IMG/VR virus record: IMGVR_UViG_3300034126_000020
Span: 160,001 to 224,000 of that record
Direction: 5' to 3' (one strand)
Source: a virus
Lineage: Duplodnaviria > Caudoviricetes
DNA: 64,000 bases
Positions within the stretch are counted from its first letter, which is position 1. Each line of letters begins with the position of its first letter. A model generated the notes under the pieces. It saw only the letters and a program-made list of their open reading frames with translations. It was not told where the DNA came from and did not search any database. This document shows, piece after piece, positions 1 through 64,000 of the stretch. The translations under genes and the position numbers were made by a program.

Positions 1-503
1 TAATCAAAGGAGCCGTGCATACAGCCCACGTCGACTTTGTCCAGCCCGTGAATCGACATCAATTCTTGGACCTGAGCCCATGTAACACTGGCGTCAGCGT
101 TCCACTCATCCGGCACGTACAGCACGCTCAGGTTGTCCAGCTCTGCAATCACCTCAATACTCAAGGTATCGACGTAGCGCAGGTTAGCGGGATTGTCCAG
201 CGTGTTGTTGACGTTGACGAACTGTTTCGACTGGCGCCAGTCATGGCTTGGAGTGCCTTCGAGGACCCGCACGATAATGTTGCGTTTCGCGCAGATGCGA
301 AGAAGATCACCGATCCACTCTTGGATGGCATCCACCTCATCCTGAGGTAAACTCATCAGGCGGTCAAAGACATCGCCTGCAAAGAAGATAACATCAAGCT
401 TGCCCGTCTGCTCATCATCGGGAAACGCCTTGCGGAGGTTGTCGATGATGTGGTACGTGTTGGTGCGTGGATGGGCTAAGTGGATGTCGGAGATGAACGC
501 CAT
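1..503 (-). CDS. SbcD/Mre11-like metallophosphoesterase nuclease (partial, runs off window start)
   Basis: Manual translation from ATG 503 gives MAFISDIHLAH...FFAGDVFDR...LEGTPSHDW...CMHGSFDY, carrying calcineurin-like DxH, GDxxD, GxxxHD and HG motifs. There is no stop before position 1. The start could be the TTG ~36 nt upstream. Confidence 0.85.
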   Translation of the reverse strand, partial: MAFISDIHLAHPRTNTYHIIDNLRKAFPDDEQTGKLDVIFFAGDVFDRLMSLPQDEVDAIQEWIGDLLRICAKRNIIVRVLEGTPSHDWRQSKQFVNVNNTLDNPANLRYVDTLSIEVIAELDNLSVLYVPDEWNADASVTWAQVQELMSIHGLDKVDVGCMHGSFD

Positions 504-510
504 GAGTCTT

Positions 511-1107
511 TCAGAGCGGTTCGATGTCGTCGTCTTCAATCTCATCGAGGGTTTTCCTGACCGGGGTAGCGTCCTTACCGGTGTCTTCACCGAGGAAGCC
601 GAGTTGGGCGGCCACTGCTGGGGCATTCTCACCGAACATACGTTCCAGCGGAATGTTGTAGCGGCGGTAGATCTTGGCCCACATCAGACCATAGACAGCG
701 GAGATCGCGTCAGCCGGACTGTAGTTCAAGGCCATCAGGCGCTGCACGAAACCGTCGATCACCATGCCTGGGGCGTTGGTGGTCACTTGAGCGTCGTACT
801 CTGCACTCAACTCGCCGATGTCCGTTTCAGGCCGCGCATGAATAGAGCGGATCGTCATCGGAGTCGGGGAGATCAGTGGTGGAACGGTGAACAGGATCTT
901 GGCAGGGTTGCCATTCTCGTAGACGTCGATCATGCGGTTGGCATGACCAGCAGCGGCTACATAGATGTCAACACGCACGTTTTCACCTGACCCATTGGGC
1001 ACAAGGTGGGGCAAGAGTCGCTGGATGAAGTCACGCTCGTTCATGCGAGCATTGGCTTCTTTATCCATTTCGTCGAGCCGTTTGAAATCGTCATCGGTCA
1101 GCTGCAT
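511..1107 (-). CDS. Conserved hypothetical protein (198 aa) with acidic C-terminal tail
   Basis: ORF with GGAGAG SD; lies directly upstream of the nuclease; ends LDEIEDDDIEPL. Confidence 0.75.
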   Translation of the reverse strand: MQLTDDDFKRLDEMDKEANARMNERDFIQRLLPHLVPNGSGENVRVDIYVAAAGHANRMIDVYENGNPAKILFTVPPLISPTPMTIRSIHARPETDIGELSAEYDAQVTTNAPGMVIDGFVQRLMALNYSPADAISAVYGLMWAKIYRRYNIPLERMFGENAPAVAAQLGFLGEDTGKDATPVRKTLDEIEDDDIEPL

Positions 1108-1125
1108 GGCAGTCTCTCCGGTAAA

Positions 1126-1147
1126 GGGAGAGGCCGAAGCCTCTCCC
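1126..1147 (-). terminator. GC hairpin with cUUCGg tetraloop
   Basis: GGGAGAGGC-TTCG-GCCTCTCCC followed by TTTA on the minus strand, just after the stop at 1156. Confidence 0.6.
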
Positions 1148-1155
1148 AGTGCGAC

Positions 1156-2001
1156 TTAGTGAACGATCGGAGCTTCCGACGCCGACAGAGCCGGGTCAAC
1201 CGCTTCGCCAGCCGGAGCCTGGGCTTCTTCAGCCACCGGAGCGGCAGCGCCAGCCACTTGGCTCAGGGCTGCCTTGGCGCCTTCTTGAGCTTGCTTGCGG
1301 AAGGTTTCCAGGTGCACGTCTTCAACGACGTAGTACGGACGACCGATGGATGCGCCGTAACCGGCCAGCAGGTTGCCGAAGACTTCCGGGATCACTTCGG
1401 ATTGCAGGCTTTCGGACAGCTTGTCGCCGCTTACCCATTCGCCGGTTTCTTTCAGCTGCTCTTCAACCAGCACGCCGCCTTCTTCCAGCAGGGTCACGCG
1501 GATTGCGCCTGGGATTGCCTGCTCGATCACGACCAGTTCAGGAGTGCGCTGAACGGAAGCACGGGCCTTGAAGGCAATGGCGTTGGCGCCGGCGATCAGG
1601 AAGCGCTGAGCCAGGCTGTCGACCATGACCTGATCGGTGAAGATACGGTCGATGTGCGAAGCGGTCAGTTCGACGATGGTGCGTTGCAGGCCCAGCAGCG
1701 CGTTGTTGGCGCTTTCCAGAGCGTGTTCGGTGGTTTCCAGGCGGGAGCCCAGATCAGTCACCAGCTCTTCCAGCTTGGCAATGCGCGCGTTCTGACGGTA
1801 TTCGTCTTCTTCGGCTTGCGAAGCAGGCTGGATGCCTTCGACGGTTTCAGTGAACACAGCGCCGCCACGGGTCACTTGGTACGTATCACCAACAACCAGG
1901 TCACCGGCACGGACTTCGGTGCCGTCTGGACGGGTGAACAGCGCGTCAGACAGAGCGAACACAGGGCCGAGGGCAGTGAAGAGTTTGATAAGGTGGGACA
2001 T
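1156..2001 (-). CDS. Hypothetical protein (281 aa) with coiled coil and Ala/Glu-rich tail
   Basis: Start moved to ATG 2001 (AAGGAG SD); heptad-like segment RIAKLEELVTDLGSRLETTEHALESANNALLGLQ. Confidence 0.75.
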   Translation of the reverse strand: MSHLIKLFTALGPVFALSDALFTRPDGTEVRAGDLVVGDTYQVTRGGAVFTETVEGIQPASQAEEDEYRQNARIAKLEELVTDLGSRLETTEHALESANNALLGLQRTIVELTASHIDRIFTDQVMVDSLAQRFLIAGANAIAFKARASVQRTPELVVIEQAIPGAIRVTLLEEGGVLVEEQLKETGEWVSGDKLSESLQSEVIPEVFGNLLAGYGASIGRPYYVVEDVHLETFRKQAQEGAKAALSQVAGAAAPVAEEAQAPAGEAVDPALSASEAPIVH

Positions 2002-2011
2002 GAAGCACTCC

Positions 2012-2434
2012 TTAGTTGAGTAGGTCAGCCAGAATGAAAGGCTTACCGTCATTTTGCAGATCAATGATGCTGCGAATTTTGGAATCGGTGGACGTCACTA
2101 CGTGTTGAATGTCAATCGTCTTGTCACCGTCTCGTAGGATAGCACCGATTTGTAAATCAATACTGGGTCCTTTGACTACGGTGTTAACATCGAGAGTGAC
2201 CTCATCGAATTGACGCCCGAAGTAGTCTTCCAGGATGTCTCGGACCTCGGTCTCAAGGTCTGAGGGGCTGTTCCCGAAACGACTGATGATGTCCCCCAGG
2301 CTCGCAATGGAACCGCGATAGAAGTCGGACTGCGACCGCTGGGAGGTGTAGAAATTGGTCAGGGCTTCATCAGCCTTGATGGTCAAGTCGGTAGCAAAAC
2401 CAGGACTACCCAAGACCGGGATAACACGTGCCAT
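2012..2434 (-). CDS. Conserved hypothetical protein (140 aa), possibly gp25/GPW-like fold
   Basis: ATG 2434 with GGAG SD; helix then strands (DLETEVRDILEDYFGRQFDEVTLDV); sits in the chimallivirus core block downstream of nvRNAP beta-prime. The fold call is inference. Confidence 0.65.
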   Translation of the reverse strand: MARVIPVLGSPGFATDLTIKADEALTNFYTSQRSQSDFYRGSIASLGDIISRFGNSPSDLETEVRDILEDYFGRQFDEVTLDVNTVVKGPSIDLQIGAILRDGDKTIDIQHVVTSTDSKIRSIIDLQNDGKPFILADLLN

Positions 2435-2448
2435 AGGACACTCCAGAC

Positions 2449-2519
2449 GAAAAAGAAAAGGGGTGAGGCGGTTGCGGAGCACATACCCATAGGGCAGTGC
2501 TCCACTAGGCCTCGCTCCT
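2449..2519 (-). terminator. Long nested hairpin followed by U-tract
   Basis: Minus strand reads GAGG..GGAGCAC..CCC TAT GGG..GTGCTCC..CCTC then TTTTCTTTTT. Confidence 0.6.
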
Positions 2520-3143
2520 TTACAGCGACCCGTTGTTAGGATCGCTTGGATCGTCCAAGCCGTCGTCGAGGAAAGCTTCGAAGTTAGCCCACATGCTGTC
2601 CTTAACCAAGGTTTGCTCGGCAAAGCGCAGCGGACCACGGTTGTCACCGTCACGGATCGTGAGGTACTGAGTACTTACAGCACCGCCTTCATCGTTAAAG
2701 GTGAACAGCCCGTCCATGACAGCCTGGTAATCTGGGTTATCCTCGCCATGCTTCCCTTGGAAGTAATTGACGAAGGAATCACGCCAGCCATTCATCATGT
2801 CCTTCTCGAACAGTTTCTGAGCGCGCGGGTTAGCCATGAGCCAACGCTGCTGATCAGGCCCAGCTTGTTGGAACTGACCGATCTTGAACATCGGCCGGAT
2901 CTCATCCCGATCAAACAGGTGACTGACTTTCCGTTTGAGTGCGTCCATCTTGCGTTCCAGACGATCAAAGTCAAACGACTCGAACCGCTGTACCGCTCGA
3001 CTGAACACTTCACTGCCCGCAAGCCCATAGGACCGAGCAGTGTTTTCCATACGCTGTCGGATAGCCGCACGGTCCTCCGATCGCGGAAGTCCGTAGTGCA
3101 TGACACCGAACTCCTGATCATCAGCGTAGATAGCTATCGCCAT
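2520..3143 (-). CDS. Conserved chimallivirus protein (207 aa), positional equivalent of phiKZ gp59
   Basis: ATG 3143 with GAGGAG SD, directly after nvRNAP beta-prime. The orthology is inferred from synteny only. Confidence 0.6.
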   Translation of the reverse strand: MAIAIYADDQEFGVMHYGLPRSEDRAAIRQRMENTARSYGLAGSEVFSRAVQRFESFDFDRLERKMDALKRKVSHLFDRDEIRPMFKIGQFQQAGPDQQRWLMANPRAQKLFEKDMMNGWRDSFVNYFQGKHGEDNPDYQAVMDGLFTFNDEGGAVSTQYLTIRDGDNRGPLRFAEQTLVKDSMWANFEAFLDDGLDDPSDPNNGSL

Positions 3144-3153
3144 GGTGTACTCC

Positions 3154-4617
3154 TCATCGTGATACCTGGTCGCCCTCGACGATCCAGCTGGTAATCGTCG
3201 CAATCAACGGCGGCGGAAGCGTCGTGTTGCGGGACACCGTGAATGGCTTGTCGAGGTCCATGACGCCTGTGACGGGATCATGGCGGGACATGACTTTCGC
3301 GTTCTTCAGGTCAAGCGGTAGCTCGCCCCAGAGTGCGTCACCATCGAAGTCAGCGTTCTTGTCGATCAAGTTGAGCGGCGAGATGCTGATGGTGTTGTCT
3401 GTCGGGTCCGGCTTGATCGTGTCGATCTGGTTGTAGCCAATCGAGCCACGGGTCAGCGTCGGGTTACGACCGAAGGTGGTTGGAATGGTGCCGTTCGGAG
3501 CTTCGGCTAGTAGCTCCTTGAACAACCGGTCCAGCTCAGGGTGCCAACGCAGTGTGTTCTCGTAGATCAGAGCCTGCATCTCGTTGGGGATATACCCCTG
3601 AGTGAGCAGCTTGTTCTGCAAGTGCACCTTAAACAGCAAGGTACTGGCAGACCACGGCATCTCCATCCCATCTTGACGGTGGGGCTTCTGACGCGACGTG
3701 ATCACCGCACGGAACCCGAAGTACGGACGTGTGCCGTAGATCAGCTTACGTGCCACACCAGGCTTCTTGAAGATCACCTCAGACTCGAAGGTCTTATAGT
3801 AGTCATTGAAGTGCTGGAGTGCGCTGACAACGCGACCCTCTTTAACAGCCTGAGCCAGCTTGGGCTGATTCTCGGCAGTCTCACGGTTGTCGATCCCGAT
3901 CAGGATGTGCGCGGCGTTAACCGCAGACACCATCTTGGGGTCAGCCGTGATACGGTTGTTGGAGTTTTCCTTGATGAACCCAAGACGCGTTGGGAATGGC
4001 AGGTAATCCGAGAACGTCCGGTCGAAGTTCTCCTGCAAGAAGCGCATGATCTTTCTACGCTTACGAGCAGATGCCGAAGGACCAATCAAGCCAGCCTTAA
4101 ACAACGCTACCAGGATGGACTCGTAGTGCTCGACAAAGTGGTTGTAGCCACGAGGGATTTCCAGCTTATCCAACTTGCGCATCTTGTCGGGAGCCAGGGG
4201 AGAGGCTGCCGTGTAGCGCGGGTTACAAAGATACTCCAGGATGTTGAAGTTCGAATGCGTCAGGTTCTTCGACAGAATCCGCCACACTGTTAAGTTGATG
4301 AATTTCTTGATGCCTGCCGGGCACTTGATCCACAGGAGAGTCTCCAATGGTTTCTCAGTGATCGGCATAACCAAGCTCAGACAGTCATTACAGCGGATGC
4401 CGTAATTGTCCATGCCGTGGATAAGTCCACAGTCACAGCTCGCCGTGTTGTTCAGCGAGTCCCCGTCCAGGCTGGCGTAAATCAGGTTGTTCAGCTTGAG
4501 ACGATCAGCCTCAAGATCGATGTTGAAGTCGTTCATCAGGATCGCTGGGTGCGACTGATGCATGAACATGGTGTCGTAGCCCACCACACGTAAGTAAATG
4601 CCATTACGCTTTTTCAT
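3154..4617 (-). CDS. Non-virion RNA polymerase beta-prime subunit, N-terminal part (phiKZ gp55-like)
   Basis: N-terminal zinc-binding Cys cluster (SCDCG...CNDC), RNPTL motif and catalytic NADFDGD; adjacent to chimallin as in phiKZ. Confidence 0.93.
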   Translation of the reverse strand: MKKRNGIYLRVVGYDTMFMHQSHPAILMNDFNIDLEADRLKLNNLIYASLDGDSLNNTASCDCGLIHGMDNYGIRCNDCLSLVMPITEKPLETLLWIKCPAGIKKFINLTVWRILSKNLTHSNFNILEYLCNPRYTAASPLAPDKMRKLDKLEIPRGYNHFVEHYESILVALFKAGLIGPSASARKRRKIMRFLQENFDRTFSDYLPFPTRLGFIKENSNNRITADPKMVSAVNAAHILIGIDNRETAENQPKLAQAVKEGRVVSALQHFNDYYKTFESEVIFKKPGVARKLIYGTRPYFGFRAVITSRQKPHRQDGMEMPWSASTLLFKVHLQNKLLTQGYIPNEMQALIYENTLRWHPELDRLFKELLAEAPNGTIPTTFGRNPTLTRGSIGYNQIDTIKPDPTDNTISISPLNLIDKNADFDGDALWGELPLDLKNAKVMSRHDPVTGVMDLDKPFTVSRNTTLPPPLIATITSWIVEGDQVSR

Positions 4618-4640
4618 TGACCTCCCCTAGTGCCCGCTGA

Positions 4641-4686
4641 AAATAAAAAGGCATAACAAGGGGGAGCACAGGCTCCCCCAAGCTAT
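4641..4686 (-). terminator. Terminator after chimallin (hairpin + TTATGCC + U-tract)
   Basis: Minus strand reads GGGGAGCC TGT GCTCCCC ... TTATGCCTTTTTATTTT. Confidence 0.75.
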
Positions 4687-4695
4687 GAACGTCAG

Positions 4696-6606
4696 TTAGA
4701 AGCTATTGCCGAAGCCAAAGCCGTTACCAACGTTGCCACGCAGCGAACGAGCGCCGTCACCAGTCACGCGGCGGCTCGAGAGCATGCCGTGAGTGAGGTC
4801 ACCGCCGACGAAGTCACGGATGCGAGTGTTACCACGCAGGCGACGGTTGCCGAAGGTGTAGTGAGCGGAACGCTGGTCGATGTTGATTTTGCAATCAGCA
4901 ACGGCCATTGCCAGCGCTTCGATGAACTGCGGGTTGACGAAAGCCAGGTCTACGTAACGAGCGAACTTCACGTTGCTCGCGCCGAGGGCGCTGGTCAGTT
5001 GGTCGTACTGCTCGCTGACGCGGATTTCTACGTCCAGGTCAACGCGGTCGATCACGTCCTGATAACGCAGGGCAGATTCGCCTTCGTCATTCGGGTTGGT
5101 GGCCATCCAGCGCAGCAGGTCCCATTCACGCAGATCGCGCTCGTTGCCCTTCTCGTCGATCCAGGTGCCAGTCAGGTAACGAGCACCGGACATTTGCAGC
5201 GGGGTTTCGACGCCCAGTTCACGGGCACGGCGGGTGAAGTTGCCGTTGGTCAGACGGTCGGCGTAGTCGTACAGACGGCCGATGGCGTCCTTGTTGGCGC
5301 TGTCGTCAGTAGCAGCGTCGGACAGCAGGGAGGTGATCCAGCTGTTGTCGCCGCCTTCTTCCAGCTCGATAGCCCAGGCCAGGTTGTCGTCAACCAGGCT
5401 GAAGAAGTACTGAGCCCACTTGTGGGTGTCCAGCGACGCACGGTTGTCGAACTCGACCGGAGTCTTGTCCTGATCCGGGCCGAGGATGTTCAGCAGGCCA
5501 GCATCACGGTGGTCGATTTCGCCGCGAGCGATGTCGCCCGGCAGGTAGGTCTGAGCCCACGCTTGGTCTTTCGAGATGACCGACGCACCAGCCAGAGCCA
5601 GCAACAGCAGCTCAGGGGTGATGCCGTTGGCGTTGGTGTCCATGCGGTTGATCACGTACATCGGAGTGAAGTACGGCTGATCACGGCGCTGGGTACGGCT
5701 CCAACGATCTTGTTCGACCGGCGGGGTGTACATGATGCTGACGTAACCGCCCAGGTTGGCCAGGCCAACAGGGATGTTCTGGTCGCCTTTGCGCACGATG
5801 CCGGCAACGGTAACGGCCAGGTCGGAACGACGTGGCAGACCGTCAGCGGTCATGGCTTCACGGCCAGACAGGTCGACGTTGATTTCCAGGGTCGATTGCT
5901 TGCTCAGCCAGTCCAGCGAGAAGAACAGGTCAGGCTGGAACAGGTTGCTGTAGATCGCTGCCAGAGCGGCCTGGGCGTAGAACACGACCTGACGCACTTC
6001 GGTGTTTTCCGGATCGTTGAAGTCCACTTTGTGGGACACTACGCGCCAGCCGGCACGAACGATCTCGACGCTACGGCGCGACTGATCGAAAGCCTTCTTC
6101 GCGATTTCGTCAACCAGAGCCAGGTAGCTCTCGGTGATGTAGTCGGAGGCGATGATCGGCAGCGGGTAGGTGCGATGGTTGATTTCGACGTTACGCACGG
6201 TGGCGTCGTCGGTCATGCTCGAGGACAGAGCCAGAGCCGACACCAGAACCTTGACGGTGCCGTTGTCTTCGACTGGGTAAGCCAGGATCACCGAGGAGAT
6301 GCTGACGTTGTGCTCGGAAGCTTCCAGACCCAGAACTTGGATCTTGGAGAGGTCGATCAGGCCGGCGCCTGCAACCTGACGCTCTGGATCGAACCAGTGC
6401 TTAACCGACTTAACAGCGTTGACCAGAACTTCGCCGCTGATGCGACGGGACATCGGTGCGCCGAGCAGGCGGTTGATGTCCAGCAGGCCAGCGGTGCCAG
6501 CCTGCGATTCACGGGCAGGGCGCTCAGCACGTTCGCTGCGAGGTTGTTCGGTGCGCGGACGCTCGTTGCTCGAAGCGGTGTTGTCGATGTCGTCTTGTAC
6601 AGCCAT
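4696..6606 (-). CDS. chmA: Chimallin, major phage-nucleus shell protein (636 aa)
   Basis: Size ~630 aa, disordered charged N-terminus, Gly/aromatic C-terminal segment (GNGFGFGNSF), strong SD. Position between the gp52-like gene/DNA polymerase and nvRNAP beta-prime is the canonical chimallivirus arrangement. Confidence 0.9.
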   Translation of the reverse strand: MAVQDDIDNTASSNERPRTEQPRSERAERPARESQAGTAGLLDINRLLGAPMSRRISGEVLVNAVKSVKHWFDPERQVAGAGLIDLSKIQVLGLEASEHNVSISSVILAYPVEDNGTVKVLVSALALSSSMTDDATVRNVEINHRTYPLPIIASDYITESYLALVDEIAKKAFDQSRRSVEIVRAGWRVVSHKVDFNDPENTEVRQVVFYAQAALAAIYSNLFQPDLFFSLDWLSKQSTLEINVDLSGREAMTADGLPRRSDLAVTVAGIVRKGDQNIPVGLANLGGYVSIMYTPPVEQDRWSRTQRRDQPYFTPMYVINRMDTNANGITPELLLLALAGASVISKDQAWAQTYLPGDIARGEIDHRDAGLLNILGPDQDKTPVEFDNRASLDTHKWAQYFFSLVDDNLAWAIELEEGGDNSWITSLLSDAATDDSANKDAIGRLYDYADRLTNGNFTRRARELGVETPLQMSGARYLTGTWIDEKGNERDLREWDLLRWMATNPNDEGESALRYQDVIDRVDLDVEIRVSEQYDQLTSALGASNVKFARYVDLAFVNPQFIEALAMAVADCKINIDQRSAHYTFGNRRLRGNTRIRDFVGGDLTHGMLSSRRVTGDGARSLRGNVGNGFGFGNSF

Positions 6607-6676
6607 GGTGTGACTCCTTGGTATATAACGTTACTAGGCCTAGTGAACTCGAAGCTTGGCTTCTGTATTCATGTTT

Positions 6677-6703
6677 ATAATGTAGCACCGTACGAAGTTC
6701 GAA
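6677..6703 (-). promoter_or_regulatory. Putative phage early promoter motif (TTCGAA-N13-TACATTAT) upstream of chmA
   Basis: One of 8 similar motifs, all upstream of minus-strand ORF starts. Confidence 0.6.
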
Positions 6704-6931
6704 TGGAATTCGTGCAGAGAGCCTCATTATGATTCGGCCAGGGGGTTTAAAAATACGTGTGATCTTACCGGAAAAGGAAATACCCTCCTCTTGTGCTGAG
6801 CTATAAACTCAGCCGGAGCAGATCTCCTATAGCATATGCAGTCTCAGGTTATTTTTTACGATTGCACTCGCACCACCTCTGAAAGAATTCCGGCTATCCT
6901 TTGAGACTTTACCCGCCAATGGACCATCGCC

Positions 6932-8071
6932 ATGTACCAACTGTTCAACACCGAGTCCAGGATCAAGCAGACCAATATCGCTACCTTTGGCCTGGACTAC
7001 GTCAAGCGCGAACTGATGAACGTACAGGTGAACCGCTATAAACAGCTTCGGGCTGCAAACCCCGGGTACCTGAAGAGCGACCACCTGCTACAGAAGATCC
7101 TGGGCATGATCGACATCCCTTTCGATGGCGACCTACCCGACTACTATCTCCGTGTCTCCAGCATTGTAGACCGGCTTGCTGGACAGATGGGCTTTTGCAC
7201 CGCCGGCCACCACGGGCGGGTCAGGAACCATAGCCACTTCTACGGTAAAGGCGTGAATGAAGTCATCATTGCCATTGCTGACGATGAAGTCACTCCAGGC
7301 CAGATCTGGTTTAACTGGCGGAATATGAGCCCTGTGAGGGTACTCTCACATCCTATCATGGGATGCGGTATTATTGAACTGGATGGGACCAACGACATCA
7401 AGGGTTTGCCTTGGGGTGCGACGGCCGTTATCGAGATCAACATTCCTTTGCTGGCTTGTCAGTATCACCTGTGGCGGGTGGCTGTACGTGGACTGGCCCC
7501 AGAGGGCTTTGCCTTCCCCGTGAGCCATTTCCTGACACAGATCATCATCCCCAACATGCTGCCCGGTCACTTGGACGTGGCAGTGGGCAACACGCTGCAC
7601 CATTTGATCGGTGGCACGGGTTACGTCAAGGTAGAGAGCGACATGCCCTTCTACACGGCAGACCTGTACCCCAAGCTGGAGAAAGGCTTGCAGGAGTTGG
7701 CTACCCGCTTCTGCAACCAGACACTGTACTACCGAGACATCCTCTCGAACGTCCCTGTGTTTGGCAACGACACCTTGATCCAGACCGTTCGGATGCCAGA
7801 CATCGCGTACACCAACCAAGCGATCTGGGCACTGACCATGGCACGGCTTCCTGTGATTGCCATGCTCTTGAAGTTCGACCAGTTGGCCAAGAACGTAAAG
7901 AACGATGCTGACCGTAACCGTATCCGGCGTAGTCTCACGGAAGCGGAGAGCGGCAAGTACTTGGTGAACCAGATCCCAGCCGATGTTGCAGCAGGGATTG
8001 CGAACTTCATTGCACAGAACGTGGCACCTCTGTTGTTCAAGTCGCCCCAAGCGGCAGAGCAAACCCTGTAA
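6932..8071 (+). CDS. Conserved chimallivirus protein (379 aa), phiKZ gp52-like
   Basis: Divergent from chmA and between chmA and DNA polymerase, matching the conserved core block; clean codon usage. Confidence 0.75.
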   Translation: MYQLFNTESRIKQTNIATFGLDYVKRELMNVQVNRYKQLRAANPGYLKSDHLLQKILGMIDIPFDGDLPDYYLRVSSIVDRLAGQMGFCTAGHHGRVRNHSHFYGKGVNEVIIAIADDEVTPGQIWFNWRNMSPVRVLSHPIMGCGIIELDGTNDIKGLPWGATAVIEINIPLLACQYHLWRVAVRGLAPEGFAFPVSHFLTQIIIPNMLPGHLDVAVGNTLHHLIGGTGYVKVESDMPFYTADLYPKLEKGLQELATRFCNQTLYYRDILSNVPVFGNDTLIQTVRMPDIAYTNQAIWALTMARLPVIAMLLKFDQLAKNVKNDADRNRIRRSLTEAESGKYLVNQIPADVAAGIANFIAQNVAPLLFKSPQAAEQTL

Positions 8072-8072
8072 A

Positions 8073-8107
8073 CATAGAGAGGAGCCTAGGCTCCTCTCTA
8101 TGCCGTG
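8073..8107. terminator. Bidirectional terminator-like 30-bp perfect palindrome with TATGCCG flank
   Basis: CATAGAGAGGAGCCTAGGCTCCTCTCTATG between convergent genes. Confidence 0.7.
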
Positions 8108-8683
8108 TCACTCAAACAATCGATCAATCGAGATACTGCTAAGGATAGGCAGAGAAGCGATGTGCACGCTCCGTGGTTGTACGAAGGCCTCAGGCATCGG
8201 TACAAGCCCGGGAACCACACGGCGGATCACTACACCACCGGGAAGCTCTCGCACCGCAGGCTGCGCCTCACGCTCTCTGGCCCACCGTTCTGCCTGAAGG
8301 CGCAGACGTTCCCGTCGAGCCACGTCGTCAAGCTTACGCTGGACTTGGCCTTCTGGGTCCATCATGCCTTTCTGGAACAACGCCATCAGCGGGGTCTCAT
8401 ACACCGTACCACTACGATGCGTGAAGTCCTGCTTGAAGGTAATGTCGTCCCGGAAGGTCACCAATCCATGAGGCCAGACAATCAGCCAATGGCCACCTTC
8501 TGGCTTAAAGAGCTGGTAGAAGTCAGGGTCGATCTGCATGACCTCTTTGGGATTGAACCCATAAGCGGTGTAGGACGGATCGTCATGGAACATCCAGTCC
8601 GTACGGTCAACTCGCTGGATCTGGAACGCGTGGACCTTGGACCACGGGGTGATCCTGAGTGTTGAGACGGTGCAGCTGGGCAT
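8108..8683 (-). CDS. Hypothetical protein (191 aa)
   Basis: Strong GAGGAGG SD before ATG 8683. Confidence 0.7.
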   Translation of the reverse strand: MPSCTVSTLRITPWSKVHAFQIQRVDRTDWMFHDDPSYTAYGFNPKEVMQIDPDFYQLFKPEGGHWLIVWPHGLVTFRDDITFKQDFTHRSGTVYETPLMALFQKGMMDPEGQVQRKLDDVARRERLRLQAERWAREREAQPAVRELPGGVVIRRVVPGLVPMPEAFVQPRSVHIASLPILSSISIDRLFE

Positions 8684-8867
8684 CGTGAGCCCTCCTCAAT
8701 GTGTTCAAGGCATCACCCAATCGCTTGGCCACCTGAATGTTTATCTTGCCGTGCTGGCGTACCGCAGTCTCCACCAGCAGGAATATAGGCACCCCGCTGA
8801 TCAGAGACTGCTCCACTGCCTTCTCGACCATCTCCGAGAACACATCAATGATGGCTTGATTGCTCAT
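8607..8867 (-). CDS. Hypothetical protein (start uncertain)
   Basis: Fills the gap downstream of DNA polymerase; helical sequence; no clear SD. Confidence 0.45.
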   Translation of the reverse strand: MSNQAIIDVFSEMVEKAVEQSLISGVPIFLLVETAVRQHGKINIQVAKRLGDALNTLRRAHDAQLHRLNTQDHPVVQGPRVPDPAS

Positions 8868-8982
8868 CGGATCAAGGTTGATGGACGACTTGGTGACGCA
8901 TGCCTTGTTGTAGTCGCCAGTGAGGTCACCCCAGGTTGTCAAGACCGGCCCACGCCGGTCAGGGAACCTGAGGATCTTGCAC

Positions 8983-11274
8983 TCAGTCGGCGAGCCAGTC
9001 TTCTCCGTCATCTTCTTCATACTCCTCATCGTCATCCTCGTCGATCTTGAGGATGATGCTGTTGGCGTCAGTCGGATCAGGTTGCAGGTTGACTTCGCCT
9101 TTTGGTGTATAGATGTCGCTGATCAAGCGGACGTACTTGCTGTCGACTTGGAAGATCCCCAGCGTCTCGAGGATCATGTAGAAGGACTCCAGGATCTCGT
9201 AGGTGAGACGACGGACGTCGATCTGTGCCATGACCTCATCTGGCATCCCGATGCCCGACAGGATCGACAGAGGCAGCATGAGCGTGCCCATCTTGTCCTT
9301 GCCAGCCCGTTCGCAATACTCGCGCAGGCGTGCACCCAGCTCCTTGTCCGTGTTGTCCACGTGAGTGAGCCATTCCTGCATGTCGGTCTTGTTATTGATC
9401 GCCAGCGGAACCTTAATCACGGAGAACGGTGGGCTTTCTACATGGCCGTACTTCGGTGCAAAGACGTGCTCCCAGAAGTGATAGTGACGATAGTTCGTCT
9501 TCTCACGGAATGGATCTTCCTTGTTCATGTTCGGGTACGATTCCTGAACCTGTGCAGACTTCAGGTAACGGTGTTCCCCGGACTTGATCGAGGTGTAGAT
9601 GTCTTGCTCCAAACGCCACACCAGCAGGTACAGCTCTTCCAGTGTGAACTGACGGTTCTCATCCGCACGGGTCATGACTTCCTTCATGAACGCCTTGGCC
9701 TGCTTGATGATCGCTACCGGCACGGTGGAGGAACGCAGGGCTACGCCTTTGATCTCCATCTCGTAGTCACGGTACACACGGCCTTCACGAGCACTCATGA
9801 ACGCGTAGTAGTGCTTCGCCCGACTGGTCAAGGTAAAGACCGGGAAGGCGTACTCGTTCTTCATGGTGAGGCGGTGTAGGTCTTCCTGAATCACGCCCAT
9901 GTTGGCAGACAGCTTCGCCAGCACGTGCACGATGCATTGGCAAGCCACGAAGGTCGTAGTGTACCAGATGCCGTCACCTTCACGGCTACGCACGTCGCTA
10001 CCGGTGTACCACGTTACCCATTCCTGCGTGGTGAAGATCGTGGAGTCTGTGTCAGACGCCAGTACCACACGACGGAGGATGCCCTTGATGTTCGCTACGG
10101 TTGGAGCCAGCAACACTGGGGTCAGGAACACACGGATGAACTGGAAGTAGTCCTGCAACGTGTTCTGGATGTTAGCCGAGGACTTGGCAACCAGTGCCAG
10201 CTCAGCCGTCATCCCTTTTTCTTTCATGGAGTCGAAGTCTTCACCCCGAGTGATGTCCGCGTTGAGGTACGTGGCCAGCATCTTGGTGTCGTCGTCGAAT
10301 GCCTTGCTGCGAAGCATGGCAAAACCGTCTTCCACTTCCATGGAATCGTTACGTGGCTCGTGTTTGATGATCCGGTCCATGAACCCACGGACAAAACCAT
10401 CGTTGAGCTGGGCAATGTGGTACAGGTCGCCCGTGTACATCACGATCGCACGCTCCAGCGGGGTCAACTTCTCGATCAGGTCAGCGATCTTCTGGAAGTT
10501 GGCCTCGTTGCGCCAGTACAAGTCAGTGCTGCGCTTGATGCACTTGACAGTTTGCTCGGTGGAAGGGTAGACAAAGCCGCAACTGTCCATCACTTGACGG
10601 AATTCCTCGTGCGGTTGGCTCTTGACCAGCGCGAGGATGTTGGCAATCGTTATCTTGGGTGACCAATAGTGTCTTGACCCTGCCAGTAGCTTCTCGTTAC
10701 TGGCGTTACCGTAGCCGGTGGCAGAACGGCACATCGAAGTCAGGCTGGAGTGGCCCGATTTCACGTAGAGAATGTTACCAGTGAAGCCGTGCATGCCAGA
10801 CAGCGAGTTAATCGCGATCTTCTTGGCGTTCTGCTCGGCGTCCTTGATCTTCTCAAGGGTCTCATCCCCTGCTACCTGAGCAAGGAACATCTCGTTCTTG
10901 GCTTTCTTACGTCCTGCGATGCCCGATTCAACGAACTTGGCCGAAGGGGACTTCAACACCTTCGGGTTCTCGTAGCACACCATCGATGGACTGATGATGC
11001 GGTTGGTGTCAGTCACGGTTTTGACGTAGTTGAGCAGGGTCATTTCAGTTTTGACCCGGTTGCCCGGTGATTCTTGTTTCAAGACCAGCATGTTCGGATC
11101 ACGAAGCGGGTACTTCCCACCTCGGGAGAGTGTACGCTTCAGGAACGCCAAGCACTTGTCTTCCGGCTGCCCGGTCATCCGATGCAGATAGTGGGTATTC
11201 TGTTCGAAGTACCCCTTCAACAGATCGAGGTCACGGGTATAGGCTTCCTTCGGAAGTACAAACGGATTTTCCAT
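8983..11274 (-). CDS. Family-B DNA polymerase, phiKZ gp50-like (763 aa)
   Basis: KKIAINSLSG (motif B KxxxNSxxG), LASDTDS (motif C) and EIKGV motif. Start moved to MENPF at 11274, after the upstream terminator. Confidence 0.92.
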   Translation of the reverse strand: MENPFVLPKEAYTRDLDLLKGYFEQNTHYLHRMTGQPEDKCLAFLKRTLSRGGKYPLRDPNMLVLKQESPGNRVKTEMTLLNYVKTVTDTNRIISPSMVCYENPKVLKSPSAKFVESGIAGRKKAKNEMFLAQVAGDETLEKIKDAEQNAKKIAINSLSGMHGFTGNILYVKSGHSSLTSMCRSATGYGNASNEKLLAGSRHYWSPKITIANILALVKSQPHEEFRQVMDSCGFVYPSTEQTVKCIKRSTDLYWRNEANFQKIADLIEKLTPLERAIVMYTGDLYHIAQLNDGFVRGFMDRIIKHEPRNDSMEVEDGFAMLRSKAFDDDTKMLATYLNADITRGEDFDSMKEKGMTAELALVAKSSANIQNTLQDYFQFIRVFLTPVLLAPTVANIKGILRRVVLASDTDSTIFTTQEWVTWYTGSDVRSREGDGIWYTTTFVACQCIVHVLAKLSANMGVIQEDLHRLTMKNEYAFPVFTLTSRAKHYYAFMSAREGRVYRDYEMEIKGVALRSSTVPVAIIKQAKAFMKEVMTRADENRQFTLEELYLLVWRLEQDIYTSIKSGEHRYLKSAQVQESYPNMNKEDPFREKTNYRHYHFWEHVFAPKYGHVESPPFSVIKVPLAINNKTDMQEWLTHVDNTDKELGARLREYCERAGKDKMGTLMLPLSILSGIGMPDEVMAQIDVRRLTYEILESFYMILETLGIFQVDSKYVRLISDIYTPKGEVNLQPDPTDANSIILKIDEDDDEEYEEDDGEDWLAD

Positions 11275-11290
11275 CAGTTGGGCCCTTGAT

Positions 11291-11345
11291 ACGGCAAAAG
11301 AAAAAGAAAGGGAGGATCGCTCATAATAGAGCAACCCTCCGTTTT
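11291..11345 (-). terminator. Hairpin + U-tract upstream of DNA polymerase
   Basis: Minus strand reads GGAGGG..GCTC TATTAT GAGC..CCTCCC TTTCTTTTTCTTTTGCCGT. Confidence 0.65.
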
Positions 11346-11833
11346 TATTCACTGAAGTTCACGAACGTGTAAACGACAGTGTCTTCTTCCCGCATTGGGA
11401 CTACCTCGGTAAGAACGAAGCCATCTTCCTGTGCCTGGATCAGGCGGAGCGTGTCAAACCCATGGGGTCGGATGCCGCAGTTGTGGAAGTTGACCACCTC
11501 ATCGAGGAAGTCTTGCGCTACAGCATCATCGAAGTTGCTGTAGATGTCGTCCATGTGGGCTTCGGTGTACGCGGTGTCACCATTCTCCTCATGGATCATG
11601 ATGTCAACGTGCAAGGCCGGGTGACACATGGCAATCATGTCATTGTGCACTTGCTCAGTGACGCGGTGTTTGTGCGTCACCTTCTCAACCGCTTCAAGAA
11701 AGTCGCCGTACGCCTTGAAAAACTCATCGTCAAACGGGAACAGGATGTGGTTCTCCGTCCCCGCTTCGAATTGCAAACGCTTTGGGCGACGGGGAGGCCA
11801 CTTAATACTCGATCTTGAAATCCTTGATGCCAT
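11345..11833 (-). CDS. Small protein, member of putative tandem paralogue array
   Basis: N-terminal strand HILFPFDDEF; C-terminal hairpin LRLIQAQEDGFVLTEV; start uncertain. Confidence 0.65.
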   Translation of the reverse strand: MASRISRSSIKWPPRRPKRLQFEAGTENHILFPFDDEFFKAYGDFLEAVEKVTHKHRVTEQVHNDMIAMCHPALHVDIMIHEENGDTAYTEAHMDDIYSNFDDAVAQDFLDEVVNFHNCGIRPHGFDTLRLIQAQEDGFVLTEVVPMREEDTVVYTFVNFSE

Positions 11834-12194
11834 TTTGGAGAAGTGCCTCGCGCACGAGTTGTTCGGTCGAATCACTGACACTGCCCACTGTAACAACCAG
11901 CTTGCGGTCGGTGATAACCTCAATGGTGTTTAGGTCGATCCACGGCACACCCAGGACTTCAACAGCCCCGTTGCCGTAGCGCAACTTCACGTAACTGTAC
12001 GAACCTGCCGACTGGGGCAGGGTGGTCAAATAGTTCTTGACCTGGCTGTGCTTGGACTTGACATCGGAAATCAACTGGGCCGTGTCGAGGTCCAAGTCCG
12101 CAGCCACAATGGTGACGTTATCGCGGTTGGCCCCGAGGATGTTCGGGACCAGCGTGTTGAAGCGAACCGTCTTACCTTTGTAATCGGTGATCAT
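11802..12194 (-). CDS. Conserved beta-rich protein (130 aa), phiKZ gp49-like by position
   Basis: GAGGA SD before ATG 12194; pattern differs from the neighbouring array members. Confidence 0.7.
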   Translation of the reverse strand: MITDYKGKTVRFNTLVPNILGANRDNVTIVAADLDLDTAQLISDVKSKHSQVKNYLTTLPQSAGSYSYVKLRYGNGAVEVLGVPWIDLNTIEVITDRKLVVTVGSVSDSTEQLVREALLQNGIKDFKIEY

Positions 12195-12492
12195 GCGGAT
12201 GTTCCTCAATGATTAAAACGAATGTCCCTTCTGTGTCCACTACTTCCACGTCAACCCACTGCCTGTGTGAGAGTGCGCTGAAGGAGCGGTCTTGGCGGAT
12301 TCGTGCCAACCATTCACCATGATGCCGCAGGTCTTCCCTGAGGGCTATGAAGAACGCGTGGAGGATCAAATCCCTCACGTAACGGCGAACCGCACTGGGC
12401 AGTTCCTCGTCATGTGGCAAATCTGGGTCGAGGGAGTAGCAGACCTCGGGCAGGAGGTCAGCCAGAACCTCTGATGTGTTGATGACAATCAT
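12172..12492 (-). CDS. Small protein, putative paralogue array member (106 aa)
   Basis: MIVINTSEVL ... VDVEVVDTEGTFVLII. Confidence 0.65.
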   Translation of the reverse strand: MIVINTSEVLADLLPEVCYSLDPDLPHDEELPSAVRRYVRDLILHAFFIALREDLRHHGEWLARIRQDRSFSALSHRQWVDVEVVDTEGTFVLIIEEHPHDHRLQR

Positions 12493-12501
12493 GGGTGGTC
12501 C

Positions 12502-12858
12502 TTAGCGCACAACGACGATCAAGGCCTCTTCTTCGGGGTAGTACGCGGCATGTACAACGCTGCGTCTATCCAGTCCAGGAGTTGCACGGTCTATCGCACA
12601 GTAGAGGTTGATCATAGCATTTCTCAGCGCTATGAAGTTGTCTTGGGCATCTTCCTGCTCTTCTCGTGTGGAGCCGGGGTAGACGGGGTACATCGGTTTG
12701 CAGTAGTTATCTACCGCGACCTCACCCCTCCGGCACCAGTCAGCATAGAACGAATACATTTCGTCCATCACATACGAGTGGTCCATGACTTGGGACAAGT
12801 CGGTTAAAAAGGCTTCGTGTATCTCGCCTCCATTGAAGATCATGCTACGCTCAGCCAT
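12502..12858 (-). CDS. Small protein, putative paralogue array member (118 aa)
   Basis: SMIFNGGEIH ... VHAAYYPEEEALIVVVR. Confidence 0.7.
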   Translation of the reverse strand: MAERSMIFNGGEIHEAFLTDLSQVMDHSYVMDEMYSFYADWCRRGEVAVDNYCKPMYPVYPGSTREEQEDAQDNFIALRNAMINLYCAIDRATPGLDRRSVVHAAYYPEEEALIVVVR

Positions 12859-13201
12859 TGGATATTCTCACAACGAGTGAGCCGTCTGACGCGTCGTAAG
12901 CTACCAGTTCAGTGAACAGATGCTCAAGTCTACGGAAGCGGCTCAGTTGGTCTGCAAAGTCAGAGAATACGGGAATGACCAGCTCGTAAGCTTCATCGAC
13001 TTCCAGCATTAGCTGGTCACGAAGGGCATTCCGATTCGCAGACTCTCTCATCCAATAACTGAGTACTTGGCCATATTCAATCGCGATCGTGTTCTTGATG
13101 ACGCCCCGTAATACTGAGGACACCGTGGCGGCCAGCAGTTTTCGATTGATACTTAGGAGCCAGTTTCCTTCGACGGGGATACACAATACTAGCGGGATCA
13201 A
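12851..13201 (-). CDS. Small protein, putative paralogue array member (116 aa, TTG start)
   Basis: AGGAG SD 9 nt before TTG 13201; VLCIPVEG ... LVAYDASDGSLVVRI. Confidence 0.65.
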   Translation of the reverse strand: MIPLVLCIPVEGNWLLSINRKLLAATVSSVLRGVIKNTIAIEYGQVLSYWMRESANRNALRDQLMLEVDEAYELVIPVFSDFADQLSRFRRLEHLFTELVAYDASDGSLVVRISNG

Positions 13202-13541
13202 CGGTGGGGTCTCCTGTTGTTCGCGGGGTAATCTCGACAATGGCAGAATCATCATCAAACACCTCCACCAGTTGGAAGTCACCTAACTGATCGACGAAGT
13301 GACTGGTCGAGTGGGACAGATCTTCGACGACGTCATGGATGATGCTGGCCAGCTCTGACTGGATCGACTCGGGAAGCCGGTCATTCATCATGGGCTCGTT
13401 CATCATGTCAGAATGACGATGGAGCCTTCCAGCGGCGGCGGATAGGTACGCGAATAGTTGGTCGAGTGACAGGCCTGTGGCCTCCAGTACCCGAGCCACA
13501 TTCTGTAAGAACTCGCCACTGGTTTCCAAGGTGATAATCAC
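13077..13541 (-). CDS. Small protein, putative paralogue array member (GTG start)
   Basis: IITLETSGEF ... LVEVFDDDSAIVEI; start inferred from the shared pattern. Confidence 0.55.
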   Translation of the reverse strand: MIITLETSGEFLQNVARVLEATGLSLDQLFAYLSAAAGRLHRHSDMMNEPMMNDRLPESIQSELASIIHDVVEDLSHSTSHFVDQLGDFQLVEVFDDDSAIVEITPRTTGDPTVDPASIVYPRRRKLAPKYQSKTAGRHGVLSITGRHQEHDRD

Positions 13542-13923
13542 TTTGGTCTCGGGAGGCTTGGATGTAGAGATCTTCGTCGGGCTCCCAGTAGACAACCTTG
13601 AGGAGGCTGAATGGCTTCCGAGTGCGCCAATTCTGACCTGATCCAGAAGATTTATCGGTAGTCTCATAAAAAGTCCTGAGGTTATCAAAGAGGGTGTAGA
13701 AGGTGGAGTAGATGTCGTCGCACCACCAGTTCAGTTCCTCTTCCATATCCGGATTGTTGTCGTTGATGTCCTCCAGATAGAAGGCGTCATCGAAGACAAA
13801 ATACGCGATGGCGGCATAGAGTAAAGCTGAGGCACCAATGTGATCGGCTAACTTCTTGCCGAGCATATCGAATGCCTCATCATACGGTAGATTCAAAGCG
13901 ATTGAGCTTATTCCAGTCGACAA
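13408..13923 (-). CDS. Small acidic protein, putative paralogue array member (TTG start)
   Basis: GAGGTG SD before TTG 13923; SIALNLPYDEAF ... KVVYWEPDEDLYIQ. Confidence 0.65.
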   Translation of the reverse strand: MSTGISSIALNLPYDEAFDMLGKKLADHIGASALLYAAIAYFVFDDAFYLEDINDNNPDMEEELNWWCDDIYSTFYTLFDNLRTFYETTDKSSGSGQNWRTRKPFSLLKVVYWEPDEDLYIQASRDQSDYHLGNQWRVLTECGSGTGGHRPVTRPTIRVPIRRRWKAPSSF

Positions 13924-14368
13924 CTCGTCTCACCTCTATTACCATTACGCCATCACAGTATTCAAGAACCCGGCAATCGGAACAAGCATTCCTGAGCAGG
14001 CCCTTGAAGCAGGCTTGCATGATACTGTTGACAGCGTGGATATTCATGCGCTCAGCAGCAAGTACTGATTCACGCACGCGGTTTATCCATGAACGGCCGG
14101 CTCGGGTGTCAAGCACATCTCGGGCAATGATGGCACAGTTGATCATCTCGACCATAGGAATCATGATGCCAATCTTGCCCAATCGCCTGTAATGGCGTTT
14201 GAACTCATCATGATCCATAGGCGATTCAATCAGGACGTACTGGGTGTGGTCGGGCGCCTGCCCTACCGTCACCCGACTCACTGTGTATGGCTCATAGGCC
14301 CGAGGATATAAGCTCTTCGAGCGCTCGACGTAACCGTTCAGGATAGAAATCTCCCTGCGCTTGAGCAT
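13880..14368 (-). CDS. Small protein, putative paralogue array member (162 aa)
   Basis: AAGGA SD; YVLIESPMDHDEF ... RVLEYCDGVMVIEV. Confidence 0.65.
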   Translation of the reverse strand: MLKRREISILNGYVERSKSLYPRAYEPYTVSRVTVGQAPDHTQYVLIESPMDHDEFKRHYRRLGKIGIMIPMVEMINCAIIARDVLDTRAGRSWINRVRESVLAAERMNIHAVNSIMQACFKGLLRNACSDCRVLEYCDGVMVIEVRRVVDWNKLNRFESTV

Positions 14369-14735
14369 GGTTGAAGTCTTCCTTTAATCGGTGGCTAGGC
14401 TTTGGCACCGGGCGAGGACGTTGCTCCACGAACAAGGATTCGTTCAGTGGATGGTACTCCAGTTCAAGGGAGTACTTTTTAAGATCAGTCCCGGTTTCAA
14501 CCAACCGGCGGAATTGATCTACAATGTCATCGACAGGGGAGTAGTCTGAAAGGTTGCCCTTAACCGACTCGATCACATCATCAACCAACGTGGCTGATTC
14601 AGTCCGGTTGTATGAATGAACCATCGCTATCACAGCTTTGGTCACGGTAGAGGAAAAGCATGAGCCATGCTGCTCAAGGAACATCTCCCTGAGCATCGTC
14701 TCAACTTCCCCAGTGGAGACTAGGAATGTTGTCAT
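14292..14735 (-). CDS. Small protein, putative paralogue array member (147 aa)
   Basis: TTFLVSTGEV ... LELEYHPLNESLFVE. Confidence 0.7.
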   Translation of the reverse strand: MTTFLVSTGEVETMLREMFLEQHGSCFSSTVTKAVIAMVHSYNRTESATLVDDVIESVKGNLSDYSPVDDIVDQFRRLVETGTDLKKYSLELEYHPLNESLFVEQRPRPVPKPSHRLKEDFNHAQAQGDFYPERLRRALEELISSGL

Positions 14736-14746
14736 CTGAGCACCTG

Positions 14747-15355
14747 TTACTGACGGCTGAGCTGCTCCATGTACATGCGCTTGACTTCGTCACGGATGAC
14801 CGGGTTGTGAATGTCCTTGAATGTTTCACGAATGCAGTAGTCAATGTACTCACTGTATTCTTCAAGGTCGTCCACTTCACGCACCATCTTCGGCGGAGTG
14901 AGGCGCTTGACTTGGCGGAGCAAGTCCTTATACCGTTGTAGCAGTGGGTCACTTTTTACCTCGATGATGAGGTCTTCAGTGAACTTCACGTGCCGGAACT
15001 CTACCTGACGAGTCCCGATGTTCTTCAAGATCGTGTTGATCATCGGATCGATGGTCATCATGATGGCCATGAAGTGCTCATCGCACTCCGCGCACAGATC
15101 GTCCACTTCATCGTGGGACATTGCACGCGTTGGATACCCCAATGCCTTGATCAGTATTTCGAGCGGGTCTGGCTTTCTCCGAAGGTGTCGCATGGACATC
15201 TGGATATAAGCTTGCGCGAAAGCCGCAGCGGCTTCCACCAGAACCTCATTTCTACGCGGACCACTGCTCTCGACTGTATGACCTCGTGGCCACAAGTCCA
15301 GTGTATCGTCGAGGTAAGACACTACCTCTGAAATGGGAACTGAGATGTTCTGCAC
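14747..15355 (-). CDS. Protein, putative paralogue array member (202 aa, GTG start)
   Basis: GGAG SD; NISVPISEVV ... FRHVKFTEDLIIEV, plus a helical C-terminal extension. Confidence 0.7.
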   Translation of the reverse strand: MQNISVPISEVVSYLDDTLDLWPRGHTVESSGPRRNEVLVEAAAAFAQAYIQMSMRHLRRKPDPLEILIKALGYPTRAMSHDEVDDLCAECDEHFMAIMMTIDPMINTILKNIGTRQVEFRHVKFTEDLIIEVKSDPLLQRYKDLLRQVKRLTPPKMVREVDDLEEYSEYIDYCIRETFKDIHNPVIRDEVKRMYMEQLSRQ

Positions 15356-15359
15356 GGTT

Positions 15360-15704
15360 TCACTCCAAACTAAGTCTTTTTCTTTTGACCATGACCAGGA
15401 TCTCGTTGGTCATTTCGATCGCTACGACGTAACGTTGCAAGTGCGCGATTACGTTTCTATCCAGCTGATCGACGAATGTCATCCCACACCGGTCCTGAAG
15501 AGCATGGATCTGTCGGTACTGGCTGTCCAACGATTTGCACCGTGGGGTAGATGAGACTAAAGTCATTCCGGTTTTCTCAACCAGCTCTCGTTCGATCACA
15601 TACTGCCATGCAAGCAACGATAGTTCTCCACCCTCGTCAATGGTACCAATGAGGAACGAAACGTCGAACACGAGCGCTGTAGGGCCCTTAAATTCGATGT
15701 TCAT
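15360..15704 (-). CDS. Small protein, putative paralogue array member (114 aa)
   Basis: GAGGGG SD; ALVFDVSFLI ... YVVAIEMTNEILVMV. Confidence 0.7.
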   Translation of the reverse strand: MNIEFKGPTALVFDVSFLIGTIDEGGELSLLAWQYVIERELVEKTGMTLVSSTPRCKSLDSQYRQIHALQDRCGMTFVDQLDRNVIAHLQRYVVAIEMTNEILVMVKRKRLSLE

Positions 15705-15746
15705 ACATGTCCCCTCAAAGGATACCGGGTGTTGGTATTTAAAGAC

Positions 15747-15790
15747 CTAAAAAATAACCCACTGAGAGCAGGGAAGTCCCTGCTCTCATT
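15747..15790 (-). terminator. Rho-independent terminator
   Basis: Minus strand reads TGAGAGCAGGGA CT TCCCTGCTCTCA then GTGGGTTATTTTTT. Confidence 0.7.
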
Positions 15791-15798
15791 ATGGAGTG

Positions 15799-16008
15799 TC
15801 ACCCCAAGCTCGGCCAACCATCATTACCGATCGGGTCGGACTTGTTCAGCGCAGGACCGTGCTTCTCGAAGCTGTAGCGCTCTTCAGGGAACTGATGGTG
15901 CCACTCGCCATTCTTGCAGCGGCCACATTCGTAGCCAGGACCCGTTTGCTGAGTCGCATGGATGTTGTCGACTTGGCCACAGGTCTCACATTCAAACACG
16001 TCGGTCAT
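15799..16008 (-). CDS. Small putative zinc-ribbon protein (69 aa)
   Basis: CETC ... CGRC pairs; AAGGAAGG SD. Confidence 0.65.
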   Translation of the reverse strand: MTDVFECETCGQVDNIHATQQTGPGYECGRCKNGEWHHQFPEERYSFEKHGPALNKSDPIGNDGWPSLG

Positions 16009-16046
16009 GATTCTTTCCTTCCTTAAAGGGTTCTGTATACACCTTG

Positions 16047-16073
16047 ATGATGTATGGCTTCAAAAGTTTGCAG
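16047..16073 (-). promoter_or_regulatory. Putative phage early promoter motif
   Basis: CTGCAA-ACTTTTGAAGCCA-TACATCAT, upstream of the 69-aa ORF. Confidence 0.5.
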
Positions 16074-16395
16074 GTACACGAACCCGGCGTTGTCCACGCA
16101 TTACTGGTTGATCGGGGGTGACGTCGTAGTAGTCGTAGATGCCCACCACGCGGTTATCTTCCGTGACATAGGCATAGTCACAGAGTTTGTCTTGGCGATT
16201 GGCCTGACAGGCCTCCAGAGCCTCTACAAGGGAAGGGTAAGGAGGGCTGGTCTGCACCAGACGCTTAGCCGAATGCTGAGCCACGTATTCCTTATCTTTA
16301 AGCTCCTTGTCTTCACGGGCTTTGTTTTCAGTCTCAGCCCGCAGTTCCAGATCCTGACGATAGGCTTCCAGTGGACTCAGCAACGACTTGGTCAT
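16060..16395 (-). CDS. Hypothetical protein (111 aa)
   Basis: ORF directly abutting the upstream gene; AGGA SD. Confidence 0.6.
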   Translation of the reverse strand: MTKSLLSPLEAYRQDLELRAETENKAREDKELKDKEYVAQHSAKRLVQTSPPYPSLVEALEACQANRQDKLCDYAYVTEDNRVVGIYDYYDVTPDQPVMRGQRRVRVPANF

Positions 16396-16809
16396 TTACG
16401 TTTCCTTCTTAAACAGGTCAGTGAGGTATTCGTTCCCGAACGGTGAATCGCTATCGGAGGCCTTGCCGACTGGCTTGATGGACTGATAGTAGTAGTAGTT
16501 CGGGTTGATGTGTGGGAACCACGTCTTGAGCTTCTCAACCGACCGCTTCGGACTGACGTCGTAGTCATGGATCATGTAGTCCACGCCTTTGAACGTCATG
16601 CCGATGCTGTAGTTGACCGAACCGTCTTCCATCTCGTGCTTGACCATGATAGCGCAGCAAGGCGCGTCATCTTGTTTCCACACGAGTTCGTTGTACGGTT
16701 CAAGCAAGGCATGGATCTGCTTATCTTCACTGTTGGACAGGAACATAAGCAGATCCACCAAGGACGCCGTGGAGTCTGCTGCGTGCAGGACGGTCGTCAG
16801 TTTGATCAT
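16396..16809 (-). CDS. Hypothetical protein (137 aa)
   Basis: ATGA overlap with the upstream stop. Confidence 0.65.
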   Translation of the reverse strand: MIKLTTVLHAADSTASLVDLLMFLSNSEDKQIHALLEPYNELVWKQDDAPCCAIMVKHEMEDGSVNYSIGMTFKGVDYMIHDYDVSPKRSVEKLKTWFPHINPNYYYYQSIKPVGKASDSDSPFGNEYLTDLFKKET

Positions 16810-17612
16810 TCGGCTTTCTCAACCGGCAGAGTCGTGTAGGTAGGGCTGAACTGACTTGGAGAAGTCTCGATCGTCGATTCCGAGATGATGCCGACGTCAG
16901 GACTGCGTGGATGTACGCGTGGACCACGGAAGAGTGGGCGTGGTTCAGTCTGACTGCTGTCTCGCCAGGTCTTGACCACTTTCAGAGGAGACCAAGCCAA
17001 CAGGATGTCAGCTTGAGTCGCAGCCTTGTTCTCTTCGAAGTGCACGGTTCGCCACTTACCTTCACCGTCCAGCAATTGAAGGGAACCCTTCTTGCCATTG
17101 CGCAGGTAGTTAATCTGCACCAGCTCATTAATGGTCAGAAGCTCAGGGAGCATCTCGCCGACTGGCATGAGTTGGTGGTTGAGAATGGTGTCACGCAGAC
17201 CCATGTACAACAGCATGTTCTTGAACACCTTGCGGCGGATTTTACGCGGCTTGCTGCCCAGATGGATGCGATTCTTCTCACGCATCTTGGCCTTGAGCTT
17301 CTTGCCAGCCCAGCCGATCAGGAGATCTTGCTCCGTCACGTTCTCACGATCAAACATGGCCATGTAATCTTTGCCGGCACGTTTGGCGTACTTCATCAAC
17401 TTGGCTTGGAAGTTGGACTTCGTAGCGCAAAGGTTGCTTGGGTACTTGGTGTCTTGGCGAAGAATACCGCGCCACAGTTGACGCCGGTACAGTTCAACGT
17501 TATTCAGATAACTCATCTTGCGGGGTTCCTTGATGGAGTAGCCGCTGAGGCCGTGCTTGTTTCGAAGCACGACCCCATCAGCGCCAATAGAGAGGTTAGA
17601 GTGGAAGTCCAT
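16806..17612 (-). CDS. Hypothetical basic protein (268 aa)
   Basis: TGATG coupling with the upstream gene; Lys/Arg-rich core. Confidence 0.65.
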   Translation of the reverse strand: MDFHSNLSIGADGVVLRNKHGLSGYSIKEPRKMSYLNNVELYRRQLWRGILRQDTKYPSNLCATKSNFQAKLMKYAKRAGKDYMAMFDRENVTEQDLLIGWAGKKLKAKMREKNRIHLGSKPRKIRRKVFKNMLLYMGLRDTILNHQLMPVGEMLPELLTINELVQINYLRNGKKGSLQLLDGEGKWRTVHFEENKAATQADILLAWSPLKVVKTWRDSSQTEPRPLFRGPRVHPRSPDVGIISESTIETSPSQFSPTYTTLPVEKAE

Positions 17613-18322
17613 CAGAACTTGAAGTTCGTCGGGAGTCCACCTTCTTCGAGGTTTGCCGGGGTGTGGAACTTGACCAGCTCTTCGTAACGAGACTTGGCTT
17701 CGTCCATGTTGTTCGCCGGGTAGATCTCGATGGTCAGGGTTTCCCAGGTCTTGTACTCGGCCTGGAACTCATTGCTTGGGTGAACGCCGTATTCCAACTT
17801 GTGGTTGTTCAGTTGGATGGCGTAGTCCAGGTCATCGCTGTAGCCCAGGATGTTGAAGGTGTCGTCTTCGTCGTCGAAGATACGGAACGCACCGATCTTT
17901 CGTGGTGCAACTTTGAAGTCGTCAGCGTGCACTTCTTTGAGCCAGCTTGGCTCTTGGAAGTTGGCGTTGAAACCGTAGCGCGTGGCGTTGTTCTCGAAGA
18001 CGGTGATCTCCGTGGCTTCAGGCCAGAAGGTCGTGATGTCGTCGATGCTTTCCACATAGGCCATCATCATGTTGGCATCGTGGGACATGCGCACGATCCA
18101 GTACGGGTGGTACAGAGGCCAAGCAATCGGGCGGGAGTCGTGGATGTATTCCGGGTCGTCGAGGTGACGCGGAGGTACCGGCGACAGGAAGCCCACACGG
18201 AACAGTGGCGTGCCACCGTAGACCGGTTGCCAGATGAACGCTTGCTCAGCGTGTGGCTTGGTGATGAGTTCGTACATCGGCTTACCGTCAAGGCCGAGGA
18301 TGACTTCTTTCTTCTGGCTCAT
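17612..18322 (-). CDS. Two-domain protein (236 aa) with a C-terminal degenerate GIY-YIG-like domain
   Basis: TAGGAG SD before ATG 18322; C-terminal GAFRIF...ILGYSDDL...H...GVHPS..FQ..Y pattern. Confidence 0.6.
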   Translation of the reverse strand: MSQKKEVILGLDGKPMYELITKPHAEQAFIWQPVYGGTPLFRVGFLSPVPPRHLDDPEYIHDSRPIAWPLYHPYWIVRMSHDANMMMAYVESIDDITTFWPEATEITVFENNATRYGFNANFQEPSWLKEVHADDFKVAPRKIGAFRIFDDEDDTFNILGYSDDLDYAIQLNNHKLEYGVHPSNEFQAEYKTWETLTIEIYPANNMDEAKSRYEELVKFHTPANLEEGGLPTNFKF

Positions 18323-18332
18323 GTTGTAACTC

Positions 18333-18692
18333 CTAGCAGATGGGGCTAATGATGATGACCGTATCGTCAAGCTTGAAGCCTGGGATCGGCAATGGATCGC
18401 TCATGTCGGTGTAACCCAGTCCCGTGTTCATATCCACGAAGATCAGGCCAGCCAACACACGCTCAGGCGTAGTGGTGATTTCAAGGAACTCACGACGAGC
18501 TCCTTCAGCACTACGGACAGGTGGGTGCATGGTGTCTTGCGGTCTCGGATGTGACTCGACGCGCATGGTGATTGTGTGGTCAATGAAACGACCGAATACG
18601 CGGTAGACCTTTTCGCTGCCACCACGAATGAATTCGTCGCCCGGTAACAGGCGCTTGATGTTGATGGGGGTGCCTTGGCGTGCCTGTACCAT
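18333..18692 (-). CDS. Hypothetical protein (119 aa)
   Basis: TAGGAGTTACA leader, the same as for the downstream gene. Confidence 0.65.
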   Translation of the reverse strand: MVQARQGTPINIKRLLPGDEFIRGGSEKVYRVFGRFIDHTITMRVESHPRPQDTMHPPVRSAEGARREFLEITTTPERVLAGLIFVDMNTGLGYTDMSDPLPIPGFKLDDTVIIISPIC

Positions 18693-18706
18693 TGTAACTC
18701 CTACAT

Positions 18707-18750
18707 GCGGCATAAAGACCGTGGAAGATCCCCCTCCACGGTCCTTGTGT
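18707..18750 (-). terminator. Hairpin + TTTATGCCG element after phuZ
   Basis: Minus strand reads GACCGTGGA...TCCACGGTC TTTATGCCGC. Confidence 0.6.
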
Positions 18751-19740
18751 TTACCAAACCAGGCCGGAGGCCGTTGGCTTGTCCTTGTCGCCAGTGAACG
18801 CGACTGCTTCAGTAGCAGCTTGTTCTTGGTCGGCGATTTCACGCTCGAGGTCTTCGACGCGCTTACGCAGTTCACCCATGGAGCCGTTTTCGATACCGAA
18901 GAACAGGCTGCCTTTGGCTTGTGCGATGGAAGGCATTACGCCGTAAGTGCTGTAAGGCACGAACATTTCCGGAGTCGGATCGGTGGCTTCACGCAGCAGG
19001 TAAGCAGAGGCCAGAGCGCCGCTACGCATCAGCTTGGTGAAGTCTTCGATGTTGTCCGACACGTGCATGCGGCACAGTTGGGCACGAGCCTTGGTCGACT
19101 TGGTGAAGTTGAACAGCGACTTCAAGTCTGCGGTGTCCAGGCCGTGGTTACGGCGAGAGACCAGAGCAGCCAAAGCGGTGATCATCAGGTGCGCTTCGTT
19201 GTCGACAGCTTTGTCAGTCATCTGGCCGGCTTTGTTGAAGCCCAGGTGAATGATGCCCGGCATGCCGCAGGAGCGCGAGATGTTGTCCAGGGTCTTCACG
19301 CCACCGATGGTGTTCTCGGCGTTGCGGATGGCCTGTTGTGCCCAGACCACGATACCCATGGCCATGTGACCATCGTCCAGCAGCTTCTTCAGGATCAGGG
19401 GACCCGATACCGAACCAGTACCGCCAGCCAACGTGAAGACCACAACGGTCATGTCAGCAGGTGGGAACTTGCGCAAGATGTCAGGAACAGCTTTGGCAAT
19501 CGCTTCAGCGTTTTCAGGACGCAGGCCGCCTGAGCCGTCCAGACCATCGAACAGCCAGGTCTTGTCAACCAGACGGTCATCGAGGTTGGAGTCAGAGGTG
19601 TCCACGAAGCAAACTTCGATGTTCGCGACGTCGGCGCTGTGACCAGCTTCCAGGTATTCCTTAGCGATGTTGACACCGCCGCCACCACAGCCGATGATGC
19701 GCATGGTGCCTACAGGACGATTAGAGAGACCGTGACTCAT
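18751..19740 (-). CDS. phuZ: PhuZ phage tubulin (329 aa)
   Basis: IIGCGGGGVN (T1), FVDTS, GLDGSGG, LAGGTGS tubulin signature, acidic tail ending GLVW; GAGGTA SD. Confidence 0.95.
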   Translation of the reverse strand: MSHGLSNRPVGTMRIIGCGGGGVNIAKEYLEAGHSADVANIEVCFVDTSDSNLDDRLVDKTWLFDGLDGSGGLRPENAEAIAKAVPDILRKFPPADMTVVVFTLAGGTGSVSGPLILKKLLDDGHMAMGIVVWAQQAIRNAENTIGGVKTLDNISRSCGMPGIIHLGFNKAGQMTDKAVDNEAHLMITALAALVSRRNHGLDTADLKSLFNFTKSTKARAQLCRMHVSDNIEDFTKLMRSGALASAYLLREATDPTPEMFVPYSTYGVMPSIAQAKGSLFFGIENGSMGELRKRVEDLEREIADQEQAATEAVAFTGDKDKPTASGLVW

Positions 19741-19787
19741 TGTGACTACCTCATTGAGGGTTGTTGATTTGGGTGTTGCACACAATG

Positions 19788-19814
19788 ATAATGTATCACT
19801 GTGGAAAAGTTGAC
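19788..19814 (-). promoter_or_regulatory. Putative phage early promoter motif upstream of phuZ
   Basis: GTCAAC-TTTTCCACAGTGA-TACATTAT. Confidence 0.55.
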
Positions 19815-20473
19815 TAGCTGCCTACACGGGCTGCTGCTGCGGTCAGCTTACGAAGACCTTTGCGTTCACGGCCCTCGTTGATGATCATGAGCATCTGTGC
19901 TTGCAGCCGGTCGCCGAACATGTTCTTCTCTTCAATGAAGTTCAGTCGGGCATAGATTTGTTCGATAAGGTCGCGTTCGCTCTCACCGAAGTAACGGAAG
20001 ATCCCGGTGTAAGCGTGCATCATCGTTTGCAAGCTATCCACGACTTCACCGATGGGATTGGTCTGGGCCATGTGGTCGATGTCCTCGACAGTCTTGGCCA
20101 GTGCACCCACTTTACGGATCAGTTCTGGGAAGCAGCATTCGAACGCCCAGAACGTCTGTTGACGTGGGCGGTCGCTGTACAGCTTATTTGCCACGTTCAG
20201 CATGGAGAGGCTGACGATCATGCCATCTACACACAGGCGCTGGATGATGGCTTTCGCATCTTCGTCTTCATGGAACGCAGGACGTCCCGTCACGGCCCGG
20301 ACTTCGGTGTCGAACAGGGTGAACAGCTTCGAGGTGTACTTGCAATGGTGTAGGACCAAATGCGTTAAACGGTGCGGTTTGGTCAGGTTGTAGATGTCGC
20401 CATGAAACAAGCGATCGTGCAGCTCTTGGCGAAACTGAACCTCATCCCACAAACCAGCGATGTCGTTATTCAC
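19814..20473 (-). CDS. All-alpha protein (219 aa), possible MazG-like NTP pyrophosphohydrolase
   Basis: His/Asp-rich N-terminal helix pair; C-terminal EDIDH...DLIEQIYARLNFIEEKN resembles the MazG pattern. Function is inference. Confidence 0.5.
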   Translation of the reverse strand: MNNDIAGLWDEVQFRQELHDRLFHGDIYNLTKPHRLTHLVLHHCKYTSKLFTLFDTEVRAVTGRPAFHEDEDAKAIIQRLCVDGMIVSLSMLNVANKLYSDRPRQQTFWAFECCFPELIRKVGALAKTVEDIDHMAQTNPIGEVVDSLQTMMHAYTGIFRYFGESERDLIEQIYARLNFIEEKNMFGDRLQAQMLMIINEGRERKGLRKLTAAAARVGS

Positions 20474-20533
20474 GCTATGCTCCTTTTCTATTATCCAATC
20501 ATGTGTACCTTCGTCTTATCGAGGCAAGTCACC

Positions 20534-21361
20534 ATGATGGACCTTATCACAATTGCCCTTGACAGGGTAGGTTTCGAAATTCCGCAGGAGGTGCTCCGCT
20601 ATACCTTCTCACCCACCCGCTATGACCCGTCCAAGAATGGACTGATCCGTGACTACAGCACTGGCGTCAGCAACGACACCGTGATCCGCCGTCAAGTGAT
20701 CGATGCCCGCGTAATGGTGGACATCAACCTGTGTTCTGGCGTAGAGCTGTTCATCCCACTGAACGGTTGCCCAGCGAAGATGGTTGACCGCTGGACGTAC
20801 GTCTACACGATTCCCAAGGAGTTGACCCAAGGCCGGTCGATCACAGTCCCCTACGGGCTGAGTTACGGTCAAGGCAACAACATGGGTCAGGCAGGCTCTT
20901 TCGCTGAAGACCGTTCGATGGTCTTGGAAGCGGCAGCCGGTCTGATCCAGTCCAACTCTGCCTGGACTCAAGTGCAGACAGCGTACTGCACACTGGTGGC
21001 CGACAACGTCGTTGAAATCACCAATATGAGTCGTGTCCCGGGGATCAGTTACTTGCGCTGCTTGGTCAGCCATGAACCGAACCTTGCGAACATTCCCCCA
21101 CACTACGCAGACAAGTTCACCGAACTGGTGATCCTGGCTGTGAAGGCGTACATCTACACGCGGACTATCATTCCATTGGATGAAGGTGCAATCCGCGGTG
21201 GTGCTTCGTTGGGTCGGATTCGCGAGATCGTCGATTCGTTTGCTGATGCCAACCAGATGTACAAGGAGTTCCTCAAGGACAACTGGCGCAAGTCGGGCGT
21301 CATGGCGAACCGTGCACAGCATCATCGCCTACTCCGGTATACAGTAGGCAGCCGCCGTTAA
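20534..21361 (+). CDS. Conserved chimallivirus protein, probably virion structural (275 aa)
   Basis: GAGG SD before ATG 20534; plus-strand orientation like other late genes; sequence style recalls conserved phiKZ-like virion proteins. Confidence 0.6.
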   Translation: MMDLITIALDRVGFEIPQEVLRYTFSPTRYDPSKNGLIRDYSTGVSNDTVIRRQVIDARVMVDINLCSGVELFIPLNGCPAKMVDRWTYVYTIPKELTQGRSITVPYGLSYGQGNNMGQAGSFAEDRSMVLEAAAGLIQSNSAWTQVQTAYCTLVADNVVEITNMSRVPGISYLRCLVSHEPNLANIPPHYADKFTELVILAVKAYIYTRTIIPLDEGAIRGGASLGRIREIVDSFADANQMYKEFLKDNWRKSGVMANRAQHHRLLRYTVGSRR

Positions 21362-21375
21362 GAAAGACAGGAAAC

Positions 21376-21420
21376 AAAGAAAAAAGAAAGGGGAGCCCGA
21401 AGGCTCCTCTCTCTATTCCG
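21376..21420. terminator. Bidirectional terminator
   Basis: A-tract + GGGAGCC CGAA GGCTCCT between convergent genes. Confidence 0.7.
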
Positions 21421-21561
21421 TTACTTCTTGAAAGAAGCTTTATAACGGAAGCGGAGGCCGTCTTCCGACACCTCCTTTTCGATCACGGTGCAGTCGCGAA
21501 GGCACTTCACGAAAGCTACACCGACGAAGCCGATGATGGCTCCAGTAATGAAACGACCCAT
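21421..21561 (-). CDS. Micro membrane protein (46 aa), not in the ORF track
   Basis: Manual translation MGRFITGAIIGFVGVAFVKCLRD...ASFKK; AAGGAG SD. Confidence 0.65.
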   Translation of the reverse strand: MGRFITGAIIGFVGVAFVKCLRDCTVIEKEVSEDGLRFRYKASFKK

Positions 21562-21571
21562 GGTGGGCTCC

Positions 21572-21700
21572 TTACGTTACAGGGGTGTCGGGTGTCGGCT
21601 CAGTAGGAGCAGCCGGTTTGAGGGTCTTGCGGTGTTCGTCGGTCTTGTCCAGGAAGCAGTAGACAACAGCACCGGCTACAAAGCCCAGAATGAAACGCAT
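21572..21700 (-). CDS. Micro membrane protein (42 aa), not in the ORF track
   Basis: Manual translation MRFILGFVAGAVVYCFLDKTDE...PTEPTPDTPVT; GAGGAG SD. Confidence 0.65.
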   Translation of the reverse strand: MRFILGFVAGAVVYCFLDKTDEHRKTLKPAAPTEPTPDTPVT

Positions 21701-21713
21701 GGTGTTCTCCTCG

Positions 21714-22076
21714 TTAAACAGCTTCGCGCAGTTCTACGCGGTCGATGAAGCCAGGGCACAGCGGGTTACGCTTCTGGCCTTCGTTGTATTCGTCAACGCC
21801 CAACTGGACATCACCGAATGGTTTGATCACGCCACCCACCGACCAAGTCGACAGGTGTGGTCGACCTTCCTCATCGAGGTAGATCGAGTTGATGCTGAAG
21901 TGAGAGACGCGACCGTAAAGGGCCACGACTTCTTCACGACCACCGGCTTTGTGGACACCCACAGCGCAGATGGTCTCCAGCCCACGTTTCGAATCGTGGT
22001 TGTCGATGATCTTGAAGCCAGCAGCTTTAACGGCTTCGATGATTTGTGCTGGAGTTGCTTTAGGCAGAGTGTTCAT
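21714..22076 (-). CDS. Hypothetical protein (120 aa)
   Basis: AGGAGATACACC leader. Confidence 0.7.
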   Translation of the reverse strand: MNTLPKATPAQIIEAVKAAGFKIIDNHDSKRGLETICAVGVHKAGGREEVVALYGRVSHFSINSIYLDEEGRPHLSTWSVGGVIKPFGDVQLGVDEYNEGQKRNPLCPGFIDRVELREAV

Positions 22077-22121
22077 GGTGTATCTCCTGATGTACTGGTT
22101 AGGGTTTGTGTAGCGGGGTTG

Positions 22122-22256
22122 TTATTCGGAAGCTTTGCGGATGACCGTGCCGATCACCCAACCTACAGCAGCAGCCACTGCGATCTTGCCAGCGAAGACA
22201 GCGAGGTGGCCAGCGGTGGAACGGCTAACGGCTTTAGAAGTTTGTGCAGTTTTCAT
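22122..22256 (-). CDS. Micro membrane protein (44 aa)
   Basis: MKTAQ...LAVFAGKIAVAAAVGWVIGTVIRKASE; GGAGA SD; first gene after the promoter motif. Confidence 0.6.
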   Translation of the reverse strand: MKTAQTSKAVSRSTAGHLAVFAGKIAVAAAVGWVIGTVIRKASE

Positions 22257-22293
22257 GTCGATCTCCATTGATCGTGGTGGGTATGTCACATGT

Positions 22294-22320
22294 ACAATGT
22301 ATTGTTTCAAACTTTTCGAA
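22294..22320 (-). promoter_or_regulatory. Putative phage early promoter motif
   Basis: TTCGAA-AAGTTTGAAACAA-TACATTGT. Confidence 0.6.
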
Positions 22321-22331
22321 TCAGATTCGAC

Positions 22332-22366
22332 ACGGCATAAAGGCGGGGTTGATCCCCGCCCTATGC
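22332..22366 (-). terminator. Hairpin + TTTATGCCGT element
   Basis: Minus strand reads GCATAGGGCGGGG ATCAA CCCCGCC TTTATGCCGT. Confidence 0.6.
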
Positions 22367-22840
22367 TTAGTGGTTGTAGAACGCCGCAGCCTCCATTCCT
22401 TTCTCGAACGTCAGGTGTTGACCAGACGCCATTAACCGAATCGCGTAATACATCGACCCCATGGTGTCCTTGATCTTTTCGCTGGTCACTTCGCTCTCGT
22501 GCCATTCCGATTCTGACATAAGGGCGATCTCATGTGTTTCAGACACGAGTGCACCGAAGACCTTTTCCGCCACCATTGCACGATCACGGTCGTACATGTA
22601 ATGCGGATGAGCAGGGTTGGCCAGGATCTCGTCCACCAGTTCAGGGCCGAGGATACGATCCATGCGACGAACTGTGACAGGATAGCGTTCCCGTGCCTCA
22701 GATGACCGGGCTGCCAAGAAAGTAGCCCCGACAGCCAACCACGTTAGAGCATCTTGTCTCCAGCGAGGATCACCGGCTACAGGCTCAAGGAGTGTGCAAA
22801 GAGTGACGATGTGATGGTTCAGCGGAGTGGCAAGGATCAT
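22367..22840 (-). CDS. Hypothetical protein (157 aa)
   Basis: AGGA SD, operon-like spacing. Confidence 0.65.
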   Translation of the reverse strand: MILATPLNHHIVTLCTLLEPVAGDPRWRQDALTWLAVGATFLAARSSEARERYPVTVRRMDRILGPELVDEILANPAHPHYMYDRDRAMVAEKVFGALVSETHEIALMSESEWHESEVTSEKIKDTMGSMYYAIRLMASGQHLTFEKGMEAAAFYNH

Positions 22841-22852
22841 GGGTGGTTCCTG

Positions 22853-23194
22853 TTAGTACTTCTGGGGCTTGTAGCGGTACCCAGAAGCTTGAGCGAGGTG
22901 AAGGAGGTACATCAGGTGGAAGAAGTAGATAGTGGCCGCACAGGCGACCTTAGGGAAGATGGCACACAGGAAGAACAGGATCGTGATGATCCCAATCAAC
23001 CCTGACAAGTCGTTACGCGCCATTCCTTGAAGGACCATGGCGTAACCGATACCGTTTTCCTTCATCGACCCTTTGAGTGTCCGGTAGACACGGTAGTGAT
23101 CGATGTAGGGAACCAGCAGGAAGAGGAAGAACCCTGCCACAAACGCCCACTCAACGAAATTCGTGATCGCCTTGAGAGTTATCATCGTCTGCAT
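22853..23194 (-). CDS. Membrane protein (113 aa, 2-3 TM segments)
   Basis: Hydrophobic stretches AFVAGFFLFLLVPYI and LIGIITILFFLCAIF...IYFFHLMYLLHL; basic C-terminus. Confidence 0.6.
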   Translation of the reverse strand: MQTMITLKAITNFVEWAFVAGFFLFLLVPYIDHYRVYRTLKGSMKENGIGYAMVLQGMARNDLSGLIGIITILFFLCAIFPKVACAATIYFFHLMYLLHLAQASGYRYKPQKY

Positions 23195-23564
23195 CCTTAA
23201 TCATGCCCAGGTATTCAGCCAGTTCTTTCATCTTGCCTTCGACACTGACTTTCACGTTGCCGTTGTCTGCGACCAAGACAGGAATGCTGTCGGTCACGTC
23301 TTCCGGTTTGCCTTTGTAATAGAACAGGACCTGAGGAACCTGACCGTCCGGTACAGGGTCTTCCTTCACGATTCCGTTAACGAACGATTCCGCCGAGTAC
23401 GACTGCGTCTTGGGGATGGTCTGCACCGCGTAACCGAGGTTGACCAACGCGCCAGCGGCGTCTTGGACGTTCTCATCCCAGTCTTCGACCATCAGGCCGA
23501 CCACAGGGGCTTTAGGCTCACCGTGGGGCGACAGGGTTTCTTCCAATGATGCAAAGATGTTCAT
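23151..23564 (-). CDS. Hypothetical acidic protein (137 aa)
   Basis: Starts 4 nt after the upstream stop. Confidence 0.65.
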   Translation of the reverse strand: MNIFASLEETLSPHGEPKAPVVGLMVEDWDENVQDAAGALVNLGYAVQTIPKTQSYSAESFVNGIVKEDPVPDGQVPQVLFYYKGKPEDVTDSIPVLVADNGNVKVSVEGKMKELAEYLGMIKDADDDNSQGDHEFR

Positions 23565-23568
23565 GGGT

Positions 23569-24285
23569 TCACCACTTGAATGCAGGAGGAGGGTTGAGCG
23601 ACAACATGTCAGCCGACAGACCCTTCAATTTAGCGTATTCACCAAAGCCGATCTTGTTGACCGAGTAAGGCTTGACGTTGGACCAGTCACCGTGGACTTC
23701 AGGAGACGGGCCATCAATCATCCAGTAGCCTTTGTCCAACATTACGTCACCGCCGAACAACACCCCACCTTCACGTTGGACGTCGACCAGCAACTTGACC
23801 ATGTACTGAGGATCTTTCCCCGTCTGAGGCAACATCTTCAGCTCAGCGTAGAACATCTTGGCGACGATGTTACCCTTGTACTCCCGGGTCTGGGGAGAGT
23901 AGGTGACCAGCCAGTGCTCATTGCTCTGCTCTACGTCGAACAGTTGTTTCTTGTTGGGCTTGATGGCGTACTCGTACGGGAGGTCGTAAAGGTACCAACC
24001 GTTCTTGTGACGTTTGCCATCGTAGTTAGGCCAGGTGATGTCACCCCAAGCCGCCACGTACCCAATGAAGCACCCCATGATGCTCGGGGCCACAGAGACA
24101 CGCGGTACAGAGATGTTCTCTTTCTGGGCAGCACGACGAGTCACGTACGGAGTGAACTTCTTGATCTCCCCATCCAGACTCATGTGGAACATGGGACCTG
24201 CATCCTCAGCAGAGACAAACTCCACTGCCTTACGGATGTTAGTGGGCTGTAGGTCTAACCACTGTTTGATAGCCTCTGCACTCAT
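23569..24285 (-). CDS. Protein (238 aa) with possible ADP-ribosyltransferase-like motifs
   Basis: MFHMS...KFTP...EN..VPRVSVAPSIMGC; the fold call is inference. Confidence 0.55.
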   Translation of the reverse strand: MSAEAIKQWLDLQPTNIRKAVEFVSAEDAGPMFHMSLDGEIKKFTPYVTRRAAQKENISVPRVSVAPSIMGCFIGYVAAWGDITWPNYDGKRHKNGWYLYDLPYEYAIKPNKKQLFDVEQSNEHWLVTYSPQTREYKGNIVAKMFYAELKMLPQTGKDPQYMVKLLVDVQREGGVLFGGDVMLDKGYWMIDGPSPEVHGDWSNVKPYSVNKIGFGEYAKLKGLSADMLSLNPPPAFKW

Positions 24286-24682
24286 GGCAGTATCCTGACG
24301 AATGTTCTATACACTACCTAACAATCAAAATAAAAAACGCCAGCTAAGCTGACTGATTGTAAGTCCCTTGAGTTTTTCACTATGAAATCAGACATATAGA
24401 GTGAGTACGTTTTCCCGGTATCTAGTATAGGTGAGGCTTCGCCTCACTAGAACGGCTCATTGCGTCGTCTATCCTCCGGTCAGTAACCTTCCCTCCAGAC
24501 AGCCACCACAACGGCAGACCATTCCCTTCCTATCCCAACCCCCAGACTAATTCCTCACTCCGTTCGTCATTAGTCTTGCCCCCTTCCCTTTCCTTCCCAA
24601 GAAGTTGACAAGCCTTGCATACTATACAGACCCTCGTTTTAGAAAAGAAAAGAAGCAGGGGGTGACCCTGCTCCTATGTCCG
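24286..24682. other. ~400-bp non-coding structured region
   Basis: No ORF of 60 aa or more; hairpins GTGAGGC-TTC-GCCTCAC and AGACTAAT...ATTAGTCT; strongly C/T-rich plus strand. Confidence 0.6.
24641..24682 (-). terminator. Rho-independent terminator
   Basis: Minus strand reads GGAGCAGGG TCACC CCCTGCTTC TTTTCTTTTCT right after the stop at 24683. Confidence 0.7.
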
Positions 24683-25099
24683 CTAGTGAACCAACGCCCT
24701 TTCCATCGGGGTGTTGTTCATCAGCGTGTAGATCTCTGAACTGTCGAAGGCATCAGTGACATTGCGGTAGATGCAGATACCGGTATCTTTATCAGTCAAG
24801 CGTACTGCAACCGCACCATCGTTAGCGTACTGGCCGTACTTGATCCCTTCAGCGTCCAACCGGTCAAAGACATCTTGACGCACTGAACTCATGAGGACCA
24901 CAGTCTCTGCTGCTGTGAGTCGTTTCATACCCGCACAAGGAATGCCCACCACCATGGTAGCGATAGCGTCTACCAGTTTACCGATCTGCTTACGGATCTC
25001 CTGCTTCTCAGTAGGGCTCACCGTCTCACCTTTGCCGGACTGTTGGAAAGCGACTAGCGCCTTGAACTCCCGGACCAGTTGCTCGAACGTTTGTTCCAT
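24683..25099 (-). CDS. Hypothetical protein (138 aa)
   Basis: AGGA SD before ATG 25099. Confidence 0.65.
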   Translation of the reverse strand: MEQTFEQLVREFKALVAFQQSGKGETVSPTEKQEIRKQIGKLVDAIATMVVGIPCAGMKRLTAAETVVLMSSVRQDVFDRLDAEGIKYGQYANDGAVAVRLTDKDTGICIYRNVTDAFDSSEIYTLMNNTPMERALVH

Positions 25100-25112
25100 T
25101 TGACATTCCTGC

Positions 25113-25190
25113 AAAAAAAGATCCTCATCACACCGGTCGCTTAAAGCGAAGGGGAATGCACACGACCGGATTGGGGGACGTGATGAGAAT
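25113..25190 (-). terminator. Long nested hairpin + U-tract
   Basis: CTCATCAC..CCGGTCG...CGACCGG..GTGATGAG, followed by TTTTTTTGC on the minus strand. Confidence 0.55.
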
Positions 25191-25207
25191 CAATGGGGTG
25201 TGTAGGG

Positions 25208-25816
25208 TTATACCGCAAAGCTGACGTAGTACGAAGTCGACATTTCAATGTTGTCGATTGCGTCTTTGCTCGGCTCTTTGAAGATCTTCCAGGACTCGTT
25301 GGTCATCGGGTCATTGAGGTGACCGATCAGACGCTTGTTGCCCAAATCCACCATGCGAGTGCGCTCACGGATAGCCGCACGCATTTGTGGTTCGTTCAGG
25401 CCGATGGTCACGAGACCGCGGTCTTTCTCGAAGGTCACGATGGCACCAGTGGATTCGATGATGTCGAACTTCTGGTTCAGGTTGCCTTCTTCTTTTGCAG
25501 TGCGCAGTTCATCGCGGATCAGGATGAACGCCGGGTGTTCCAGGACGGTGTCTTGGAAGTCGGCTTGCACTTTGCACCAGTGAGTGGCTTCAAGCAGGGA
25601 GAACATCCGACCGAAGAGAGTGCCTTCAGCTTGTTTGTGTTGGCTGATGTCGGCGGCGTTTCGAGACACGACGCGAACGGTGCCAACGGTACCAGTGAAG
25701 TTGCTGTCTTCCTTAGCCATCAGTTGCTCCAGGGCAGTGTCATCAAGATGTACGTGAGTAACGTCTGATTGTTGGGTCAGTGCGTTCATGTAGGCGACTC
25801 CTAATGCGTTAGTCAT
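25208..25816 (-). CDS. Hypothetical protein (202 aa)
   Basis: First ORF after the promoter motif; a start at the second Met (TAGGAG upstream) is also possible. Confidence 0.65.
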   Translation of the reverse strand: MTNALGVAYMNALTQQSDVTHVHLDDTALEQLMAKEDSNFTGTVGTVRVVSRNAADISQHKQAEGTLFGRMFSLLEATHWCKVQADFQDTVLEHPAFILIRDELRTAKEEGNLNQKFDIIESTGAIVTFEKDRGLVTIGLNEPQMRAAIRERTRMVDLGNKRLIGHLNDPMTNESWKIFKEPSKDAIDNIEMSTSYYVSFAV

Positions 25817-25842
25817 TTGGTTATTGTTTCTAGCTCACCAGT

Positions 25843-25869
25843 TTAATGTATCGTTGAAATAAATTCGAA
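25843..25869 (-). promoter_or_regulatory. Putative phage early promoter motif
   Basis: TTCGAA-TTTATTTCAACGA-TACATTAA, nearly identical to the copy at 43197-43223. Confidence 0.65.
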
Positions 25870-25934
25870 TTGACCTGTGCAGACAGCGTATCGCTATGAA
25901 ACTTCGACTACTCTGTCCCAACAGGATACCAGTT

Positions 25935-27194
25935 ATGTCAACCCCGGCTCCTAATGTGAAGTCGTTGTTCGAGGAGGCTACTAAGCACCTGACCATCGAC
26001 CGCAAGTTCCTCCACAAGCTCCAAGGTTACCGCCAACACTTTGCCAACAAGAATGATGACCACGTCGCGTTCTTCGGTGGCCACTTGATGGGTGTACAGG
26101 ATGTGCGCTTTACCAAGGCAGATCGTCTCGAATGGCTCAGCGGTGTCTTGGACATCGACGACGTCACGCTGCAAGAAGACCTCCTGACCCTGAGCACCCT
26201 TGTACCCGATCCCAACAAGGTCCGCTTCGTATCCACAGACGTGATGAACCTCTCGTGCCTGTGGTTGGTTCACGCCATCTACAACTCGTCCCTGACTGAC
26301 AAGGAAAAGCACCAAGGCATGATCGATGCCCTGCTCGTCCTCGAATACAAATTCATCACCTCGATCTTGGCCTACTGGTTTCCCAACCGGGCCGACGAAG
26401 CAGTGGCTACGGCAACGTACGCTCGACTGCCGAAGAAGTTCAAGCTCAAGGAATTGGGCTCGTGGGGTGCATTGCTGGTCTACCGGGCTGAAGCCACAGT
26501 GGATTCAGTGTCGCCACACTTCAAGAACAAGACGTTCCAGAAGTTCGATGACGACTACGACATCATCTACATGGTCAACGACATCCAGGGCCGGATCAAA
26601 GGCTACCTGAAGAACATCCGGGACGTGTTCGAGATCGTTCGGAAAGACCCTACCGCGTTGATCCGCACCAACAGCAACACCTCGATCAACATGGACGGTG
26701 AAGTCGTCGTCAAGAACAAGAAGAACGTGTACTCAACCTATCGTCGTTACATTGACGAAGTCATGACAGACCGCAACAGCTTCATCATCCCGGAACTCTC
26801 CGAGATCGTGGCCAGCTGCATGCCGAAGTTGCCACTGCACAACATGATGCAGTGCCTTGAGTACATGACACGTCACTCGTCCAAGATGAAAGGCGATCCC
26901 GATGTCGCTCGACTGGTGGACTTGACGCTGGAGCATTTGTTCGACTACATCGCCACCAACCGCAATACCATCAACGTCCGGGACATTCCTGGTTTGCTCA
27001 CCAAACTGTGCAATCTGTACAAAGCCTCGCGGGCTAACAATGACCTGTTACTGGGCATGCGCGAAGTCGGTGAGAAAGTGGTGCGTAAAGCGGTCAAGAC
27101 CAAGAACGACAACTTGGTCATGTCGATTCGGACTGGCGCGATCCTGTACTTGGTGGCTCGTACCATCACCATGAACTACTATCGCAAGAGCTAA
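25935..27194 (+). CDS. Conserved chimallivirus protein, probably virion structural (419 aa)
   Basis: AGGA SD before ATG 25935; convergent with terminase as in related phages (from recall of synteny). Confidence 0.65.
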   Translation: MSTPAPNVKSLFEEATKHLTIDRKFLHKLQGYRQHFANKNDDHVAFFGGHLMGVQDVRFTKADRLEWLSGVLDIDDVTLQEDLLTLSTLVPDPNKVRFVSTDVMNLSCLWLVHAIYNSSLTDKEKHQGMIDALLVLEYKFITSILAYWFPNRADEAVATATYARLPKKFKLKELGSWGALLVYRAEATVDSVSPHFKNKTFQKFDDDYDIIYMVNDIQGRIKGYLKNIRDVFEIVRKDPTALIRTNSNTSINMDGEVVVKNKKNVYSTYRRYIDEVMTDRNSFIIPELSEIVASCMPKLPLHNMMQCLEYMTRHSSKMKGDPDVARLVDLTLEHLFDYIATNRNTINVRDIPGLLTKLCNLYKASRANNDLLLGMREVGEKVVRKAVKTKNDNLVMSIRTGAILYLVARTITMNYYRKS

Positions 27195-27201
27195 GCGAGA
27201 C

Positions 27202-27240
27202 AACATACAGGGCGGGGGAATCCCCCGCCCCTTATGCCGC
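27202..27240. terminator. Bidirectional hairpin with TTATGCCG flank
   Basis: CATAC AGGGCGGGG GAAT CCCCGCCCC TTATGCCGC between convergent genes. Confidence 0.65.
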
Positions 27241-27241
27241 A

Positions 27242-29461
27242 TCAACAGATCACGTAGTTCTTACCAGGCATCTTGAAGGTCTTGCGTTGCTGAACCGTGT
27301 TGAAGTTGATTGGACGGTCGATCTCCAATGCACGACCCGGACCGAAGTTCCGGTTGGCAATGTTGAGCTTCTCACGGCTGCTTTCCCTGATCTGGTCAAG
27401 GGACATCGTGCCTTCCATTTCAAACTCGTCGGTAATTTGCAACAACAGCAATTCCAGACGGTGTTGCAGTTTCATCCGTTCGAACGTATTACGCTCTTGA
27501 CCGATGCGCTCACCCAATTGAGTGACTTCATCGCGGACTGCCTGCTGTTGGTCATAACGACGTTGTTCTTCCCACGAGAGTTTGTGCTCGGCTTCGTAGA
27601 TACGACGCTTCACTTCACTCAGGGTAATGCCGTAGTGCTCAAGGTTACGGCCATAGGTCAGGAACCAATGGCAGAGCAACCAGCTGATAACGTGGTCATC
27701 GTGGCCCGAAGCATCGTGGTCGATTCGACCATTACGTTCTACGAGGCGAGACAACTCACTCTGGAGTTTAGCGTCGCGTACCACCGCACCGGTCTTCTTG
27801 GCTGCTTCTTGCAGCACAGGACCGTAGATGATTTCGCGCAACTGGGAATTGGTGGGGAAGCCGAAGTACTTCCGGTAGGACCGGTAGTTGTCTCGGTCGC
27901 CGATGTATTCATGGTACCGCTTACGGTCTTCAGGCGACGAGTCCTTGGCATCCACGAGTGTCGAGTAGATACGTTTGGCCGGGTCAATCTTGAACGTAGG
28001 CATGGTGAGGAGCAAGGTGTCGAGGATACCGATCCAGGTAGACTTGGATTCAGGCACCATCGTCAGTTTAGGGAACCGGACCAAGATCTTACCCACCCAC
28101 ATGGCAAAGGCCGTGAGGTTGGAGTCGTTGACTGTCCAAGCACCTACAACTTCAAGTGTACTGTTGTCTACAATGACCCCAGTGATGTTGTCTCGACCCA
28201 CGGCGTTGGAGGTATCCATGCCCATGGTGAGTTCGCGGTTACGAATGCCTTGTTCCACTTCCCATTCCGGGATGTACCACCGGATGGAATAGTTCTCCTG
28301 CTTGTCGATCTCCAAGTACAGCGGCTTAGTGACGCTGGCATGGATCTTACGCAGGGTGTCCTTGGACAATGGGTTACGGGCGTTACCCGAGGTCCATTCG
28401 TTCAAGTAATCTCGACGGACGTTGTCACCGGTCTGACGGGATTCAGCGATCTTCTGACGCAGCCAAGCATCGGTCTTACCGAGTTGCTTGTGGTTGAAGG
28501 TACCGTTGATAAGGATCGCGTCCTTGTTACGGCATTGCTTACGCACCACGTCGTACAGGTGTTCGCTGCTGTCGCAATCGTAGAAGTGATCGTTCCACTC
28601 TGCGCCGCCGGTCATCAGGTCGTAAGCGTAAGCGCCTTCGTCCGTATCCAGTTCGCCAGCAGTAGTGGTGAAGATGTTACCGTACGGCAGGCCGTTACGT
28701 GCAGCTTCTTCACGAGCCGCACCACCACCCGCCAGCATAACGCCGAGGGAGATGTGTACGTTCTTCAGGAACGCGATTTCGTCCGTGTGGGAGTGTGGGG
28801 TGGTCAGACCACGACCCAGGTTACGTGCCGCTTCCTCGTCCTTCTGAGGAATGTACACCACCATGCGGTTGCCCTGAGACATGTTGGTGAATTCTTTCTG
28901 GTTGTCCGTGTCCTTCTTGACAATGTTGACCAGATACTTCGGCAGCAAGCCCCGCAGCTTCTTGAGACGGGCGATGTGTTCTTTAAACAAGTCACCCTTG
29001 GTGAACAAGTTAGAACGGGAGTTCCGTGCCCCGAACATCTGGTACCATACCGAGATGCCGTCGGAGTTCAACGACTTACCGGTCTGACGAATCTGCACCA
29101 GGAAGTAGTCGATGTGGTTCAGGAAGCTCCACCACAGTGAGATGTTACCTCGGTTAGCCTGAAGGACAACCGGCGTATCACCAGCGGCAGGTGGTACACG
29201 CATCACTTCACGAATGAAGTACCACGGGTTGAAGGTGCACTCAATTTTGATCTTGAGTTTCATCTCCTCGGTCAGGAACGGGTCGTAAGGATCGACGCCC
29301 TGAAGGTCAGGCTGCATCAAAGCCAGCATGAACAAGTGGTTCTGTACGCCCATGTGTTTCAACAGGGACGAGAACTCGAGGAATGACGTGTTGGTCGTTT
29401 GGGTATCCCAGATAGCGGTAGGATATCGGTCCCAGTCGGGTTTAAAGAGGATCGTTTCCAT
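27242..29461 (-). CDS. terL: Terminase large subunit (739 aa)
   Basis: Walker A RQTGKS, Walker B HSHTDE, RNase H-like nuclease GMDTS ... HDDHV; AAGGA SD before ATG 29461. Confidence 0.93.
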   Translation of the reverse strand: METILFKPDWDRYPTAIWDTQTTNTSFLEFSSLLKHMGVQNHLFMLALMQPDLQGVDPYDPFLTEEMKLKIKIECTFNPWYFIREVMRVPPAAGDTPVVLQANRGNISLWWSFLNHIDYFLVQIRQTGKSLNSDGISVWYQMFGARNSRSNLFTKGDLFKEHIARLKKLRGLLPKYLVNIVKKDTDNQKEFTNMSQGNRMVVYIPQKDEEAARNLGRGLTTPHSHTDEIAFLKNVHISLGVMLAGGGAAREEAARNGLPYGNIFTTTAGELDTDEGAYAYDLMTGGAEWNDHFYDCDSSEHLYDVVRKQCRNKDAILINGTFNHKQLGKTDAWLRQKIAESRQTGDNVRRDYLNEWTSGNARNPLSKDTLRKIHASVTKPLYLEIDKQENYSIRWYIPEWEVEQGIRNRELTMGMDTSNAVGRDNITGVIVDNSTLEVVGAWTVNDSNLTAFAMWVGKILVRFPKLTMVPESKSTWIGILDTLLLTMPTFKIDPAKRIYSTLVDAKDSSPEDRKRYHEYIGDRDNYRSYRKYFGFPTNSQLREIIYGPVLQEAAKKTGAVVRDAKLQSELSRLVERNGRIDHDASGHDDHVISWLLCHWFLTYGRNLEHYGITLSEVKRRIYEAEHKLSWEEQRRYDQQQAVRDEVTQLGERIGQERNTFERMKLQHRLELLLLQITDEFEMEGTMSLDQIRESSREKLNIANRNFGPGRALEIDRPINFNTVQQRKTFKMPGKNYVIC

Positions 29462-29533
29462 GACTGTTCCTTGACAGGACAACATACGGAACACAGGACT
29501 GCCGGGGATCACCCCAGCAGCCCCATGCACCAA

Positions 29534-31210
29534 TCAGTTGCTTTGCTCGACGGCCAAGCCAGTCACACCCAACTGAAGCTGGGCGTTTGCGGTCTCCCGA
29601 ACCCATCGGATGTAGATGGTTTCGCCGACTTTCACGTCGTTGAGGATCGGGAATTCTTGATTCCACTGAGTCACTGCGAATGGGTACTCACGCGTCTTCG
29701 TTTGGATAACGAAGTGCGTAGGTTCAAGCGCGCTGACTTCACTGGTGTCATCGAACAAGTGGTTGAGTGGGTAGTAGACCTTGTTGAGCCAACCGTCCAG
29801 ATCTGTAGCCCCCGCTTTGAGATCCAGGTACGACAGGTTGACGTTGACGAAGCGGTTCTTGGCAATGACGCCTGCACCGAAGAACTTCTCCTGCGTCGGG
29901 TCGCACTTGACCTGCCACTTGTCGCCTTTCTCAGAACCGGGCTTCATCAAAGCAAACTCGGCAGATTGGACGAACCGGTGTTCAGGGAAGATCGGGTCGA
30001 TGTTGCTGAGCAACACACCGAACTTCAGGCGCTGACGGGACACGAAGTCCTTACCGTCGAAGGCCACTTCGTTGTCTGGGGTCTCCACAACCGAACGCGG
30101 TACACGGTAGTACTGATCACGGTCGATATTGAAGAGCCAGAAATCGAGGTCATAACGCGACGCTGGATCGTTCCAGGTCGGGAATGCGTACAGACGCACA
30201 CTATAAGCGTTGTCTGCCGCGATGGCCTTGATTGTGAATGGCTCGGTAATGAACCCGTTTTCCGTGATCCCGTGCTCCAGAGAGTACTCATCGTCGGACA
30301 ACTTGTACGCCAGAGTCAGCTTCGCAGCGTAGGTCTGGATCGTTGGGGAGTACCAGCGCAGGCCGTGCAACGACATCTTGCCAGTGCCGTCCAGTACCAC
30401 CGGGATCTCGAGTTCTTCACCGGTGTTGTACCGCACTACGCCGGTCATGACCACAGTCCTGAGGTCGACGTTGATTGGCACTACCAGTTGGCTCGGGTCC
30501 GCTTCGGACAGGTAAGGACTACGCAGGCCCACAGAACGGATCTGCTTACGACCAGCCGCCGTACGACGCACAAGGGTGGTGTTCTCCACCAACATGGTCG
30601 ACTTGCTCAGGGCGTTACCCGCAGCGTTGTACAGCACCACGGTGACCGGTTCGCCGTTGGACAGCTTACGGTTCGTGTTACCGGCCTTCGGTGCCCAGAT
30701 CGCCCAGTTGTTGATGTCATCGTGGCCGACATGTTCCAACCCAACGTTCTCGTTGATGTATTCGCCAGACGGAGAATAAGACGCAGAGATCAAGATGCCG
30801 TTGTCGGTCAAGTCCGTGCCGAGGAAGACCTTGTAGTGGTCCGCATCAGAACGGTACAGGTGGAGACGACCGTCGATCTGCATCGAGTACGGCATTTGAC
30901 GGGTGTCGATGTACACGCGCCATGTTTCCGATTGCGAACCGGTACCGACTCCCAGCAATTGGTCGACGATCACGTTGTTCTCGGTCACCATCGGCAGCTT
31001 CCACGGAATGAACGTGCACTTACCAGTGGTGATGTCGATTGTGGTCACCAGATACCAACCTGTGGTCAGGTCGATGATCAGGTCATCCACGTTGGGGCAG
31101 TGCAGACCAGTGCCTGGCTTGCCCGTGAAGATCTGTTTCATGAACCAGATTCGGGGTTCACGCGTCAGATCGACAATACCTACCTGAGGAATGTCTTCAA
31201 CAGTACTCAT
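29534..31210 (-). CDS. Virion structural protein (phiKZ gp26-like, baseplate region)
   Basis: Beta-rich 558-aa protein immediately upstream of terL; conserved synteny. Confidence 0.7.
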   Translation of the reverse strand: MSTVEDIPQVGIVDLTREPRIWFMKQIFTGKPGTGLHCPNVDDLIIDLTTGWYLVTTIDITTGKCTFIPWKLPMVTENNVIVDQLLGVGTGSQSETWRVYIDTRQMPYSMQIDGRLHLYRSDADHYKVFLGTDLTDNGILISASYSPSGEYINENVGLEHVGHDDINNWAIWAPKAGNTNRKLSNGEPVTVVLYNAAGNALSKSTMLVENTTLVRRTAAGRKQIRSVGLRSPYLSEADPSQLVVPINVDLRTVVMTGVVRYNTGEELEIPVVLDGTGKMSLHGLRWYSPTIQTYAAKLTLAYKLSDDEYSLEHGITENGFITEPFTIKAIAADNAYSVRLYAFPTWNDPASRYDLDFWLFNIDRDQYYRVPRSVVETPDNEVAFDGKDFVSRQRLKFGVLLSNIDPIFPEHRFVQSAEFALMKPGSEKGDKWQVKCDPTQEKFFGAGVIAKNRFVNVNLSYLDLKAGATDLDGWLNKVYYPLNHLFDDTSEVSALEPTHFVIQTKTREYPFAVTQWNQEFPILNDVKVGETIYIRWVRETANAQLQLGVTGLAVEQSN

Positions 31211-31248
31211 CTAATCATCACGGGGACCGAGTCCCCGTGCTCCTGAGG

Positions 31249-33819
31249 TTATTCGATTGGCAGGTGGTCGATGACGATGGCATTGGTGATGTCGATCTTG
31301 TCGTTCAGCATCACCTTGATCGCCCGAGCCAGGAAGTTGTACTGGTAGATCGGGAGGCGGAAGACTTCGTTGCGTTCATGGGCTTCAATGCTCACGTACC
31401 GCTCGTCGAATCCCTTGGTCGTTGGCTCGTATTTGAGCAGCCAGTTATACCCCTCACACCACTTGCGCACATCCACGTCGCTGTAGTACTCAGTCAGCGG
31501 GATCTGGTCAAAGTACCCACTGATCAAGTCGTGCATCAGCTTGCCCACGAAGGGACTGTACACGGAGTGACGGTGCGGGATCAGGTTGACCTCTTGTGGA
31601 GGGACCTCACCAGCCCGGATGGTCATGTAGTCTTCGATCTGCTTGTCAGTGGCTTCCGCCACCGCTCGCATGTCGTACGCATCCTGATACGTCACGCCCC
31701 GCAAAGGGATCAACGGCTCAGTGACCTGATACGGTGCACCGTTACGCACGTTCTTCAGAACCACTTCCGGGCGGTCTTCTGCCCAGCTCAGTTCATCACG
31801 GCTCCAGATACGACCATCGGCAATGACGCGGATCACCTTGTCATCACGCAGGTTCCAACGGTTGTTACGGCTGAGCAGACCGTTCTCCACGAACCCGTAC
31901 TCTGCCTCTTTGACCCGAGACATGTCTGGGTTGCAGAAGCCGGTGTGACGGATGGTGATGACGTTCTTCGTCCCCACTTGGTTGCGGTACTGCCGGTTGA
32001 TGATCATGATCTCTTTATCGACCATGAACCAATCGAGTTTCTCGATCAGCGGGAAACCATTCAACCAGATCTCCAACAACCCAGCTGGGATCTCCACCAA
32101 GCCTTCGTAAAGAATGCCGTCAATGCGGATCTCTTTCACGTTCAGGCTGAACCGCAGCAATGCATCCGCGTAGTCCAACTCAAGGTTGTACGTCAGGAAC
32201 GAGTCATCGAACTTGACCGCGGTGTAGAACATCTGCGGATTGACCTTCCACACCACTTCCCCTTCAATGAGGTCGTAGTGCGTGCCTTTGTCCGTGACGT
32301 CGAACCAATCACCCGTAGGCAATGCGTTCTCAATCGGGCAGACGTAGCAGCGATAGGTCAGGCCTGCCTTGACCTTGGCATTCTTCCCGTAAACGGTCGT
32401 CATCACGTCGGTACCACGGCCCACGATGCCCTCAATGTAGCGGCATGCTTCAGCACGAGGCACGTAGTTCTGCACGTTCTGGTTCAAGTACCAGCCCAAC
32501 AGGCGACCACTGCCATCGTACTCGTAGACGGTGCTCTCACCACGCAGCCCGAACGGCAACTCCGTCCAAGCCTTGGGAGACGCGATCTTCTGCGGCGTGT
32601 CAGCCACGATCCGAGTGATGGTGTTGTAGCCATAAGCGGCTTCGACCATCTCACGGGTGATGCCACCCGACGGGCTGCGCATCAAGGCGGTGTACTGAGA
32701 CTTCTCCAGCTCCTCGATACGCCACACATCCACCACAGCCTCAGTACCGAGCACTGCGCCCAGCCAATCAGCGTCTTCGAGCTTGTACAGCTCTTTGATG
32801 TGATGTGCTTCGCTCATCAGCGTACGATCCAGCCCAGAACGGCGAATGAACATCTGCACCGTGATCTGGTTGTTGACTGCCCAGTTGGGATTCTGGTTCA
32901 GAAAGCGGTCCACTTGAGCCGTTGGAATGGAATAGTCGCGATGGGTGACCATGCGCAACGAATCCTCGACGTTCTTGTGGTAGTACACGCCCTTGTGAAT
33001 GTACGGGGTCTTCTTGTACATCAGGAAGATGTCTTGATCGTCCCGGTACCAGATGAGGTCGTCGTTGTTGACCTTTGGATGAAGCAAGTACTTCTGCTTC
33101 TGATCCATTTCCGACAGGAACACCGGAAGGTCTTTGACTTCGAACTCTTCGACGCGGATCACCGAGCTATCACGCACGATCTCAACAAGGTCACCCGTTT
33201 TCATGGTGCTCACGTTGAGTTCATTGACCCGCCAGCCATTCACGAAGGCAAAGCAGTAACCCGTCTTCAGGCGCATGTCCCGCAACTTGAACGTCAAGGC
33301 GTTGATCTGCGAACTGGAGGCCGGTTGAGCGTAGTGGTACTCAATGCCCGCGTACTGATCAATCGTGTCGTCACGATCGAAGAAGGCGTTGCTGTAGAAC
33401 CGGACGTAGACGTTCTCTTGACCAAAGTCACCGATGGTGAGCAGGTTCTCGATGGCGATCACGAGGTTGCCGTCGTCCGTATAAAGGAAGTACGCCAAAC
33501 GCCGAGGGATCATCAGACCCCGTTCGGTGTAGATGTCGATCAGCAGGATGGAGTCCACCATCTGGCTGCTGACCGCAGTCCACGTGTTTCGCTTCAGGTC
33601 AAGGTCCAGATTGCTCAGGGCGATGTTACCGAATTGGAACACATGGTAGCGTTCTTTTACAGTCGGGAGATTGAAGCGCGTCCATAGCACTTCAATACTT
33701 CCCCGAGCCCCGACTTTAGGGCTGATGCGTGCAGGACGAAGGATGTGCTGCCGGTCCTGCTCCGGTGCACACCACACGTTCTTGTACGCATGGTTGATCA
33801 GAAAATCATCGGAGGTCAT
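31249..33819 (-). CDS. Virion structural protein (phiKZ gp27-like, 856 aa)
   Basis: Starts with the family-like LINHAYKNVWCAPEQDRQ; synteny with terminase and sheath. Confidence 0.72.
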   Translation of the reverse strand: MTSDDFLINHAYKNVWCAPEQDRQHILRPARISPKVGARGSIEVLWTRFNLPTVKERYHVFQFGNIALSNLDLDLKRNTWTAVSSQMVDSILLIDIYTERGLMIPRRLAYFLYTDDGNLVIAIENLLTIGDFGQENVYVRFYSNAFFDRDDTIDQYAGIEYHYAQPASSSQINALTFKLRDMRLKTGYCFAFVNGWRVNELNVSTMKTGDLVEIVRDSSVIRVEEFEVKDLPVFLSEMDQKQKYLLHPKVNNDDLIWYRDDQDIFLMYKKTPYIHKGVYYHKNVEDSLRMVTHRDYSIPTAQVDRFLNQNPNWAVNNQITVQMFIRRSGLDRTLMSEAHHIKELYKLEDADWLGAVLGTEAVVDVWRIEELEKSQYTALMRSPSGGITREMVEAAYGYNTITRIVADTPQKIASPKAWTELPFGLRGESTVYEYDGSGRLLGWYLNQNVQNYVPRAEACRYIEGIVGRGTDVMTTVYGKNAKVKAGLTYRCYVCPIENALPTGDWFDVTDKGTHYDLIEGEVVWKVNPQMFYTAVKFDDSFLTYNLELDYADALLRFSLNVKEIRIDGILYEGLVEIPAGLLEIWLNGFPLIEKLDWFMVDKEIMIINRQYRNQVGTKNVITIRHTGFCNPDMSRVKEAEYGFVENGLLSRNNRWNLRDDKVIRVIADGRIWSRDELSWAEDRPEVVLKNVRNGAPYQVTEPLIPLRGVTYQDAYDMRAVAEATDKQIEDYMTIRAGEVPPQEVNLIPHRHSVYSPFVGKLMHDLISGYFDQIPLTEYYSDVDVRKWCEGYNWLLKYEPTTKGFDERYVSIEAHERNEVFRLPIYQYNFLARAIKVMLNDKIDITNAIVIDHLPIE

Positions 33820-33840
33820 GACACTCGCCCTTTTGAGTAA

Positions 33841-35151
33841 TCAGTCATTACCTGCGATGATCTCATCCAGGTACTTGCTGAAGGTGGTCTTCATTGGCGT
33901 TTCGCCAGACGGGCTCACTTCGTAGAGGTTGCCCTTGGAGTCGGCTGCAATGAACACCGAATCCACGCCCACGCTTTCGATCACGTACAGGCCTTTGGTC
34001 TTGAAGTACTTGCTGATCTCTTTGGTGCCAGCGATCACGTCGAGGTGACCAGCCTTCTGGCCCAAACCGTAGATCTCGTGACTACCCACCGACAACACGC
34101 CGAACTTCTTCAAGAAGGCCACGTAGTCAGGAGCAAACTTCACGCCCAGTTCTTTCTGTGCCAGATCCACTTCAGCCTGAGAAGCTGGAGCGTTGGATTC
34201 GAACGTTTCCATCGACACGGTCATCGGACGGATCTTGCCCGCCAAGGTTTCCATGGACTTCACGAAACCAGACAGGTTCGTTTCGTTCAAACCGATCTTC
34301 TGCACGAGGCTGCCGAGGCTGGTCTTGCGCCACACTTTCGCGTTAGCAGCAGACTCGATCAACGACAGGAACACCGGTGGGTATTCCAAGGCTACGCCGC
34401 AGATGGCTTCCTTGCCCCAACCGAACCACGAACGACCCAGGGACATGGTAATGAAACCCACGTTGACCTGAGTGATGCGGGTGTTGGAGGAGAAGTGAGC
34501 ACGCAGCACAGACACGAAGTCTTCCAGCAACGCCATGTACGGCGAGGTTTCAACGACGTTCTGAATGATCGCAATCGGGTGACGGGTCCAGCGCTGAAGC
34601 AATGCACAAGCGGTCCCTTTACCATAAGTCGACAGTGCTTCGTCTGCACCATAAAACTGATGGATGTAAAAAAGTCCCGTAATGATCTGAACCTCGCGTT
34701 GTGCTACTTCGTCGACGCCGAGCTTACCTGTGATGAGCCCAGCGACCCAAGCGATGTACACTTGGGGAGCCAAATCGCCCACACGCAGGAAGTCATCCCG
34801 CACAGAGCGGTCTTTAACCCACAACGCAGTCAACTCTCCCATGCGGACTACAAAGTCAGCTTGGGTTTGGTTAGCGACGATGAAGCCTGTAGCAGAGCGC
34901 TGTTCCTTGCGCATGAACGAACGACCGTCAGCAAACACGACGCCGTTTTCGTTCAGCTTACGACTGCCGTATTCCTCGGAAGTAATCGGCAGGACAAAGG
35001 CGTCAATCTTCTCGACAGCCGGTGTAACCAGAACAACAGCGGGACCGTCGGCGACCAACCCACCCATGGCTTTTGCCACGGCAAGTTCGCTGATAATTTC
35101 GCCAGTTCTGTGTTGGCGAAGTACGGTGGAGTTCCAGGGGCTGGTGATCAT
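33841..35151 (-). CDS. Virion protein (phiKZ gp28-like) fused to a C-terminal SMI1/KNR4 (SUKH) domain
   Basis: The N-terminal ~315 aa are syntenic with gp28. The C-terminal PASQAEVDLAQKELGVKFAPDYVAFLKKFG is the SUKH signature. AGAGGT SD before ATG 35151. Confidence 0.75.
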   Translation of the reverse strand: MITSPWNSTVLRQHRTGEIISELAVAKAMGGLVADGPAVVLVTPAVEKIDAFVLPITSEEYGSRKLNENGVVFADGRSFMRKEQRSATGFIVANQTQADFVVRMGELTALWVKDRSVRDDFLRVGDLAPQVYIAWVAGLITGKLGVDEVAQREVQIITGLFYIHQFYGADEALSTYGKGTACALLQRWTRHPIAIIQNVVETSPYMALLEDFVSVLRAHFSSNTRITQVNVGFITMSLGRSWFGWGKEAICGVALEYPPVFLSLIESAANAKVWRKTSLGSLVQKIGLNETNLSGFVKSMETLAGKIRPMTVSMETFESNAPASQAEVDLAQKELGVKFAPDYVAFLKKFGVLSVGSHEIYGLGQKAGHLDVIAGTKEISKYFKTKGLYVIESVGVDSVFIAADSKGNLYEVSPSGETPMKTTFSKYLDEIIAGND

Positions 35152-35317
35152 CTTCGACCTCTTCTGTCGCAACCAGTAAAAAATAACAAAATAGTATGTG
35201 GTGATGGTATCGAATACATCGAGTACCGAATCCTACGGTTTTTAAATGTAGGCAAGGGCCATACCATTCGTAACTTCACGCGCGAAGTTGATATTCTTTC
35301 CCATGGGAGACATGAAC

Positions 35318-37375
35318 ATGTCGTCTGTTTCGATGGCTTCGTCTTTGCCGAGAACGGAAGTTCTTGGTTTTAAAGATGTGAGCGGTCAGGGTCAACCGCT
35401 GGAGATCGTCAACCTGCCGATCTTCCTGCCCTGGACCCCGCTGTTCACATCCTGGGGTCCCTCCGACACCGCCATGCTGGTGAGTGGGGGTGGCTTCAGC
35501 ACTATTTACGGTGCGGACAACTTCTACCCTGGTTCGGCATTCCTGAGCCACCAAGGCGCCATGTTGCAGAAAGTCATGCAGACTGGTGCAATGGCCTTGG
35601 TCCGTCGACTGAAGGCAATTGGTGCTGCAACGGCCAACCTGCGTATCTGGGTTGACATGGTCGATGACAAGATCGATCAGTACGAGCGTAACCCGGACGG
35701 TACCTTCAAACGTACCAATGGTCAGCTCGTGGTTATCGGTGAGCCTGTGCTTGGCTACCGCCTGCGTTTCGTGGTCGAGAAGATCGACGGCGAAGACGGC
35801 GTGAAGAAAGCATCGCCGACCACCGGCACCATGACCAACTGGGACGGCAAACCGTCTACCCAGTACCCGCTGATGGATCTGGAAGCCCGTTTCGACGGCG
35901 CCAAGGGTTCCAACTTCGGTCTGCGTCTGGTTGCCCCAACCACCAACAGCTCGACTCCGGTCAACGCTGAACTGGTTGAAGGCCAAGGTGCGTACGTGTA
36001 CCGCCTGTCGATCCTGGAACGTGCAAGCGTCAACAGCACTGGCCAGGTCCGCATGAACCTCGACGGCAACCCGTTCGTTGAGTTCACGCTGAAGCAGGGT
36101 GTGGTCGATCCAAAGTCCAACCTGAACTACAGCTACGACAAGCGCATCCTCAAGGCGTTCGAAAATAACGACCCTGAAGTGTTCTCCGGTTACGGTCCGC
36201 TGAAGACGTTCCACGTCTACAACGCTCACCTCAAAACCGTGCTGGATGCCATCTACGCTACCGAGAAAGACTTCGGTCTGATCGAAAGCGAGATCACTCC
36301 TGAGCATTCGATCAACCTGTTCGGTGGTACCAACGTCAATGGCGTTCCGTACTACTCGGTCAAGATCGAAGGCCCATCGGCTGGTGGCGTGCTGTTCGGC
36401 GAAACCGCGACTCACTGGCTGCAAGGCGGTGAAGACGGTACCGTGACCCCTGAGTCTTACGACGAAGCGGTGAATGGCGAGCTGAACGTGTTCGGTGAAG
36501 GCGATGTGCCTTACGCTGACCGTGCAAGCTTCCCGATGTCCAGCTTCATCGACACCGGTTACACCCTGCCGACCAAGCGTCTGATGTCGAACGTCATGGC
36601 TGTGCGTCCCGACGCATGGGTACTGGCTTCCACCCAGGACGTTCTGGAGCCGTTGAACACTCCGGAAGAAGATTCGAGCATCGGCGCTACCCTGCGTAAC
36701 GCGCTGAGCTTGGTTCCTGAATCCGAGTTCTACAACACCGGCGCTTGCCGTGCTATCGTAATGAAGCACGCTGGTACCTACCTCGATTCCGAGTACGACG
36801 GTATCCTGCCGTTCACTGTGGACTTCGCGGTCAAGGTCGCTACCTACATGGGTGGCGAGCGCATGAAAGCAGGCTACGCGCCTGACGGCCAGGCTGGTCG
36901 CATTGTGACTCGATTCGTCGACCACAACGCCAAGTTCCGCCCAGTCAAGCCACGCAACACCGACTGGCAAGCTGGTATCAGCTCGGCAGAGCCCTTCGAC
37001 CACCGCGGTCAAGTGTTCTTCCCTGGTATCCAGACCGTCTACCACGACAACACGTCGGTCCTCAACTCGTTCTTCCCAATGGCGATCTGCTGCCACCTCA
37101 ACCGTATCGGTGAGTTGGCCTGGCGCATGTTCACTGGCGACAGCCGCATGACTGCTGCTGAATACGCCACGAACGTGGACCGCTTCATCGAAGAAGAGAT
37201 CAAGGATCGCTACGACGGTCGTGCGGACATCACCCCGAGTTCCTACTACACTGCGGCTGACACTCAGCGCGGCTACAGCTGGCACACGGACATCGAAGGT
37301 CTTTTCGACGGCATGAAGACGGTGGAAGTATTGACCGTTGTTGCTGGCCGTCGTCCTGGTACGGAGACTGAGTAA
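35318..37375 (+). CDS. Tail sheath protein (phiKZ gp29-like)
   Basis: ~685 aa, divergent from the gp28-like gene, followed by the tube gene; PLFTSWGP N-terminal motif; GGGAGA SD. Confidence 0.88.
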   Translation: MSSVSMASSLPRTEVLGFKDVSGQGQPLEIVNLPIFLPWTPLFTSWGPSDTAMLVSGGGFSTIYGADNFYPGSAFLSHQGAMLQKVMQTGAMALVRRLKAIGAATANLRIWVDMVDDKIDQYERNPDGTFKRTNGQLVVIGEPVLGYRLRFVVEKIDGEDGVKKASPTTGTMTNWDGKPSTQYPLMDLEARFDGAKGSNFGLRLVAPTTNSSTPVNAELVEGQGAYVYRLSILERASVNSTGQVRMNLDGNPFVEFTLKQGVVDPKSNLNYSYDKRILKAFENNDPEVFSGYGPLKTFHVYNAHLKTVLDAIYATEKDFGLIESEITPEHSINLFGGTNVNGVPYYSVKIEGPSAGGVLFGETATHWLQGGEDGTVTPESYDEAVNGELNVFGEGDVPYADRASFPMSSFIDTGYTLPTKRLMSNVMAVRPDAWVLASTQDVLEPLNTPEEDSSIGATLRNALSLVPESEFYNTGACRAIVMKHAGTYLDSEYDGILPFTVDFAVKVATYMGGERMKAGYAPDGQAGRIVTRFVDHNAKFRPVKPRNTDWQAGISSAEPFDHRGQVFFPGIQTVYHDNTSVLNSFFPMAICCHLNRIGELAWRMFTGDSRMTAAEYATNVDRFIEEEIKDRYDGRADITPSSYYTAADTQRGYSWHTDIEGLFDGMKTVEVLTVVAGRRPGTETE

Positions 37376-38241
37376 TGACCGTCCGTCATCGCGACACCCT
37401 GCTCGGTAACGGTTTGGGCTACGGCGAGTATAACAACTCGCCGATGGTCAACTTGGCGATTGGTGGGCAGAACGCCTACCAGTCTGACCTCCGTTACTTC
37501 CACGCCAACACCGACTACGTGCGCCGCAACCTGATCATCAAGGTTCTGCAAGCGCCACGTGGTTTCCAATACCTGGACAACCCAGACGCTTACTACAAAG
37601 CCCTCAAAGGCATTGTAGAGATGCACGCACAGACGTGGGACGGCTTCAACCGTACCCTGACTGTGAACAGCGTCGAAGCTCCGGTGTCGGGTGCTGGCGA
37701 AATGCAACAGACCCCAAGCAACGTGACGCGTCAGCGTTCCGATCCATCGATGACCATCCGTGAGAAGTACGGCCGTCCAGTTCAGCGCTTCTTCGAGAGC
37801 TGGATTACCGAGCTGATCATGGACCCGGACTCGAAGGTGCCTGGGATCTCCACCCGTGTCAACAAGCCTACCGACTTGCTGCCGGACATCTACTCGATGA
37901 GCATCATTGCTTTCGAGCCGGACCCGTCCTTCACCAAGGTTAACTCGGCCTGGCTGATGACCAACATGTACCCAACCACTGCCGGTGATTTCACTGGCCG
38001 CCGTGACAAGACGGCTGATGGTGAAGAGTTGGTGCTGTCGATCCCTTGGACCGGCATGCAGCAAGTGGGTCTGGCCGTCGACCGTTTCGCTCAGCAACTG
38101 CTGGACGCGATGCCGAAGACCGGTACCTCTCCAAACCTGAAGCCGTCGTTCGCGACGGGCGTGGAAGCAGACGTTGCCAAACACAACGTAGGTTTCACCG
38201 AGCAGGTAGCGGACTTCAACCGCACTTACATCAAGCTGTAA
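37375..38241 (+). CDS. Tail tube protein (phiKZ gp30-like, 288 aa)
   Basis: TAATG coupling to the sheath gene; size and position match. Confidence 0.85.
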   Translation: MTVRHRDTLLGNGLGYGEYNNSPMVNLAIGGQNAYQSDLRYFHANTDYVRRNLIIKVLQAPRGFQYLDNPDAYYKALKGIVEMHAQTWDGFNRTLTVNSVEAPVSGAGEMQQTPSNVTRQRSDPSMTIREKYGRPVQRFFESWITELIMDPDSKVPGISTRVNKPTDLLPDIYSMSIIAFEPDPSFTKVNSAWLMTNMYPTTAGDFTGRRDKTADGEELVLSIPWTGMQQVGLAVDRFAQQLLDAMPKTGTSPNLKPSFATGVEADVAKHNVGFTEQVADFNRTYIKL

Positions 38242-38250
38242 GGCTTGGTG

Positions 38251-38310
38251 CAAAGAAAAAAAGAAGAGGCAAGGAGGGAGTCCCCAATGGGGACTCCCTC
38301 CTATGCCGTC
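38251..38310. terminator. Bidirectional terminator (A-tract, 14-bp stem, TATGCCGT)
   Basis: AGGAGGGAGTCCCC AAT GGGGACTCCCTCCT ATGCCGTC. Confidence 0.75.
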
Positions 38311-38314
38311 TCGA

Positions 38315-39874
38315 TTAGTGGAAGAGGACGAACGGACGCAGACGACCCGGTTCTACGGGCAGTTGGCCTTTCTCATTGGTCAGGTCTGGACGACCCGTGG
38401 TGGTGCGTGCAGCGCGTTCACGACGAAGGCTATCGGCCAGTACGAGCAGGAACTTGTGCTCGTACTGATCGTAGTCAGCGATGAAGTACATCTCTTTCTT
38501 CGCATCGTCTTCGATGTAGACGAACTGGTTGATTTGCGGAATCCACTCGCGAGTTGGGATACGGGACGGACGTTCTGGATCAGCATGACGCTCCAGACGA
38601 ACTTCCATATCCGCACGGTTTGGATAACCGTCGTTGCGTGGAGGGCGAGGAGGCAGACGGGCATCGGAGCGATCATTGCCCCGAGCGCTGTCACCACGAC
38701 GACCGGAATGACCAGCGTCACGACCATTGGCCTTGAACGTCAGGTCTTCGAGAGTGAACACTGGGCCTTCCAGACCTTTGGTGTCCATGTGATGGCGATC
38801 GAGGACCAGGTTGTTGTGGATGTCGAGGTGGTAGATGTCACCACGCCCTTCAGCGTGTTCACCAGTGCGAACGCGTTCAACGTGCAGCTTGCCAGCGTAC
38901 GCCTGAGGGCTAGTGATAGCCTTGATGGTGTAGCTGTTCATCCACTTGCGAGCCAGGACCGAAGTCTCGCTCATCAGGATGGCCTTGATGACGGCTTCCA
39001 GATTGTCAGCACCCAGCAGGTCGAACAGTTCTTGCTCTTCGAGCTTGGACTGCGGAACGAACTGAGCACCTACTTCTTCGAAGTCGAACAACTTCGGCGC
39101 TACCGGTTTTGGCACGTTACGCTTGACGTCGCTGACGATGATGCGGATGTTCGTTTCTTCATCGAACTTGGCATTAGGGTCAACGGGTTGTTTTGCCACA
39201 GCGAACATGTCCTTGGACTCGAAGTCCAGGCGAAACAGAGTTTCCTGTTCACCGACCACGATCACCTGAGGCACCACTTCAGCACCAAGGCCGATGATGG
39301 CGTAGAACTCCAGCTCGAACGCATTCGGTTCACGCAGGGCCTCGATGTTGTGGGCAATCACGCCGATCACGTTACGGGCATAATGCGCTTCCGCATTGAA
39401 GTTGCCGAAACGTTCAACATCAGTTGGGTTCTGGAAGATCACTGTAGCGCTGAGATCACCGTGGACCCACTGAGTCTTCACCGGACCTTCGCCCAGTTCC
39501 AACTGCATGATCTTGTCTTGCCCTTGCGAGGCAGGATCGCCCAGGCCGTCGTGCTGTGCTTCGAGGCTGGTACGCGTCCAGGTCATCAGGATAGTGCTGG
39601 CATTGATCGGGTCAACAGCAACCAGACCTTTGCCATCTTCGCTGATGCCCAGAGGCATGTAACGCTCTTTGCCCAGATCCAGCTCGACGCTCATGGCGCC
39701 ACGTTGACCGCGACGGACACGGAACATCTCGTACGGTTGGAACAGGACTGGATCACCTTCGACGTTGGTGAAGGCGTTAACCTTTTGCAGCAACTGGAAG
39801 ATCGTGAAGATCTTGCCGGATTTGGTCATGTTCTCTTGACCGTGGGTAATCTTCAATTCAGCAGTAGGTTGCAT
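38315..39874 (-). CDS. Hypothetical protein (519 aa) with R/G/D-rich linker
   Basis: AAGGAG SD; downstream of the promoter motif. Confidence 0.75.
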   Translation of the reverse strand: MQPTAELKITHGQENMTKSGKIFTIFQLLQKVNAFTNVEGDPVLFQPYEMFRVRRGQRGAMSVELDLGKERYMPLGISEDGKGLVAVDPINASTILMTWTRTSLEAQHDGLGDPASQGQDKIMQLELGEGPVKTQWVHGDLSATVIFQNPTDVERFGNFNAEAHYARNVIGVIAHNIEALREPNAFELEFYAIIGLGAEVVPQVIVVGEQETLFRLDFESKDMFAVAKQPVDPNAKFDEETNIRIIVSDVKRNVPKPVAPKLFDFEEVGAQFVPQSKLEEQELFDLLGADNLEAVIKAILMSETSVLARKWMNSYTIKAITSPQAYAGKLHVERVRTGEHAEGRGDIYHLDIHNNLVLDRHHMDTKGLEGPVFTLEDLTFKANGRDAGHSGRRGDSARGNDRSDARLPPRPPRNDGYPNRADMEVRLERHADPERPSRIPTREWIPQINQFVYIEDDAKKEMYFIADYDQYEHKFLLVLADSLRRERAARTTTGRPDLTNEKGQLPVEPGRLRPFVLFH

Positions 39875-39910
39875 TGCGTCACTCCTTGGTGGGATAGGTT
39901 ACTCAACTGT

Positions 39911-39937
39911 ATCATGTATTGCTACAGAAAGTTTCAA
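39911..39937 (-). promoter_or_regulatory. Putative phage early promoter motif
   Basis: TTGAAA-CTTTCTGTAGCAA-TACATGAT. Confidence 0.6.
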
Positions 39938-39941
39938 TCGA

Positions 39942-39972
39942 CCGGGCATAAAGGGAGGGCTAGGCCCTCCAT
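39942..39972 (-). terminator. Hairpin + TTTATGCCC element
   Basis: Minus strand reads GGAGGGC CTA GCCCTCC CTTTATGCCCGG. Confidence 0.55.
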
Positions 39973-40344
39973 CTATTTACGCACTTCTATCTGTGGATCA
40001 ACGAAGTAGTCCAAGATCAGCCAGCCTTTACTGGAAGAGATCTTGAAGTGGTTCGTTTGCCACCCACGTTTGACATCTCGTTGGTATGGCGTGGTGTACT
40101 CGACCGGCTTTCCAGGGAACTTATTGAGGTCAAGTTCGAATCCGGGATCGCGGATCAGGTCATGCAGAGCTTTAACGCTCTCTACGTGCAGCATGGCGCG
40201 TATATCGAGGTTGTGATCAACAGAGTATGCCGGTACGTTGCAATCGCTCTCTACGGCTCTTATAGCAGCCTCTAGAGCGACATGGTTGTACTCACTGTCA
40301 AGGCTCGTGTCGTGGCCGATGTAATCGTCACTCGCATCCATCAC
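39973..40344 (-). CDS. Hypothetical protein (123 aa)
   Basis: GTGA/ATG coupling with the upstream gene. Confidence 0.6.
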   Translation of the reverse strand: MMDASDDYIGHDTSLDSEYNHVALEAAIRAVESDCNVPAYSVDHNLDIRAMLHVESVKALHDLIRDPGFELDLNKFPGKPVEYTTPYQRDVKRGWQTNHFKISSSKGWLILDYFVDPQIEVRK

Positions 40345-40853
40345 TGAACCACGCGGAACTGAGCCTTGCGTTGATTACGGGCCTCAAGCGCTTCTTGGGC
40401 TCTCTTCAACTCAGCGTGGTGTTCCACCTCAAGCTTGCCACAGAGGTCAAACACAGCCAACGCTTGAATGACACTGCCCATGTCCATGAGGTCGGAGTAG
40501 GGCGGGTGAGGGCATTCGCAGGGATGTGTCAACAGACAGTCACCCGTGATGGTGTTGAGGTCCAAGACAATGCCACCGACTTCTTCGACCTCTTCACCGT
40601 CCGCCGCATCGAAACCCACAATGATGGTGAGGTTGAACCCATCGGTTGCCGAAGGATGGAACGACAGCTTGATAAAGTCGTTGTCCGCATCCACGGAATC
40701 TCGGATGGTGTTGCCACCACCGTACACCGGGAAGTTACCGAACTGGTACGTCCAGGTTTCCTTCTCTTGTATTGCGGTCTCGATGCGTGACTCCATGACC
40801 CGGAGGATTCCAACCAACGCACCGGCCATAGGGGCCAGAAAGTCCATAGACAC
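40341..40853 (-). CDS. Hypothetical protein (170 aa)
   Basis: GAGGTG SD; operon-like spacing. Confidence 0.65.
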   Translation of the reverse strand: MSMDFLAPMAGALVGILRVMESRIETAIQEKETWTYQFGNFPVYGGGNTIRDSVDADNDFIKLSFHPSATDGFNLTIIVGFDAADGEEVEEVGGIVLDLNTITGDCLLTHPCECPHPPYSDLMDMGSVIQALAVFDLCGKLEVEHHAELKRAQEALEARNQRKAQFRVVQ

Positions 40854-40854
40854 C

Positions 40855-41382
40855 TCAGTTGACGTGATGGCGGATGGTAGTGAACTTACGCTTGCCAGAG
40901 GTCACCACTGGCCCAGGGAGGGCTTTGGGTACCATCGCAGCCTTGTGGGCTACGTCTTTCAAATTCGTGCGCTTCACACGGTCTTCACGAGGGGTGTGCT
41001 TACGCTCACTCACGTAGAAACCGGAGCAGGAGTTCTTGAAGAGGATCAGGTTCGCATTCTGCGCCTTGTCCTCGATCACGTCGATGCCAAACTCTTCCCA
41101 GTTCGGTTCACCGCCAGCGATCACTTCAAGCAGTTGTGGCTTGTAGTTGCGTACCAGGTTGTCGATACGGCTTTGCAGGGCAGTTCCCACGCACAGGCCG
41201 TAGAAGAACCCATTCTCCTTGTCGACCTTGCCCAGCCAGTTCAGGCCGGCCTTAGCGCGATCGCGGATGTCGTGCATGTTGTCGATGTCGTCGCTCATGA
41301 TCAAGCGGAAGTAAACGCCGGTCTTGCGAAGGTCGCTACCAATACTTTCCAGCTCGTCTTTCAAATACTGCAACTTGCTCAT
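40855..41382 (-). CDS. Hypothetical protein (175 aa)
   Basis: AAGGAG SD. Confidence 0.7.
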   Translation of the reverse strand: MSKLQYLKDELESIGSDLRKTGVYFRLIMSDDIDNMHDIRDRAKAGLNWLGKVDKENGFFYGLCVGTALQSRIDNLVRNYKPQLLEVIAGGEPNWEEFGIDVIEDKAQNANLILFKNSCSGFYVSERKHTPREDRVKRTNLKDVAHKAAMVPKALPGPVVTSGKRKFTTIRHHVN

Positions 41383-41427
41383 GGTCGCTCCTTGATGGTG
41401 CTTGGTGTATGTTCTATAGGTTTAGCA

Positions 41428-41474
41428 GAAAAAAGATCGCTGACATAACCCAGCAGCCGGTTAGGGCTGCTGGG
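41428..41474 (-). terminator. Hairpin + TTATGTC + U-tract
   Basis: Minus strand reads CCCAGCAGCC CTAACC GGCTGCTGGG TTATGTCAGCGATCTTTTTT. Confidence 0.6.
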
Positions 41475-41494
41475 CTGGCCGGGCTACGCAGGTG

Positions 41495-41959
41495 TTACTT
41501 GTTGAACTGCGCGGCGAAGCTTTCGGAGACGTGGGTCACGATGCGCTTCAGGTCGCCACGCTTGGCAGCGGCGCCGGAGTCCAGCTTCAGGGAGACGTTA
41601 CCGAACTTCGGCTTTTCTTCGGACGAGCCTGGAGCACGGACCATGATCTTGCGGTCAACGCTTGCGCGGATGGTGTTGTTGCCGTAGTCGATCGAACCGG
41701 TTACACGGTCGCAGCCAGCTTGTGCAGTCATGTGCACTTGAGCGGCATTGCCCAGGCCCAGAGCCAGAGCACCGGCGAAGGTGGCTTCTTGGTCTTGGAC
41801 GAGCTTGACGGTTTCGAGGCTCAGTTCGGCAGGCAGGTTGTCTTTGACGAAGGTTTCAGGCAGGGTGGCAGCACCGTCGTCGTCGAAGGTGATGGAGTCC
41901 TGGATCTTTACGCCGAGGTCTTTGATGGACTGGCTGACTTTGTTCAGAGCATCGCTCAT
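41495..41959 (-). CDS. Hypothetical protein (154 aa), probably highly expressed early protein
   Basis: AGGAGTTACACC leader, strongly biased codons, flanked by the promoter motif and a terminator. Confidence 0.75.
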   Translation of the reverse strand: MSDALNKVSQSIKDLGVKIQDSITFDDDGAATLPETFVKDNLPAELSLETVKLVQDQEATFAGALALGLGNAAQVHMTAQAGCDRVTGSIDYGNNTIRASVDRKIMVRAPGSSEEKPKFGNVSLKLDSGAAAKRGDLKRIVTHVSESFAAQFNK

Positions 41960-42062
41960 GGTGTAACTCCTGATGGGTGTGAAAAGTTTATTCGACGTGT
42001 GTAGTCGCACAGTAAGCGCCGCATGCGTTTTTATTTACGCACTAGGTTCAATGTACACCTTG

Positions 42063-42089
42063 ATAATGTATTATCGAAGATCGCTTGAA
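42063..42089 (-). promoter_or_regulatory. Putative phage early promoter motif
   Basis: TTCAAG-CGATCTTCGATAA-TACATTAT. Confidence 0.55.
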
Positions 42090-42139
42090 TGGAATGGAAA
42101 CAAACAAAGAAAAAGCCACTAGGGCCTTTTCTTTTCGGG

Positions 42140-42466
42140 TCACGCCTTTGCAGTCCCTTGAGGACGCTCAGGGTGTTGGAACTTCGGGTCCAGCAGAGTA
42201 GGTTCTGCTGGAGTGGCTGGATCTGCTTCAGGAGCGGCCACAGGAGCCGCTACAGGAGTGATCAGGTCCGCCAGAGTAGCAGTGGGGGCTACGGCAGGTG
42301 CTGCCGCTTTAGCAGCCTTGTGGGCTGCATAGCGACGCTTGGCATAGATGCCGCCACCACCGAGGACCAGGACGCCGCCACCGATAGCGGCAGCAGCGAC
42401 TGGGTTCTCTTTGATAGCTTCAACAGCAGTGCCAGCGATTTCTTTCAGGGTGTCGAGGAAGGACAT
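42140..42466 (-). CDS. Small single-pass membrane protein (108 aa) with Ala/Pro-rich tail
   Basis: AAAIGGGVLVLGGGGIYA TM segment followed by KRR; GGAGATACACC leader. Confidence 0.7.
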   Translation of the reverse strand: MSFLDTLKEIAGTAVEAIKENPVAAAAIGGGVLVLGGGGIYAKRRYAAHKAAKAAAPAVAPTATLADLITPVAAPVAAPEADPATPAEPTLLDPKFQHPERPQGTAKA

Positions 42467-42533
42467 GGTGTATCTCCAGAATGAGGGTATTGCTAAATGA
42501 GGGATGGGTGTTACAGGTACGCGGGTATTTCAA

Positions 42534-42668
42534 TTAGCAGCGGGTGGCACCGCGCAGCTTGGTCTTCTGACGCTTGTCGTACGAATGACCGATGTAGCAG
42601 ATGACAGCCAGCACCGCAAGGGCACCAACGATAACTGCGACGTCGATCCATGGGTTAAAGCCTGTCAT
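42534..42668 (-). CDS. Micro membrane protein (44 aa), not in the ORF track
   Basis: Manual translation MTGFNPWIDVAVIVGALAVLAVICYIGHSYDKRQKTKLRGATRC; starts 1 nt after the upstream stop. Confidence 0.6.
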   Translation of the reverse strand: MTGFNPWIDVAVIVGALAVLAVICYIGHSYDKRQKTKLRGATRC

Positions 42669-42669
42669 C

Positions 42670-42831
42670 TTAGTTGTTCCCTTTGTCAGTGTTTTTAGTA
42701 GCTTCTTGTTCACGCAGTTTTGCCATCAGGATGGCGTTGTCTTCTTTCAAGCGCTTACGCTCGTTAGAAGCACCACGCAGCCAGAAGCCGATGGCAATAC
42801 CGGTACCAATGAGGATCGCTTCTTTAAACAT
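42670..42831 (-). CDS. Micro membrane protein (53 aa), not in the ORF track
   Basis: Manual translation MFKEAILIGTGIAIGFWLRGASNERKRLKEDNAILMAKLREQE...; GGAGA SD. Confidence 0.65.
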   Translation of the reverse strand: MFKEAILIGTGIAIGFWLRGASNERKRLKEDNAILMAKLREQEATKNTDKGNN

Positions 42832-42858
42832 GATGTCTCTCCAAATGTGTAGGGGTTA

Positions 42859-43140
42859 TTAGGAAGCTCGATTGCCGGTGCGTTTCACACCGTCAGCAAT
42901 GAACTCCCGCTGGAACTGGACGTCATCATTCAAGCCGATGACTTGGATCTCGATCTTGGTCCCTTTGACCCAGGCCAAGATCTGGACGCATTCGAACTTA
43001 ACGTGATCTTCACGATAAGCCACACCGAATGCATCTTCCAATTCACGACGGACAAAGAAGTACTTGGCATCCTTGTCACTGCCGAAGTTCTCTTGGGCGT
43101 GCTTGATGGCGTCCAACAGCTCAACGATATCGTGTTGCAT
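42859..43140 (-). CDS. Hypothetical protein (93 aa)
   Basis: AGGAGG SD; first gene after the promoter motif. Confidence 0.7.
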   Translation of the reverse strand: MQHDIVELLDAIKHAQENFGSDKDAKYFFVRRELEDAFGVAYREDHVKFECVQILAWVKGTKIEIQVIGLNDDVQFQREFIADGVKRTGNRAS

Positions 43141-43196
43141 GTTTTGTCCTCCTAAGGACTGGGTAAGGGTGAGGATTAGTTCCTCTATTCACCGTA

Positions 43197-43223
43197 ATCA
43201 TGTATTGTTGAAATAAATTCGAA
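43197..43223 (-). promoter_or_regulatory. Putative phage early promoter motif
   Basis: TTCGAA-TTTATTTCAACAA-TACATGAT. Confidence 0.65.
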
Positions 43224-43233
43224 TCACATTGAA

Positions 43234-43275
43234 ACGGCATACAGGGCAGGCCTAAGGCCTGCCCTGTATGTTCTA
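43234..43275 (-). terminator. 16-bp inverted repeat + TATGCCGT
   Basis: CATACAGGGCAGGCCT A AGGCCTGCCCTGTATG; the minus strand continues CCGT. Confidence 0.65.
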
Positions 43276-44523
43276 TCAGCTGCGGGAGTTCTTGCGTGCG
43301 TCTTTGGCCACACGCTCAGCCGCGAGGTTGATCTCACGGATGATGAAGTACAGCACGGTCACTGCGCCGTTCAGGCACTGCCAGCCGAGACGGGAGGTCT
43401 CGATGATAGCGCGTTGTACGCCCTGCGCATCGCCCGAACCCTGCACGTCTTTCTTCATGCGCACGGTCAGTGCTTTGTGCTCGGTCCACTTCTTCGGCGA
43501 GTTGGAACGCATTTGCTGGGTAGCGGTTGCAGCAGCCAGGAACTTGTCCAGCGCACCGGTCAGCTCTTCTACTTTGATGACCCGCTTACGAGAGCCCTCA
43601 ACCACCATCACGACGCCCGGATCGAAGATGAAGTCCACGAGGGTGCTCTTCGGCCAGCTCACGTTCAGGGAGCCGCCAGTGGACCAGTTCTTCAGGCCAT
43701 CAGGCGCGCCCTTGATGTCGAACTTCTTCACGTTCAGGCGACGGTTGCCCATGGTGAAGGTGTGGTCGAAGCGACGGTACACTTCGTCGATCTTCGGGTT
43801 GATGCCGTTGATCGCACTGATCGCCTTGTCAGCAGCGTCCTGGTCTTTCCAGTCAGCACGCATGGCAATGTCAGCCGCTTTCTTGGCGTCGTCAACCAGT
43901 TGGGTACCGAACTTGATCAGGTCGCCAATGATGCTGGCAGTTTCACCGGCAGCCTTTGGAATGTTGTCAGGAACGGAACCGTCAACACGGAAGGCGTAAA
44001 CCAGCGAACGACCGAACGCAGGAGTGATGGCCAGCTTGGCATGAGCCGAAGCGTAGTTCTTCAGGACAGAGACGTTGTCCTTCAGGTTTGGCACTTCACG
44101 GTTCAGCAAACCGATCTTGTCCCACAGGTCAGTCATGGAGTAGCTTTCCATGGCGACAGTGATCTGACCTTCCAGTGACGCGTTGATGCCACGGATCTGA
44201 GCAGCCAGTTCTTTGGCCTTAGGGCCCTGCTCAACGGACTCCAGAGACGCGGTGTTCACGGTGATGCCGTAACGGCCCATGACTGCCGAGACCAGTGCTG
44301 CTGCACTGTCCAGGGACTCCTGACTGACCAGAGTATCGCCATCAAGGACGACAGCGGTCTCTTCCAGGGTGTTCATGTCCTGCTCGAGTTCCAGACGGTC
44401 CTCGACGTAGCTGTCGGCCGACACTGGGTTCGACTCGTCGCGAAGCTGGTCCAGCAGCTCTTCGCTATTATCAGCACTTTCCTGCGACACTTTCAGCGCG
44501 GCAGTAAGAACGGAGTTTTTCAT
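43276..44523 (-). CDS. Head (inner/ejection) protein with acidic propeptide (415 aa)
   Basis: Acidic N-terminal ~130 aa with S/A-x-E sites (SQE, SLE, AME); located next to the prohead protease. Confidence 0.7.
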   Translation of the reverse strand: MKNSVLTAALKVSQESADNSEELLDQLRDESNPVSADSYVEDRLELEQDMNTLEETAVVLDGDTLVSQESLDSAAALVSAVMGRYGITVNTASLESVEQGPKAKELAAQIRGINASLEGQITVAMESYSMTDLWDKIGLLNREVPNLKDNVSVLKNYASAHAKLAITPAFGRSLVYAFRVDGSVPDNIPKAAGETASIIGDLIKFGTQLVDDAKKAADIAMRADWKDQDAADKAISAINGINPKIDEVYRRFDHTFTMGNRRLNVKKFDIKGAPDGLKNWSTGGSLNVSWPKSTLVDFIFDPGVVMVVEGSRKRVIKVEELTGALDKFLAAATATQQMRSNSPKKWTEHKALTVRMKKDVQGSGDAQGVQRAIIETSRLGWQCLNGAVTVLYFIIREINLAAERVAKDARKNSRS

Positions 44524-44532
44524 GACCTTTCC

Positions 44533-45825
44533 TTACTTGGATTTTTTGAGGACTTCGTTGGAGATGATGGTGATATTGCGATACACGTAGGACGCATGGT
44601 CCTCCATCATGGTGGCGATGGCCTTGCCCAGGAACATGTACTGCGAAACGCTGCGGCGAGCCGAGCGGTACAGGGCACGAAGAGTCCTCAAACGAACGAT
44701 GTTGTCGCCCATCTGCTTCTCGTCGTTGACAAAGCGATAGGAGTCGTCCATGTCGCCAGTCAGTCGAACAATTCGCTCAGACATCGTTGCAGCCATCTGA
44801 GCAAACTTCACGGTCTGGTTGTTCAGGTTGATAGCCTTGTCGACTACCGACATGAAACCACTCACGTCCGTCTCACCACCGGTGGACTTGACCTGAGCCA
44901 GTACTTGACGCTTGGCAGCGACATCGTTCATGCCTGCCACGCCGGTGACTGCCTTGAGAGGCCCACCGATACTGAAGCCGTGGATCTGTTTCTTGGCGAG
45001 TTTGGTCTTGAGACCGTTCTCGTCCGAGTCCTTGGTGGTGAACTTCCAAGGGTTGCCATCTTTCTTGAACTGCGGGAAGCCCCGTTTGTCCAAGAACACC
45101 GTACGGTTACCCAGCAAGTGATACGCCGTCAGGTCTTCGAACTCAGTGCGGTCAATCAGGTGCTCGTCGAAGTAATCGACCGCAGCCCGAATGGCAGCAT
45201 CATCGTCCTCGTTGCACGCTTCACGGAAACGCTTGGCCAGGTCTGTCGAGATGTCGAACAGTTTCTGGTAGTGCTTCATGGCCGTGTCGATGAACTTGAG
45301 GTCTTCGTCGATCGAACCCACCAACTTGACGGGTTTGTTGTCCCGAGTCAAGAAGGCATAAGAAGCAGCCGAATCAAGCAGTACAGGGCTGGCACTGATC
45401 GAGGCTTTGTTCTGGCTGATCTTGGACTTGATGTCAATCAAATCCTTACCGAAGGTCTTCAGGGTCAACGTCATGGAACCGAAGGTGCGTTTGAGTTGCT
45501 GCACCAGATCAGATTCCATGGAAGGACTGTTCAGCATTTCCATGGTGGCACGGATCTCATCGACCAATGCATCACCCGTCATCGCACGACCACGAATTAC
45601 GTCGTGGTGATCGGCACGCCAATCCAGGTAGGACTGCTCGGCATCCAAGACATCCACCACCGAACCGTCTGCCATGGTGAGCCGCTCGACACATTGCTCG
45701 AGGACCATGCGACTGTCAGCAATGTCTGCCATGTCGGAAATAACCGAAAGCGCAGGAGCCAGAGATGCCTCTGACTCCATTCGCTCAACAGCCCCCACCA
45801 ACGCTTCGTTGATGGTGTCTTGCAT
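44533..45825 (-). CDS. Head (inner/ejection) protein with acidic propeptide (430 aa)
   Basis: Acidic N-terminus ending at PSMES; adjacent to the protease. Confidence 0.7.
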   Translation of the reverse strand: MQDTINEALVGAVERMESEASLAPALSVISDMADIADSRMVLEQCVERLTMADGSVVDVLDAEQSYLDWRADHHDVIRGRAMTGDALVDEIRATMEMLNSPSMESDLVQQLKRTFGSMTLTLKTFGKDLIDIKSKISQNKASISASPVLLDSAASYAFLTRDNKPVKLVGSIDEDLKFIDTAMKHYQKLFDISTDLAKRFREACNEDDDAAIRAAVDYFDEHLIDRTEFEDLTAYHLLGNRTVFLDKRGFPQFKKDGNPWKFTTKDSDENGLKTKLAKKQIHGFSIGGPLKAVTGVAGMNDVAAKRQVLAQVKSTGGETDVSGFMSVVDKAINLNNQTVKFAQMAATMSERIVRLTGDMDDSYRFVNDEKQMGDNIVRLRTLRALYRSARRSVSQYMFLGKAIATMMEDHASYVYRNITIISNEVLKKSK

Positions 45826-46623
45826 TTACCACCTCCAGGCGCTAGGAACGTAAACCCGGATTGGGCGTTCGATCTCAGCAATGAGGGACATCATGTTGTT
45901 GCCGGATTCAAAGCCCACGCCTGCACCTACGCCGACTGGATTGGCCAGTGCTTCTTTACGCAGTGCATCAGCGTAGAAGACGGTTTCCAGTTCTGCTTCT
46001 GGCATGTGGATCAGACCACCTGCTTCAGGAGCCGATTCCAGCGAAGGAGTCGCGTACTTCGAAGAGTTACGAATGCCCGGTTCGTTCACGGTGTCCCAGG
46101 TTACGATCTTCTTCAAGAACTTGGTCTTGACGCCACCGACGATCTTGTCTTCGGTGAAGGACCGGATGGAGAAGCAGACGTTCTCGTCACGGTTCTCCAG
46201 TTGACGGTCAAACCAGGCACTCTCTTTACCCGATGCACGAACTTCGCCGAGCACCATGGTGATAGCGCGGCCACGTTCGTCCTTGGCAGGATCGAGCATC
46301 AGGCGGCGCATGTGGAAGCAGACGTTCGGTTCGAAGATGTCGTTCACACGACCAAACCAAGCGAGCTGGTTCATGCCAGTCTGGAAGCGCGGGTGACCGC
46401 ACTCGCCACGCAGGGCATTGTTCTGGTTGATCATCCGCATCAGGCCGGCAGAGCCTTCCATCAGTTGACGACCTTCACGCTCATTGTAGAGCCAGCCAGC
46501 TTCGTTGAATGCACCAAGTGCACCCAGACGAACTTCGTAGTAACCGTTGTCGAGCTTCTTCAGGTCCCCAACCTTATTGATGCCCTTCAACACGTTACAC
46601 TGATAAATGATTCTTTGGTCCAT
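45826..46623 (-). CDS. Prohead protease (phiKZ gp175-like)
   Basis: Catalytic His in GECGHP and Ser in CFSIRS, WDTVNEPG; C-terminal SLE autocleavage-type site. Confidence 0.9.
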   Translation of the reverse strand: MDQRIIYQCNVLKGINKVGDLKKLDNGYYEVRLGALGAFNEAGWLYNEREGRQLMEGSAGLMRMINQNNALRGECGHPRFQTGMNQLAWFGRVNDIFEPNVCFHMRRLMLDPAKDERGRAITMVLGEVRASGKESAWFDRQLENRDENVCFSIRSFTEDKIVGGVKTKFLKKIVTWDTVNEPGIRNSSKYATPSLESAPEAGGLIHMPEAELETVFYADALRKEALANPVGVGAGVGFESGNNMMSLIAEIERPIRVYVPSAWRW

Positions 46624-46633
46624 GGTGCAGTCC

Positions 46634-47365
46634 TTACGTTCGGAGTACCATCTCGGTCCGCTCTACGCGATCGCCAGGGTTGACAATAGCGGAGGTCATG
46701 CCTTCGTCGAAGCGGGAACCACTCAACTTTGCGATGGTATTAGTCGCACCGTAACTCACGTTACGAAGCGGGATGATGGTCGGCGGTGTATACCGGATGT
46801 CTTCGTAGGTCTCCACCGTTTGACGATAGTAACGACGCAAGTCGACTGTATCGCGGCAGATGACGCTGGCAATGATTTCCATCACCGTCGGGGTCTTACC
46901 TACCCGAACGCCCGCATGTTTCAGCGAGGTTTGGAAGATCCCACCGATCTCAGGGTAAAGGACGTACCAAGGCACGCGACCCTTTGCAATGATCTCGTCG
47001 TAAATCCGATAAAGCAGGTTGTCGATCATCACCAGTTCATCACTACAGATCACCCGATCTCCGGGTTCAAAGTGCATCTCGATGTATTCGACATCGTCGA
47101 TGACGGCAGTGTTGACCAGCGAAGGTTCACTACGGATGGGAGCACAGATACGGGACGCCATGTAATACTGGTCGTCCAACACTACGGCACAGATGCCAAC
47201 GAACGTGATTTCATCTTCGAACGTGGCCAAATCGCGCTGAGGGAACCGAGAGGGAATGTACACCTTCAACGGCTTTAGTGCCACCATAGAACCTTCGGCG
47301 GTTTTCTCCCAGGCTTTGTGGACACGGGCTGCGTCTCGGGTGAACTTACTCGATTTGATACTCAT
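46634..47365 (-). CDS. Virion protein (phiKZ gp176/SPN3US gp244-like), possible vRNAP-associated subunit
   Basis: 243 aa directly upstream of the protease, in the conserved protease-vRNAP block. The assignment is from synteny. Confidence 0.6.
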   Translation of the reverse strand: MSIKSSKFTRDAARVHKAWEKTAEGSMVALKPLKVYIPSRFPQRDLATFEDEITFVGICAVVLDDQYYMASRICAPIRSEPSLVNTAVIDDVEYIEMHFEPGDRVICSDELVMIDNLLYRIYDEIIAKGRVPWYVLYPEIGGIFQTSLKHAGVRVGKTPTVMEIIASVICRDTVDLRRYYRQTVETYEDIRYTPPTIIPLRNVSYGATNTIAKLSGSRFDEGMTSAIVNPGDRVERTEMVLRT

Positions 47366-47383
47366 AGCGAACTCTCGATGATA

Positions 47384-47404
47384 GCTGGAGGGTCACCCCT
47401 CCAG
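47384..47404 (-). terminator. Hairpin between virion genes
   Basis: CTGGAGGG TCAC CCCTCCAG. Confidence 0.45.
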
Positions 47405-47416
47405 CAGATGTGGGTG

Positions 47417-48769
47417 TTAAGCCTGGGCCAAGCCGAGTTGACGGCACAGCCAGAAGTTCACGTACTTGATGGTCGCCATCAGCGCCACTTCGCGTGGATC
47501 GGTGTCTGCGGCCAACGTGCTGCCAACGCGGTTCATCAGACGAATGAACGTCAGTGCGTCAGTGCGCGGGTAGAACACTTCACACACGATCTCGGTGACC
47601 AGAGTGTTCAGGTCATCGCAGTTGGACGAATTGACTTTACCAGTCAGCTCTACCAAGCGCTTGTTGGCATCGACGGCTTCGTCGCCCATGTCACGTGCAG
47701 CCAGTTCAGTACCGATCACACCGCGCAGTGCATCACGAACGATACCGGCCATCGAGGTTTGCACCTTAACGGCTTGCAGGTTCATTTCGCGGTTGTAGAT
47801 GGTTTCGAGAATGGTTTTGTTCTCGATCAACTGACCTTGGGTGAAACGACGGCTGGCCATTTCGTTGCCGATCAGGGCTTCAGGAGTCAGGCCCTTTTCC
47901 AGCAGCGCACGGTAGGTCTTGCCCATGACCACGATCTGGGTCAGGGATTCACGACCATCGGTGCTGTACAGAATACCGAGCTTTTCTTGCTCAGCATAAC
48001 GCATCATCGCACCGCGCAGCAGTTGAGCGCACTTGCCCAGCAGGCGGTTGACGTTGTCGTTGTACTCGACCAAGGTCAGGTTCACACCCGGCTCTGGTTC
48101 GTCGTAGATCGACTGCGCAGCGACCAGGACACCCGGGAGGTAATCTTGGTTGACAGCTTGCACACCAACGCGACCTTGCAGCACGTCCATGACGGCGGCG
48201 TAGCCTTCGTTGTTCTTCAGGCTGAGGGACAGGTCCAGTTCAGCATCGAAACCAGCCATGCCGGTCTTGACGAGTTCCTTGACGCGATCCAGCGTGACCG
48301 GAGCCAGGTTGCGGACCACGTAGTCCATCTGCGACGGCGTTGGGTAACGCTCAGCCAGTTGGCGCAGGGCAGGGTTGCTGTACACCGCAGGGATTTCACG
48401 CATCACCACGGAATAAGGCAGCGAAGCCTCGAGGCGACGGACATTGACGTATTCCTGCACCTTGCCAGCCAGCTCTTTAATAGCAGGCAGGACTTGGTTG
48501 CGGGAGATGTCATGCAGACGAGAAACCGATGCAGACGCCAGACGGATGATGTCGGCCTTGGCAATGCGGTGAGCGTCATCGCCAGCGCGCGATTGCAGGA
48601 CGCTGATGATGTCAGTGTTTTCGACCAGCGAGCGATCCACCAGAGTGTTGTCAACCGCGAGGGTCAACGACATCAGCGGGCTGTTCTGGCTCGGCAGGAT
48701 ACGAAGGCCGCGTTCATCCAGACGCTGAGCGACTGGGAATGCTGCCTCGATGGCGATACGGTTAAGCAT
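47417..48769 (-). CDS. Virion head protein (phiKZ gp177-like, 450 aa)
   Basis: Synteny; GAGG SD inside the upstream small gene. Confidence 0.65.
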   Translation of the reverse strand: MLNRIAIEAAFPVAQRLDERGLRILPSQNSPLMSLTLAVDNTLVDRSLVENTDIISVLQSRAGDDAHRIAKADIIRLASASVSRLHDISRNQVLPAIKELAGKVQEYVNVRRLEASLPYSVVMREIPAVYSNPALRQLAERYPTPSQMDYVVRNLAPVTLDRVKELVKTGMAGFDAELDLSLSLKNNEGYAAVMDVLQGRVGVQAVNQDYLPGVLVAAQSIYDEPEPGVNLTLVEYNDNVNRLLGKCAQLLRGAMMRYAEQEKLGILYSTDGRESLTQIVVMGKTYRALLEKGLTPEALIGNEMASRRFTQGQLIENKTILETIYNREMNLQAVKVQTSMAGIVRDALRGVIGTELAARDMGDEAVDANKRLVELTGKVNSSNCDDLNTLVTEIVCEVFYPRTDALTFIRLMNRVGSTLAADTDPREVALMATIKYVNFWLCRQLGLAQA

Positions 48770-48953
48770 TATCGCGACCCTCGATGACGTTGTTGATGTC
48801 CGCAGCCGCGATGGCGGCAATGGTACGGTCGTTCAACGGGGCACCGTCCATGTAACTGGAGATCTGGTTCCCTGCGACGTTCGCCACGATCTCAACGGAG
48901 AGGTCAATGGCATTCGCGACGAGCGCGAGGTTGTCAAAAGTAGTGGTGCTCAT
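48762..48953 (-). CDS. Small virion-associated protein (63 aa)
   Basis: AGGA SD; overlaps the downstream start; a small gene is at this position in SPN3US-like order. Confidence 0.55.
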   Translation of the reverse strand: MSTTTFDNLALVANAIDLSVEIVANVAGNQISSYMDGAPLNDRTIAAIAAADINNVIEGRDNA

Positions 48954-48990
48954 GAGCAAGTTCCTGTGAAATTTCGAGGCGCTGTAAAGG

Positions 48991-49024
48991 AAGGTCCGGG
49001 AGCCTCAATGGACTCCCGGACTTC
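48991..49024 (-). terminator. Hairpin after vRNAP beta
   Basis: GTCCGGGAG...CTCCCGGAC arms immediately after the stop at 49027. Confidence 0.5.
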
Positions 49025-49026
49025 GA

Positions 49027-52000
49027 CTACTTGGTATCGTTGCTCATCCACATCTCTGCTGCCTTCTCGCCGATGGCGCGTTGGACAGAGATAGACATGC
49101 CGATCAGCAGGGCCGAACTTACGATACGGTCCATGACCGACTTAGCGCCGAAGACGGCATTGATCCGTGAACCGGATTTGGTTTCGTTGACACCGCTCAA
49201 GCGATGACCAACTACTGTCTTCATCTGGTTGCAGAACACTGCCTTGTCGCCGACACCCATGCCTTCACGGTGAGTGATGTAGACTTTGATTGCAACGTGA
49301 TCGAGTTCCAGACCGTTCCCGTCAATGCGAAGGGATTGGTCGACCTGACCTGTGACAACCGGTTTGCCGAGACGTTTGGACACCTTACGACGTTGTTTGT
49401 CGTGGGCAGTGACCAGCTCCAGTAGCGAGTCCGACATGTCGTCCGGGTCACCATGGTAGAACACCTCGATCTTCGAGACTTCGCCAACAGCACCTGCAAG
49501 AGGTGCAGCCGAGCCCATCTTGCGAAGGGTTTCAAGGTCTTCGTCCGAGAACAGTCCAGCTTCCGCCGTTACAGCATCTTCAATCGTGCATAGAATACTC
49601 GAGATGTCCGTGTGGTCGCCCTGTTTAACCAGGTTACGGATGTGCTGCCCGAATTGCACGACGATGGTCTTGACCTTTGTTACTTCCGACCCAAGCTGCC
49701 CGGCCAACCAATCATCGATTGCCGAGGAGTCTTCCAGTGTGTAGCCTGCTTCCATCAGAGCCGTACGTGCGATTACCCCAGCCTTCCACTGCACTTGACG
49801 TGGTTCGAACCGGCTCGGCTTAAAGAAGCCCGAGTTGAATTTCAAGATGTCGCCTGGCTTGACTTTGTCACCCAACTGGAAGGTGGTGTCTTGCTTCTGC
49901 GGGTAGACCGAACCGGCGGAGATGCCGTACTGGGTGGTCAGGTCCAGATGCTCGAAGGTACCGTCATCGTACGCCACGACCATGTGAGTGTCGGTGCGTT
50001 CAATCACTTCACCCGACTTGGTAGCCGGGACAGCAAAGATCTCATCAACACGGTGGGCCAACACGTGGTCATAGCCGGTGGAGATTGGAGACTCACGATA
50101 ACCGTCCGAAGAGATTACGTGCGATTGCTGGATACCAATGAAGTTCACCCGCTTCGGGTCGTCTCGGTCAGCGAATGGACTGATCAGGGCGGAGGTCGAG
50201 ACGATGTTAGCTGCCCCATCCGTTTCCTTATCGTAAGCCCGCACCGTACCGCGCACACTGGTGATGTTCGCGTTAGGAGACATGTAGGTAATAACCGCCA
50301 CGTCGCCGGAGTCTACGGTACTTTCCGAGATGAAGCCAATGTCGGATTCCTTGTACAGACGCGCCTCAGCAGTCATCGACCGGCTACTGCGGCCACCACG
50401 GCCACCGTAAGTGATGATCTCTTTCTGCTTGAGGTTTTGGATCGGGTTGATGTCATCGACAATGGCCGAAGCCGGGTCTTGTACGATGTTAGTCCAGACC
50501 TCGTGCGGCTTCATGGTCACTTGCGACGTAGCACCAGCACCACGCGAGTTGTAGACCCGGATGGACCGGACCAGCTCTGCGTAGATAGCGCCTGGGATAC
50601 GCTCGTAACCTTTCGCACGTTCTTGACCATCAACCAACCCATCAGCCCCTTCAACCTTCGTTGGGACGTAACGGGTGACCAGCATTTCTACAGCCCGAGT
50701 CAACAGCGGAATGAACTCGGTCGGTTCCTTCATCCACTCAAGGACGCCTTTGGTGATCGGGTCGACCCACATGGCATTCATGAGGTCCAGTTCACGCAAG
50801 TAGCGCAAGCCGATGCCGTTGGCTTCCAGAATGTTGAAGTACACATCCTTGTCGTTGAAGCTGTGACGGGAGAACTGACGGACGGACTTGTGGTAATGGA
50901 GGAAGCCAGCAAAGATCATGCTGTTCTTCACATCACTCTTTTCCATGACCAGCGTTTCATCGAGGAACTTGATGGCGTACTCATCGTCCGACATCTGTAC
51001 ACGGGTACCCAACGGCACTGCCCGGTAACGAGCCCCTGTCAGCTCCAGCAGGCCTTTCAGACCGAGCAGGTACGCCAGAGCGATACCGACCGGCATGACC
51101 TTACCGAAGATGCTGATCTCAGCCATGGAGACCGGTGACTTGTCCTTGTTCAAACCAAGGATGTCTTCGATCTGACCCAGTTCGCTGACCTGGTTGTTCT
51201 TGCTGTCGACCAAGTAGAACGCGCTTTCACGGTCCACCATGATGTAACGCTGGCCACGACGACCAACCACCACCATACCCTTGTGTTCTGCTTCAAGGGT
51301 CTCGACCAACTTCATGTCGAACAGGCGGCTACGCTCACGGTTCTTGTAGTCGAACCAGTAATGACCGTTCGCCTCAAAGCTCATCACCCGGCTACCGATC
51401 ACGGTGTACGCAGTCGGCAGGTCCAGCGAGTAGTCTGCCACGTTGGCAATCTTCACGTTGGTGATGGTGGTGTCACCTGGGTCCATGCCTTTAGCGATGA
51501 TCTGCTTGGCAATCCAGTTGTCGTAGTTGAACACAGCACGTTGCGAACGCTCAACGAAGAGCTTGCTGTAGTACGACGTCAGGGCGACACGAATGGCGTT
51601 GACCTTGCGGATCGGTACATCGGACTTCTGAGTCCGCAGGCGATACTTCTGGCCGTTGGAGGTGTACGAACCACGCTTGTCGACCACTGGCACCCGGAAG
51701 GAGATAGTGGACGGCTTGCCGGTGACCGGAGTCAACTGGACCTTGTGGATCTCGTAGTGACTGACCGCATCTTGCACGGTCTCGATCTCGTACCCAGTTA
51801 CAGCCACACCCGCTTTCTGCACGGACATAACGGCGTTCAGGATGTCGGACTTCATCACCTTTTCGATGTACTGACTGTCCATCTTCTCGACGGTCGACTG
51901 TAGCATCGATTTGTCACGCACCGATTCCATTTCTGGATACGGCTCAGATTCCTGAAGAACAAGGTCTTCCTGCTTGATGTCCAAGGACGTCTCAACAGTC

Positions 52001-53415
52001 TTCGACTTGTCCCACGGGTCTGGCATCGTCTTGTAGGATTCTGCCAGCCGTTGCATCCGGCGATACTGCGCTGCCGTCAGGATGTCCTTCTCCACCAACT
52101 CGTCGATCTTGCTTTGGATCGAACTGGTCAGGGTGTGTTCAGTTGCACCGTCAGCCACGATCTGCGAGACTTGAGCCACAGGCTCTGCACCGGTCTCAAT
52201 GACCAGTTCACCGTCTTCGTCTTCCATGATAGCGTCGGAGGTAGACACTGCTGGCTCGTCCAAAGACTCGGCCAGTTCTTCTTCCTCTTCTACCAGCATC
52301 TCGTCAGCACCCAATTCCTTACGGGCCTGTGCTTCTTGCTGCTTGTCTTCTTCGGCTTCAGCGGCATCGTCAGCGGCTGTGACCTGTTGCTGCGCTTCAG
52401 CCTCTTGAGGCGTGATCACCGCGACCGGGTTGGTCTGATCAATGATCTTGGTCAGCAACTTCAGGAATCGCACCTGTATGATCTTAGGATCAAGACCTTG
52501 CCCAGCTTCCATCGACACGCCCATGTCTTCGTCAAGGGTTTCATCCCCTGCGTTTTCCATGGAGACGTAACGCTGGTAAGTGTCTTCGAAGTCGAAGTCT
52601 TCACTCACCGGTTGTTCGACGAACGATTCCATCGACACGCCAACGCCTTGCTTACGCCAGCCGTTGAGCAGGCCGAGGTTCAGGCTGATCCAACCAGCGT
52701 CCTTACGGATAACCAGTTCGATCTCACTCAGGCGTGACTCATCCAGCTTGGCCATCGGTGCACGTTGACGGTTCTCACCCAACCAGATAAACAGGTCGAG
52801 CAAGTCCAGACGTTCACGCGTGTTGAACACCTGCATCAGCGTCGGAGTCATGCCCCGTTCAGCTTTACGCAGGTCAGACAACGCTGGCAGGGTCTGAGGC
52901 AGATCAAACAGGATGATGTGATGCCGTTCGTGTTCAGTCTTCAACTGATTGAACCGATCCCACTGAGTGGTCCTGAGGTTGCGCCAGTTCCACCAGCGAC
53001 TCAAGGCCGACCGTTGATACTTGTACATCTGCGCGACCATGGCGTAGTTGACTACGAGCATGTTCAGGGGTTCTTTTGCCGCTGCTTCATAATCCCGCAT
53101 TGGGCGGATGGTCATGTTCTCGCGACGGTACTGCTGCATCATTGGAGCGAGTTGCTTGAACGTGGAACGAGGGTTACCCTCCTTCGATAGCAGGTCAGGG
53201 ACATGGTCAATGAAGATCAGTCGCTGAGCCGCTTGAATGATCTGGCTGCCAGCAGCCGGACCCAGTTCGGTTTCATTCATCGGCATGTAGTGGACGTTGG
53301 CACCACGAGGCAAACCGAATCGTGCGATTGGTCTTACTCGTGGGTTCTCCAACTCTCCTAGCCTACGGATGCCGAACAGTTTCATGTAGCGGTCATACAG
53401 AAACATTACGGCCAT
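49027..53415 (-). CDS. Virion RNA polymerase beta subunit (phiKZ gp178-like, 1462 aa)
   Basis: RNAP beta motifs (GGRGGRS, FADRDDPKRVNFIGIQQ, GDKAVFCNQMK), N-terminal extension, synteny. Confidence 0.9.
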   Translation of the reverse strand: MAVMFLYDRYMKLFGIRRLGELENPRVRPIARFGLPRGANVHYMPMNETELGPAAGSQIIQAAQRLIFIDHVPDLLSKEGNPRSTFKQLAPMMQQYRRENMTIRPMRDYEAAAKEPLNMLVVNYAMVAQMYKYQRSALSRWWNWRNLRTTQWDRFNQLKTEHERHHIILFDLPQTLPALSDLRKAERGMTPTLMQVFNTRERLDLLDLFIWLGENRQRAPMAKLDESRLSEIELVIRKDAGWISLNLGLLNGWRKQGVGVSMESFVEQPVSEDFDFEDTYQRYVSMENAGDETLDEDMGVSMEAGQGLDPKIIQVRFLKLLTKIIDQTNPVAVITPQEAEAQQQVTAADDAAEAEEDKQQEAQARKELGADEMLVEEEEELAESLDEPAVSTSDAIMEDEDGELVIETGAEPVAQVSQIVADGATEHTLTSSIQSKIDELVEKDILTAAQYRRMQRLAESYKTMPDPWDKSKTVETSLDIKQEDLVLQESEPYPEMESVRDKSMLQSTVEKMDSQYIEKVMKSDILNAVMSVQKAGVAVTGYEIETVQDAVSHYEIHKVQLTPVTGKPSTISFRVPVVDKRGSYTSNGQKYRLRTQKSDVPIRKVNAIRVALTSYYSKLFVERSQRAVFNYDNWIAKQIIAKGMDPGDTTITNVKIANVADYSLDLPTAYTVIGSRVMSFEANGHYWFDYKNRERSRLFDMKLVETLEAEHKGMVVVGRRGQRYIMVDRESAFYLVDSKNNQVSELGQIEDILGLNKDKSPVSMAEISIFGKVMPVGIALAYLLGLKGLLELTGARYRAVPLGTRVQMSDDEYAIKFLDETLVMEKSDVKNSMIFAGFLHYHKSVRQFSRHSFNDKDVYFNILEANGIGLRYLRELDLMNAMWVDPITKGVLEWMKEPTEFIPLLTRAVEMLVTRYVPTKVEGADGLVDGQERAKGYERIPGAIYAELVRSIRVYNSRGAGATSQVTMKPHEVWTNIVQDPASAIVDDINPIQNLKQKEIITYGGRGGRSSRSMTAEARLYKESDIGFISESTVDSGDVAVITYMSPNANITSVRGTVRAYDKETDGAANIVSTSALISPFADRDDPKRVNFIGIQQSHVISSDGYRESPISTGYDHVLAHRVDEIFAVPATKSGEVIERTDTHMVVAYDDGTFEHLDLTTQYGISAGSVYPQKQDTTFQLGDKVKPGDILKFNSGFFKPSRFEPRQVQWKAGVIARTALMEAGYTLEDSSAIDDWLAGQLGSEVTKVKTIVVQFGQHIRNLVKQGDHTDISSILCTIEDAVTAEAGLFSDEDLETLRKMGSAAPLAGAVGEVSKIEVFYHGDPDDMSDSLLELVTAHDKQRRKVSKRLGKPVVTGQVDQSLRIDGNGLELDHVAIKVYITHREGMGVGDKAVFCNQMKTVVGHRLSGVNETKSGSRINAVFGAKSVMDRIVSSALLIGMSISVQRAIGEKAAEMWMSNDTK

Positions 53416-55087
53416 GTTTGAATCGTCCTGTCAGGTTGGTTACGACGTACTTGATGGTGTCGTAGTCGTAGGAGGATGTGAGGTTGCCCCCTGCATCGAT
53501 CCAGTGGTTACGTGACCTGAGGATACGGTCATTCTCAACCAGAGCCTCTTTAGACATTACCAGTGTTGCTGAGCCAGTGTCACCATCGAAGTCCGCTGCC
53601 AACCCAACCAATTTGGTCGAGTGTGGGGACTGAGTGTCCATAAAGGACGTCGATCCCGTTTTAGGGAACTCTTGCGCCACATGCTCGTCATCGTCGTACG
53701 GTTGCCAGTTGTCATCGAGCTCTACTCGACGTTCACCGACCACAGTCGTCTTGACGTACACACGGCTTGGGTAGATGGACCCTAGACCCGAGATCGGGTA
53801 ACGACAGATCTGTGCATAGTAGCGGTTCCAGTATTGGTAACCACACAGGTACAGCAGTTCCACGAGGTTGATCGGGTGCACGTCATTGCGGTTCAAGTGA
53901 GCCGGCATGTCGTGGATGTCGAAGAACACCTTGAACGTGTTGTCCGGGCCTTTGTAGATGAGGGCCAAGTAATGACCTTCGATCTCAACCGGCCGTGTCC
54001 GCATCTCCGTCATCTGGTAACGGTCGATCACGCTGGTCAGACCATCACGGGTCGACCATTGGTCTCGGGTGTCTGGCGAGAGACTCACCCACGCTGGACG
54101 CAGGGTCTTCGGATCGATCAATTGAGCCTGACCTTCCCCGTTCTGAATCAGGTGCCCGAAGGTCCGACGCATGTGGTGAAGGGTCAATGGAGTCAGGCCT
54201 TTGATAACCTGGAACAACCCGAGGGTCGTGCTATCGAACCCTGGAGCGTTGGTGTCGTTGAGGTTGGCAATGGACGTATCCATCACGGTCAACACGTTCC
54301 GCGTACCGTAGACCACTTTACGAGAGGCCCACTTGTCCAAGATGAAACCGTTCTTACCTGCCAACATGCCTTCAATGAGGTCGTAGATCTCAGAGAGGGT
54401 ATTGGTCAGCGCGTTCCGGGCAATGTTGAGTGCCGGAGATTCCATGTCGCTGGTGATCGGGATCGTGTTGGAGATCGACAGTGCACGGTAGTACAAGTCG
54501 TGGATCTCGTTCTTGGTGGTCACGCCGTTATCATCGACTTCGATGTCACGCATACCAGCAGGCAACACAGGGATGAATCGAGTCAGGGCAAACTCACGCC
54601 ACTTCTCGATGAATTCCACCCGAATACGACGGGTCGGTGATTTGGACTTACGCAGTTCCAGCTGTGGGAAGTGCTTCACGAAGAAGCTGTAGCCAGTCTC
54701 GGCCTTCTCAGAACTGTCAGCGATGAAGTCTTTGGTCACCGGGTCAAAGATAGCTGTCTCACGACCGGACACAATGCCGCGGTAGATAGACTTCAGACTC
54801 ATGAGGTCACGGAAGATCTTCGGATGGAAGATTTGGACCTTCAAGTCGATGTAAGAAAACGCACCATCACGCTCATCAGAACCCACACGTCCGAAGATGG
54901 TGGTGGAGTACAGACCTTGGTCATGGAACTCAGCGCTGGCCCCGTCATAAATGTCGAGACTGGTGACGGGGGTCATGCGTGCGACACGTTCACGTGTGAG
55001 CACCATGGGCCAAACCTTGGCTGGAGTCTGGGCGTATCTAATGCCCGAGCCAGAGTCCGTCATGAGACTCCTTGCTTCAGTGGTCAT
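53393..55087 (-). CDS. Virion RNA polymerase beta-prime subunit, N-terminal part (phiKZ gp180-like)
   Basis: GLYSTTIFGR, HPKIF, PVLPAGMRD and catalytic AADFDGD; start placed at ATG 55087, uncertain. Confidence 0.9.
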   Translation of the reverse strand: MTTEARSLMTDSGSGIRYAQTPAKVWPMVLTRERVARMTPVTSLDIYDGASAEFHDQGLYSTTIFGRVGSDERDGAFSYIDLKVQIFHPKIFRDLMSLKSIYRGIVSGRETAIFDPVTKDFIADSSEKAETGYSFFVKHFPQLELRKSKSPTRRIRVEFIEKWREFALTRFIPVLPAGMRDIEVDDNGVTTKNEIHDLYYRALSISNTIPITSDMESPALNIARNALTNTLSEIYDLIEGMLAGKNGFILDKWASRKVVYGTRNVLTVMDTSIANLNDTNAPGFDSTTLGLFQVIKGLTPLTLHHMRRTFGHLIQNGEGQAQLIDPKTLRPAWVSLSPDTRDQWSTRDGLTSVIDRYQMTEMRTRPVEIEGHYLALIYKGPDNTFKVFFDIHDMPAHLNRNDVHPINLVELLYLCGYQYWNRYYAQICRYPISGLGSIYPSRVYVKTTVVGERRVELDDNWQPYDDDEHVAQEFPKTGSTSFMDTQSPHSTKLVGLAADFDGDTGSATLVMSKEALVENDRILRSRNHWIDAGGNLTSSYDYDTIKYVVTNLTGRFKHGRNVSV

Positions 55088-55170
55088 AAATGCTTCCCGT
55101 AAGTTTAGGAGTCGTTTCGACAGTTGGTATGAAGGAGGCTTAGTATAATAAGCCAATTTGGAGAATTTCG

Positions 55171-58100
55171 ATGGCAAAGAAAGATGTCGATTTGGACCAT
55201 CTCGACCTCGACGATTTCGACTTTGACATCCCTGAGTGGAAGTCCGACTCCGAAGTCGACGACAATTCGAGAAAGCCCATTGAACGAGTTGCCAAAGGCG
55301 CTCTGTCCGGGGTTAAAGACGAGCTGGCCAGCAAGAACGCCCTGCGCAAAGCCTTGACACTGGCTTTGCCCTCGGGCTATGGCTTGGCCGCAGACACCAT
55401 TGAGAACGTCGCAACCGACGCACGATCGCTATACGATAAGGTGACTGGCGACTCGCCTCAACTGGTTCGTGGTAGTAAAGCTTTCGGTCGTAAAGCCATG
55501 CAGCTGGTTGGTAACAAGCTTCTGACGAAGAAGGCTTCGGACCGACTCAACAGCGCACTGGAAGATAACGACGACGGCCCGGTCAAATCCGCGGCGCAAT
55601 ACCGTAAGGAACAAGAAGACAACGACATCGCTCAATTGGCTGAGATCTTCAAAGCCAAGACCGGTGCCGATGAAGAGCGTGCGAAGCAAGAAGCCGCTGG
55701 GAAACTGGAAGACAAAGCTCTTGACCAGGTCCGCTTCAAGTCCAACATCCAAGTTCTGTCTGCTATCAACCGCTCCATGGCGCGGATGGTTGGCTACCAG
55801 GACAAGATCACTGCCAAGTACCAGCAGAAGATGCTGGAACTCAACTACCGTCAGTTTGCGACACAGAAGCAACTGCTGGATGTAATGGCAGAAGCAACTC
55901 AGAAGCAAGCCCAGATCCTTGAATCCATTCGCCACAACACCGCGCTTCCTGAGGCAGTGAAAATCCGTGGCAGTGAGATGTTCAAGCAGATGGCGCATCA
56001 GCGTCTGATGGGGAGTGGTCTCAACACCATTTCCAACTGGTCTCAAAACTACACCAAACAAATCATGGACAACGTCCAAGGTCTTGTGCAAGGCGTCGTC
56101 AGTCCGCTGACTGAAGCCCAAAACATGACTGAAGGCATGGACATCGACAAACACGCGATGGGCGGTCGTGTTGTAGGTTCGATGATCGGTTCCGGTATCC
56201 GTGATCAAGCTGCGATGCACGTTGCACCGTGGCTGTACAAGAACAAAACGATTGCCAAAGGCGGTGAAGCACTGCGCACCACGTTCTCTGGCATGCCTCA
56301 AAAGGTTAACGAATACGCCCAGTCGGAAACCAAAGGCAACGGCTTCAAGTCTGTCATGACGCAGATGTTCAAAACCTTCCTGCCGCAGTTCTCTTTGGAC
56401 TCGCGACCAGGTGGTGACAGCGTCGACAAACTGGATGAGATCGGCACGTTCGACAAGATTGCCCGTCGTTCCCTGATCGAGATCATCCCGGGGTACCTGT
56501 CTGAGATTGCTCACTGGTCCAAAGTGGCAGTCACGGGTGAAAAGGATTCCGAGAAGCAAGTGTACAACGTGGTCCGTGGTGGCTTTACATCTCAGGGTGA
56601 AAACCTGAAGGATGTGGGTCGTCAGATCATGAGCCGTTCGGAGCGTGATTCGCTGCGTACTGCCGCTGATGACTTCATCAAGACGATCGGTGGCGACACT
56701 ATGTCGTCCAAGGCCCAGCGCGCCCTCAAGAAGAAATTGCTTGATGAGCTGGCCAACGGTCGTGACCTTGTGCCTAAACGCTTGGTTGATCCTGCCGAAT
56801 ACCCTAACGTTGACGTTGGGATTGTGGATGAGATCACTTCGCTGATTGCCGACACATTCAACCTTGATCACGAGGGGAATCGTCAGGACCAATCGACTGA
56901 AGGAGCTGGGCGATTCAACGACATCCGTGACAAGTTCCTGGGTATGGCGAGCATGATCCCCGCTGCGGGTGATCGCATTCGTATCTTGGGCGATGTCCTC
57001 GGCAAAGACTCCCTGCGCAAGTTGGGCTATGTTGAGCGTCAAGGCCGTGACGACCGGATCAACTACGACAAGATCTGGGGGTCAGTACTCGATGAAGATG
57101 ACGAAGACGGCGCAGGCGGAGCTCCGAAAGGTGGCCCGGATGCTGATAATAGCGGTGGTAAGCGTTCTGATCGTGGTTCTCGGTCTTCTAAAGGTCGTCG
57201 CGATCTTTCCCGTCGTGCTGATCGAGCTGATCGCATGGATGGTGCTCGGCGTGGACTCGGACAAGGAGCCTCGGGCCTAGAACATTACCTCGGTGACAAG
57301 TCTACCCTGATTACCCTGATCACTCAGTCGCGTGACTTCCATTCGGAAACGGTGGAACTGCTCAAGCAACTGGCAGCCTGTGGTTGCCATGGTGAAGGCA
57401 GTGGTGGGAGTAAGCTTGGCGATTACGGAACCCAGACCAAAGCCGCTATGAAGCGCATGCGCAAACGCGGTGGTCAGTTCGCTACACAAGCGAATCAATG
57501 GGGGCAAGACAAGTTCAAGATGGGCCAAGAGAAGTACGGCACCGCTAAGCAACTTGCGAAGGACATCTGGATTCAGGGTGAAGACCACCCTCGCTTGGTA
57601 GAGGCTAAGCTTCAAGCCGGCGAGTACCGCGACAAGGTCTCCAACAAGGTGATCAAGAAGTGGGAAGACATCCAAGGTGATGTGATTGACCTCAAAGGCC
57701 GGACGGTAGCCCGTTACAACGAGATCGTCGATGAAGGCGTGATCGCGGACTATAAAGGAAAGATCACTGGCACGTTTGCTGAGAAGTACGCCAAGCTCAA
57801 GAACAGTGGGGCTGGGATGTGGGCAGCCGGTGCAGTTGCTGGAGGCCGTGCTCAGCTCGGCAAGTTGGGCGGTACCATCAAGGACATGAAAGGTACAGGC
57901 GGTGCTAACGAGTTCATCGACAACCTCGGTCGTCGGGTGTCTGATAAGGGCGCCATGGTCTCGAAAGAACTGCAACAACAACGTCGTAAGTTCAGGCCTC
58001 GTGTCAAGCGCATGATGTCTCGTTTCACTGGCGGTAAGGTGGGGGCTGATGTCACCAGCGAACTGACCGGGGATCAAGAACAAGACATGCTGACTCTGAC

Positions 58101-61100
58101 GCTTCGTTCTGTGCAATTGCAGTACGAAACCTTGAAACAGGTGACCAAGGAAAAGGTGCGTAAGGGTTCGTTCACGGAGATCAACTCCAAACGTGACGAG
58201 ATGGTGAACAAAGCCAAGGAGATGGCGAAAGAGAAAGGTCAAGCGGTGCAGGGGCTGTTTGGTAAGGCAGGAGGTCTCGCCGGCCTCATGGCAATGCTGA
58301 GCGGCAAGAAAGGACAGGATGGCGGAGATGAGGAAGGCGGTGGTGGTGGGATTATGGACAGCCTTGGCGATCTCTTCGGAGGCGGTGAGGAAGGTCGTAA
58401 ACGCCGTGGCGGTCGGACTAACTCTCGTCGTGCAGGGCGTGTCGGTAAGCTGGGCAAGATTGCCAACTGGGGCGGTCGCCAACTCGACAAGATGGGGACG
58501 GCTGGTAAAATCCTCAAAGGCGGTTTGAAAGGTGGTGCCTGGTTGACCAAGAACACAGCCAAACTCGGATGGTGGGGCGCTAAGACCGCTGGCCGTTTGG
58601 GGATGGGTGCGTTGCGGTTGGGCGGTAGTATCCTGACGAACCCGCTGACACGGATGGCAGCAGGCTTTGCAGGCCGGATGGCCATGGGTGCTCTGTTGGG
58701 TGCGGCTGGTCTGGTATCGGCGCCTGTATTGGCCGCTGTCGCAGTCGTAGGTGGTGCAATTGCAGTAGGTGCTTACATCTACAGTCGCAACAAGGACAAG
58801 TTGCCTCCACTGACTCGCCTTCGCATGGTTCAGTACGGGATCAAACCCAAGACTGACAGCGATGAGCTGAAGACCCTGCTGGAACTGGAGAAGATCTTCG
58901 CTTCCCAGACTGCTGTCGACTCGGAAGGTAAAGCCACGGTTAACTCTCAAGGCCTGCCTCAAGACAAGATCATGCAGCTGTTCAAGATCGACACCAGCAT
59001 CCCGGCTGAAGAGAACGAAACCTACGGGCGCCTCATCAAATACCTGACGGGTCGTTTCTCTGCTGTCTACCTGCAACACGTTTCCAACATGCACGCACTG
59101 ACCAAGTCCATGGATCTGAGCCAGATCGACGCTAAGATCACTGGCAAGGTAGCCATGGGCTTTGTTGATAAGGTGGCAATGGCTGATCGTCAGGAAGTGT
59201 TCAATGCCATGGTCGGTCCTTTCGAGGATGAGAAACTGGACATGGACTCTGGTGACGTGAAGGACACCGTTGCTGAGGTCAAGGGAGAGATCCAGGAATA
59301 CATCAATGAAAACGAAAAGACAGGCAAAGACAAAACCGACCAGAACATGGTCGACGCTGTGGCTGCTGCTGGTGGGATCAGTGCTGGTGCTGTTGCTAAG
59401 GTCGCAGCCAATGCTGATAAGCAATCCAGTGCGGGTACAGCTGCCTCGAAACCATCCGGAGCTGGTACTGGCGTAGAAGCCACCAGCAAAACCACTGGCG
59501 CTAACCTCACTGCGGCTCAAACCGTTTCGTGGGCTGGCAATGGCGGCATGGCGGCTGCTGCAACTGCGGCTATCTTGGCTGGCAGTAACCGTGACGGTGA
59601 AATCGACGATGGCAAACCAGTGCGGTACCGTGTCTACGGTCTGACTGAGATGCTGATGATCAAAGTCGGTCAACTGGATCGGTTGGAGGGTGCACTGTAC
59701 CCACTGGTGACCTACGACAACGAGAAGCAGGCGTTCTTCAAAGACCCTGCTCAGGCGTACGGCATTGCGGAAGCTTTGTTCTCGCCGATCGGCCCTGAGG
59801 CTGATTCGTTGTACGTGTGGTTCTACCGTCGGTTCATGCCTACCTTCTTGCAGTTCTGTTCCTCGGTCCGTGCGCGTGCTAACATTGACGCCAAGGATGC
59901 CGCTGAACGCCTGAAGCCACAAGAACTGTTGGAAGTCCTGAGAGAGACAGCCACCACTCGCGACAACTCCGGTATCTCCGTGTGGGATATCTCGGAATCG
60001 CCGTGGCCCGGTTACTACCTCAACGATGATGAAGAGACCGTCAAGGAACCTCTTTACATGCTGTCCACCAAAGTCAAAGACAAGACTCTCACTGAGAACG
60101 CTGCTGCGGTAGCGGGTCAAGTCCGAGACAAGGATGGCAAGATCATCGAACAGGATGCGACTCAGGTTAACCGTCCAGCTTCGGCTGATGGTCAGGGTTC
60201 GCAGTCCGCAGGCTCTGGTGGTGCAAGTGGTGCACCTAAGGAAGAGCAAGGCATCTTCTCCAGCATGTGGAGTGGTGTCAAGTCGGTCTTCGGTGGCGGT
60301 GATGACAAAGCCCCTCAACAAGGTAATGTCAGTCCTTCCGGCCAACCGGCAGGCACAGCCTCTGGCCCTACCGCATTTACACCCGGTACTCCGTTGACTC
60401 ACCCAGGTGGTGGTTCGGGCGGTAACATCAACGATGTCCCAGCTCCAACGGGCGATGGTTGGGCGGCTACTCGTGCTACACTCATGTCGGCAGCTAACAT
60501 GGTGGGGGTTGACCCTAACTTGGCAGCGTCGATTGCAGGTGTGGAATCGAACTTCAAGCCAAACGCCATTCCGTACAAGAACCCACGTAACCCAGGCGCA
60601 GGAGTCCTCTCCTCGGCAGCGTCGTTCTACCAAGTGATTAAAGGCACTTGGAAGTCGCTGATGGGCAAGTACGGTGCGAAGTACGGCATCAACCCGAACA
60701 CCACCCAGCATGACCCTCGGGCTAACGCCTTGCTGGGTCTGGAGTACATCAAGGAAAACATCGACGTCATCAAGAAGGTGAAGAACAACGTCACTGACAC
60801 CGACGTTTACCTCGCTCACTTCTTGGGACCGTATGGGGCCAAGCGCTTCCTGTCGGCCCCTCCTGGTGACCCAGCGATCAACCATGTAGGTCCTGAACAA
60901 GCCGCGGCGAACCCGTCTATCTTCTACGATAAGAACAGGAACCCTCGTACCGTAGCGGCGGTGTATAACGACTTCGATGGGAAGTTGCAAAAACACCGTC
61001 AAGCTGATGCCATGCAGATCGCCAGTTCCATGAAAGGCGGTCAGCCAGTAGCAGGCGCTAGTACAGCTGCTGAAGGACCTTCCACCGCCGCAGAAGAGCA

Positions 61101-61557
61101 AGCCTCAGGTCAATCTACCGTTGCAGCCACCGGACCAGAAGTACCGTCCATGGTGAAACCGGCTGATGGGGCTACTCCAAATACTGTGGCAGAAAGCCCA
61201 GCCAATGCTGACACCCCAGGAATGGCGGAGAAAGCAGACGCTCGTCAAACGCAGAACACCACTGCGTCCTTGGCGATGGCGGCCAAAACGGCTGAGGTGC
61301 AAAGCTCTGGCCAAACCGCTGCAAACACCAACACGTATGGTGGTGCAGATAAAATGATGAGCCGTCTGGTTGAAGTCAACGAGGGACAACTTGAACAGTT
61401 GATCTCCTTGGTGGAATTGATCAGGAACGGTGGCTCTGCAATGCCGAATGCGGCTCAGACTCCTTCGGGACCTCAGGTTGCACAGACAACGCAGAACCCA
61501 TCGATCAACACCCCTAAAGCTGCAAACAAGGGGACGGTTTCGGTAGGTCGGACGTAG
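55171..61557 (+). CDS. Tape-measure-like tail protein with C-terminal lytic transglycosylase (phiKZ gp181-like, 2128 aa)
   Basis: SLT motifs near the C-terminus (AASIAGVESNF, AASFYQVIKGTW, VYLAHFLG); long helical and Gly/Lys-rich body. Confidence 0.9.
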   Translation: MAKKDVDLDHLDLDDFDFDIPEWKSDSEVDDNSRKPIERVAKGALSGVKDELASKNALRKALTLALPSGYGLAADTIENVATDARSLYDKVTGDSPQLVRGSKAFGRKAMQLVGNKLLTKKASDRLNSALEDNDDGPVKSAAQYRKEQEDNDIAQLAEIFKAKTGADEERAKQEAAGKLEDKALDQVRFKSNIQVLSAINRSMARMVGYQDKITAKYQQKMLELNYRQFATQKQLLDVMAEATQKQAQILESIRHNTALPEAVKIRGSEMFKQMAHQRLMGSGLNTISNWSQNYTKQIMDNVQGLVQGVVSPLTEAQNMTEGMDIDKHAMGGRVVGSMIGSGIRDQAAMHVAPWLYKNKTIAKGGEALRTTFSGMPQKVNEYAQSETKGNGFKSVMTQMFKTFLPQFSLDSRPGGDSVDKLDEIGTFDKIARRSLIEIIPGYLSEIAHWSKVAVTGEKDSEKQVYNVVRGGFTSQGENLKDVGRQIMSRSERDSLRTAADDFIKTIGGDTMSSKAQRALKKKLLDELANGRDLVPKRLVDPAEYPNVDVGIVDEITSLIADTFNLDHEGNRQDQSTEGAGRFNDIRDKFLGMASMIPAAGDRIRILGDVLGKDSLRKLGYVERQGRDDRINYDKIWGSVLDEDDEDGAGGAPKGGPDADNSGGKRSDRGSRSSKGRRDLSRRADRADRMDGARRGLGQGASGLEHYLGDKSTLITLITQSRDFHSETVELLKQLAACGCHGEGSGGSKLGDYGTQTKAAMKRMRKRGGQFATQANQWGQDKFKMGQEKYGTAKQLAKDIWIQGEDHPRLVEAKLQAGEYRDKVSNKVIKKWEDIQGDVIDLKGRTVARYNEIVDEGVIADYKGKITGTFAEKYAKLKNSGAGMWAAGAVAGGRAQLGKLGGTIKDMKGTGGANEFIDNLGRRVSDKGAMVSKELQQQRRKFRPRVKRMMSRFTGGKVGADVTSELTGDQEQDMLTLTLRSVQLQYETLKQVTKEKVRKGSFTEINSKRDEMVNKAKEMAKEKGQAVQGLFGKAGGLAGLMAMLSGKKGQDGGDEEGGGGGIMDSLGDLFGGGEEGRKRRGGRTNSRRAGRVGKLGKIANWGGRQLDKMGTAGKILKGGLKGGAWLTKNTAKLGWWGAKTAGRLGMGALRLGGSILTNPLTRMAAGFAGRMAMGALLGAAGLVSAPVLAAVAVVGGAIAVGAYIYSRNKDKLPPLTRLRMVQYGIKPKTDSDELKTLLELEKIFASQTAVDSEGKATVNSQGLPQDKIMQLFKIDTSIPAEENETYGRLIKYLTGRFSAVYLQHVSNMHALTKSMDLSQIDAKITGKVAMGFVDKVAMADRQEVFNAMVGPFEDEKLDMDSGDVKDTVAEVKGEIQEYINENEKTGKDKTDQNMVDAVAAAGGISAGAVAKVAANADKQSSAGTAASKPSGAGTGVEATSKTTGANLTAAQTVSWAGNGGMAAAATAAILAGSNRDGEIDDGKPVRYRVYGLTEMLMIKVGQLDRLEGALYPLVTYDNEKQAFFKDPAQAYGIAEALFSPIGPEADSLYVWFYRRFMPTFLQFCSSVRARANIDAKDAAERLKPQELLEVLRETATTRDNSGISVWDISESPWPGYYLNDDEETVKEPLYMLSTKVKDKTLTENAAAVAGQVRDKDGKIIEQDATQVNRPASADGQGSQSAGSGGASGAPKEEQGIFSSMWSGVKSVFGGGDDKAPQQGNVSPSGQPAGTASGPTAFTPGTPLTHPGGGSGGNINDVPAPTGDGWAATRATLMSAANMVGVDPNLAASIAGVESNFKPNAIPYKNPRNPGAGVLSSAASFYQVIKGTWKSLMGKYGAKYGINPNTTQHDPRANALLGLEYIKENIDVIKKVKNNVTDTDVYLAHFLGPYGAKRFLSAPPGDPAINHVGPEQAAANPSIFYDKNRNPRTVAAVYNDFDGKLQKHRQADAMQIASSMKGGQPVAGASTAAEGPSTAAEEQASGQSTVAATGPEVPSMVKPADGATPNTVAESPANADTPGMAEKADARQTQNTTASLAMAAKTAEVQSSGQTAANTNTYGGADKMMSRLVEVNEGQLEQLISLVELIRNGGSAMPNAAQTPSGPQVAQTTQNPSINTPKAANKGTVSVGRT

Positions 61558-61563
61558 CTACGA

Positions 61564-61601
61564 GGGGTGAGTGGGGGAAACCCTGCTCACCCTTTCTTTT
61601 A
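61564..61601 (+). terminator. Rho-independent terminator
   Basis: GGGTGAGTGGG GGAAA CCCTGCTCACCC TTTCTTTT. Confidence 0.7.
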
Positions 61602-61615
61602 TCAGAGGTCAAGAC

Positions 61616-63691
61616 ATGGAAAACATTCTGGATGACAGCTGGGTCAAATCAGCGTTCCTGCTGCCCTCCGATCAGATCATGGGTGGTAACCAGGCGGCCA
61701 TCAATCGCATCTACTCCACGTCGATGCAGAAGGCTACTGATACGACCCTGGGTGGCAACTTTGTTATCAACCCACTGCCTCAGTTCACCCGTTACTGTGA
61801 CCTGAAGCACAACATCCTCACCAAGCCCAGTGGCCGTGGTAAAGACACCTTGATCCCTAAGGTCAGTCGCACCAACGGTACCAGTGCTAACTCGACCAAC
61901 GGCATGGGTCGGGTGTACAGTGAGAAGTTCGACGACAACATGCAGGTGGTGCACTTCCGGTGTGGCTATCCGCAGTTCAACAGCCTGACGTCGTTCTATG
62001 CCAACTACTACTCGATCCCTGCTGCCTCCATGGCGCGTTCGGGTCGGGCTCCAGGGTTCTTCTACACCTTGGGCTGGGCCGTAGGTTCGGTAGCCACCAT
62101 TGGCCTCTTGCCGTTCATCATGGCAGGTAAGGCAATCAAGTTCTTCCTTCGTCGTCCTGCGTCGAAGTACTATTACCTCAAGCCGTCGATGCTGCCTTAT
62201 TGGGGCGCTGTAAGCTCGATGGTCAACGCAATTGCCGCGAACATGGGTCTCATCCCTCGACCTATCTACGAGGGCGCTAAGGCGCTCTACGAGAAGGAGA
62301 ACGGGATGGATCAGACTGACGTCGATTCGTATCACCGTCTGATCCCGTCCATCTACCGTGCCAACGGCGGTATTGACGTATTCGCTGTAGCGCAGCGTGG
62401 TCAGAAGTTGGTGAACCACCGGCGTAAGTTGCTGGACAAACAGCTCGACAAGATCACCAACAAAGCAGAAATGCGTGAGGTGTTCAAGAAGCGGCTGTAC
62501 GGTGAAGACATGGGTGATGTGTACGCTATTGTCAACAAGATTGACAGCAGCTACGAAGCCTACGTGGACATCTGGAAGAACTCGGAGATGATGGGTCAGA
62601 TCTCTGAGAAAGACACCAAGAACGAAGCCGTTGTTGAGAAGACAGGTCGGATGGATGAAGGTCTGTGGGAACGGACCAAGTCAGCCTTCAAGTCTGAATC
62701 GCGCATGGCCTCTGAGTTCGTCAGCTTCCGTGTGGACCACACCGGTACTCAAACCGAGTCCTTCAGCAACGGTACCAAAGAACCTTCGATCCAAGGTCAG
62801 ATCAACGGCATCTCTGCCTCTGCTCGTGAAACCCGGTTCAGCATGTTCGACGGTAACATTGAAGGTTCGGGGATTGTGCAGGGTGCGTTGGGTGCAGTGA
62901 AAGACTTTGCTCTCGGCATCGGGCAAGGTATCGGTATCCAAGGTCTGGCGCAGTTGGCCGGTTCTGCTTACGTCGACATTCCAAAGGTCTGGGACAGTTC
63001 CAGTGCAGAGTTCAACAAGCTCTCGCTGACCATCCCTCTGCGTTCCCCGTACGGTGATCCATTGTCTCGGTTGCAGAACCTGATCCTGCCGATGTGTTGT
63101 TTGTTTGCCATGGCGGTTCCACTGTCCACCGGTAAACAATCGCACACCTCTCCATTCTTGGTAGAGTACTTCGCTCAAGGGCGTGCTCACTCTCGACTGG
63201 CGATCATCGACAGCCTCACCATTACCCGTGGTGTTGGTGATGTGGGTTGGAACAACACCGGTGGTTTCCTCGGTGTGGACATTCAGGTTGGTTTGCTCGA
63301 CCTGTCCAACGCTGTGAACATGCCTCTGAACCCTTCGTTCGAGATCTCTGACCGTATCATCCAAGCCGCAGGCTATGGGGTCGGTGCAGGCGTTTCGTGG
63401 CTGGGCGGTGGGTCAGCCTCCACAGGCGGTGAAAACGGCGTAGCGGTCTCCTCAGCGATGCTGGGCTCTACGTACGACGACGATAACAACTACACGGACT
63501 ACTTGGCCATCTTGGCAGGCATTCCGTTGGAAGCTGAGATCAACAGTCTGCGTAAATGGGCCGTTCGTTTGGCTCGTCAACAGGCAGCGTTCGACGACAT
63601 GGTGTCGCCAGAACGGATTGGTATGTGGGCGATGTCTGGTGTGACTGGCGAAGCTATCAAAGGCTTCAGTCAGGCTACCGATCGACAGTAA
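61616..63691 (+). CDS. Baseplate hub/tail-tip protein (phiKZ gp182-like, 691 aa)
   Basis: GAGGT SD; TLGGNFVINPLPQFTRYCD N-terminal motif; follows the gp181-like gene. Confidence 0.75.
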   Translation: MENILDDSWVKSAFLLPSDQIMGGNQAAINRIYSTSMQKATDTTLGGNFVINPLPQFTRYCDLKHNILTKPSGRGKDTLIPKVSRTNGTSANSTNGMGRVYSEKFDDNMQVVHFRCGYPQFNSLTSFYANYYSIPAASMARSGRAPGFFYTLGWAVGSVATIGLLPFIMAGKAIKFFLRRPASKYYYLKPSMLPYWGAVSSMVNAIAANMGLIPRPIYEGAKALYEKENGMDQTDVDSYHRLIPSIYRANGGIDVFAVAQRGQKLVNHRRKLLDKQLDKITNKAEMREVFKKRLYGEDMGDVYAIVNKIDSSYEAYVDIWKNSEMMGQISEKDTKNEAVVEKTGRMDEGLWERTKSAFKSESRMASEFVSFRVDHTGTQTESFSNGTKEPSIQGQINGISASARETRFSMFDGNIEGSGIVQGALGAVKDFALGIGQGIGIQGLAQLAGSAYVDIPKVWDSSSAEFNKLSLTIPLRSPYGDPLSRLQNLILPMCCLFAMAVPLSTGKQSHTSPFLVEYFAQGRAHSRLAIIDSLTITRGVGDVGWNNTGGFLGVDIQVGLLDLSNAVNMPLNPSFEISDRIIQAAGYGVGAGVSWLGGGSASTGGENGVAVSSAMLGSTYDDDNNYTDYLAILAGIPLEAEINSLRKWAVRLARQQAAFDDMVSPERIGMWAMSGVTGEAIKGFSQATDRQ

Positions 63692-63692
63692 A

Positions 63693-63735
63693 GCGGCATA
63701 AGGGCCAGGGGCAACTGCCCCTGGCCCTATGTTCG
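63693..63735. terminator. Bidirectional hairpin with TTATGCCG flank
   Basis: GCGGCATA AGGGCCAGGGGCA AC TGCCCCTGGCCCT ATGTTC. Confidence 0.65.
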
Positions 63736-63996
63736 TTAGGTAAGGTTCGTGACCATCTTGGGGAATTGAATGCGGATGACTTCTTCCACGCTCAACTCCG
63801 GGGCGAATGGTGCAGCGATGGCGTAGCGTCCCAGTTCTGGATGCAGCTCAAACAACGAGAGTGCATCTGCGCTGGCAATGCCGAGGTTAGTCAGGTCCAC
63901 AATGGTCTGATCGTCCTGACGCTTGAACTTGTACCAGTTGACGTCAAGGCGGTTCAAAGTGTCCACCAAGTCTTGGGCGTAGGCTTCCCGTGTCAT
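63736..63996 (-). CDS. Hypothetical protein (86 aa or longer; may start outside the window)
   Basis: ORF converging on the terminator. Confidence 0.55.
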   Translation of the reverse strand: MTREAYAQDLVDTLNRLDVNWYKFKRQDDQTIVDLTNLGIASADALSLFELHPELGRYAIAAPFAPELSVEEVIRIQFPKMVTNLT

Positions 63997-64000
63997 CGGT

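Follow-up and report, generated by a model that had tools for sequence, protein, structure and literature searches.

Ten co-oriented minus-strand open reading frames (ORFs) lie at positions 11345-15704 (g01-g10) of the 64,000-nucleotide stretch analysed here, which we call the window, with one unrelated gene embedded among them. The source genome is that of a 277-kb chimallivirus, a nucleus-forming jumbo phage that encodes ChmA, Imp1/PicA, Imp3, ChmC, and gp70. An initial annotation, made from the letters of the DNA, proposed that all ten proteins share one fold and represent an undescribed paralogous module. The locus raises the question of whether the ten genes form a family and what such a family would do.

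Organization and conservation of the array

The array adjoins the gene for a DNA polymerase subunit and constitutes a single operon of overlapping or coupled genes (Table 1). The tail of g08 overlaps g07 by 77 nt, that of g05 overlaps g04 by 124 nt, and the non-conserved tail of g06 overlaps g05 by 133 nt. Terminator-like hairpins bracket the block on both sides and are the predicted boundaries of the unit. The downstream hairpin falls between the g01 stop codon and ATG 11274, the codon at which polymerase translation probably begins; polymerase homologues begin to align only at residue 13-27 of the long polymerase ORF.

Table 1 Coordinates of the array genes, the embedded gene, and the flanking hairpins
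Feature	Position	Strand	Description
Terminator-like hairpin and T-run	15758..15772	-	Consensus match only; 3' of upstream Zn-ribbon gene; putative upstream array boundary
g10	15360..15704	-	114 aa, ATG start; strand-helices-hairpin module
g09	14747..15355	-	202 aa from a GTG start that is conserved; three helices follow the module at the C terminus
g08	14292..14735	-	147 aa; two conserved helices follow the module at the C terminus (GDFYPERLRRA motif)
g07	13880..14368	-	162 aa from ATG 14368; alternative starts GTG 14272 or 14281
g06	13408..13923	-	171 aa, TTG start; start column L/V/M in most aligned relatives
g05	13077..13541	-	Start uncertain; GTG 13541 would give about 154 aa
g04	12851..13201	-	Start uncertain; TTG 13201, preceded by AGGAG, would give about 116 aa
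g03	12502..12858	-	118 aa; module; corresponds in position to phiKZ gp47 (Imp2)
g02	12172..12492	-	106 aa; module in its minimal form; corresponds in position to phiKZ gp48 (Imp4)
Embedded gene	11802..12194	-	SH3-fold protein, PF20287; homologue of phiKZ gp49 baseplate ring protein
g01	11345..11776	-	TTG 11776 would give about 143 aa; ATG 11833 is an alternative start
Intrinsic-terminator-like hairpin, strong	11311..11340	-	12 bp stem, T-run; putative downstream array boundary

All ten ORFs are real genes. About 15-20 IMG/VR contigs from related jumbo phages carry syntenic orthologues of all of them, with gene order preserved (15 loci for g10, 13 for g07, 17 for g01). Pseudomonas phage pPa_SNUABM_DT01 (DT01) has orthologues of all ten in the same order, that of g04 without annotation. 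Orthology is slot-for-slot and single-copy and gene order is invariant across chimallivirus clades, with about 6 to 11 slots per clade; the slots are ancient one-to-one orthologues. They are not recent duplicates, nor is the array a lineage-specific tandem expansion. No DNA-level repeat was found within the array, which agrees with the earlier view that any duplication is ancient. Against contigs whose polymerase is 73-79% identical, median identity was 35-56% for the array, 56% for PhuZ, 65% for the gp49-like gene, and 78% for the polymerase. The array families are not traceable between clades by BLAST, and searches of Pfam and PHROGs returned no significant match to the array and nothing defence-related.

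The embedded gene had been described as β-rich and unrelated to its neighbours. Indeed, it matches Pfam PF20287 (E 3.9e-22) and PDB entry 9xqs_M 'PHIKZ049' (E 9e-7), which makes it a clear member of the phiKZ gp49 family and places it outside the strand-helices-hairpin family. Its identity can now be corrected to a virion baseplate protein; in the phiKZ baseplate, gp49 makes up the hexagonal ring HR1 (PMC13250141). For this reason the Pfam name 'SH3 fold domain associated with phage DNA polymerases' reflects gene neighbourhood only.

Predicted architecture and sequence relations of the array proteins

AlphaFold2 modelling covered five families (g02, g03, g08, g09, and g10) by way of two natural in-frame read-through fusions, g03/g02 and g10-g09-g08, with mean pLDDT of 83 and 77.5. 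All five modelled families have the same layout of β1, 4-5 helices, and β2-β3, the last two forming a C-terminal β-hairpin, in a module of ~95-115 residues with optional helical extensions. The g03 model consists of E3-9, H11-21, H31-36, H38-44, H46-56, H65-92, E101-107, and E112-118; g02 (fusion numbering) follows with E123-128, H130-143, H155-169, H181-188, H191-195, E200-206, and E212-218. The g10 module, modelled on its L018 orthologue, has helices between E10-14 and the hairpin E92-98 and E102-110. Five helices separate E119-123 of g09 from E232-238 and E244-252, and four separate E326-329 of g08 from E410-417 and E422-429; three and two further helices follow in g09 and g08, respectively. 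In all five, the model strands coincide exactly with the strings that the initial annotation had designated as strands.

Comparison with independent BFVD monomer models of DT01 orthologues gave target-normalised TM scores of 0.98 (g03; rmsd 0.8), 0.97 (g02), 0.91 (g10), and 0.82, which indicates that the fold of these four domains was not made by the fusions; the exception was the g08 domain, which matched its orthologue poorly (0.34). The pTM of the two fusion models was 0.55 and 0.37, so that domain-domain packing carries no confidence. What the models confirm in five of five families is a shared secondary-structure order, not 3D equivalence. Foldseek searches of viral models (BFVD) with these structures returned dozens of matches with probabilities of 0.75-1.0, nearly all to chimallivirus proteins of 100-190 aa, including five Psa21 array genes recognised by their exact lengths (129, 305, 165, 115, and 126 aa). 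Cross-matches had modest TM (0.3-0.7) and E-values of 0.01-0.2, and the 181-aa DT01 orthologue of g05 was a weak match of the g03/g02 model (probability 0.54). Foldseek found no match to the models above probability 0.21 in the PDB, and AlphaFold DB gave no convincing counterpart of the module.

The all-against-all hhalign comparison proposed along with the ten-member fold yielded no individually significant pair among the ten families (maximum probability 7%), and module HMMs built from the five modelled families, when run against the proteome, recovered none of the remaining five. The N-terminal motif cannot be detected by profile search. In nine of ten families, strand 1 and the hairpin centre lie 80-100 residues apart. 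For 14 of 45 family pairs the best hhalign alignment fell within 8 residues of hairpin register, where the null rate is 0.089 (p roughly 2e-5; family pairs are not independent). In-register alignments joined g07 to g05 and g10, and g04 to g08, g09, and g05. A leave-out hairpin profile, trained on the five modelled families and run on 36 untrained targets, gave its top match precisely at the hairpin predicted for g04, g05 (residues 96-104), g06 (112-124), and g07 (139-147), which ranked 8, 4, 3, and 1 of 36, respectively; it missed the predicted hairpin of g01. The predicted module of g07 begins near residue 45. Three cross-family hhalign matches exceeded the null maximum of 11%: c29~c35 (28%), g04~c29, the g08 family (23%), and g01~g05 (15%, spanning 172 columns).

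By sequence, neighbouring slots in other clades are demonstrable paralogues. Three tandem genes of locus L071 each match the g03-family HMM along the entire profile (1e-19 to 1e-21), although this iterated HMM had itself taken them in; two of them share 24% identity by BLAST (138 aa, E 1e-3). Pairs within cluster c67 are 30-32% identical. The g03 family reaches clusters c34, c40, c99, and c102 in addition to the three tandem copies, while hhalign relates g08 to cluster c29 (98%), g06 to the c48 slot (86%), and g10 to the c54 slot of another clade (41%). We infer that g01 and g04-g07 share the module fold and that all ten array genes have a common ancestry; g01, linked to other members only via g05 and g04, is the weakest candidate. 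The proposal of a ten-member fold is confirmed in part: the five modelled families share the layout, and no pairwise profile match among the ten is significant on its own. That the module is undescribed is consistent with the database searches, and its paralogous nature with the neighbouring slots of other clades.

The phiKZ gp43-gp48 block

In phiKZ, gp43-gp48 occupy the same slot, between PhuZ and the genes for gp49 and the gp50 DNA polymerase subunit, which follow directly; they also resemble the window array in orientation and size class. Both genomes have the core import genes Imp1, Imp3, and ChmC. The phiKZ block has six genes plus the small gp44.1, whereas the window has ten separate genes, including the extra gene g01 between the gp49-like gene and the polymerase. 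The initial annotation placed a gene implicated in nuclear import at this locus of phiKZ; indeed, phiKZ orf47 (Imp2) and orf48 (Imp4) are cargo-specific nuclear-import factors (10.1101/2024.03.27.586873; 10.64898/2026.09.21.753271). Their phenotypes in phiKZ genetics are distinct and cargo-specific, and the host protein TopA is a target of Imp4 action (10.1101/2024.03.27.586873). In the literature consulted, conservation of both is limited to Pseudomonas phiKZ-like phages, with no description of a shared fold or an array-wide family (10.1101/2024.03.27.586873; 10.64898/2026.09.21.753271). No transposon insertions occur in phiKZ gp43, gp47, and gp48; gp44-gp46 tolerate insertions, which indicates that not every slot is essential.

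Homologues of both factors were among the Foldseek matches of the window models. The 126-aa Psa21 protein, an Imp4 homologue (HMM 7e-38), was matched by the g03/g02 model with probability 0.99, and PhiPA3 gp044, the Imp2 homologue named in 10.1101/2024.03.27.586873, was matched with probability 0.80. At the sequence level, no window family is significantly similar to either Imp2 or Imp4 (hhalign at most 4%).

The gp43 family (phiKZ gp43, PhiPA3 gp039, and Psa21 gp039; 305-365 aa) is a natural fusion that combines in a single polypeptide a g09-like and a g08-like module, which adjacent genes encode in the window. The g09-family HMM matches the N-terminal half (phiKZ, 4.6e-6; 201phi2-1, 1.4e-7), and hhalign relates gp43 to cluster c35 (95%). 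The C-terminal link is weak, with a g08+c29 HMM matching two family members at about 1e-4 (hhalign 15%). Foldseek aligns the gp43 family with the fused g10-g09-g08 model over about 380 columns (E 6e-8 to 4e-3).

Possible roles of the array

The leading explanation, to which we assign about an even chance, is that the array is a conserved operon and probably an ancient duplicated module, the counterpart of phiKZ gp43-gp48, whose products are cargo-specific import adaptors of the Imp1/PicA route. An unlikely alternative is a single hetero-oligomeric machine to which all ten proteins belong, such as a replication or nucleus-associated accessory complex. Its subunits would be joined through the edge strands of their small sheets, and the constancy of gene order would stem from ordered co-assembly. 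One-to-one slot orthology in an invariant order, the single operon of overlapping or coupled genes, the g09-g08 fusion in gp43, and the adjoining polymerase subunit gene all fit such a machine. However, its subunits would be expected to share one phenotype, and those of Imp2 and Imp4 differ (10.1101/2024.03.27.586873); gp44-gp46 tolerate insertions that gp43, gp47, and gp48 do not, slot number varies among clades, and the pTM of the fused models lends no confidence to inter-module packing.

It is somewhat less probable that the array encodes fast-evolving host-takeover or anti-defence effectors of an early operon, each with a different host target and the layout serving as a convenient small scaffold. 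The array diverges faster than the polymerase and escapes BLAST between clades, and Imp4 targets host TopA (10.1101/2024.03.27.586873), yet accessory effectors do not usually keep strict synteny and single-copy orthology throughout an entire virus family, phiKZ gp43, Imp2, and Imp4 lack transposon insertions, and nothing in Pfam or PHROGs pointed to defence. Least probable in our estimation is that there is no family and that a common, convergent layout of unrelated small proteins was picked out by eye and by weak tests. The lack of individually significant profile matches, the failure of profiles to detect the N-terminal motif, and the restriction of the models to half of the members speak for this explanation; against it stand the layout and module length common to every modelled member, Foldseek matches that cluster on array genes of other chimalliviruses and are absent from the PDB, the paralogous neighbouring slots, register enrichment above the null, and the placement of the leave-out profile on the predicted site in four of five unmodelled families.

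Because the array occupies the same place as the two cargo-specific nuclear-import factors of phiKZ, it may be a family of cargo-specific nuclear-import adaptors. Each member would bring specific cargo to the Imp1/PicA route, by which proteins enter the phage nucleus. The import machinery would recognise the common module scaffold, and fast-evolving helical surfaces would bind differing cargo, such as replication and recombination proteins or recruited host proteins. Products of g09 and g08 probably act as a pair, since they correspond to one fused protein in the phiKZ clade. In eukaryotes, cargo adaptors of the importin-α type feed one transport receptor. To our knowledge, the array bears no structural or sequence relation to these adaptors, and the analogy is functional only: in the phage, adaptors of differing cargo specificity would converge on Imp1.

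Gene order around the ten-gene block

The record from which the window is drawn is 276,810 bp in length with terminal repeats, and the nearest cultured relative of the virus is Pseudomonas phage pPa_SNUABM_DT01 (DT01). Searches with phiKZ proteins (tblastn) revealed that the genome encodes ChmA (8e-13), Imp3 (2.5e-10), ChmC/Imp6 (8e-16), Imp1/PicA (5.7e-35), and gp70 (6.9e-29), and it is therefore that of a nucleus-forming chimallivirus. ChmA, Imp1/PicA, Imp3, and ChmC/Imp6 are core import/nucleus genes that it has in common with phiKZ. The homologues of Imp6/ChmC, Imp1/PicA, and gp70 are located outside the window, 1.6-6.4 kb ahead of its start (tblastn), and the gene order from the polymerase onward agrees with phiKZ gp50-gp54-gp59-gp67-gp69-gp70.

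Ten small ORFs, designated g10 to g01 in order of transcription, occupy 11345-15704 (-). In phiKZ, the same slot contains gp43, gp44, gp44.1, gp45, gp46, gp47 (Imp2), gp48 (Imp4), gp49, and gp50. Both blocks are situated between PhuZ and genes for a gp49-like protein and a gp50-like polymerase subunit, all on the same strand. The initial annotation stated that small phiKZ genes at this locus include one tied to nuclear import, and the presence of Imp2 and Imp4 in the slot bears this out.

Features flanking and within the ten-gene block (window coordinates)
Feature	Position	Strand	Remarks
PhuZ	18751-19785	-	several small genes between PhuZ and the Zn-ribbon gene
Zn-ribbon-like 69-aa protein	15799-16008	-	two CxxC pairs; upstream edge of array
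Terminator-like hairpin	15758-15772	-	just upstream of g10
TTG/GTG start candidates	11776, 13201, 13541, 13923, 15355	-	about half of array genes
Terminator-like hairpin	11311-11340	-	just after g01; 12-bp stem and T-run
DNA polymerase subunit, counterpart of phiKZ gp50	8983-11352 as listed	-	follows the ten ORFs
ChmA (chimallin) homologue	4774-6312	-	tblastn; downstream of polymerase
Imp3 homologue	2544-3077	-	tblastn; downstream of polymerase

All ten ORFs are genes; in DT01 and in ~15-20 IMG/VR contigs, each has orthologues that preserve the gene order. Array proteins diverge more quickly than the polymerase. In contigs whose polymerase is 73-79% identical, median identity of the array proteins is 35-56% vs 78% for the polymerase. 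Terminator-like hairpins are found on both sides, and thus the g10-g01 block looks like a single transcription unit. The cluster that contains the Zn-ribbon gene comprises 43 ORFs from 38 loci in several chimallivirus clades and has also absorbed neighboring ORFs designated u2.

Starts of g01, g04, g05, g06, and g09 are non-ATG and uncertain. For g06 and g09, most aligned relatives have L, V, or M in the start column, each compatible with a start codon, and the non-ATG starts may reflect tuned or coupled translation. Out-of-frame overlaps on the minus strand join g08 to g07 (77 nt, 14292-14368), g06 to g05 (133 nt, 13408-13541), and g05 to g04 (124 nt, 13077-13201). The tail of g08 that lies in its overlap is conserved (GDFYPERLRRA). 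Tails of g06 and g05 differ in length among relatives, and the latter two overlaps may therefore reflect missing stop codons. The polymerase ORF is listed from a GTG at 11352 and its extension contains the strong terminator-like hairpin that follows g01; alignments with polymerase homologues begin only at residue 13-27 of the listed ORF. The true start is probably the ATG at 11274. The GenBank annotation of DT01 (locus L001, 3653-6565) lacks orthologues of g04 and g06, and it begins those of g01 and g07 at internal Met codons, which removes the conserved N-terminal strand. The present analysis corrects the starts of several array orthologues in DT01, the only cultured relative.

One gene embedded in the array (11802-12194, -) was considered unrelated to its neighbors in the initial annotation, and our results agree. 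The gene matches Pfam PF20287 with 78.6 bits (gathering score, 25) and the solved phiKZ gp49 chain (PDB 9xqs_M) with an E-value of 9e-7. In the phiKZ baseplate, gp49 builds the HR1 hexagonal ring (PMC13250141). By homology, the embedded gene is thus a baseplate ring protein, which corrects its annotation as a polymerase accessory factor; PF20287 bears a misleading name, "SH3 fold domain associated with phage DNA polymerases." A virion baseplate gene sits here inside an operon of non-virion genes.

Fold and relatedness of the array proteins

AlphaFold2 models were obtained from natural in-frame neighbors whose stop codons were read through. The fusion of g03 and g02 (window sequence) had a mean pLDDT of 83.1 and a pTM of 0.55; values for the fusion of g10, g09, and g08 from a related locus (L018) were 77.5 and 0.37. 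These low pTMs mean that packing between modules cannot be read from the fused models. In each of the five modelled proteins, a single N-terminal strand is followed by four or five helices and then by a C-terminal β-hairpin, with additional C-terminal helices beyond this module in g09 (three) and g08 (two). The modelled strands coincide with the strand and hairpin strings listed from sequence in the initial annotation. Four of the five domains superposed on independent BFVD monomer models of their DT01 orthologues with target-normalised TM-scores of 0.98, 0.97, 0.91, and 0.82, indicating that fusion left them undistorted; the g08 domain matched poorly (0.34).

Foldseek searches of BFVD with the models returned DT01 orthologues at the top, followed almost exclusively by small chimallivirus proteins from Psa21, PhiPA3, Noxifer, RP12, RSL2, Ea35-70, LAh10, Miami, and others. 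Many of these matches have a probability of 0.9-1.0, yet modest TM-scores of 0.3-0.7. Evidence on pairwise superposition of members in three dimensions (TM-score of at least 0.5) is indirect and comes from shared BFVD and PDB hit lists. Chou-Fasman-type prediction of secondary structure from the alignments was too poor to use (Q3 of 58% vs the AlphaFold2 models), and a deep g03 alignment within the fusion was discarded when MAFFT shifted distant hairpins into the g02 half. A feature search of the ESM Atlas with g05 gave inconsistent hits.

All five modelled proteins agree in the order of their secondary-structure elements and in module length; sequence comparison by itself does not reveal the proposed architecture common to all ten. 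All-vs-all hhalign comparison of the ten families gave a maximum probability of 7% and no significant pair, and the families never merged in iterative HMM searches of 99 loci. HMMs of the N- and C-terminal modules built from the five modelled families did not retrieve the other five from the phage proteome. The N-terminal element gave no signal in HMM or profile-to-profile searches, and searches of Pfam and PHROGs gave no significant match to any of these proteins.

Weaker signals were observed when ORFs of the 99 loci were clustered (clusters are prefixed c). Three cross-family hhalign links (c29 with c35, 28%; g04 with c29, 23%; g01 with g05, 15%) exceed the maximum of 11% among 850 control pairs, and none is individually significant. 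The distance from strand 1 to the hairpin center is 80-100 residues in nine of the ten families. With register anchors picked by eye, the best hhalign alignment fell within 8 residues of the hairpin register in 14 of 45 pairs vs a null rate of 0.089, for which p ~2e-5 is only indicative because the pairs are not independent. In profile-to-profile comparison, a profile of the hairpin built on the five modelled families found its best match on the predicted hairpins of g04, g05, g06, and g07, which ranked 8, 4, 3, and 1, respectively, among 36 untrained targets; it did not land on that of g01. These sequence signals suggest that g04-g07 are probable members of the family and g01 a possible one.

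No DNA-level repeat was found within the array. The clusters reveal slot-for-slot orthology across clades (g10 with c54, g09 with c35/c46, g08 with c29, g06 with c48, and g03 with c34/c40). The block is therefore ancient rather than a recent expansion; from the lack of repeats, the initial annotation had taken any duplication to be ancient. In other clades, adjacent slots are recognizable paralogues, judged by sequence similarity. At locus L071 (5741-7053), which belongs to a distant clade, the three tandem genes that immediately precede the gp49-like gene all match the g03-family HMM over the full length of the HMM (1e-19 to 1e-21), the iterated HMM having included them. Two of the three align with each other by BLAST over 138 residues. 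All three have an N-terminal strand with a T-x-E motif and an aromatic-rich C-terminal hairpin. Pairs from cluster c67 at two further loci, L086 and L093, are 30-32% identical.

Correspondence with phiKZ gp43, Imp2, and Imp4

The clearest link to phiKZ involves gp43. HMMs of the g09 and g08 families were built without phiKZ-clade sequences. The g09 HMM matched the N-terminal half of gp43 (phiKZ, 4.6e-6; 201phi2-1 gp75, 1.4e-7), and an HMM of g08 and c29 matched the C-terminal half in two members of the gp43 family (~1e-4). In hhalign, gp43 matched the g09-family cluster c35 with 95% probability. Foldseek aligned the gp43 family with the g10-g09-g08 model over ~380 columns (E-value of 6e-8 for PhiPA3 gp039). 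The matches of its two halves to the g09 and g08 families therefore indicate that gp43 is a natural fusion of two modules.

Profile comparison did not connect g03 or g02 with Imp2 or Imp4. Against every window family or merged profile, the best hhalign probability for Imp2 and Imp4 was 1-4%, which is background, and the correspondence of g03 with gp47 and of g02 with gp48 is positional only. At the level of predicted structures on both sides, Psa21 gp044, an Imp4 homologue (HMM, 7e-38) whose identity in BFVD rests on length and HMM, was the fifth-best BFVD match of the g03-g02 model (probability, 0.99; E-value, 1e-2; target-normalised TM, 0.46). PhiPA3 gp044, the published Imp2 homologue (10.1101/2024.03.27.586873), matched the g10-g09-g08 model, again with predictions on both sides (probability, 0.80; E-value, 0.1; target-normalised TM, 0.38). 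A sequence search of the PDB with phiKZ gp43, gp47, and gp48 returned no match.

A candidate repertoire of nuclear-import adaptors

Import of the RecA-like protein Nlp1 into the phage nucleus requires Imp2, which is itself imported, and import of host TopA requires Imp4 (10.1101/2024.03.27.586873). Both have been termed cargo-specific adaptors (10.1101/2024.03.27.586873; 10.64898/2026.09.21.753271). Genetic and microscopic evidence for cargo-specific import comes from phiKZ and PhiPA3 only, and Imp2 and Imp4 were described as limited to Pseudomonas phiKZ-like phages (10.1101/2024.03.27.586873). With column meanings taken from the layout of the insertion-count table, phiKZ gp43, gp47, gp48, gp49, and gp50 received zero transposon insertions, and gp44, gp45, and gp46 tolerate many (supplement of PMC12676376). 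None of gp43, gp47, and gp48 is mentioned in the atlas of the phiKZ virion (PMC13250141).

Considering position, fold, and phiKZ genetics together, the most economical reading is that the array would constitute a set of adaptors built on a common scaffold that feed Imp1. Two other explanations are less likely: the array proteins may assemble into a hetero-oligomeric complex, or they may be effectors directed at the host. Extending the adaptor reading, it is tempting to speculate that chimalliviruses as a whole possess a fast-evolving repertoire of 6-11 paralogous adaptors with one previously unsolved fold, of which Imp2 and Imp4 would represent only two. Different slots would license different sets of phage or host proteins for Imp1-dependent nuclear entry, and g09 and g08, the counterparts of gp43, would act as an obligate pair. 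We regard this extended proposal as tentative and rather unlikely to hold in full. The Imp2/Imp4 literature covered, which is incomplete, makes no mention of a shared fold or an array-wide family, and an earlier description may exist.

The question at stake is what determines which proteins enter the phage nucleus as cargo; Imp2 and Imp4 have so far been treated as isolated factors. If they belong to one structural family encoded in an operon conserved across all chimalliviruses, the remaining slots all become candidates for cargo adaptors, including the apparently essential gp43, and a single solved structure would account for the whole set. Under the extended proposal, the repertoire would represent a viral analogue of an importin-adaptor repertoire.

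Follow-up and report, generated by a model that had tools for sequence, protein, structure and literature searches.

Bacteriophage T4 injects IPI*, an internal protein with anti-restriction activity. Like Alt, the T4 internal proteins are loaded as cargo into the prohead, freed by cleavage after Glu, stored together with the DNA and injected early. Capsid loading with release by the head protease is established for these proteins and has been proposed for polyvalent and MuF-fused proteins (PMC5512222), the capsid cargo described including both Alt and Dar (PMC5512222). The T4 proteins, which are encoded by separate genes, carry as address only a short N-terminal targeting peptide, the capsid-targeting sequence (PMC5694885), that ends in L/I-x-E and is cut by gp21. 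MuF toxins and polyvalent proteins are composed of a head-associated N-terminal module and C-terminal conflict domains, which are exchangeable and presumably injected, and multi-module versions of them are known (Iyer et al. 2017, PMC5512222).

Head proteins of the phages phiKZ, 201phi2-1 and SPN3US are processed by S80 proteases (gp175/gp245), whose cleavage motif is S/A-x-E, cut behind the Glu and preferably having Val at P4 and a small P1′ residue (PMC10052503; PMC5694885). The known S80 substrates characteristically lose N-terminal propeptides, which are largely cleared. For example, 13 of the 14 S80 cleavages mapped in SPN3US remove an N-terminal propeptide, and a C-terminal piece is lost only by the protease itself (PMC10052503). 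In the case of phiKZ gp162 more than one fragment of the processed protein is present in the capsid (PMC11297242). phiKZ-type gp28, which is not reported as processed in the literature compared, belongs in phiKZ to the complex that binds the five-fold vertices from the inner side of the capsid (PMC11297242). A second phiKZ protein of importance for the following, gp89, is an abundant head protein.

Some proteins of the herpesvirus US22 family are carried in the virion tegument. The US22 family is an example of SUKH co-opted by a virus as a counter-defence binder (PMC3113570), although it belongs to a SUKH clade different from the one considered here, and its loading mechanism and the domain of life of its host are unrelated. 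In bacteria the SUKH family was defined by its association with nuclease toxins (PMC3113570), and SUKH proteins confer immunity to HNH/EndoVII toxins of the LHH type (Zhang, Iyer, Aravind 2011, PMC3113570), YobK (2prv) being of this family.

On the minus strand of the window (the whole stretch of 64,000 nucleotides analysed, positions 160001–224000 of the viral genome IMGVR_UViG_3300034126_000020) lies a gene whose product consists, in this order, of a gp28-type inner-capsid vertex body, a disordered 19-residue linker and a SUKH_5 domain (Table 1). The phage resembles phiKZ, 201phi2-1 and SPN3US in protease family and in site preference (S/A-x-E, Val at P4, small P1′), and it has PhiKZ_MCP and phiKZ_IP proteins as found in phiKZ-type capsids; in contrast to the known S80 substrates, however, the N-terminal part is a whole structural protein, and the C-terminal product would be a folded foreign domain of the immunity type. 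It differs from T4 in that a 305-aa vertex domain would serve as address, that the carrier would stay in the shell, and that the cargo is C-terminal and is a toxin-immunity domain. With MuF toxins and polyvalent proteins it shares the head-associated N-terminal module followed by exchangeable conflict domains, the counterpart of their multi-module versions being gp28+SUKH+DUF6985 proteins, but there is no MuF domain and no peptidase of its own, and the cargo is an inhibitor rather than a toxin or an enzyme. By sequence and fold the cargo is of the same family as the SUKH immunity proteins of LHH-type toxins; unlike these it is joined to a virion protein, from which a predicted protease site separates it, has no adjacent toxin and occurs in a lytic-type jumbo phage. 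What sets the case apart are the immunity-type cargo, its C-terminal or internal position on a permanent vertex protein or gp89 as address, the cassette dynamics and the S80 context.

The preliminary description was not aware of an earlier account of this arrangement, and the literature searched contained none: the founding SUKH paper (PMC3113570) does not describe it, SUKH is mentioned neither in the polyvalent-protein paper (PMC5512222) nor in a 2021 survey of jumbo phages, literature on SUKH/KNR4 with jumbo phage, anti-defence or virion gave only author-name or unrelated matches, and DUF6985 occurs in none of the literature searched. The arrangement is nevertheless not confined to this phage, being shared by a small metagenomic clade.

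Table 1. Position of the fusion gene, its parts and the presumed processing enzyme, counted from the first nucleotide of the window.
Feature	Position	Strand	Basis
gp28-like vertex protein fused to SUKH (whole gene)	33841..35151	(-)	436 aa + stop; identical to database protein P0002
Carrier: phiKZ gp28-type inner-capsid vertex-binding body, residues 1-305	34237..35151	(-)	PF25614 and 8y6v_D
First SME, residues 299-301, in last helix of gp28 body	34249..34257	(-)	Helix 290-305 in AF2 model
Disordered linker, residues 306-324	34180..34236	(-)	pLDDT <50 at residues 309-319, no secondary structure (AF2)
Second SME, residues 313-315; predicted S80 prohead-protease site V-S-M-E|T-F, cut after Glu315	34207..34215	(-)	Invariant S-x-E column, genome-wide SME context
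SUKH_5 (SMI1/KNR4) domain, residues 325-433	33853..34179	(-)	Pfam, profile, AF2, Foldseek, dN/dS
Predicted released cargo, residues 316-436, 121 aa	33844..34206	(-)	Inferred from predicted cleavage site
Prohead protease, Peptidase_S80, phiKZ gp175 homologue; presumed processing enzyme	45826..46623	(-)	PF20034 E 9e-64; gp175 match E 3e-29

The source record is a complete virus of 276,810 bp with terminal repeats, whose nearest isolate is Pseudomonas phage pPa_SNUABM_DT01 (~62–68% protein identity) and for which a self-trained gene call gave 303 proteins. The open reading frame as first called extends over 33841–35172 on the minus strand; its true start is the ATG at 35151, which is preceded by the ribosome-binding site AGAGG and is the start in all homologues. 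The SUKH-encoding part makes up the 3′ third of the gene, and the translated frame contains exactly the peptide given in the preliminary description with its two SME motifs. In all relatives the fusion gene is flanked by a DUF7193 gene and the tail sheath gene. PhiKZ_VTX and SUKH are the only modules that Pfam finds in the protein.

The body had been called gp28-like, and this is borne out: residues 8–310 match PhiKZ_VTX/gp28 (PF25614) with E = 2e-66, and the body matches the phiKZ gp28 of capsid structure 8y6v_D by sequence (E = 3e-14) as well as by fold (TMt 0.84, E = 4e-13). An AF2 model of the whole protein (pLDDT 82) exhibits a helical body of residues 1–305 and an α/β domain of residues 325–433. 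Since gp28 is located on the inner capsid surface, a C-terminal domain attached to it would sit inside the capsid, and going by phiKZ gp28 the SUKH domain is very probably a capsid resident. This does not mean that the position of gp28 must be the same in all phages of this type. Indeed, the gp28 homologue of phage Goslar was not seen in that phage's capsid map, and an extra domain of Goslar gp65 occupies the gp28 position, vertex complexes differing among phages; given the Goslar map, the placement of gp28 may differ among lineages.

The C-terminal domain had been assigned to the SUKH (SMI1/KNR4) superfamily, and sequence and fold agree with this assignment. SUKH_5 (PF14567) is matched with E = 3e-10 in the full protein and 2e-11 by the domain alone (40.6–44.1 bits versus a curated cut-off of 27), SUKH_6 and SMI1_KNR4 are likewise above their Pfam cut-offs, and sequence-profile comparison finds 2icg at 1e-9 and 2prv at 1.5e-8. 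The AF2 model of the domain alone, computed with 70 homologues, has a pLDDT of 89.8, and a Foldseek search with it, a check that the preliminary description had proposed, returned a SUKH fold: the best matches are YobK (2prv, TMq 0.82) and 2icg (0.84), then 3d5p and yeast Knr4, and FBXO3 is also among the matches. A fold search of the domain against BFVD gave only weak matches of the US22 type. The phage genome contains one SUKH copy and no DUF6985. Fold matches in large jumbo-phage proteins had suggested a SUKH-like propeptide in the virion RNA polymerase beta, an idea that profile comparison did not support.

The two SME motifs, which had been read as tandem sites of the prohead protease, have to be considered separately. 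The first is retained, as SME-[ITV]-LAG, in orthologues of 311 aa that have no fusion and stop some 10 residues farther on, and it has an off-consensus Lys at P4; judged from the alignment and the model it is probably not a fusion-specific cleavage site. The second lies in the linker, and in an alignment of 19 family members an S-x-E stands in the same column, directly before the cargo, in all 13 cargo-bearing homologues (13/13), in the variants SME, SLE, SNE and SQE, while the remaining linker varies in length and sequence. Other module borders also have S-x-E, namely the SUKH-to-DUF6985 junctions of three-module proteins and both flanks of the cassette in P0038, a protein of a compost phage. 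Of the claimed tandem the second site is supported and the first is not.

That the second site is of the type used by this phage is indicated by the proteome of 303 proteins, in which SME occurs 34 times versus 9.9 expected (3.5-fold, Poisson 1.5e-9) and is the only strongly enriched S-x-E tripeptide. The residue at P4 is V, A or I in 21 of the 34 sites, P1′ is S, G, A or T in 22 and P2′ is L or F in 16, and 26 of the 34 lie within the first 40% of their protein. The phage's own consensus is V/A/I-S-M-E-S/G/A/T, which the second SME fits and the first does not, the chance of a strict consensus match within a 19-residue linker being about 0.3%. Several SME motifs per protein are found in the PhiKZ-type major capsid protein (at 39, 54 and 138, in the N-terminus/propeptide), the phiKZ_IP internal head proteins, the virion RNA polymerase beta and a virion structural protein, which are the same head and virion protein classes as the known S80 substrates (PMC5694885, PMC10052503). 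The gene of the S80 protease lies 12 kb from the fusion gene, and the enzyme itself has a possible self-cleavage site P-S-L-E|S (residues 194–196). A 278-aa protein with three SME motifs (genome positions 231108–231944) was considered as a protease and rejected; it matches no protease family and has only two phage relatives. Together the invariant S-x-E, the genome-wide SME consensus and the nearby protease support the earlier idea of a carrier with a protease-type site at the junction, and from site, conservation, enrichment and presence of the protease it is likely that the linker is cut by the S80 enzyme. It would be unusual for a structural protein to give off a folded domain from its C-terminus, because the S80 cuts in SPN3US are mostly N-terminal.

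A C-terminal extension is found in 0 of 154 gp28 homologues of isolate phages, and tblastn of the SUKH domain against 50,697 phage records gave no match; the fusion is absent from isolate phages and occurs in only three further jumbo genomes of IMG/VR. Judged from the sequences, the arrangement is not unique to this phage but marks a small metagenomic clade, and it is modular. The metagenomic proteins exist in four states: without cargo (309–335 aa), with SUKH (436–440 aa), with a DUF6985-like domain alone (454–456 aa) and with SUKH plus a DUF6985-like domain (569–604 aa), relatives holding at most three modules. On a maximum-likelihood tree of the bodies of 35 proteins the cargo states require at least seven changes and the SUKH state at least four. 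For example, P0030 and P0034 have bodies that are 98% identical and third domains that are ~93% identical, but SUKH residues ~359–434 are replaced. Likewise, the SUKH domain of P0033 is 61–62% identical to those of P0010–12, although the bodies are just 42–45% identical, which points to transfer of the module.

Loss of the cargo can be seen as well. One 90%-identity cluster contains members of 438 aa beside members of 321 aa; the latter stop two residues past the junction site, the DNA beyond still coding in frame for the last ~33 SUKH residues, and are the result of a recent internal deletion that left a 3′ remnant of SUKH. The lineage with the deletion is found on contigs of 244–250 kb in several samples, and the gp28 locus of the SUKH-less close relatives exhibits no compensating change. 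Finally, in P0038, a protein of a 247-kb compost phage, a SUKH cassette with 78% identity sits inside a homologue of phiKZ gp89, exactly at the putative cleavage site that reads V-A-M-E|A in the gp89 homologue of the genome studied, and the ELET-SME motif is duplicated on both flanks of the cassette. The identity of this gp89-like carrier rests on tblastn to PHIKZ089, a sequence search against solved structures having given nothing useful. The SUKH cargo is therefore an accessory cassette that is gained, lost, swapped and moved.

One could think that such a fusion is neutral or decaying, an immunity gene having been captured and joined to gp28 by accident, without a function and with an S-x-E at the junction by coincidence. 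The rarity of the fusion (no isolate phage, three further genomes) and the lineage that is visibly losing SUKH would agree with this. However, where it is retained the SUKH domain is under purifying selection: its dN/dS of 0.10–0.15 shows it to be as constrained as the body (0.18–0.23), and the fastest-evolving segment is the linker (0.27–0.54). Since the fusion is also retained among carriers down to 42% body identity with an invariant junction motif, and the cassette was re-used in a second carrier with duplicated sites, a functionless fusion is extremely improbable.

A more serious alternative is that the SUKH domain, whether cleaved or not, stays in the capsid as a module of the vertex that binds a head protein or DNA and never acts in the host. 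In favour of such a structural or assembly add-on it can be said that gp28 belongs permanently to the vertex-binding complex in phiKZ, that vertex complexes vary, an extra domain filling the gp28 position in Goslar, that the alternative carrier gp89 remains in the head in phiKZ, and that SUKH is a general protein-binding module, as the matches to Knr4 and FBXO3 illustrate. However, the orthologue comparison, also called for in the preliminary description, shows that the domain is not carried by all gp28 proteins as a structural part: most lack it, among them members of a 90%-identity cluster in which others have it, and it has been lost from close relatives, yet the deleted lineage still occurs on contigs of 244–250 kb. 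Moreover, one cassette occurs in two unrelated carriers and a patch of it was replaced between phages that are 98% identical, and its nearest SUKH relatives are toxin immunity proteins. We therefore regard a purely structural role as unlikely; a conflict module accounts for the overall pattern better than a structural part does.

What the cargo could be directed against is indicated by its relatives in bacteria. A word-index search with the SUKH domain alone gave no matches, which reflects the length and word limits of that method, but an exhaustive search found 453 SUKH relatives, mostly stand-alone proteins of ~130 aa with 30–42% identity. All six of the nearest stand-alone relatives examined (6/6) have directly upstream of them a gene whose product ends with an LHH domain, which is a DNase domain of the HNH/EndoVII type from polymorphic toxins, and at one of these loci a toxin is followed, in the classic order, by an immunity gene, an orphan toxin tip and a further immunity gene. 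As to DUF6985, the second type of cargo, bacteria have it fused to SUKH and Tli4_C immunity modules, and SUKH is also fused to PoNi. The idea of a nuclease toxin as target gains support from the six LHH neighbours; we take such a toxin for a reasonable candidate, still with somewhat more reserve than confidence. The nuclease could come from a defence system of the host, from a neighbour as a secreted toxin or from a rival element. PADLOC has no model that matches the LHH toxins tested or the fusion protein, and a link to anti-phage defence rather than to interbacterial toxins is speculative because PADLOC contains no matching LHH-type effector.

In another reading SUKH confers self-immunity, i.e., neutralizes a toxin that the phage packages or makes late, so that the producer cell is guarded or the toxin is kept silent until ejection. 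SUKH proteins normally shield the producer of the cognate toxin (Zhang et al. 2011, PMC3113570), and head proteins fused to toxin domains are known, e.g., MuF toxins and polyvalent proteins (PMC5512222). In the six nearest relatives the toxin is encoded next door; here, however, there is no toxin gene beside the fusion gene, which in all relatives has the flanks given above. A search of the complete 276.8-kb genome for four toxin families, LHH, AHH, WHH and GH-E, found none, which argues weakly against self-immunity, and close relatives have lost SUKH with no compensating change at the locus. Judged from the locus and these four families, self-immunity is a quite improbable explanation.

Alternatively, SUKH could be ejected as an adaptor that manipulates the host without a link to toxins, binding at entry some other host protein, for instance one that senses ejected proteins or a factor of the membrane or the translocon, much like Syd or US22. 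Indeed, the SUKH superfamily contains the non-immunity binders Syd, Knr4 and FBXO3, and proteins ejected by jumbo phages are sensed by host immunity, e.g., by Juk (bioRxiv 10.1101/2022.09.17.508391). On the other hand, the specific SUKH subfamily was LHH-linked in every case examined, and immunity modules also accompany DUF6985, the second cargo. We consider this adaptor reading rather unlikely.

The explanation that we favour overall, if only by a modest degree, is a gp28 carrier from which the S80 protease releases an exchangeable SUKH antitoxin that is ejected as cargo. According to this proposal the fusion protein would be expressed late and would enter the prohead via its gp28 body at the inner face of the capsid vertices. 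During head maturation the protease would cut the disordered linker after Glu315; the body would remain at the vertices, and the free 121-aa SUKH protein, in ~55 copies per capsid if the stoichiometry equals that of phiKZ, would be trapped with the DNA. Upon infection it would leave through the tail with the DNA, as do several inner-body proteins of phiKZ, and would bind an HNH DNase toxin of the LHH type, or an effector related to it, whether this comes from the host, from a bacterium nearby or from a rival element. The nuclease would thereby be blocked before any phage gene is expressed or protective compartments are built.

The steps of this proposal differ in how well they are founded. Architecture, fold, linker disorder, conservation and enrichment of the site, the protease, cassette evolution, purifying selection and the toxin linkage of relatives are in hand, and it is from these that we infer cleavage, capsid retention, ejection and target. 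With respect to ejection, inner-body proteins of phiKZ are packaged even with mNeonGreen fused to their C-terminus, and several of these are ejected, but gp89 and gp162 of the same phage remain in the head (bioRxiv 10.1101/2022.09.17.508391), and for this reason residence in the capsid does not imply ejection; by analogy with phiKZ we see the arguments for ejection of SUKH at infection as nearly balanced, with a slight lean against it. The more general proposition, that some jumbo phages carry pre-made inhibitors of DNase toxins as mobile SUKH/DUF6985 cassettes, derived from polymorphic-toxin systems, between prohead-protease sites in gp28 or gp89, which are freed, injected and disarm nucleases of the LHH/HNH type at entry, is tentative and is here put forward with considerable doubt.

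The biological context of the proposal is the time directly after entry. To our knowledge, proteins delivered from the capsid are the only weapons of a phage before its genes are expressed, and those that we know of are enzymes, DNA-binding protectors or toxins. If true, immunity proteins taken from interbacterial toxin systems would form a new class of capsid cargo, and a new loading principle would be involved, with a shell protein as address and protease sites as universal docking points for cassettes. The gp28 C-terminus with its V-S-M-E site also appears suited by nature to the loading of foreign proteins into capsids like that of phiKZ. There is a concrete and testable class of targets, the LHH-type HNH DNases, and natural variants with and without the domain are available for comparison. 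Phage counter-defence would, if the proposal is correct, have an arm of injected antitoxins, in which the exchange of cassettes mirrors the dynamics of the toxins. The finding also suggests that interbacterial toxins, or defence effectors that resemble them, may select on nucleus-forming jumbo phages in the entry phase, when these are still unprotected.

Across the proteome encoded by the whole phage genome (G000, in which the window spans 160001-224000), the S-x-E-type candidate cleavage tripeptide SME is 3.5-fold enriched and occurs preferentially with V, A or I at P4 and S, G, A or T at P1′. From this enrichment and context a list of candidate substrates of the S80 prohead protease was derived. 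It comprises the major capsid protein (SME sites 39, 54 and 138), three phiKZ_IP paralogues, the virion RNA polymerase beta (sites 261, 285 and 301), a virion protein of 1321 aa, and a 415-aa protein whose gene adjoins that of the protease and which has four S-x-E within residues 1–116. Beyond the window, a 278-aa phrog_4682 protein, whose relatives are confined to Pseudomonas phage DT01 and one jumbo phage of Burkholderia, has SME at residues 15, 27 and 216 and may be another processed head protein.

The S80 protease itself (265 aa) has a P-S-L-E↓S motif at residues 194–196. Cleavage at this motif would take 69 residues off the C-terminus, a predicted trimming that closely resembles the self-cleavage reported for SPN3US gp245 and phiKZ gp175.

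A 572-aa protein in a prophage region (L024, GCA_029782595.1) combines an N-terminal DUF7211 motif with two SUKH domains, and its gene is flanked by a head-connector gene on one side and by terminase, portal and S78 protease-capsid genes on the other; it may be an independent instance of SUKH domains within a phage head module. In a 424-aa protein (P0048/P0196) of an AT-rich putative jumbo phage (L023), found also on 297–303 kb contigs, SUKH_5 forms the C-terminus behind a 300-aa N-terminal part, and A-T-E↓S and I-T-E↓S motifs lie at the junction before it.

When the predicted structure model m2db47b59e314 was compared with BFVD, SUKH-like folds were matched within very large viral proteins (probability 1.0, TMq 0.5–0.6), among them one of 921 aa in jumbo phage PBS1 and others of 1.3–1.5 kaa. 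A weaker match was to a protein of Photobacterium phage PDCC-1 annotated as RNA polymerase beta; profile comparison found no SUKH likeness in the virion RNA polymerase beta of the phage studied here.

Two reading frames that stay open for 615 aa and 816 aa antisense to real structural genes failed codon-usage scoring and were rejected as genes; they are base-composition artefacts.

Coordinates of the features discussed
Feature	Location	Strand
Antisense frame, 615 aa	window 29399-31246	+
Antisense frame, 816 aa	window 31237-33687	+
SME-site survey, example region	window 43276-44523	
SME-site survey, example region	window 49027-53415	
P-S-L-E↓S of S80 protease	window 46036-46044	-
phrog_4682 protein	G000:C1:231108-231944 (genome numbering)	+
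572-aa SUKH protein	L024:7001-8719	
424-aa SUKH_5 protein	L023:7001-8275	
Polymorphic-toxin locus	L032:1-4414	

The locus L032 is a textbook polymorphic-toxin locus: it contains a >1200-aa protein with LHH at its end, a 252-aa SUKH-like gene, an 81-aa orphan LHH tip and a SUKH of 137 aa. This locus is a possible source of cognate pairs with which the phage SUKH domain could be tried.
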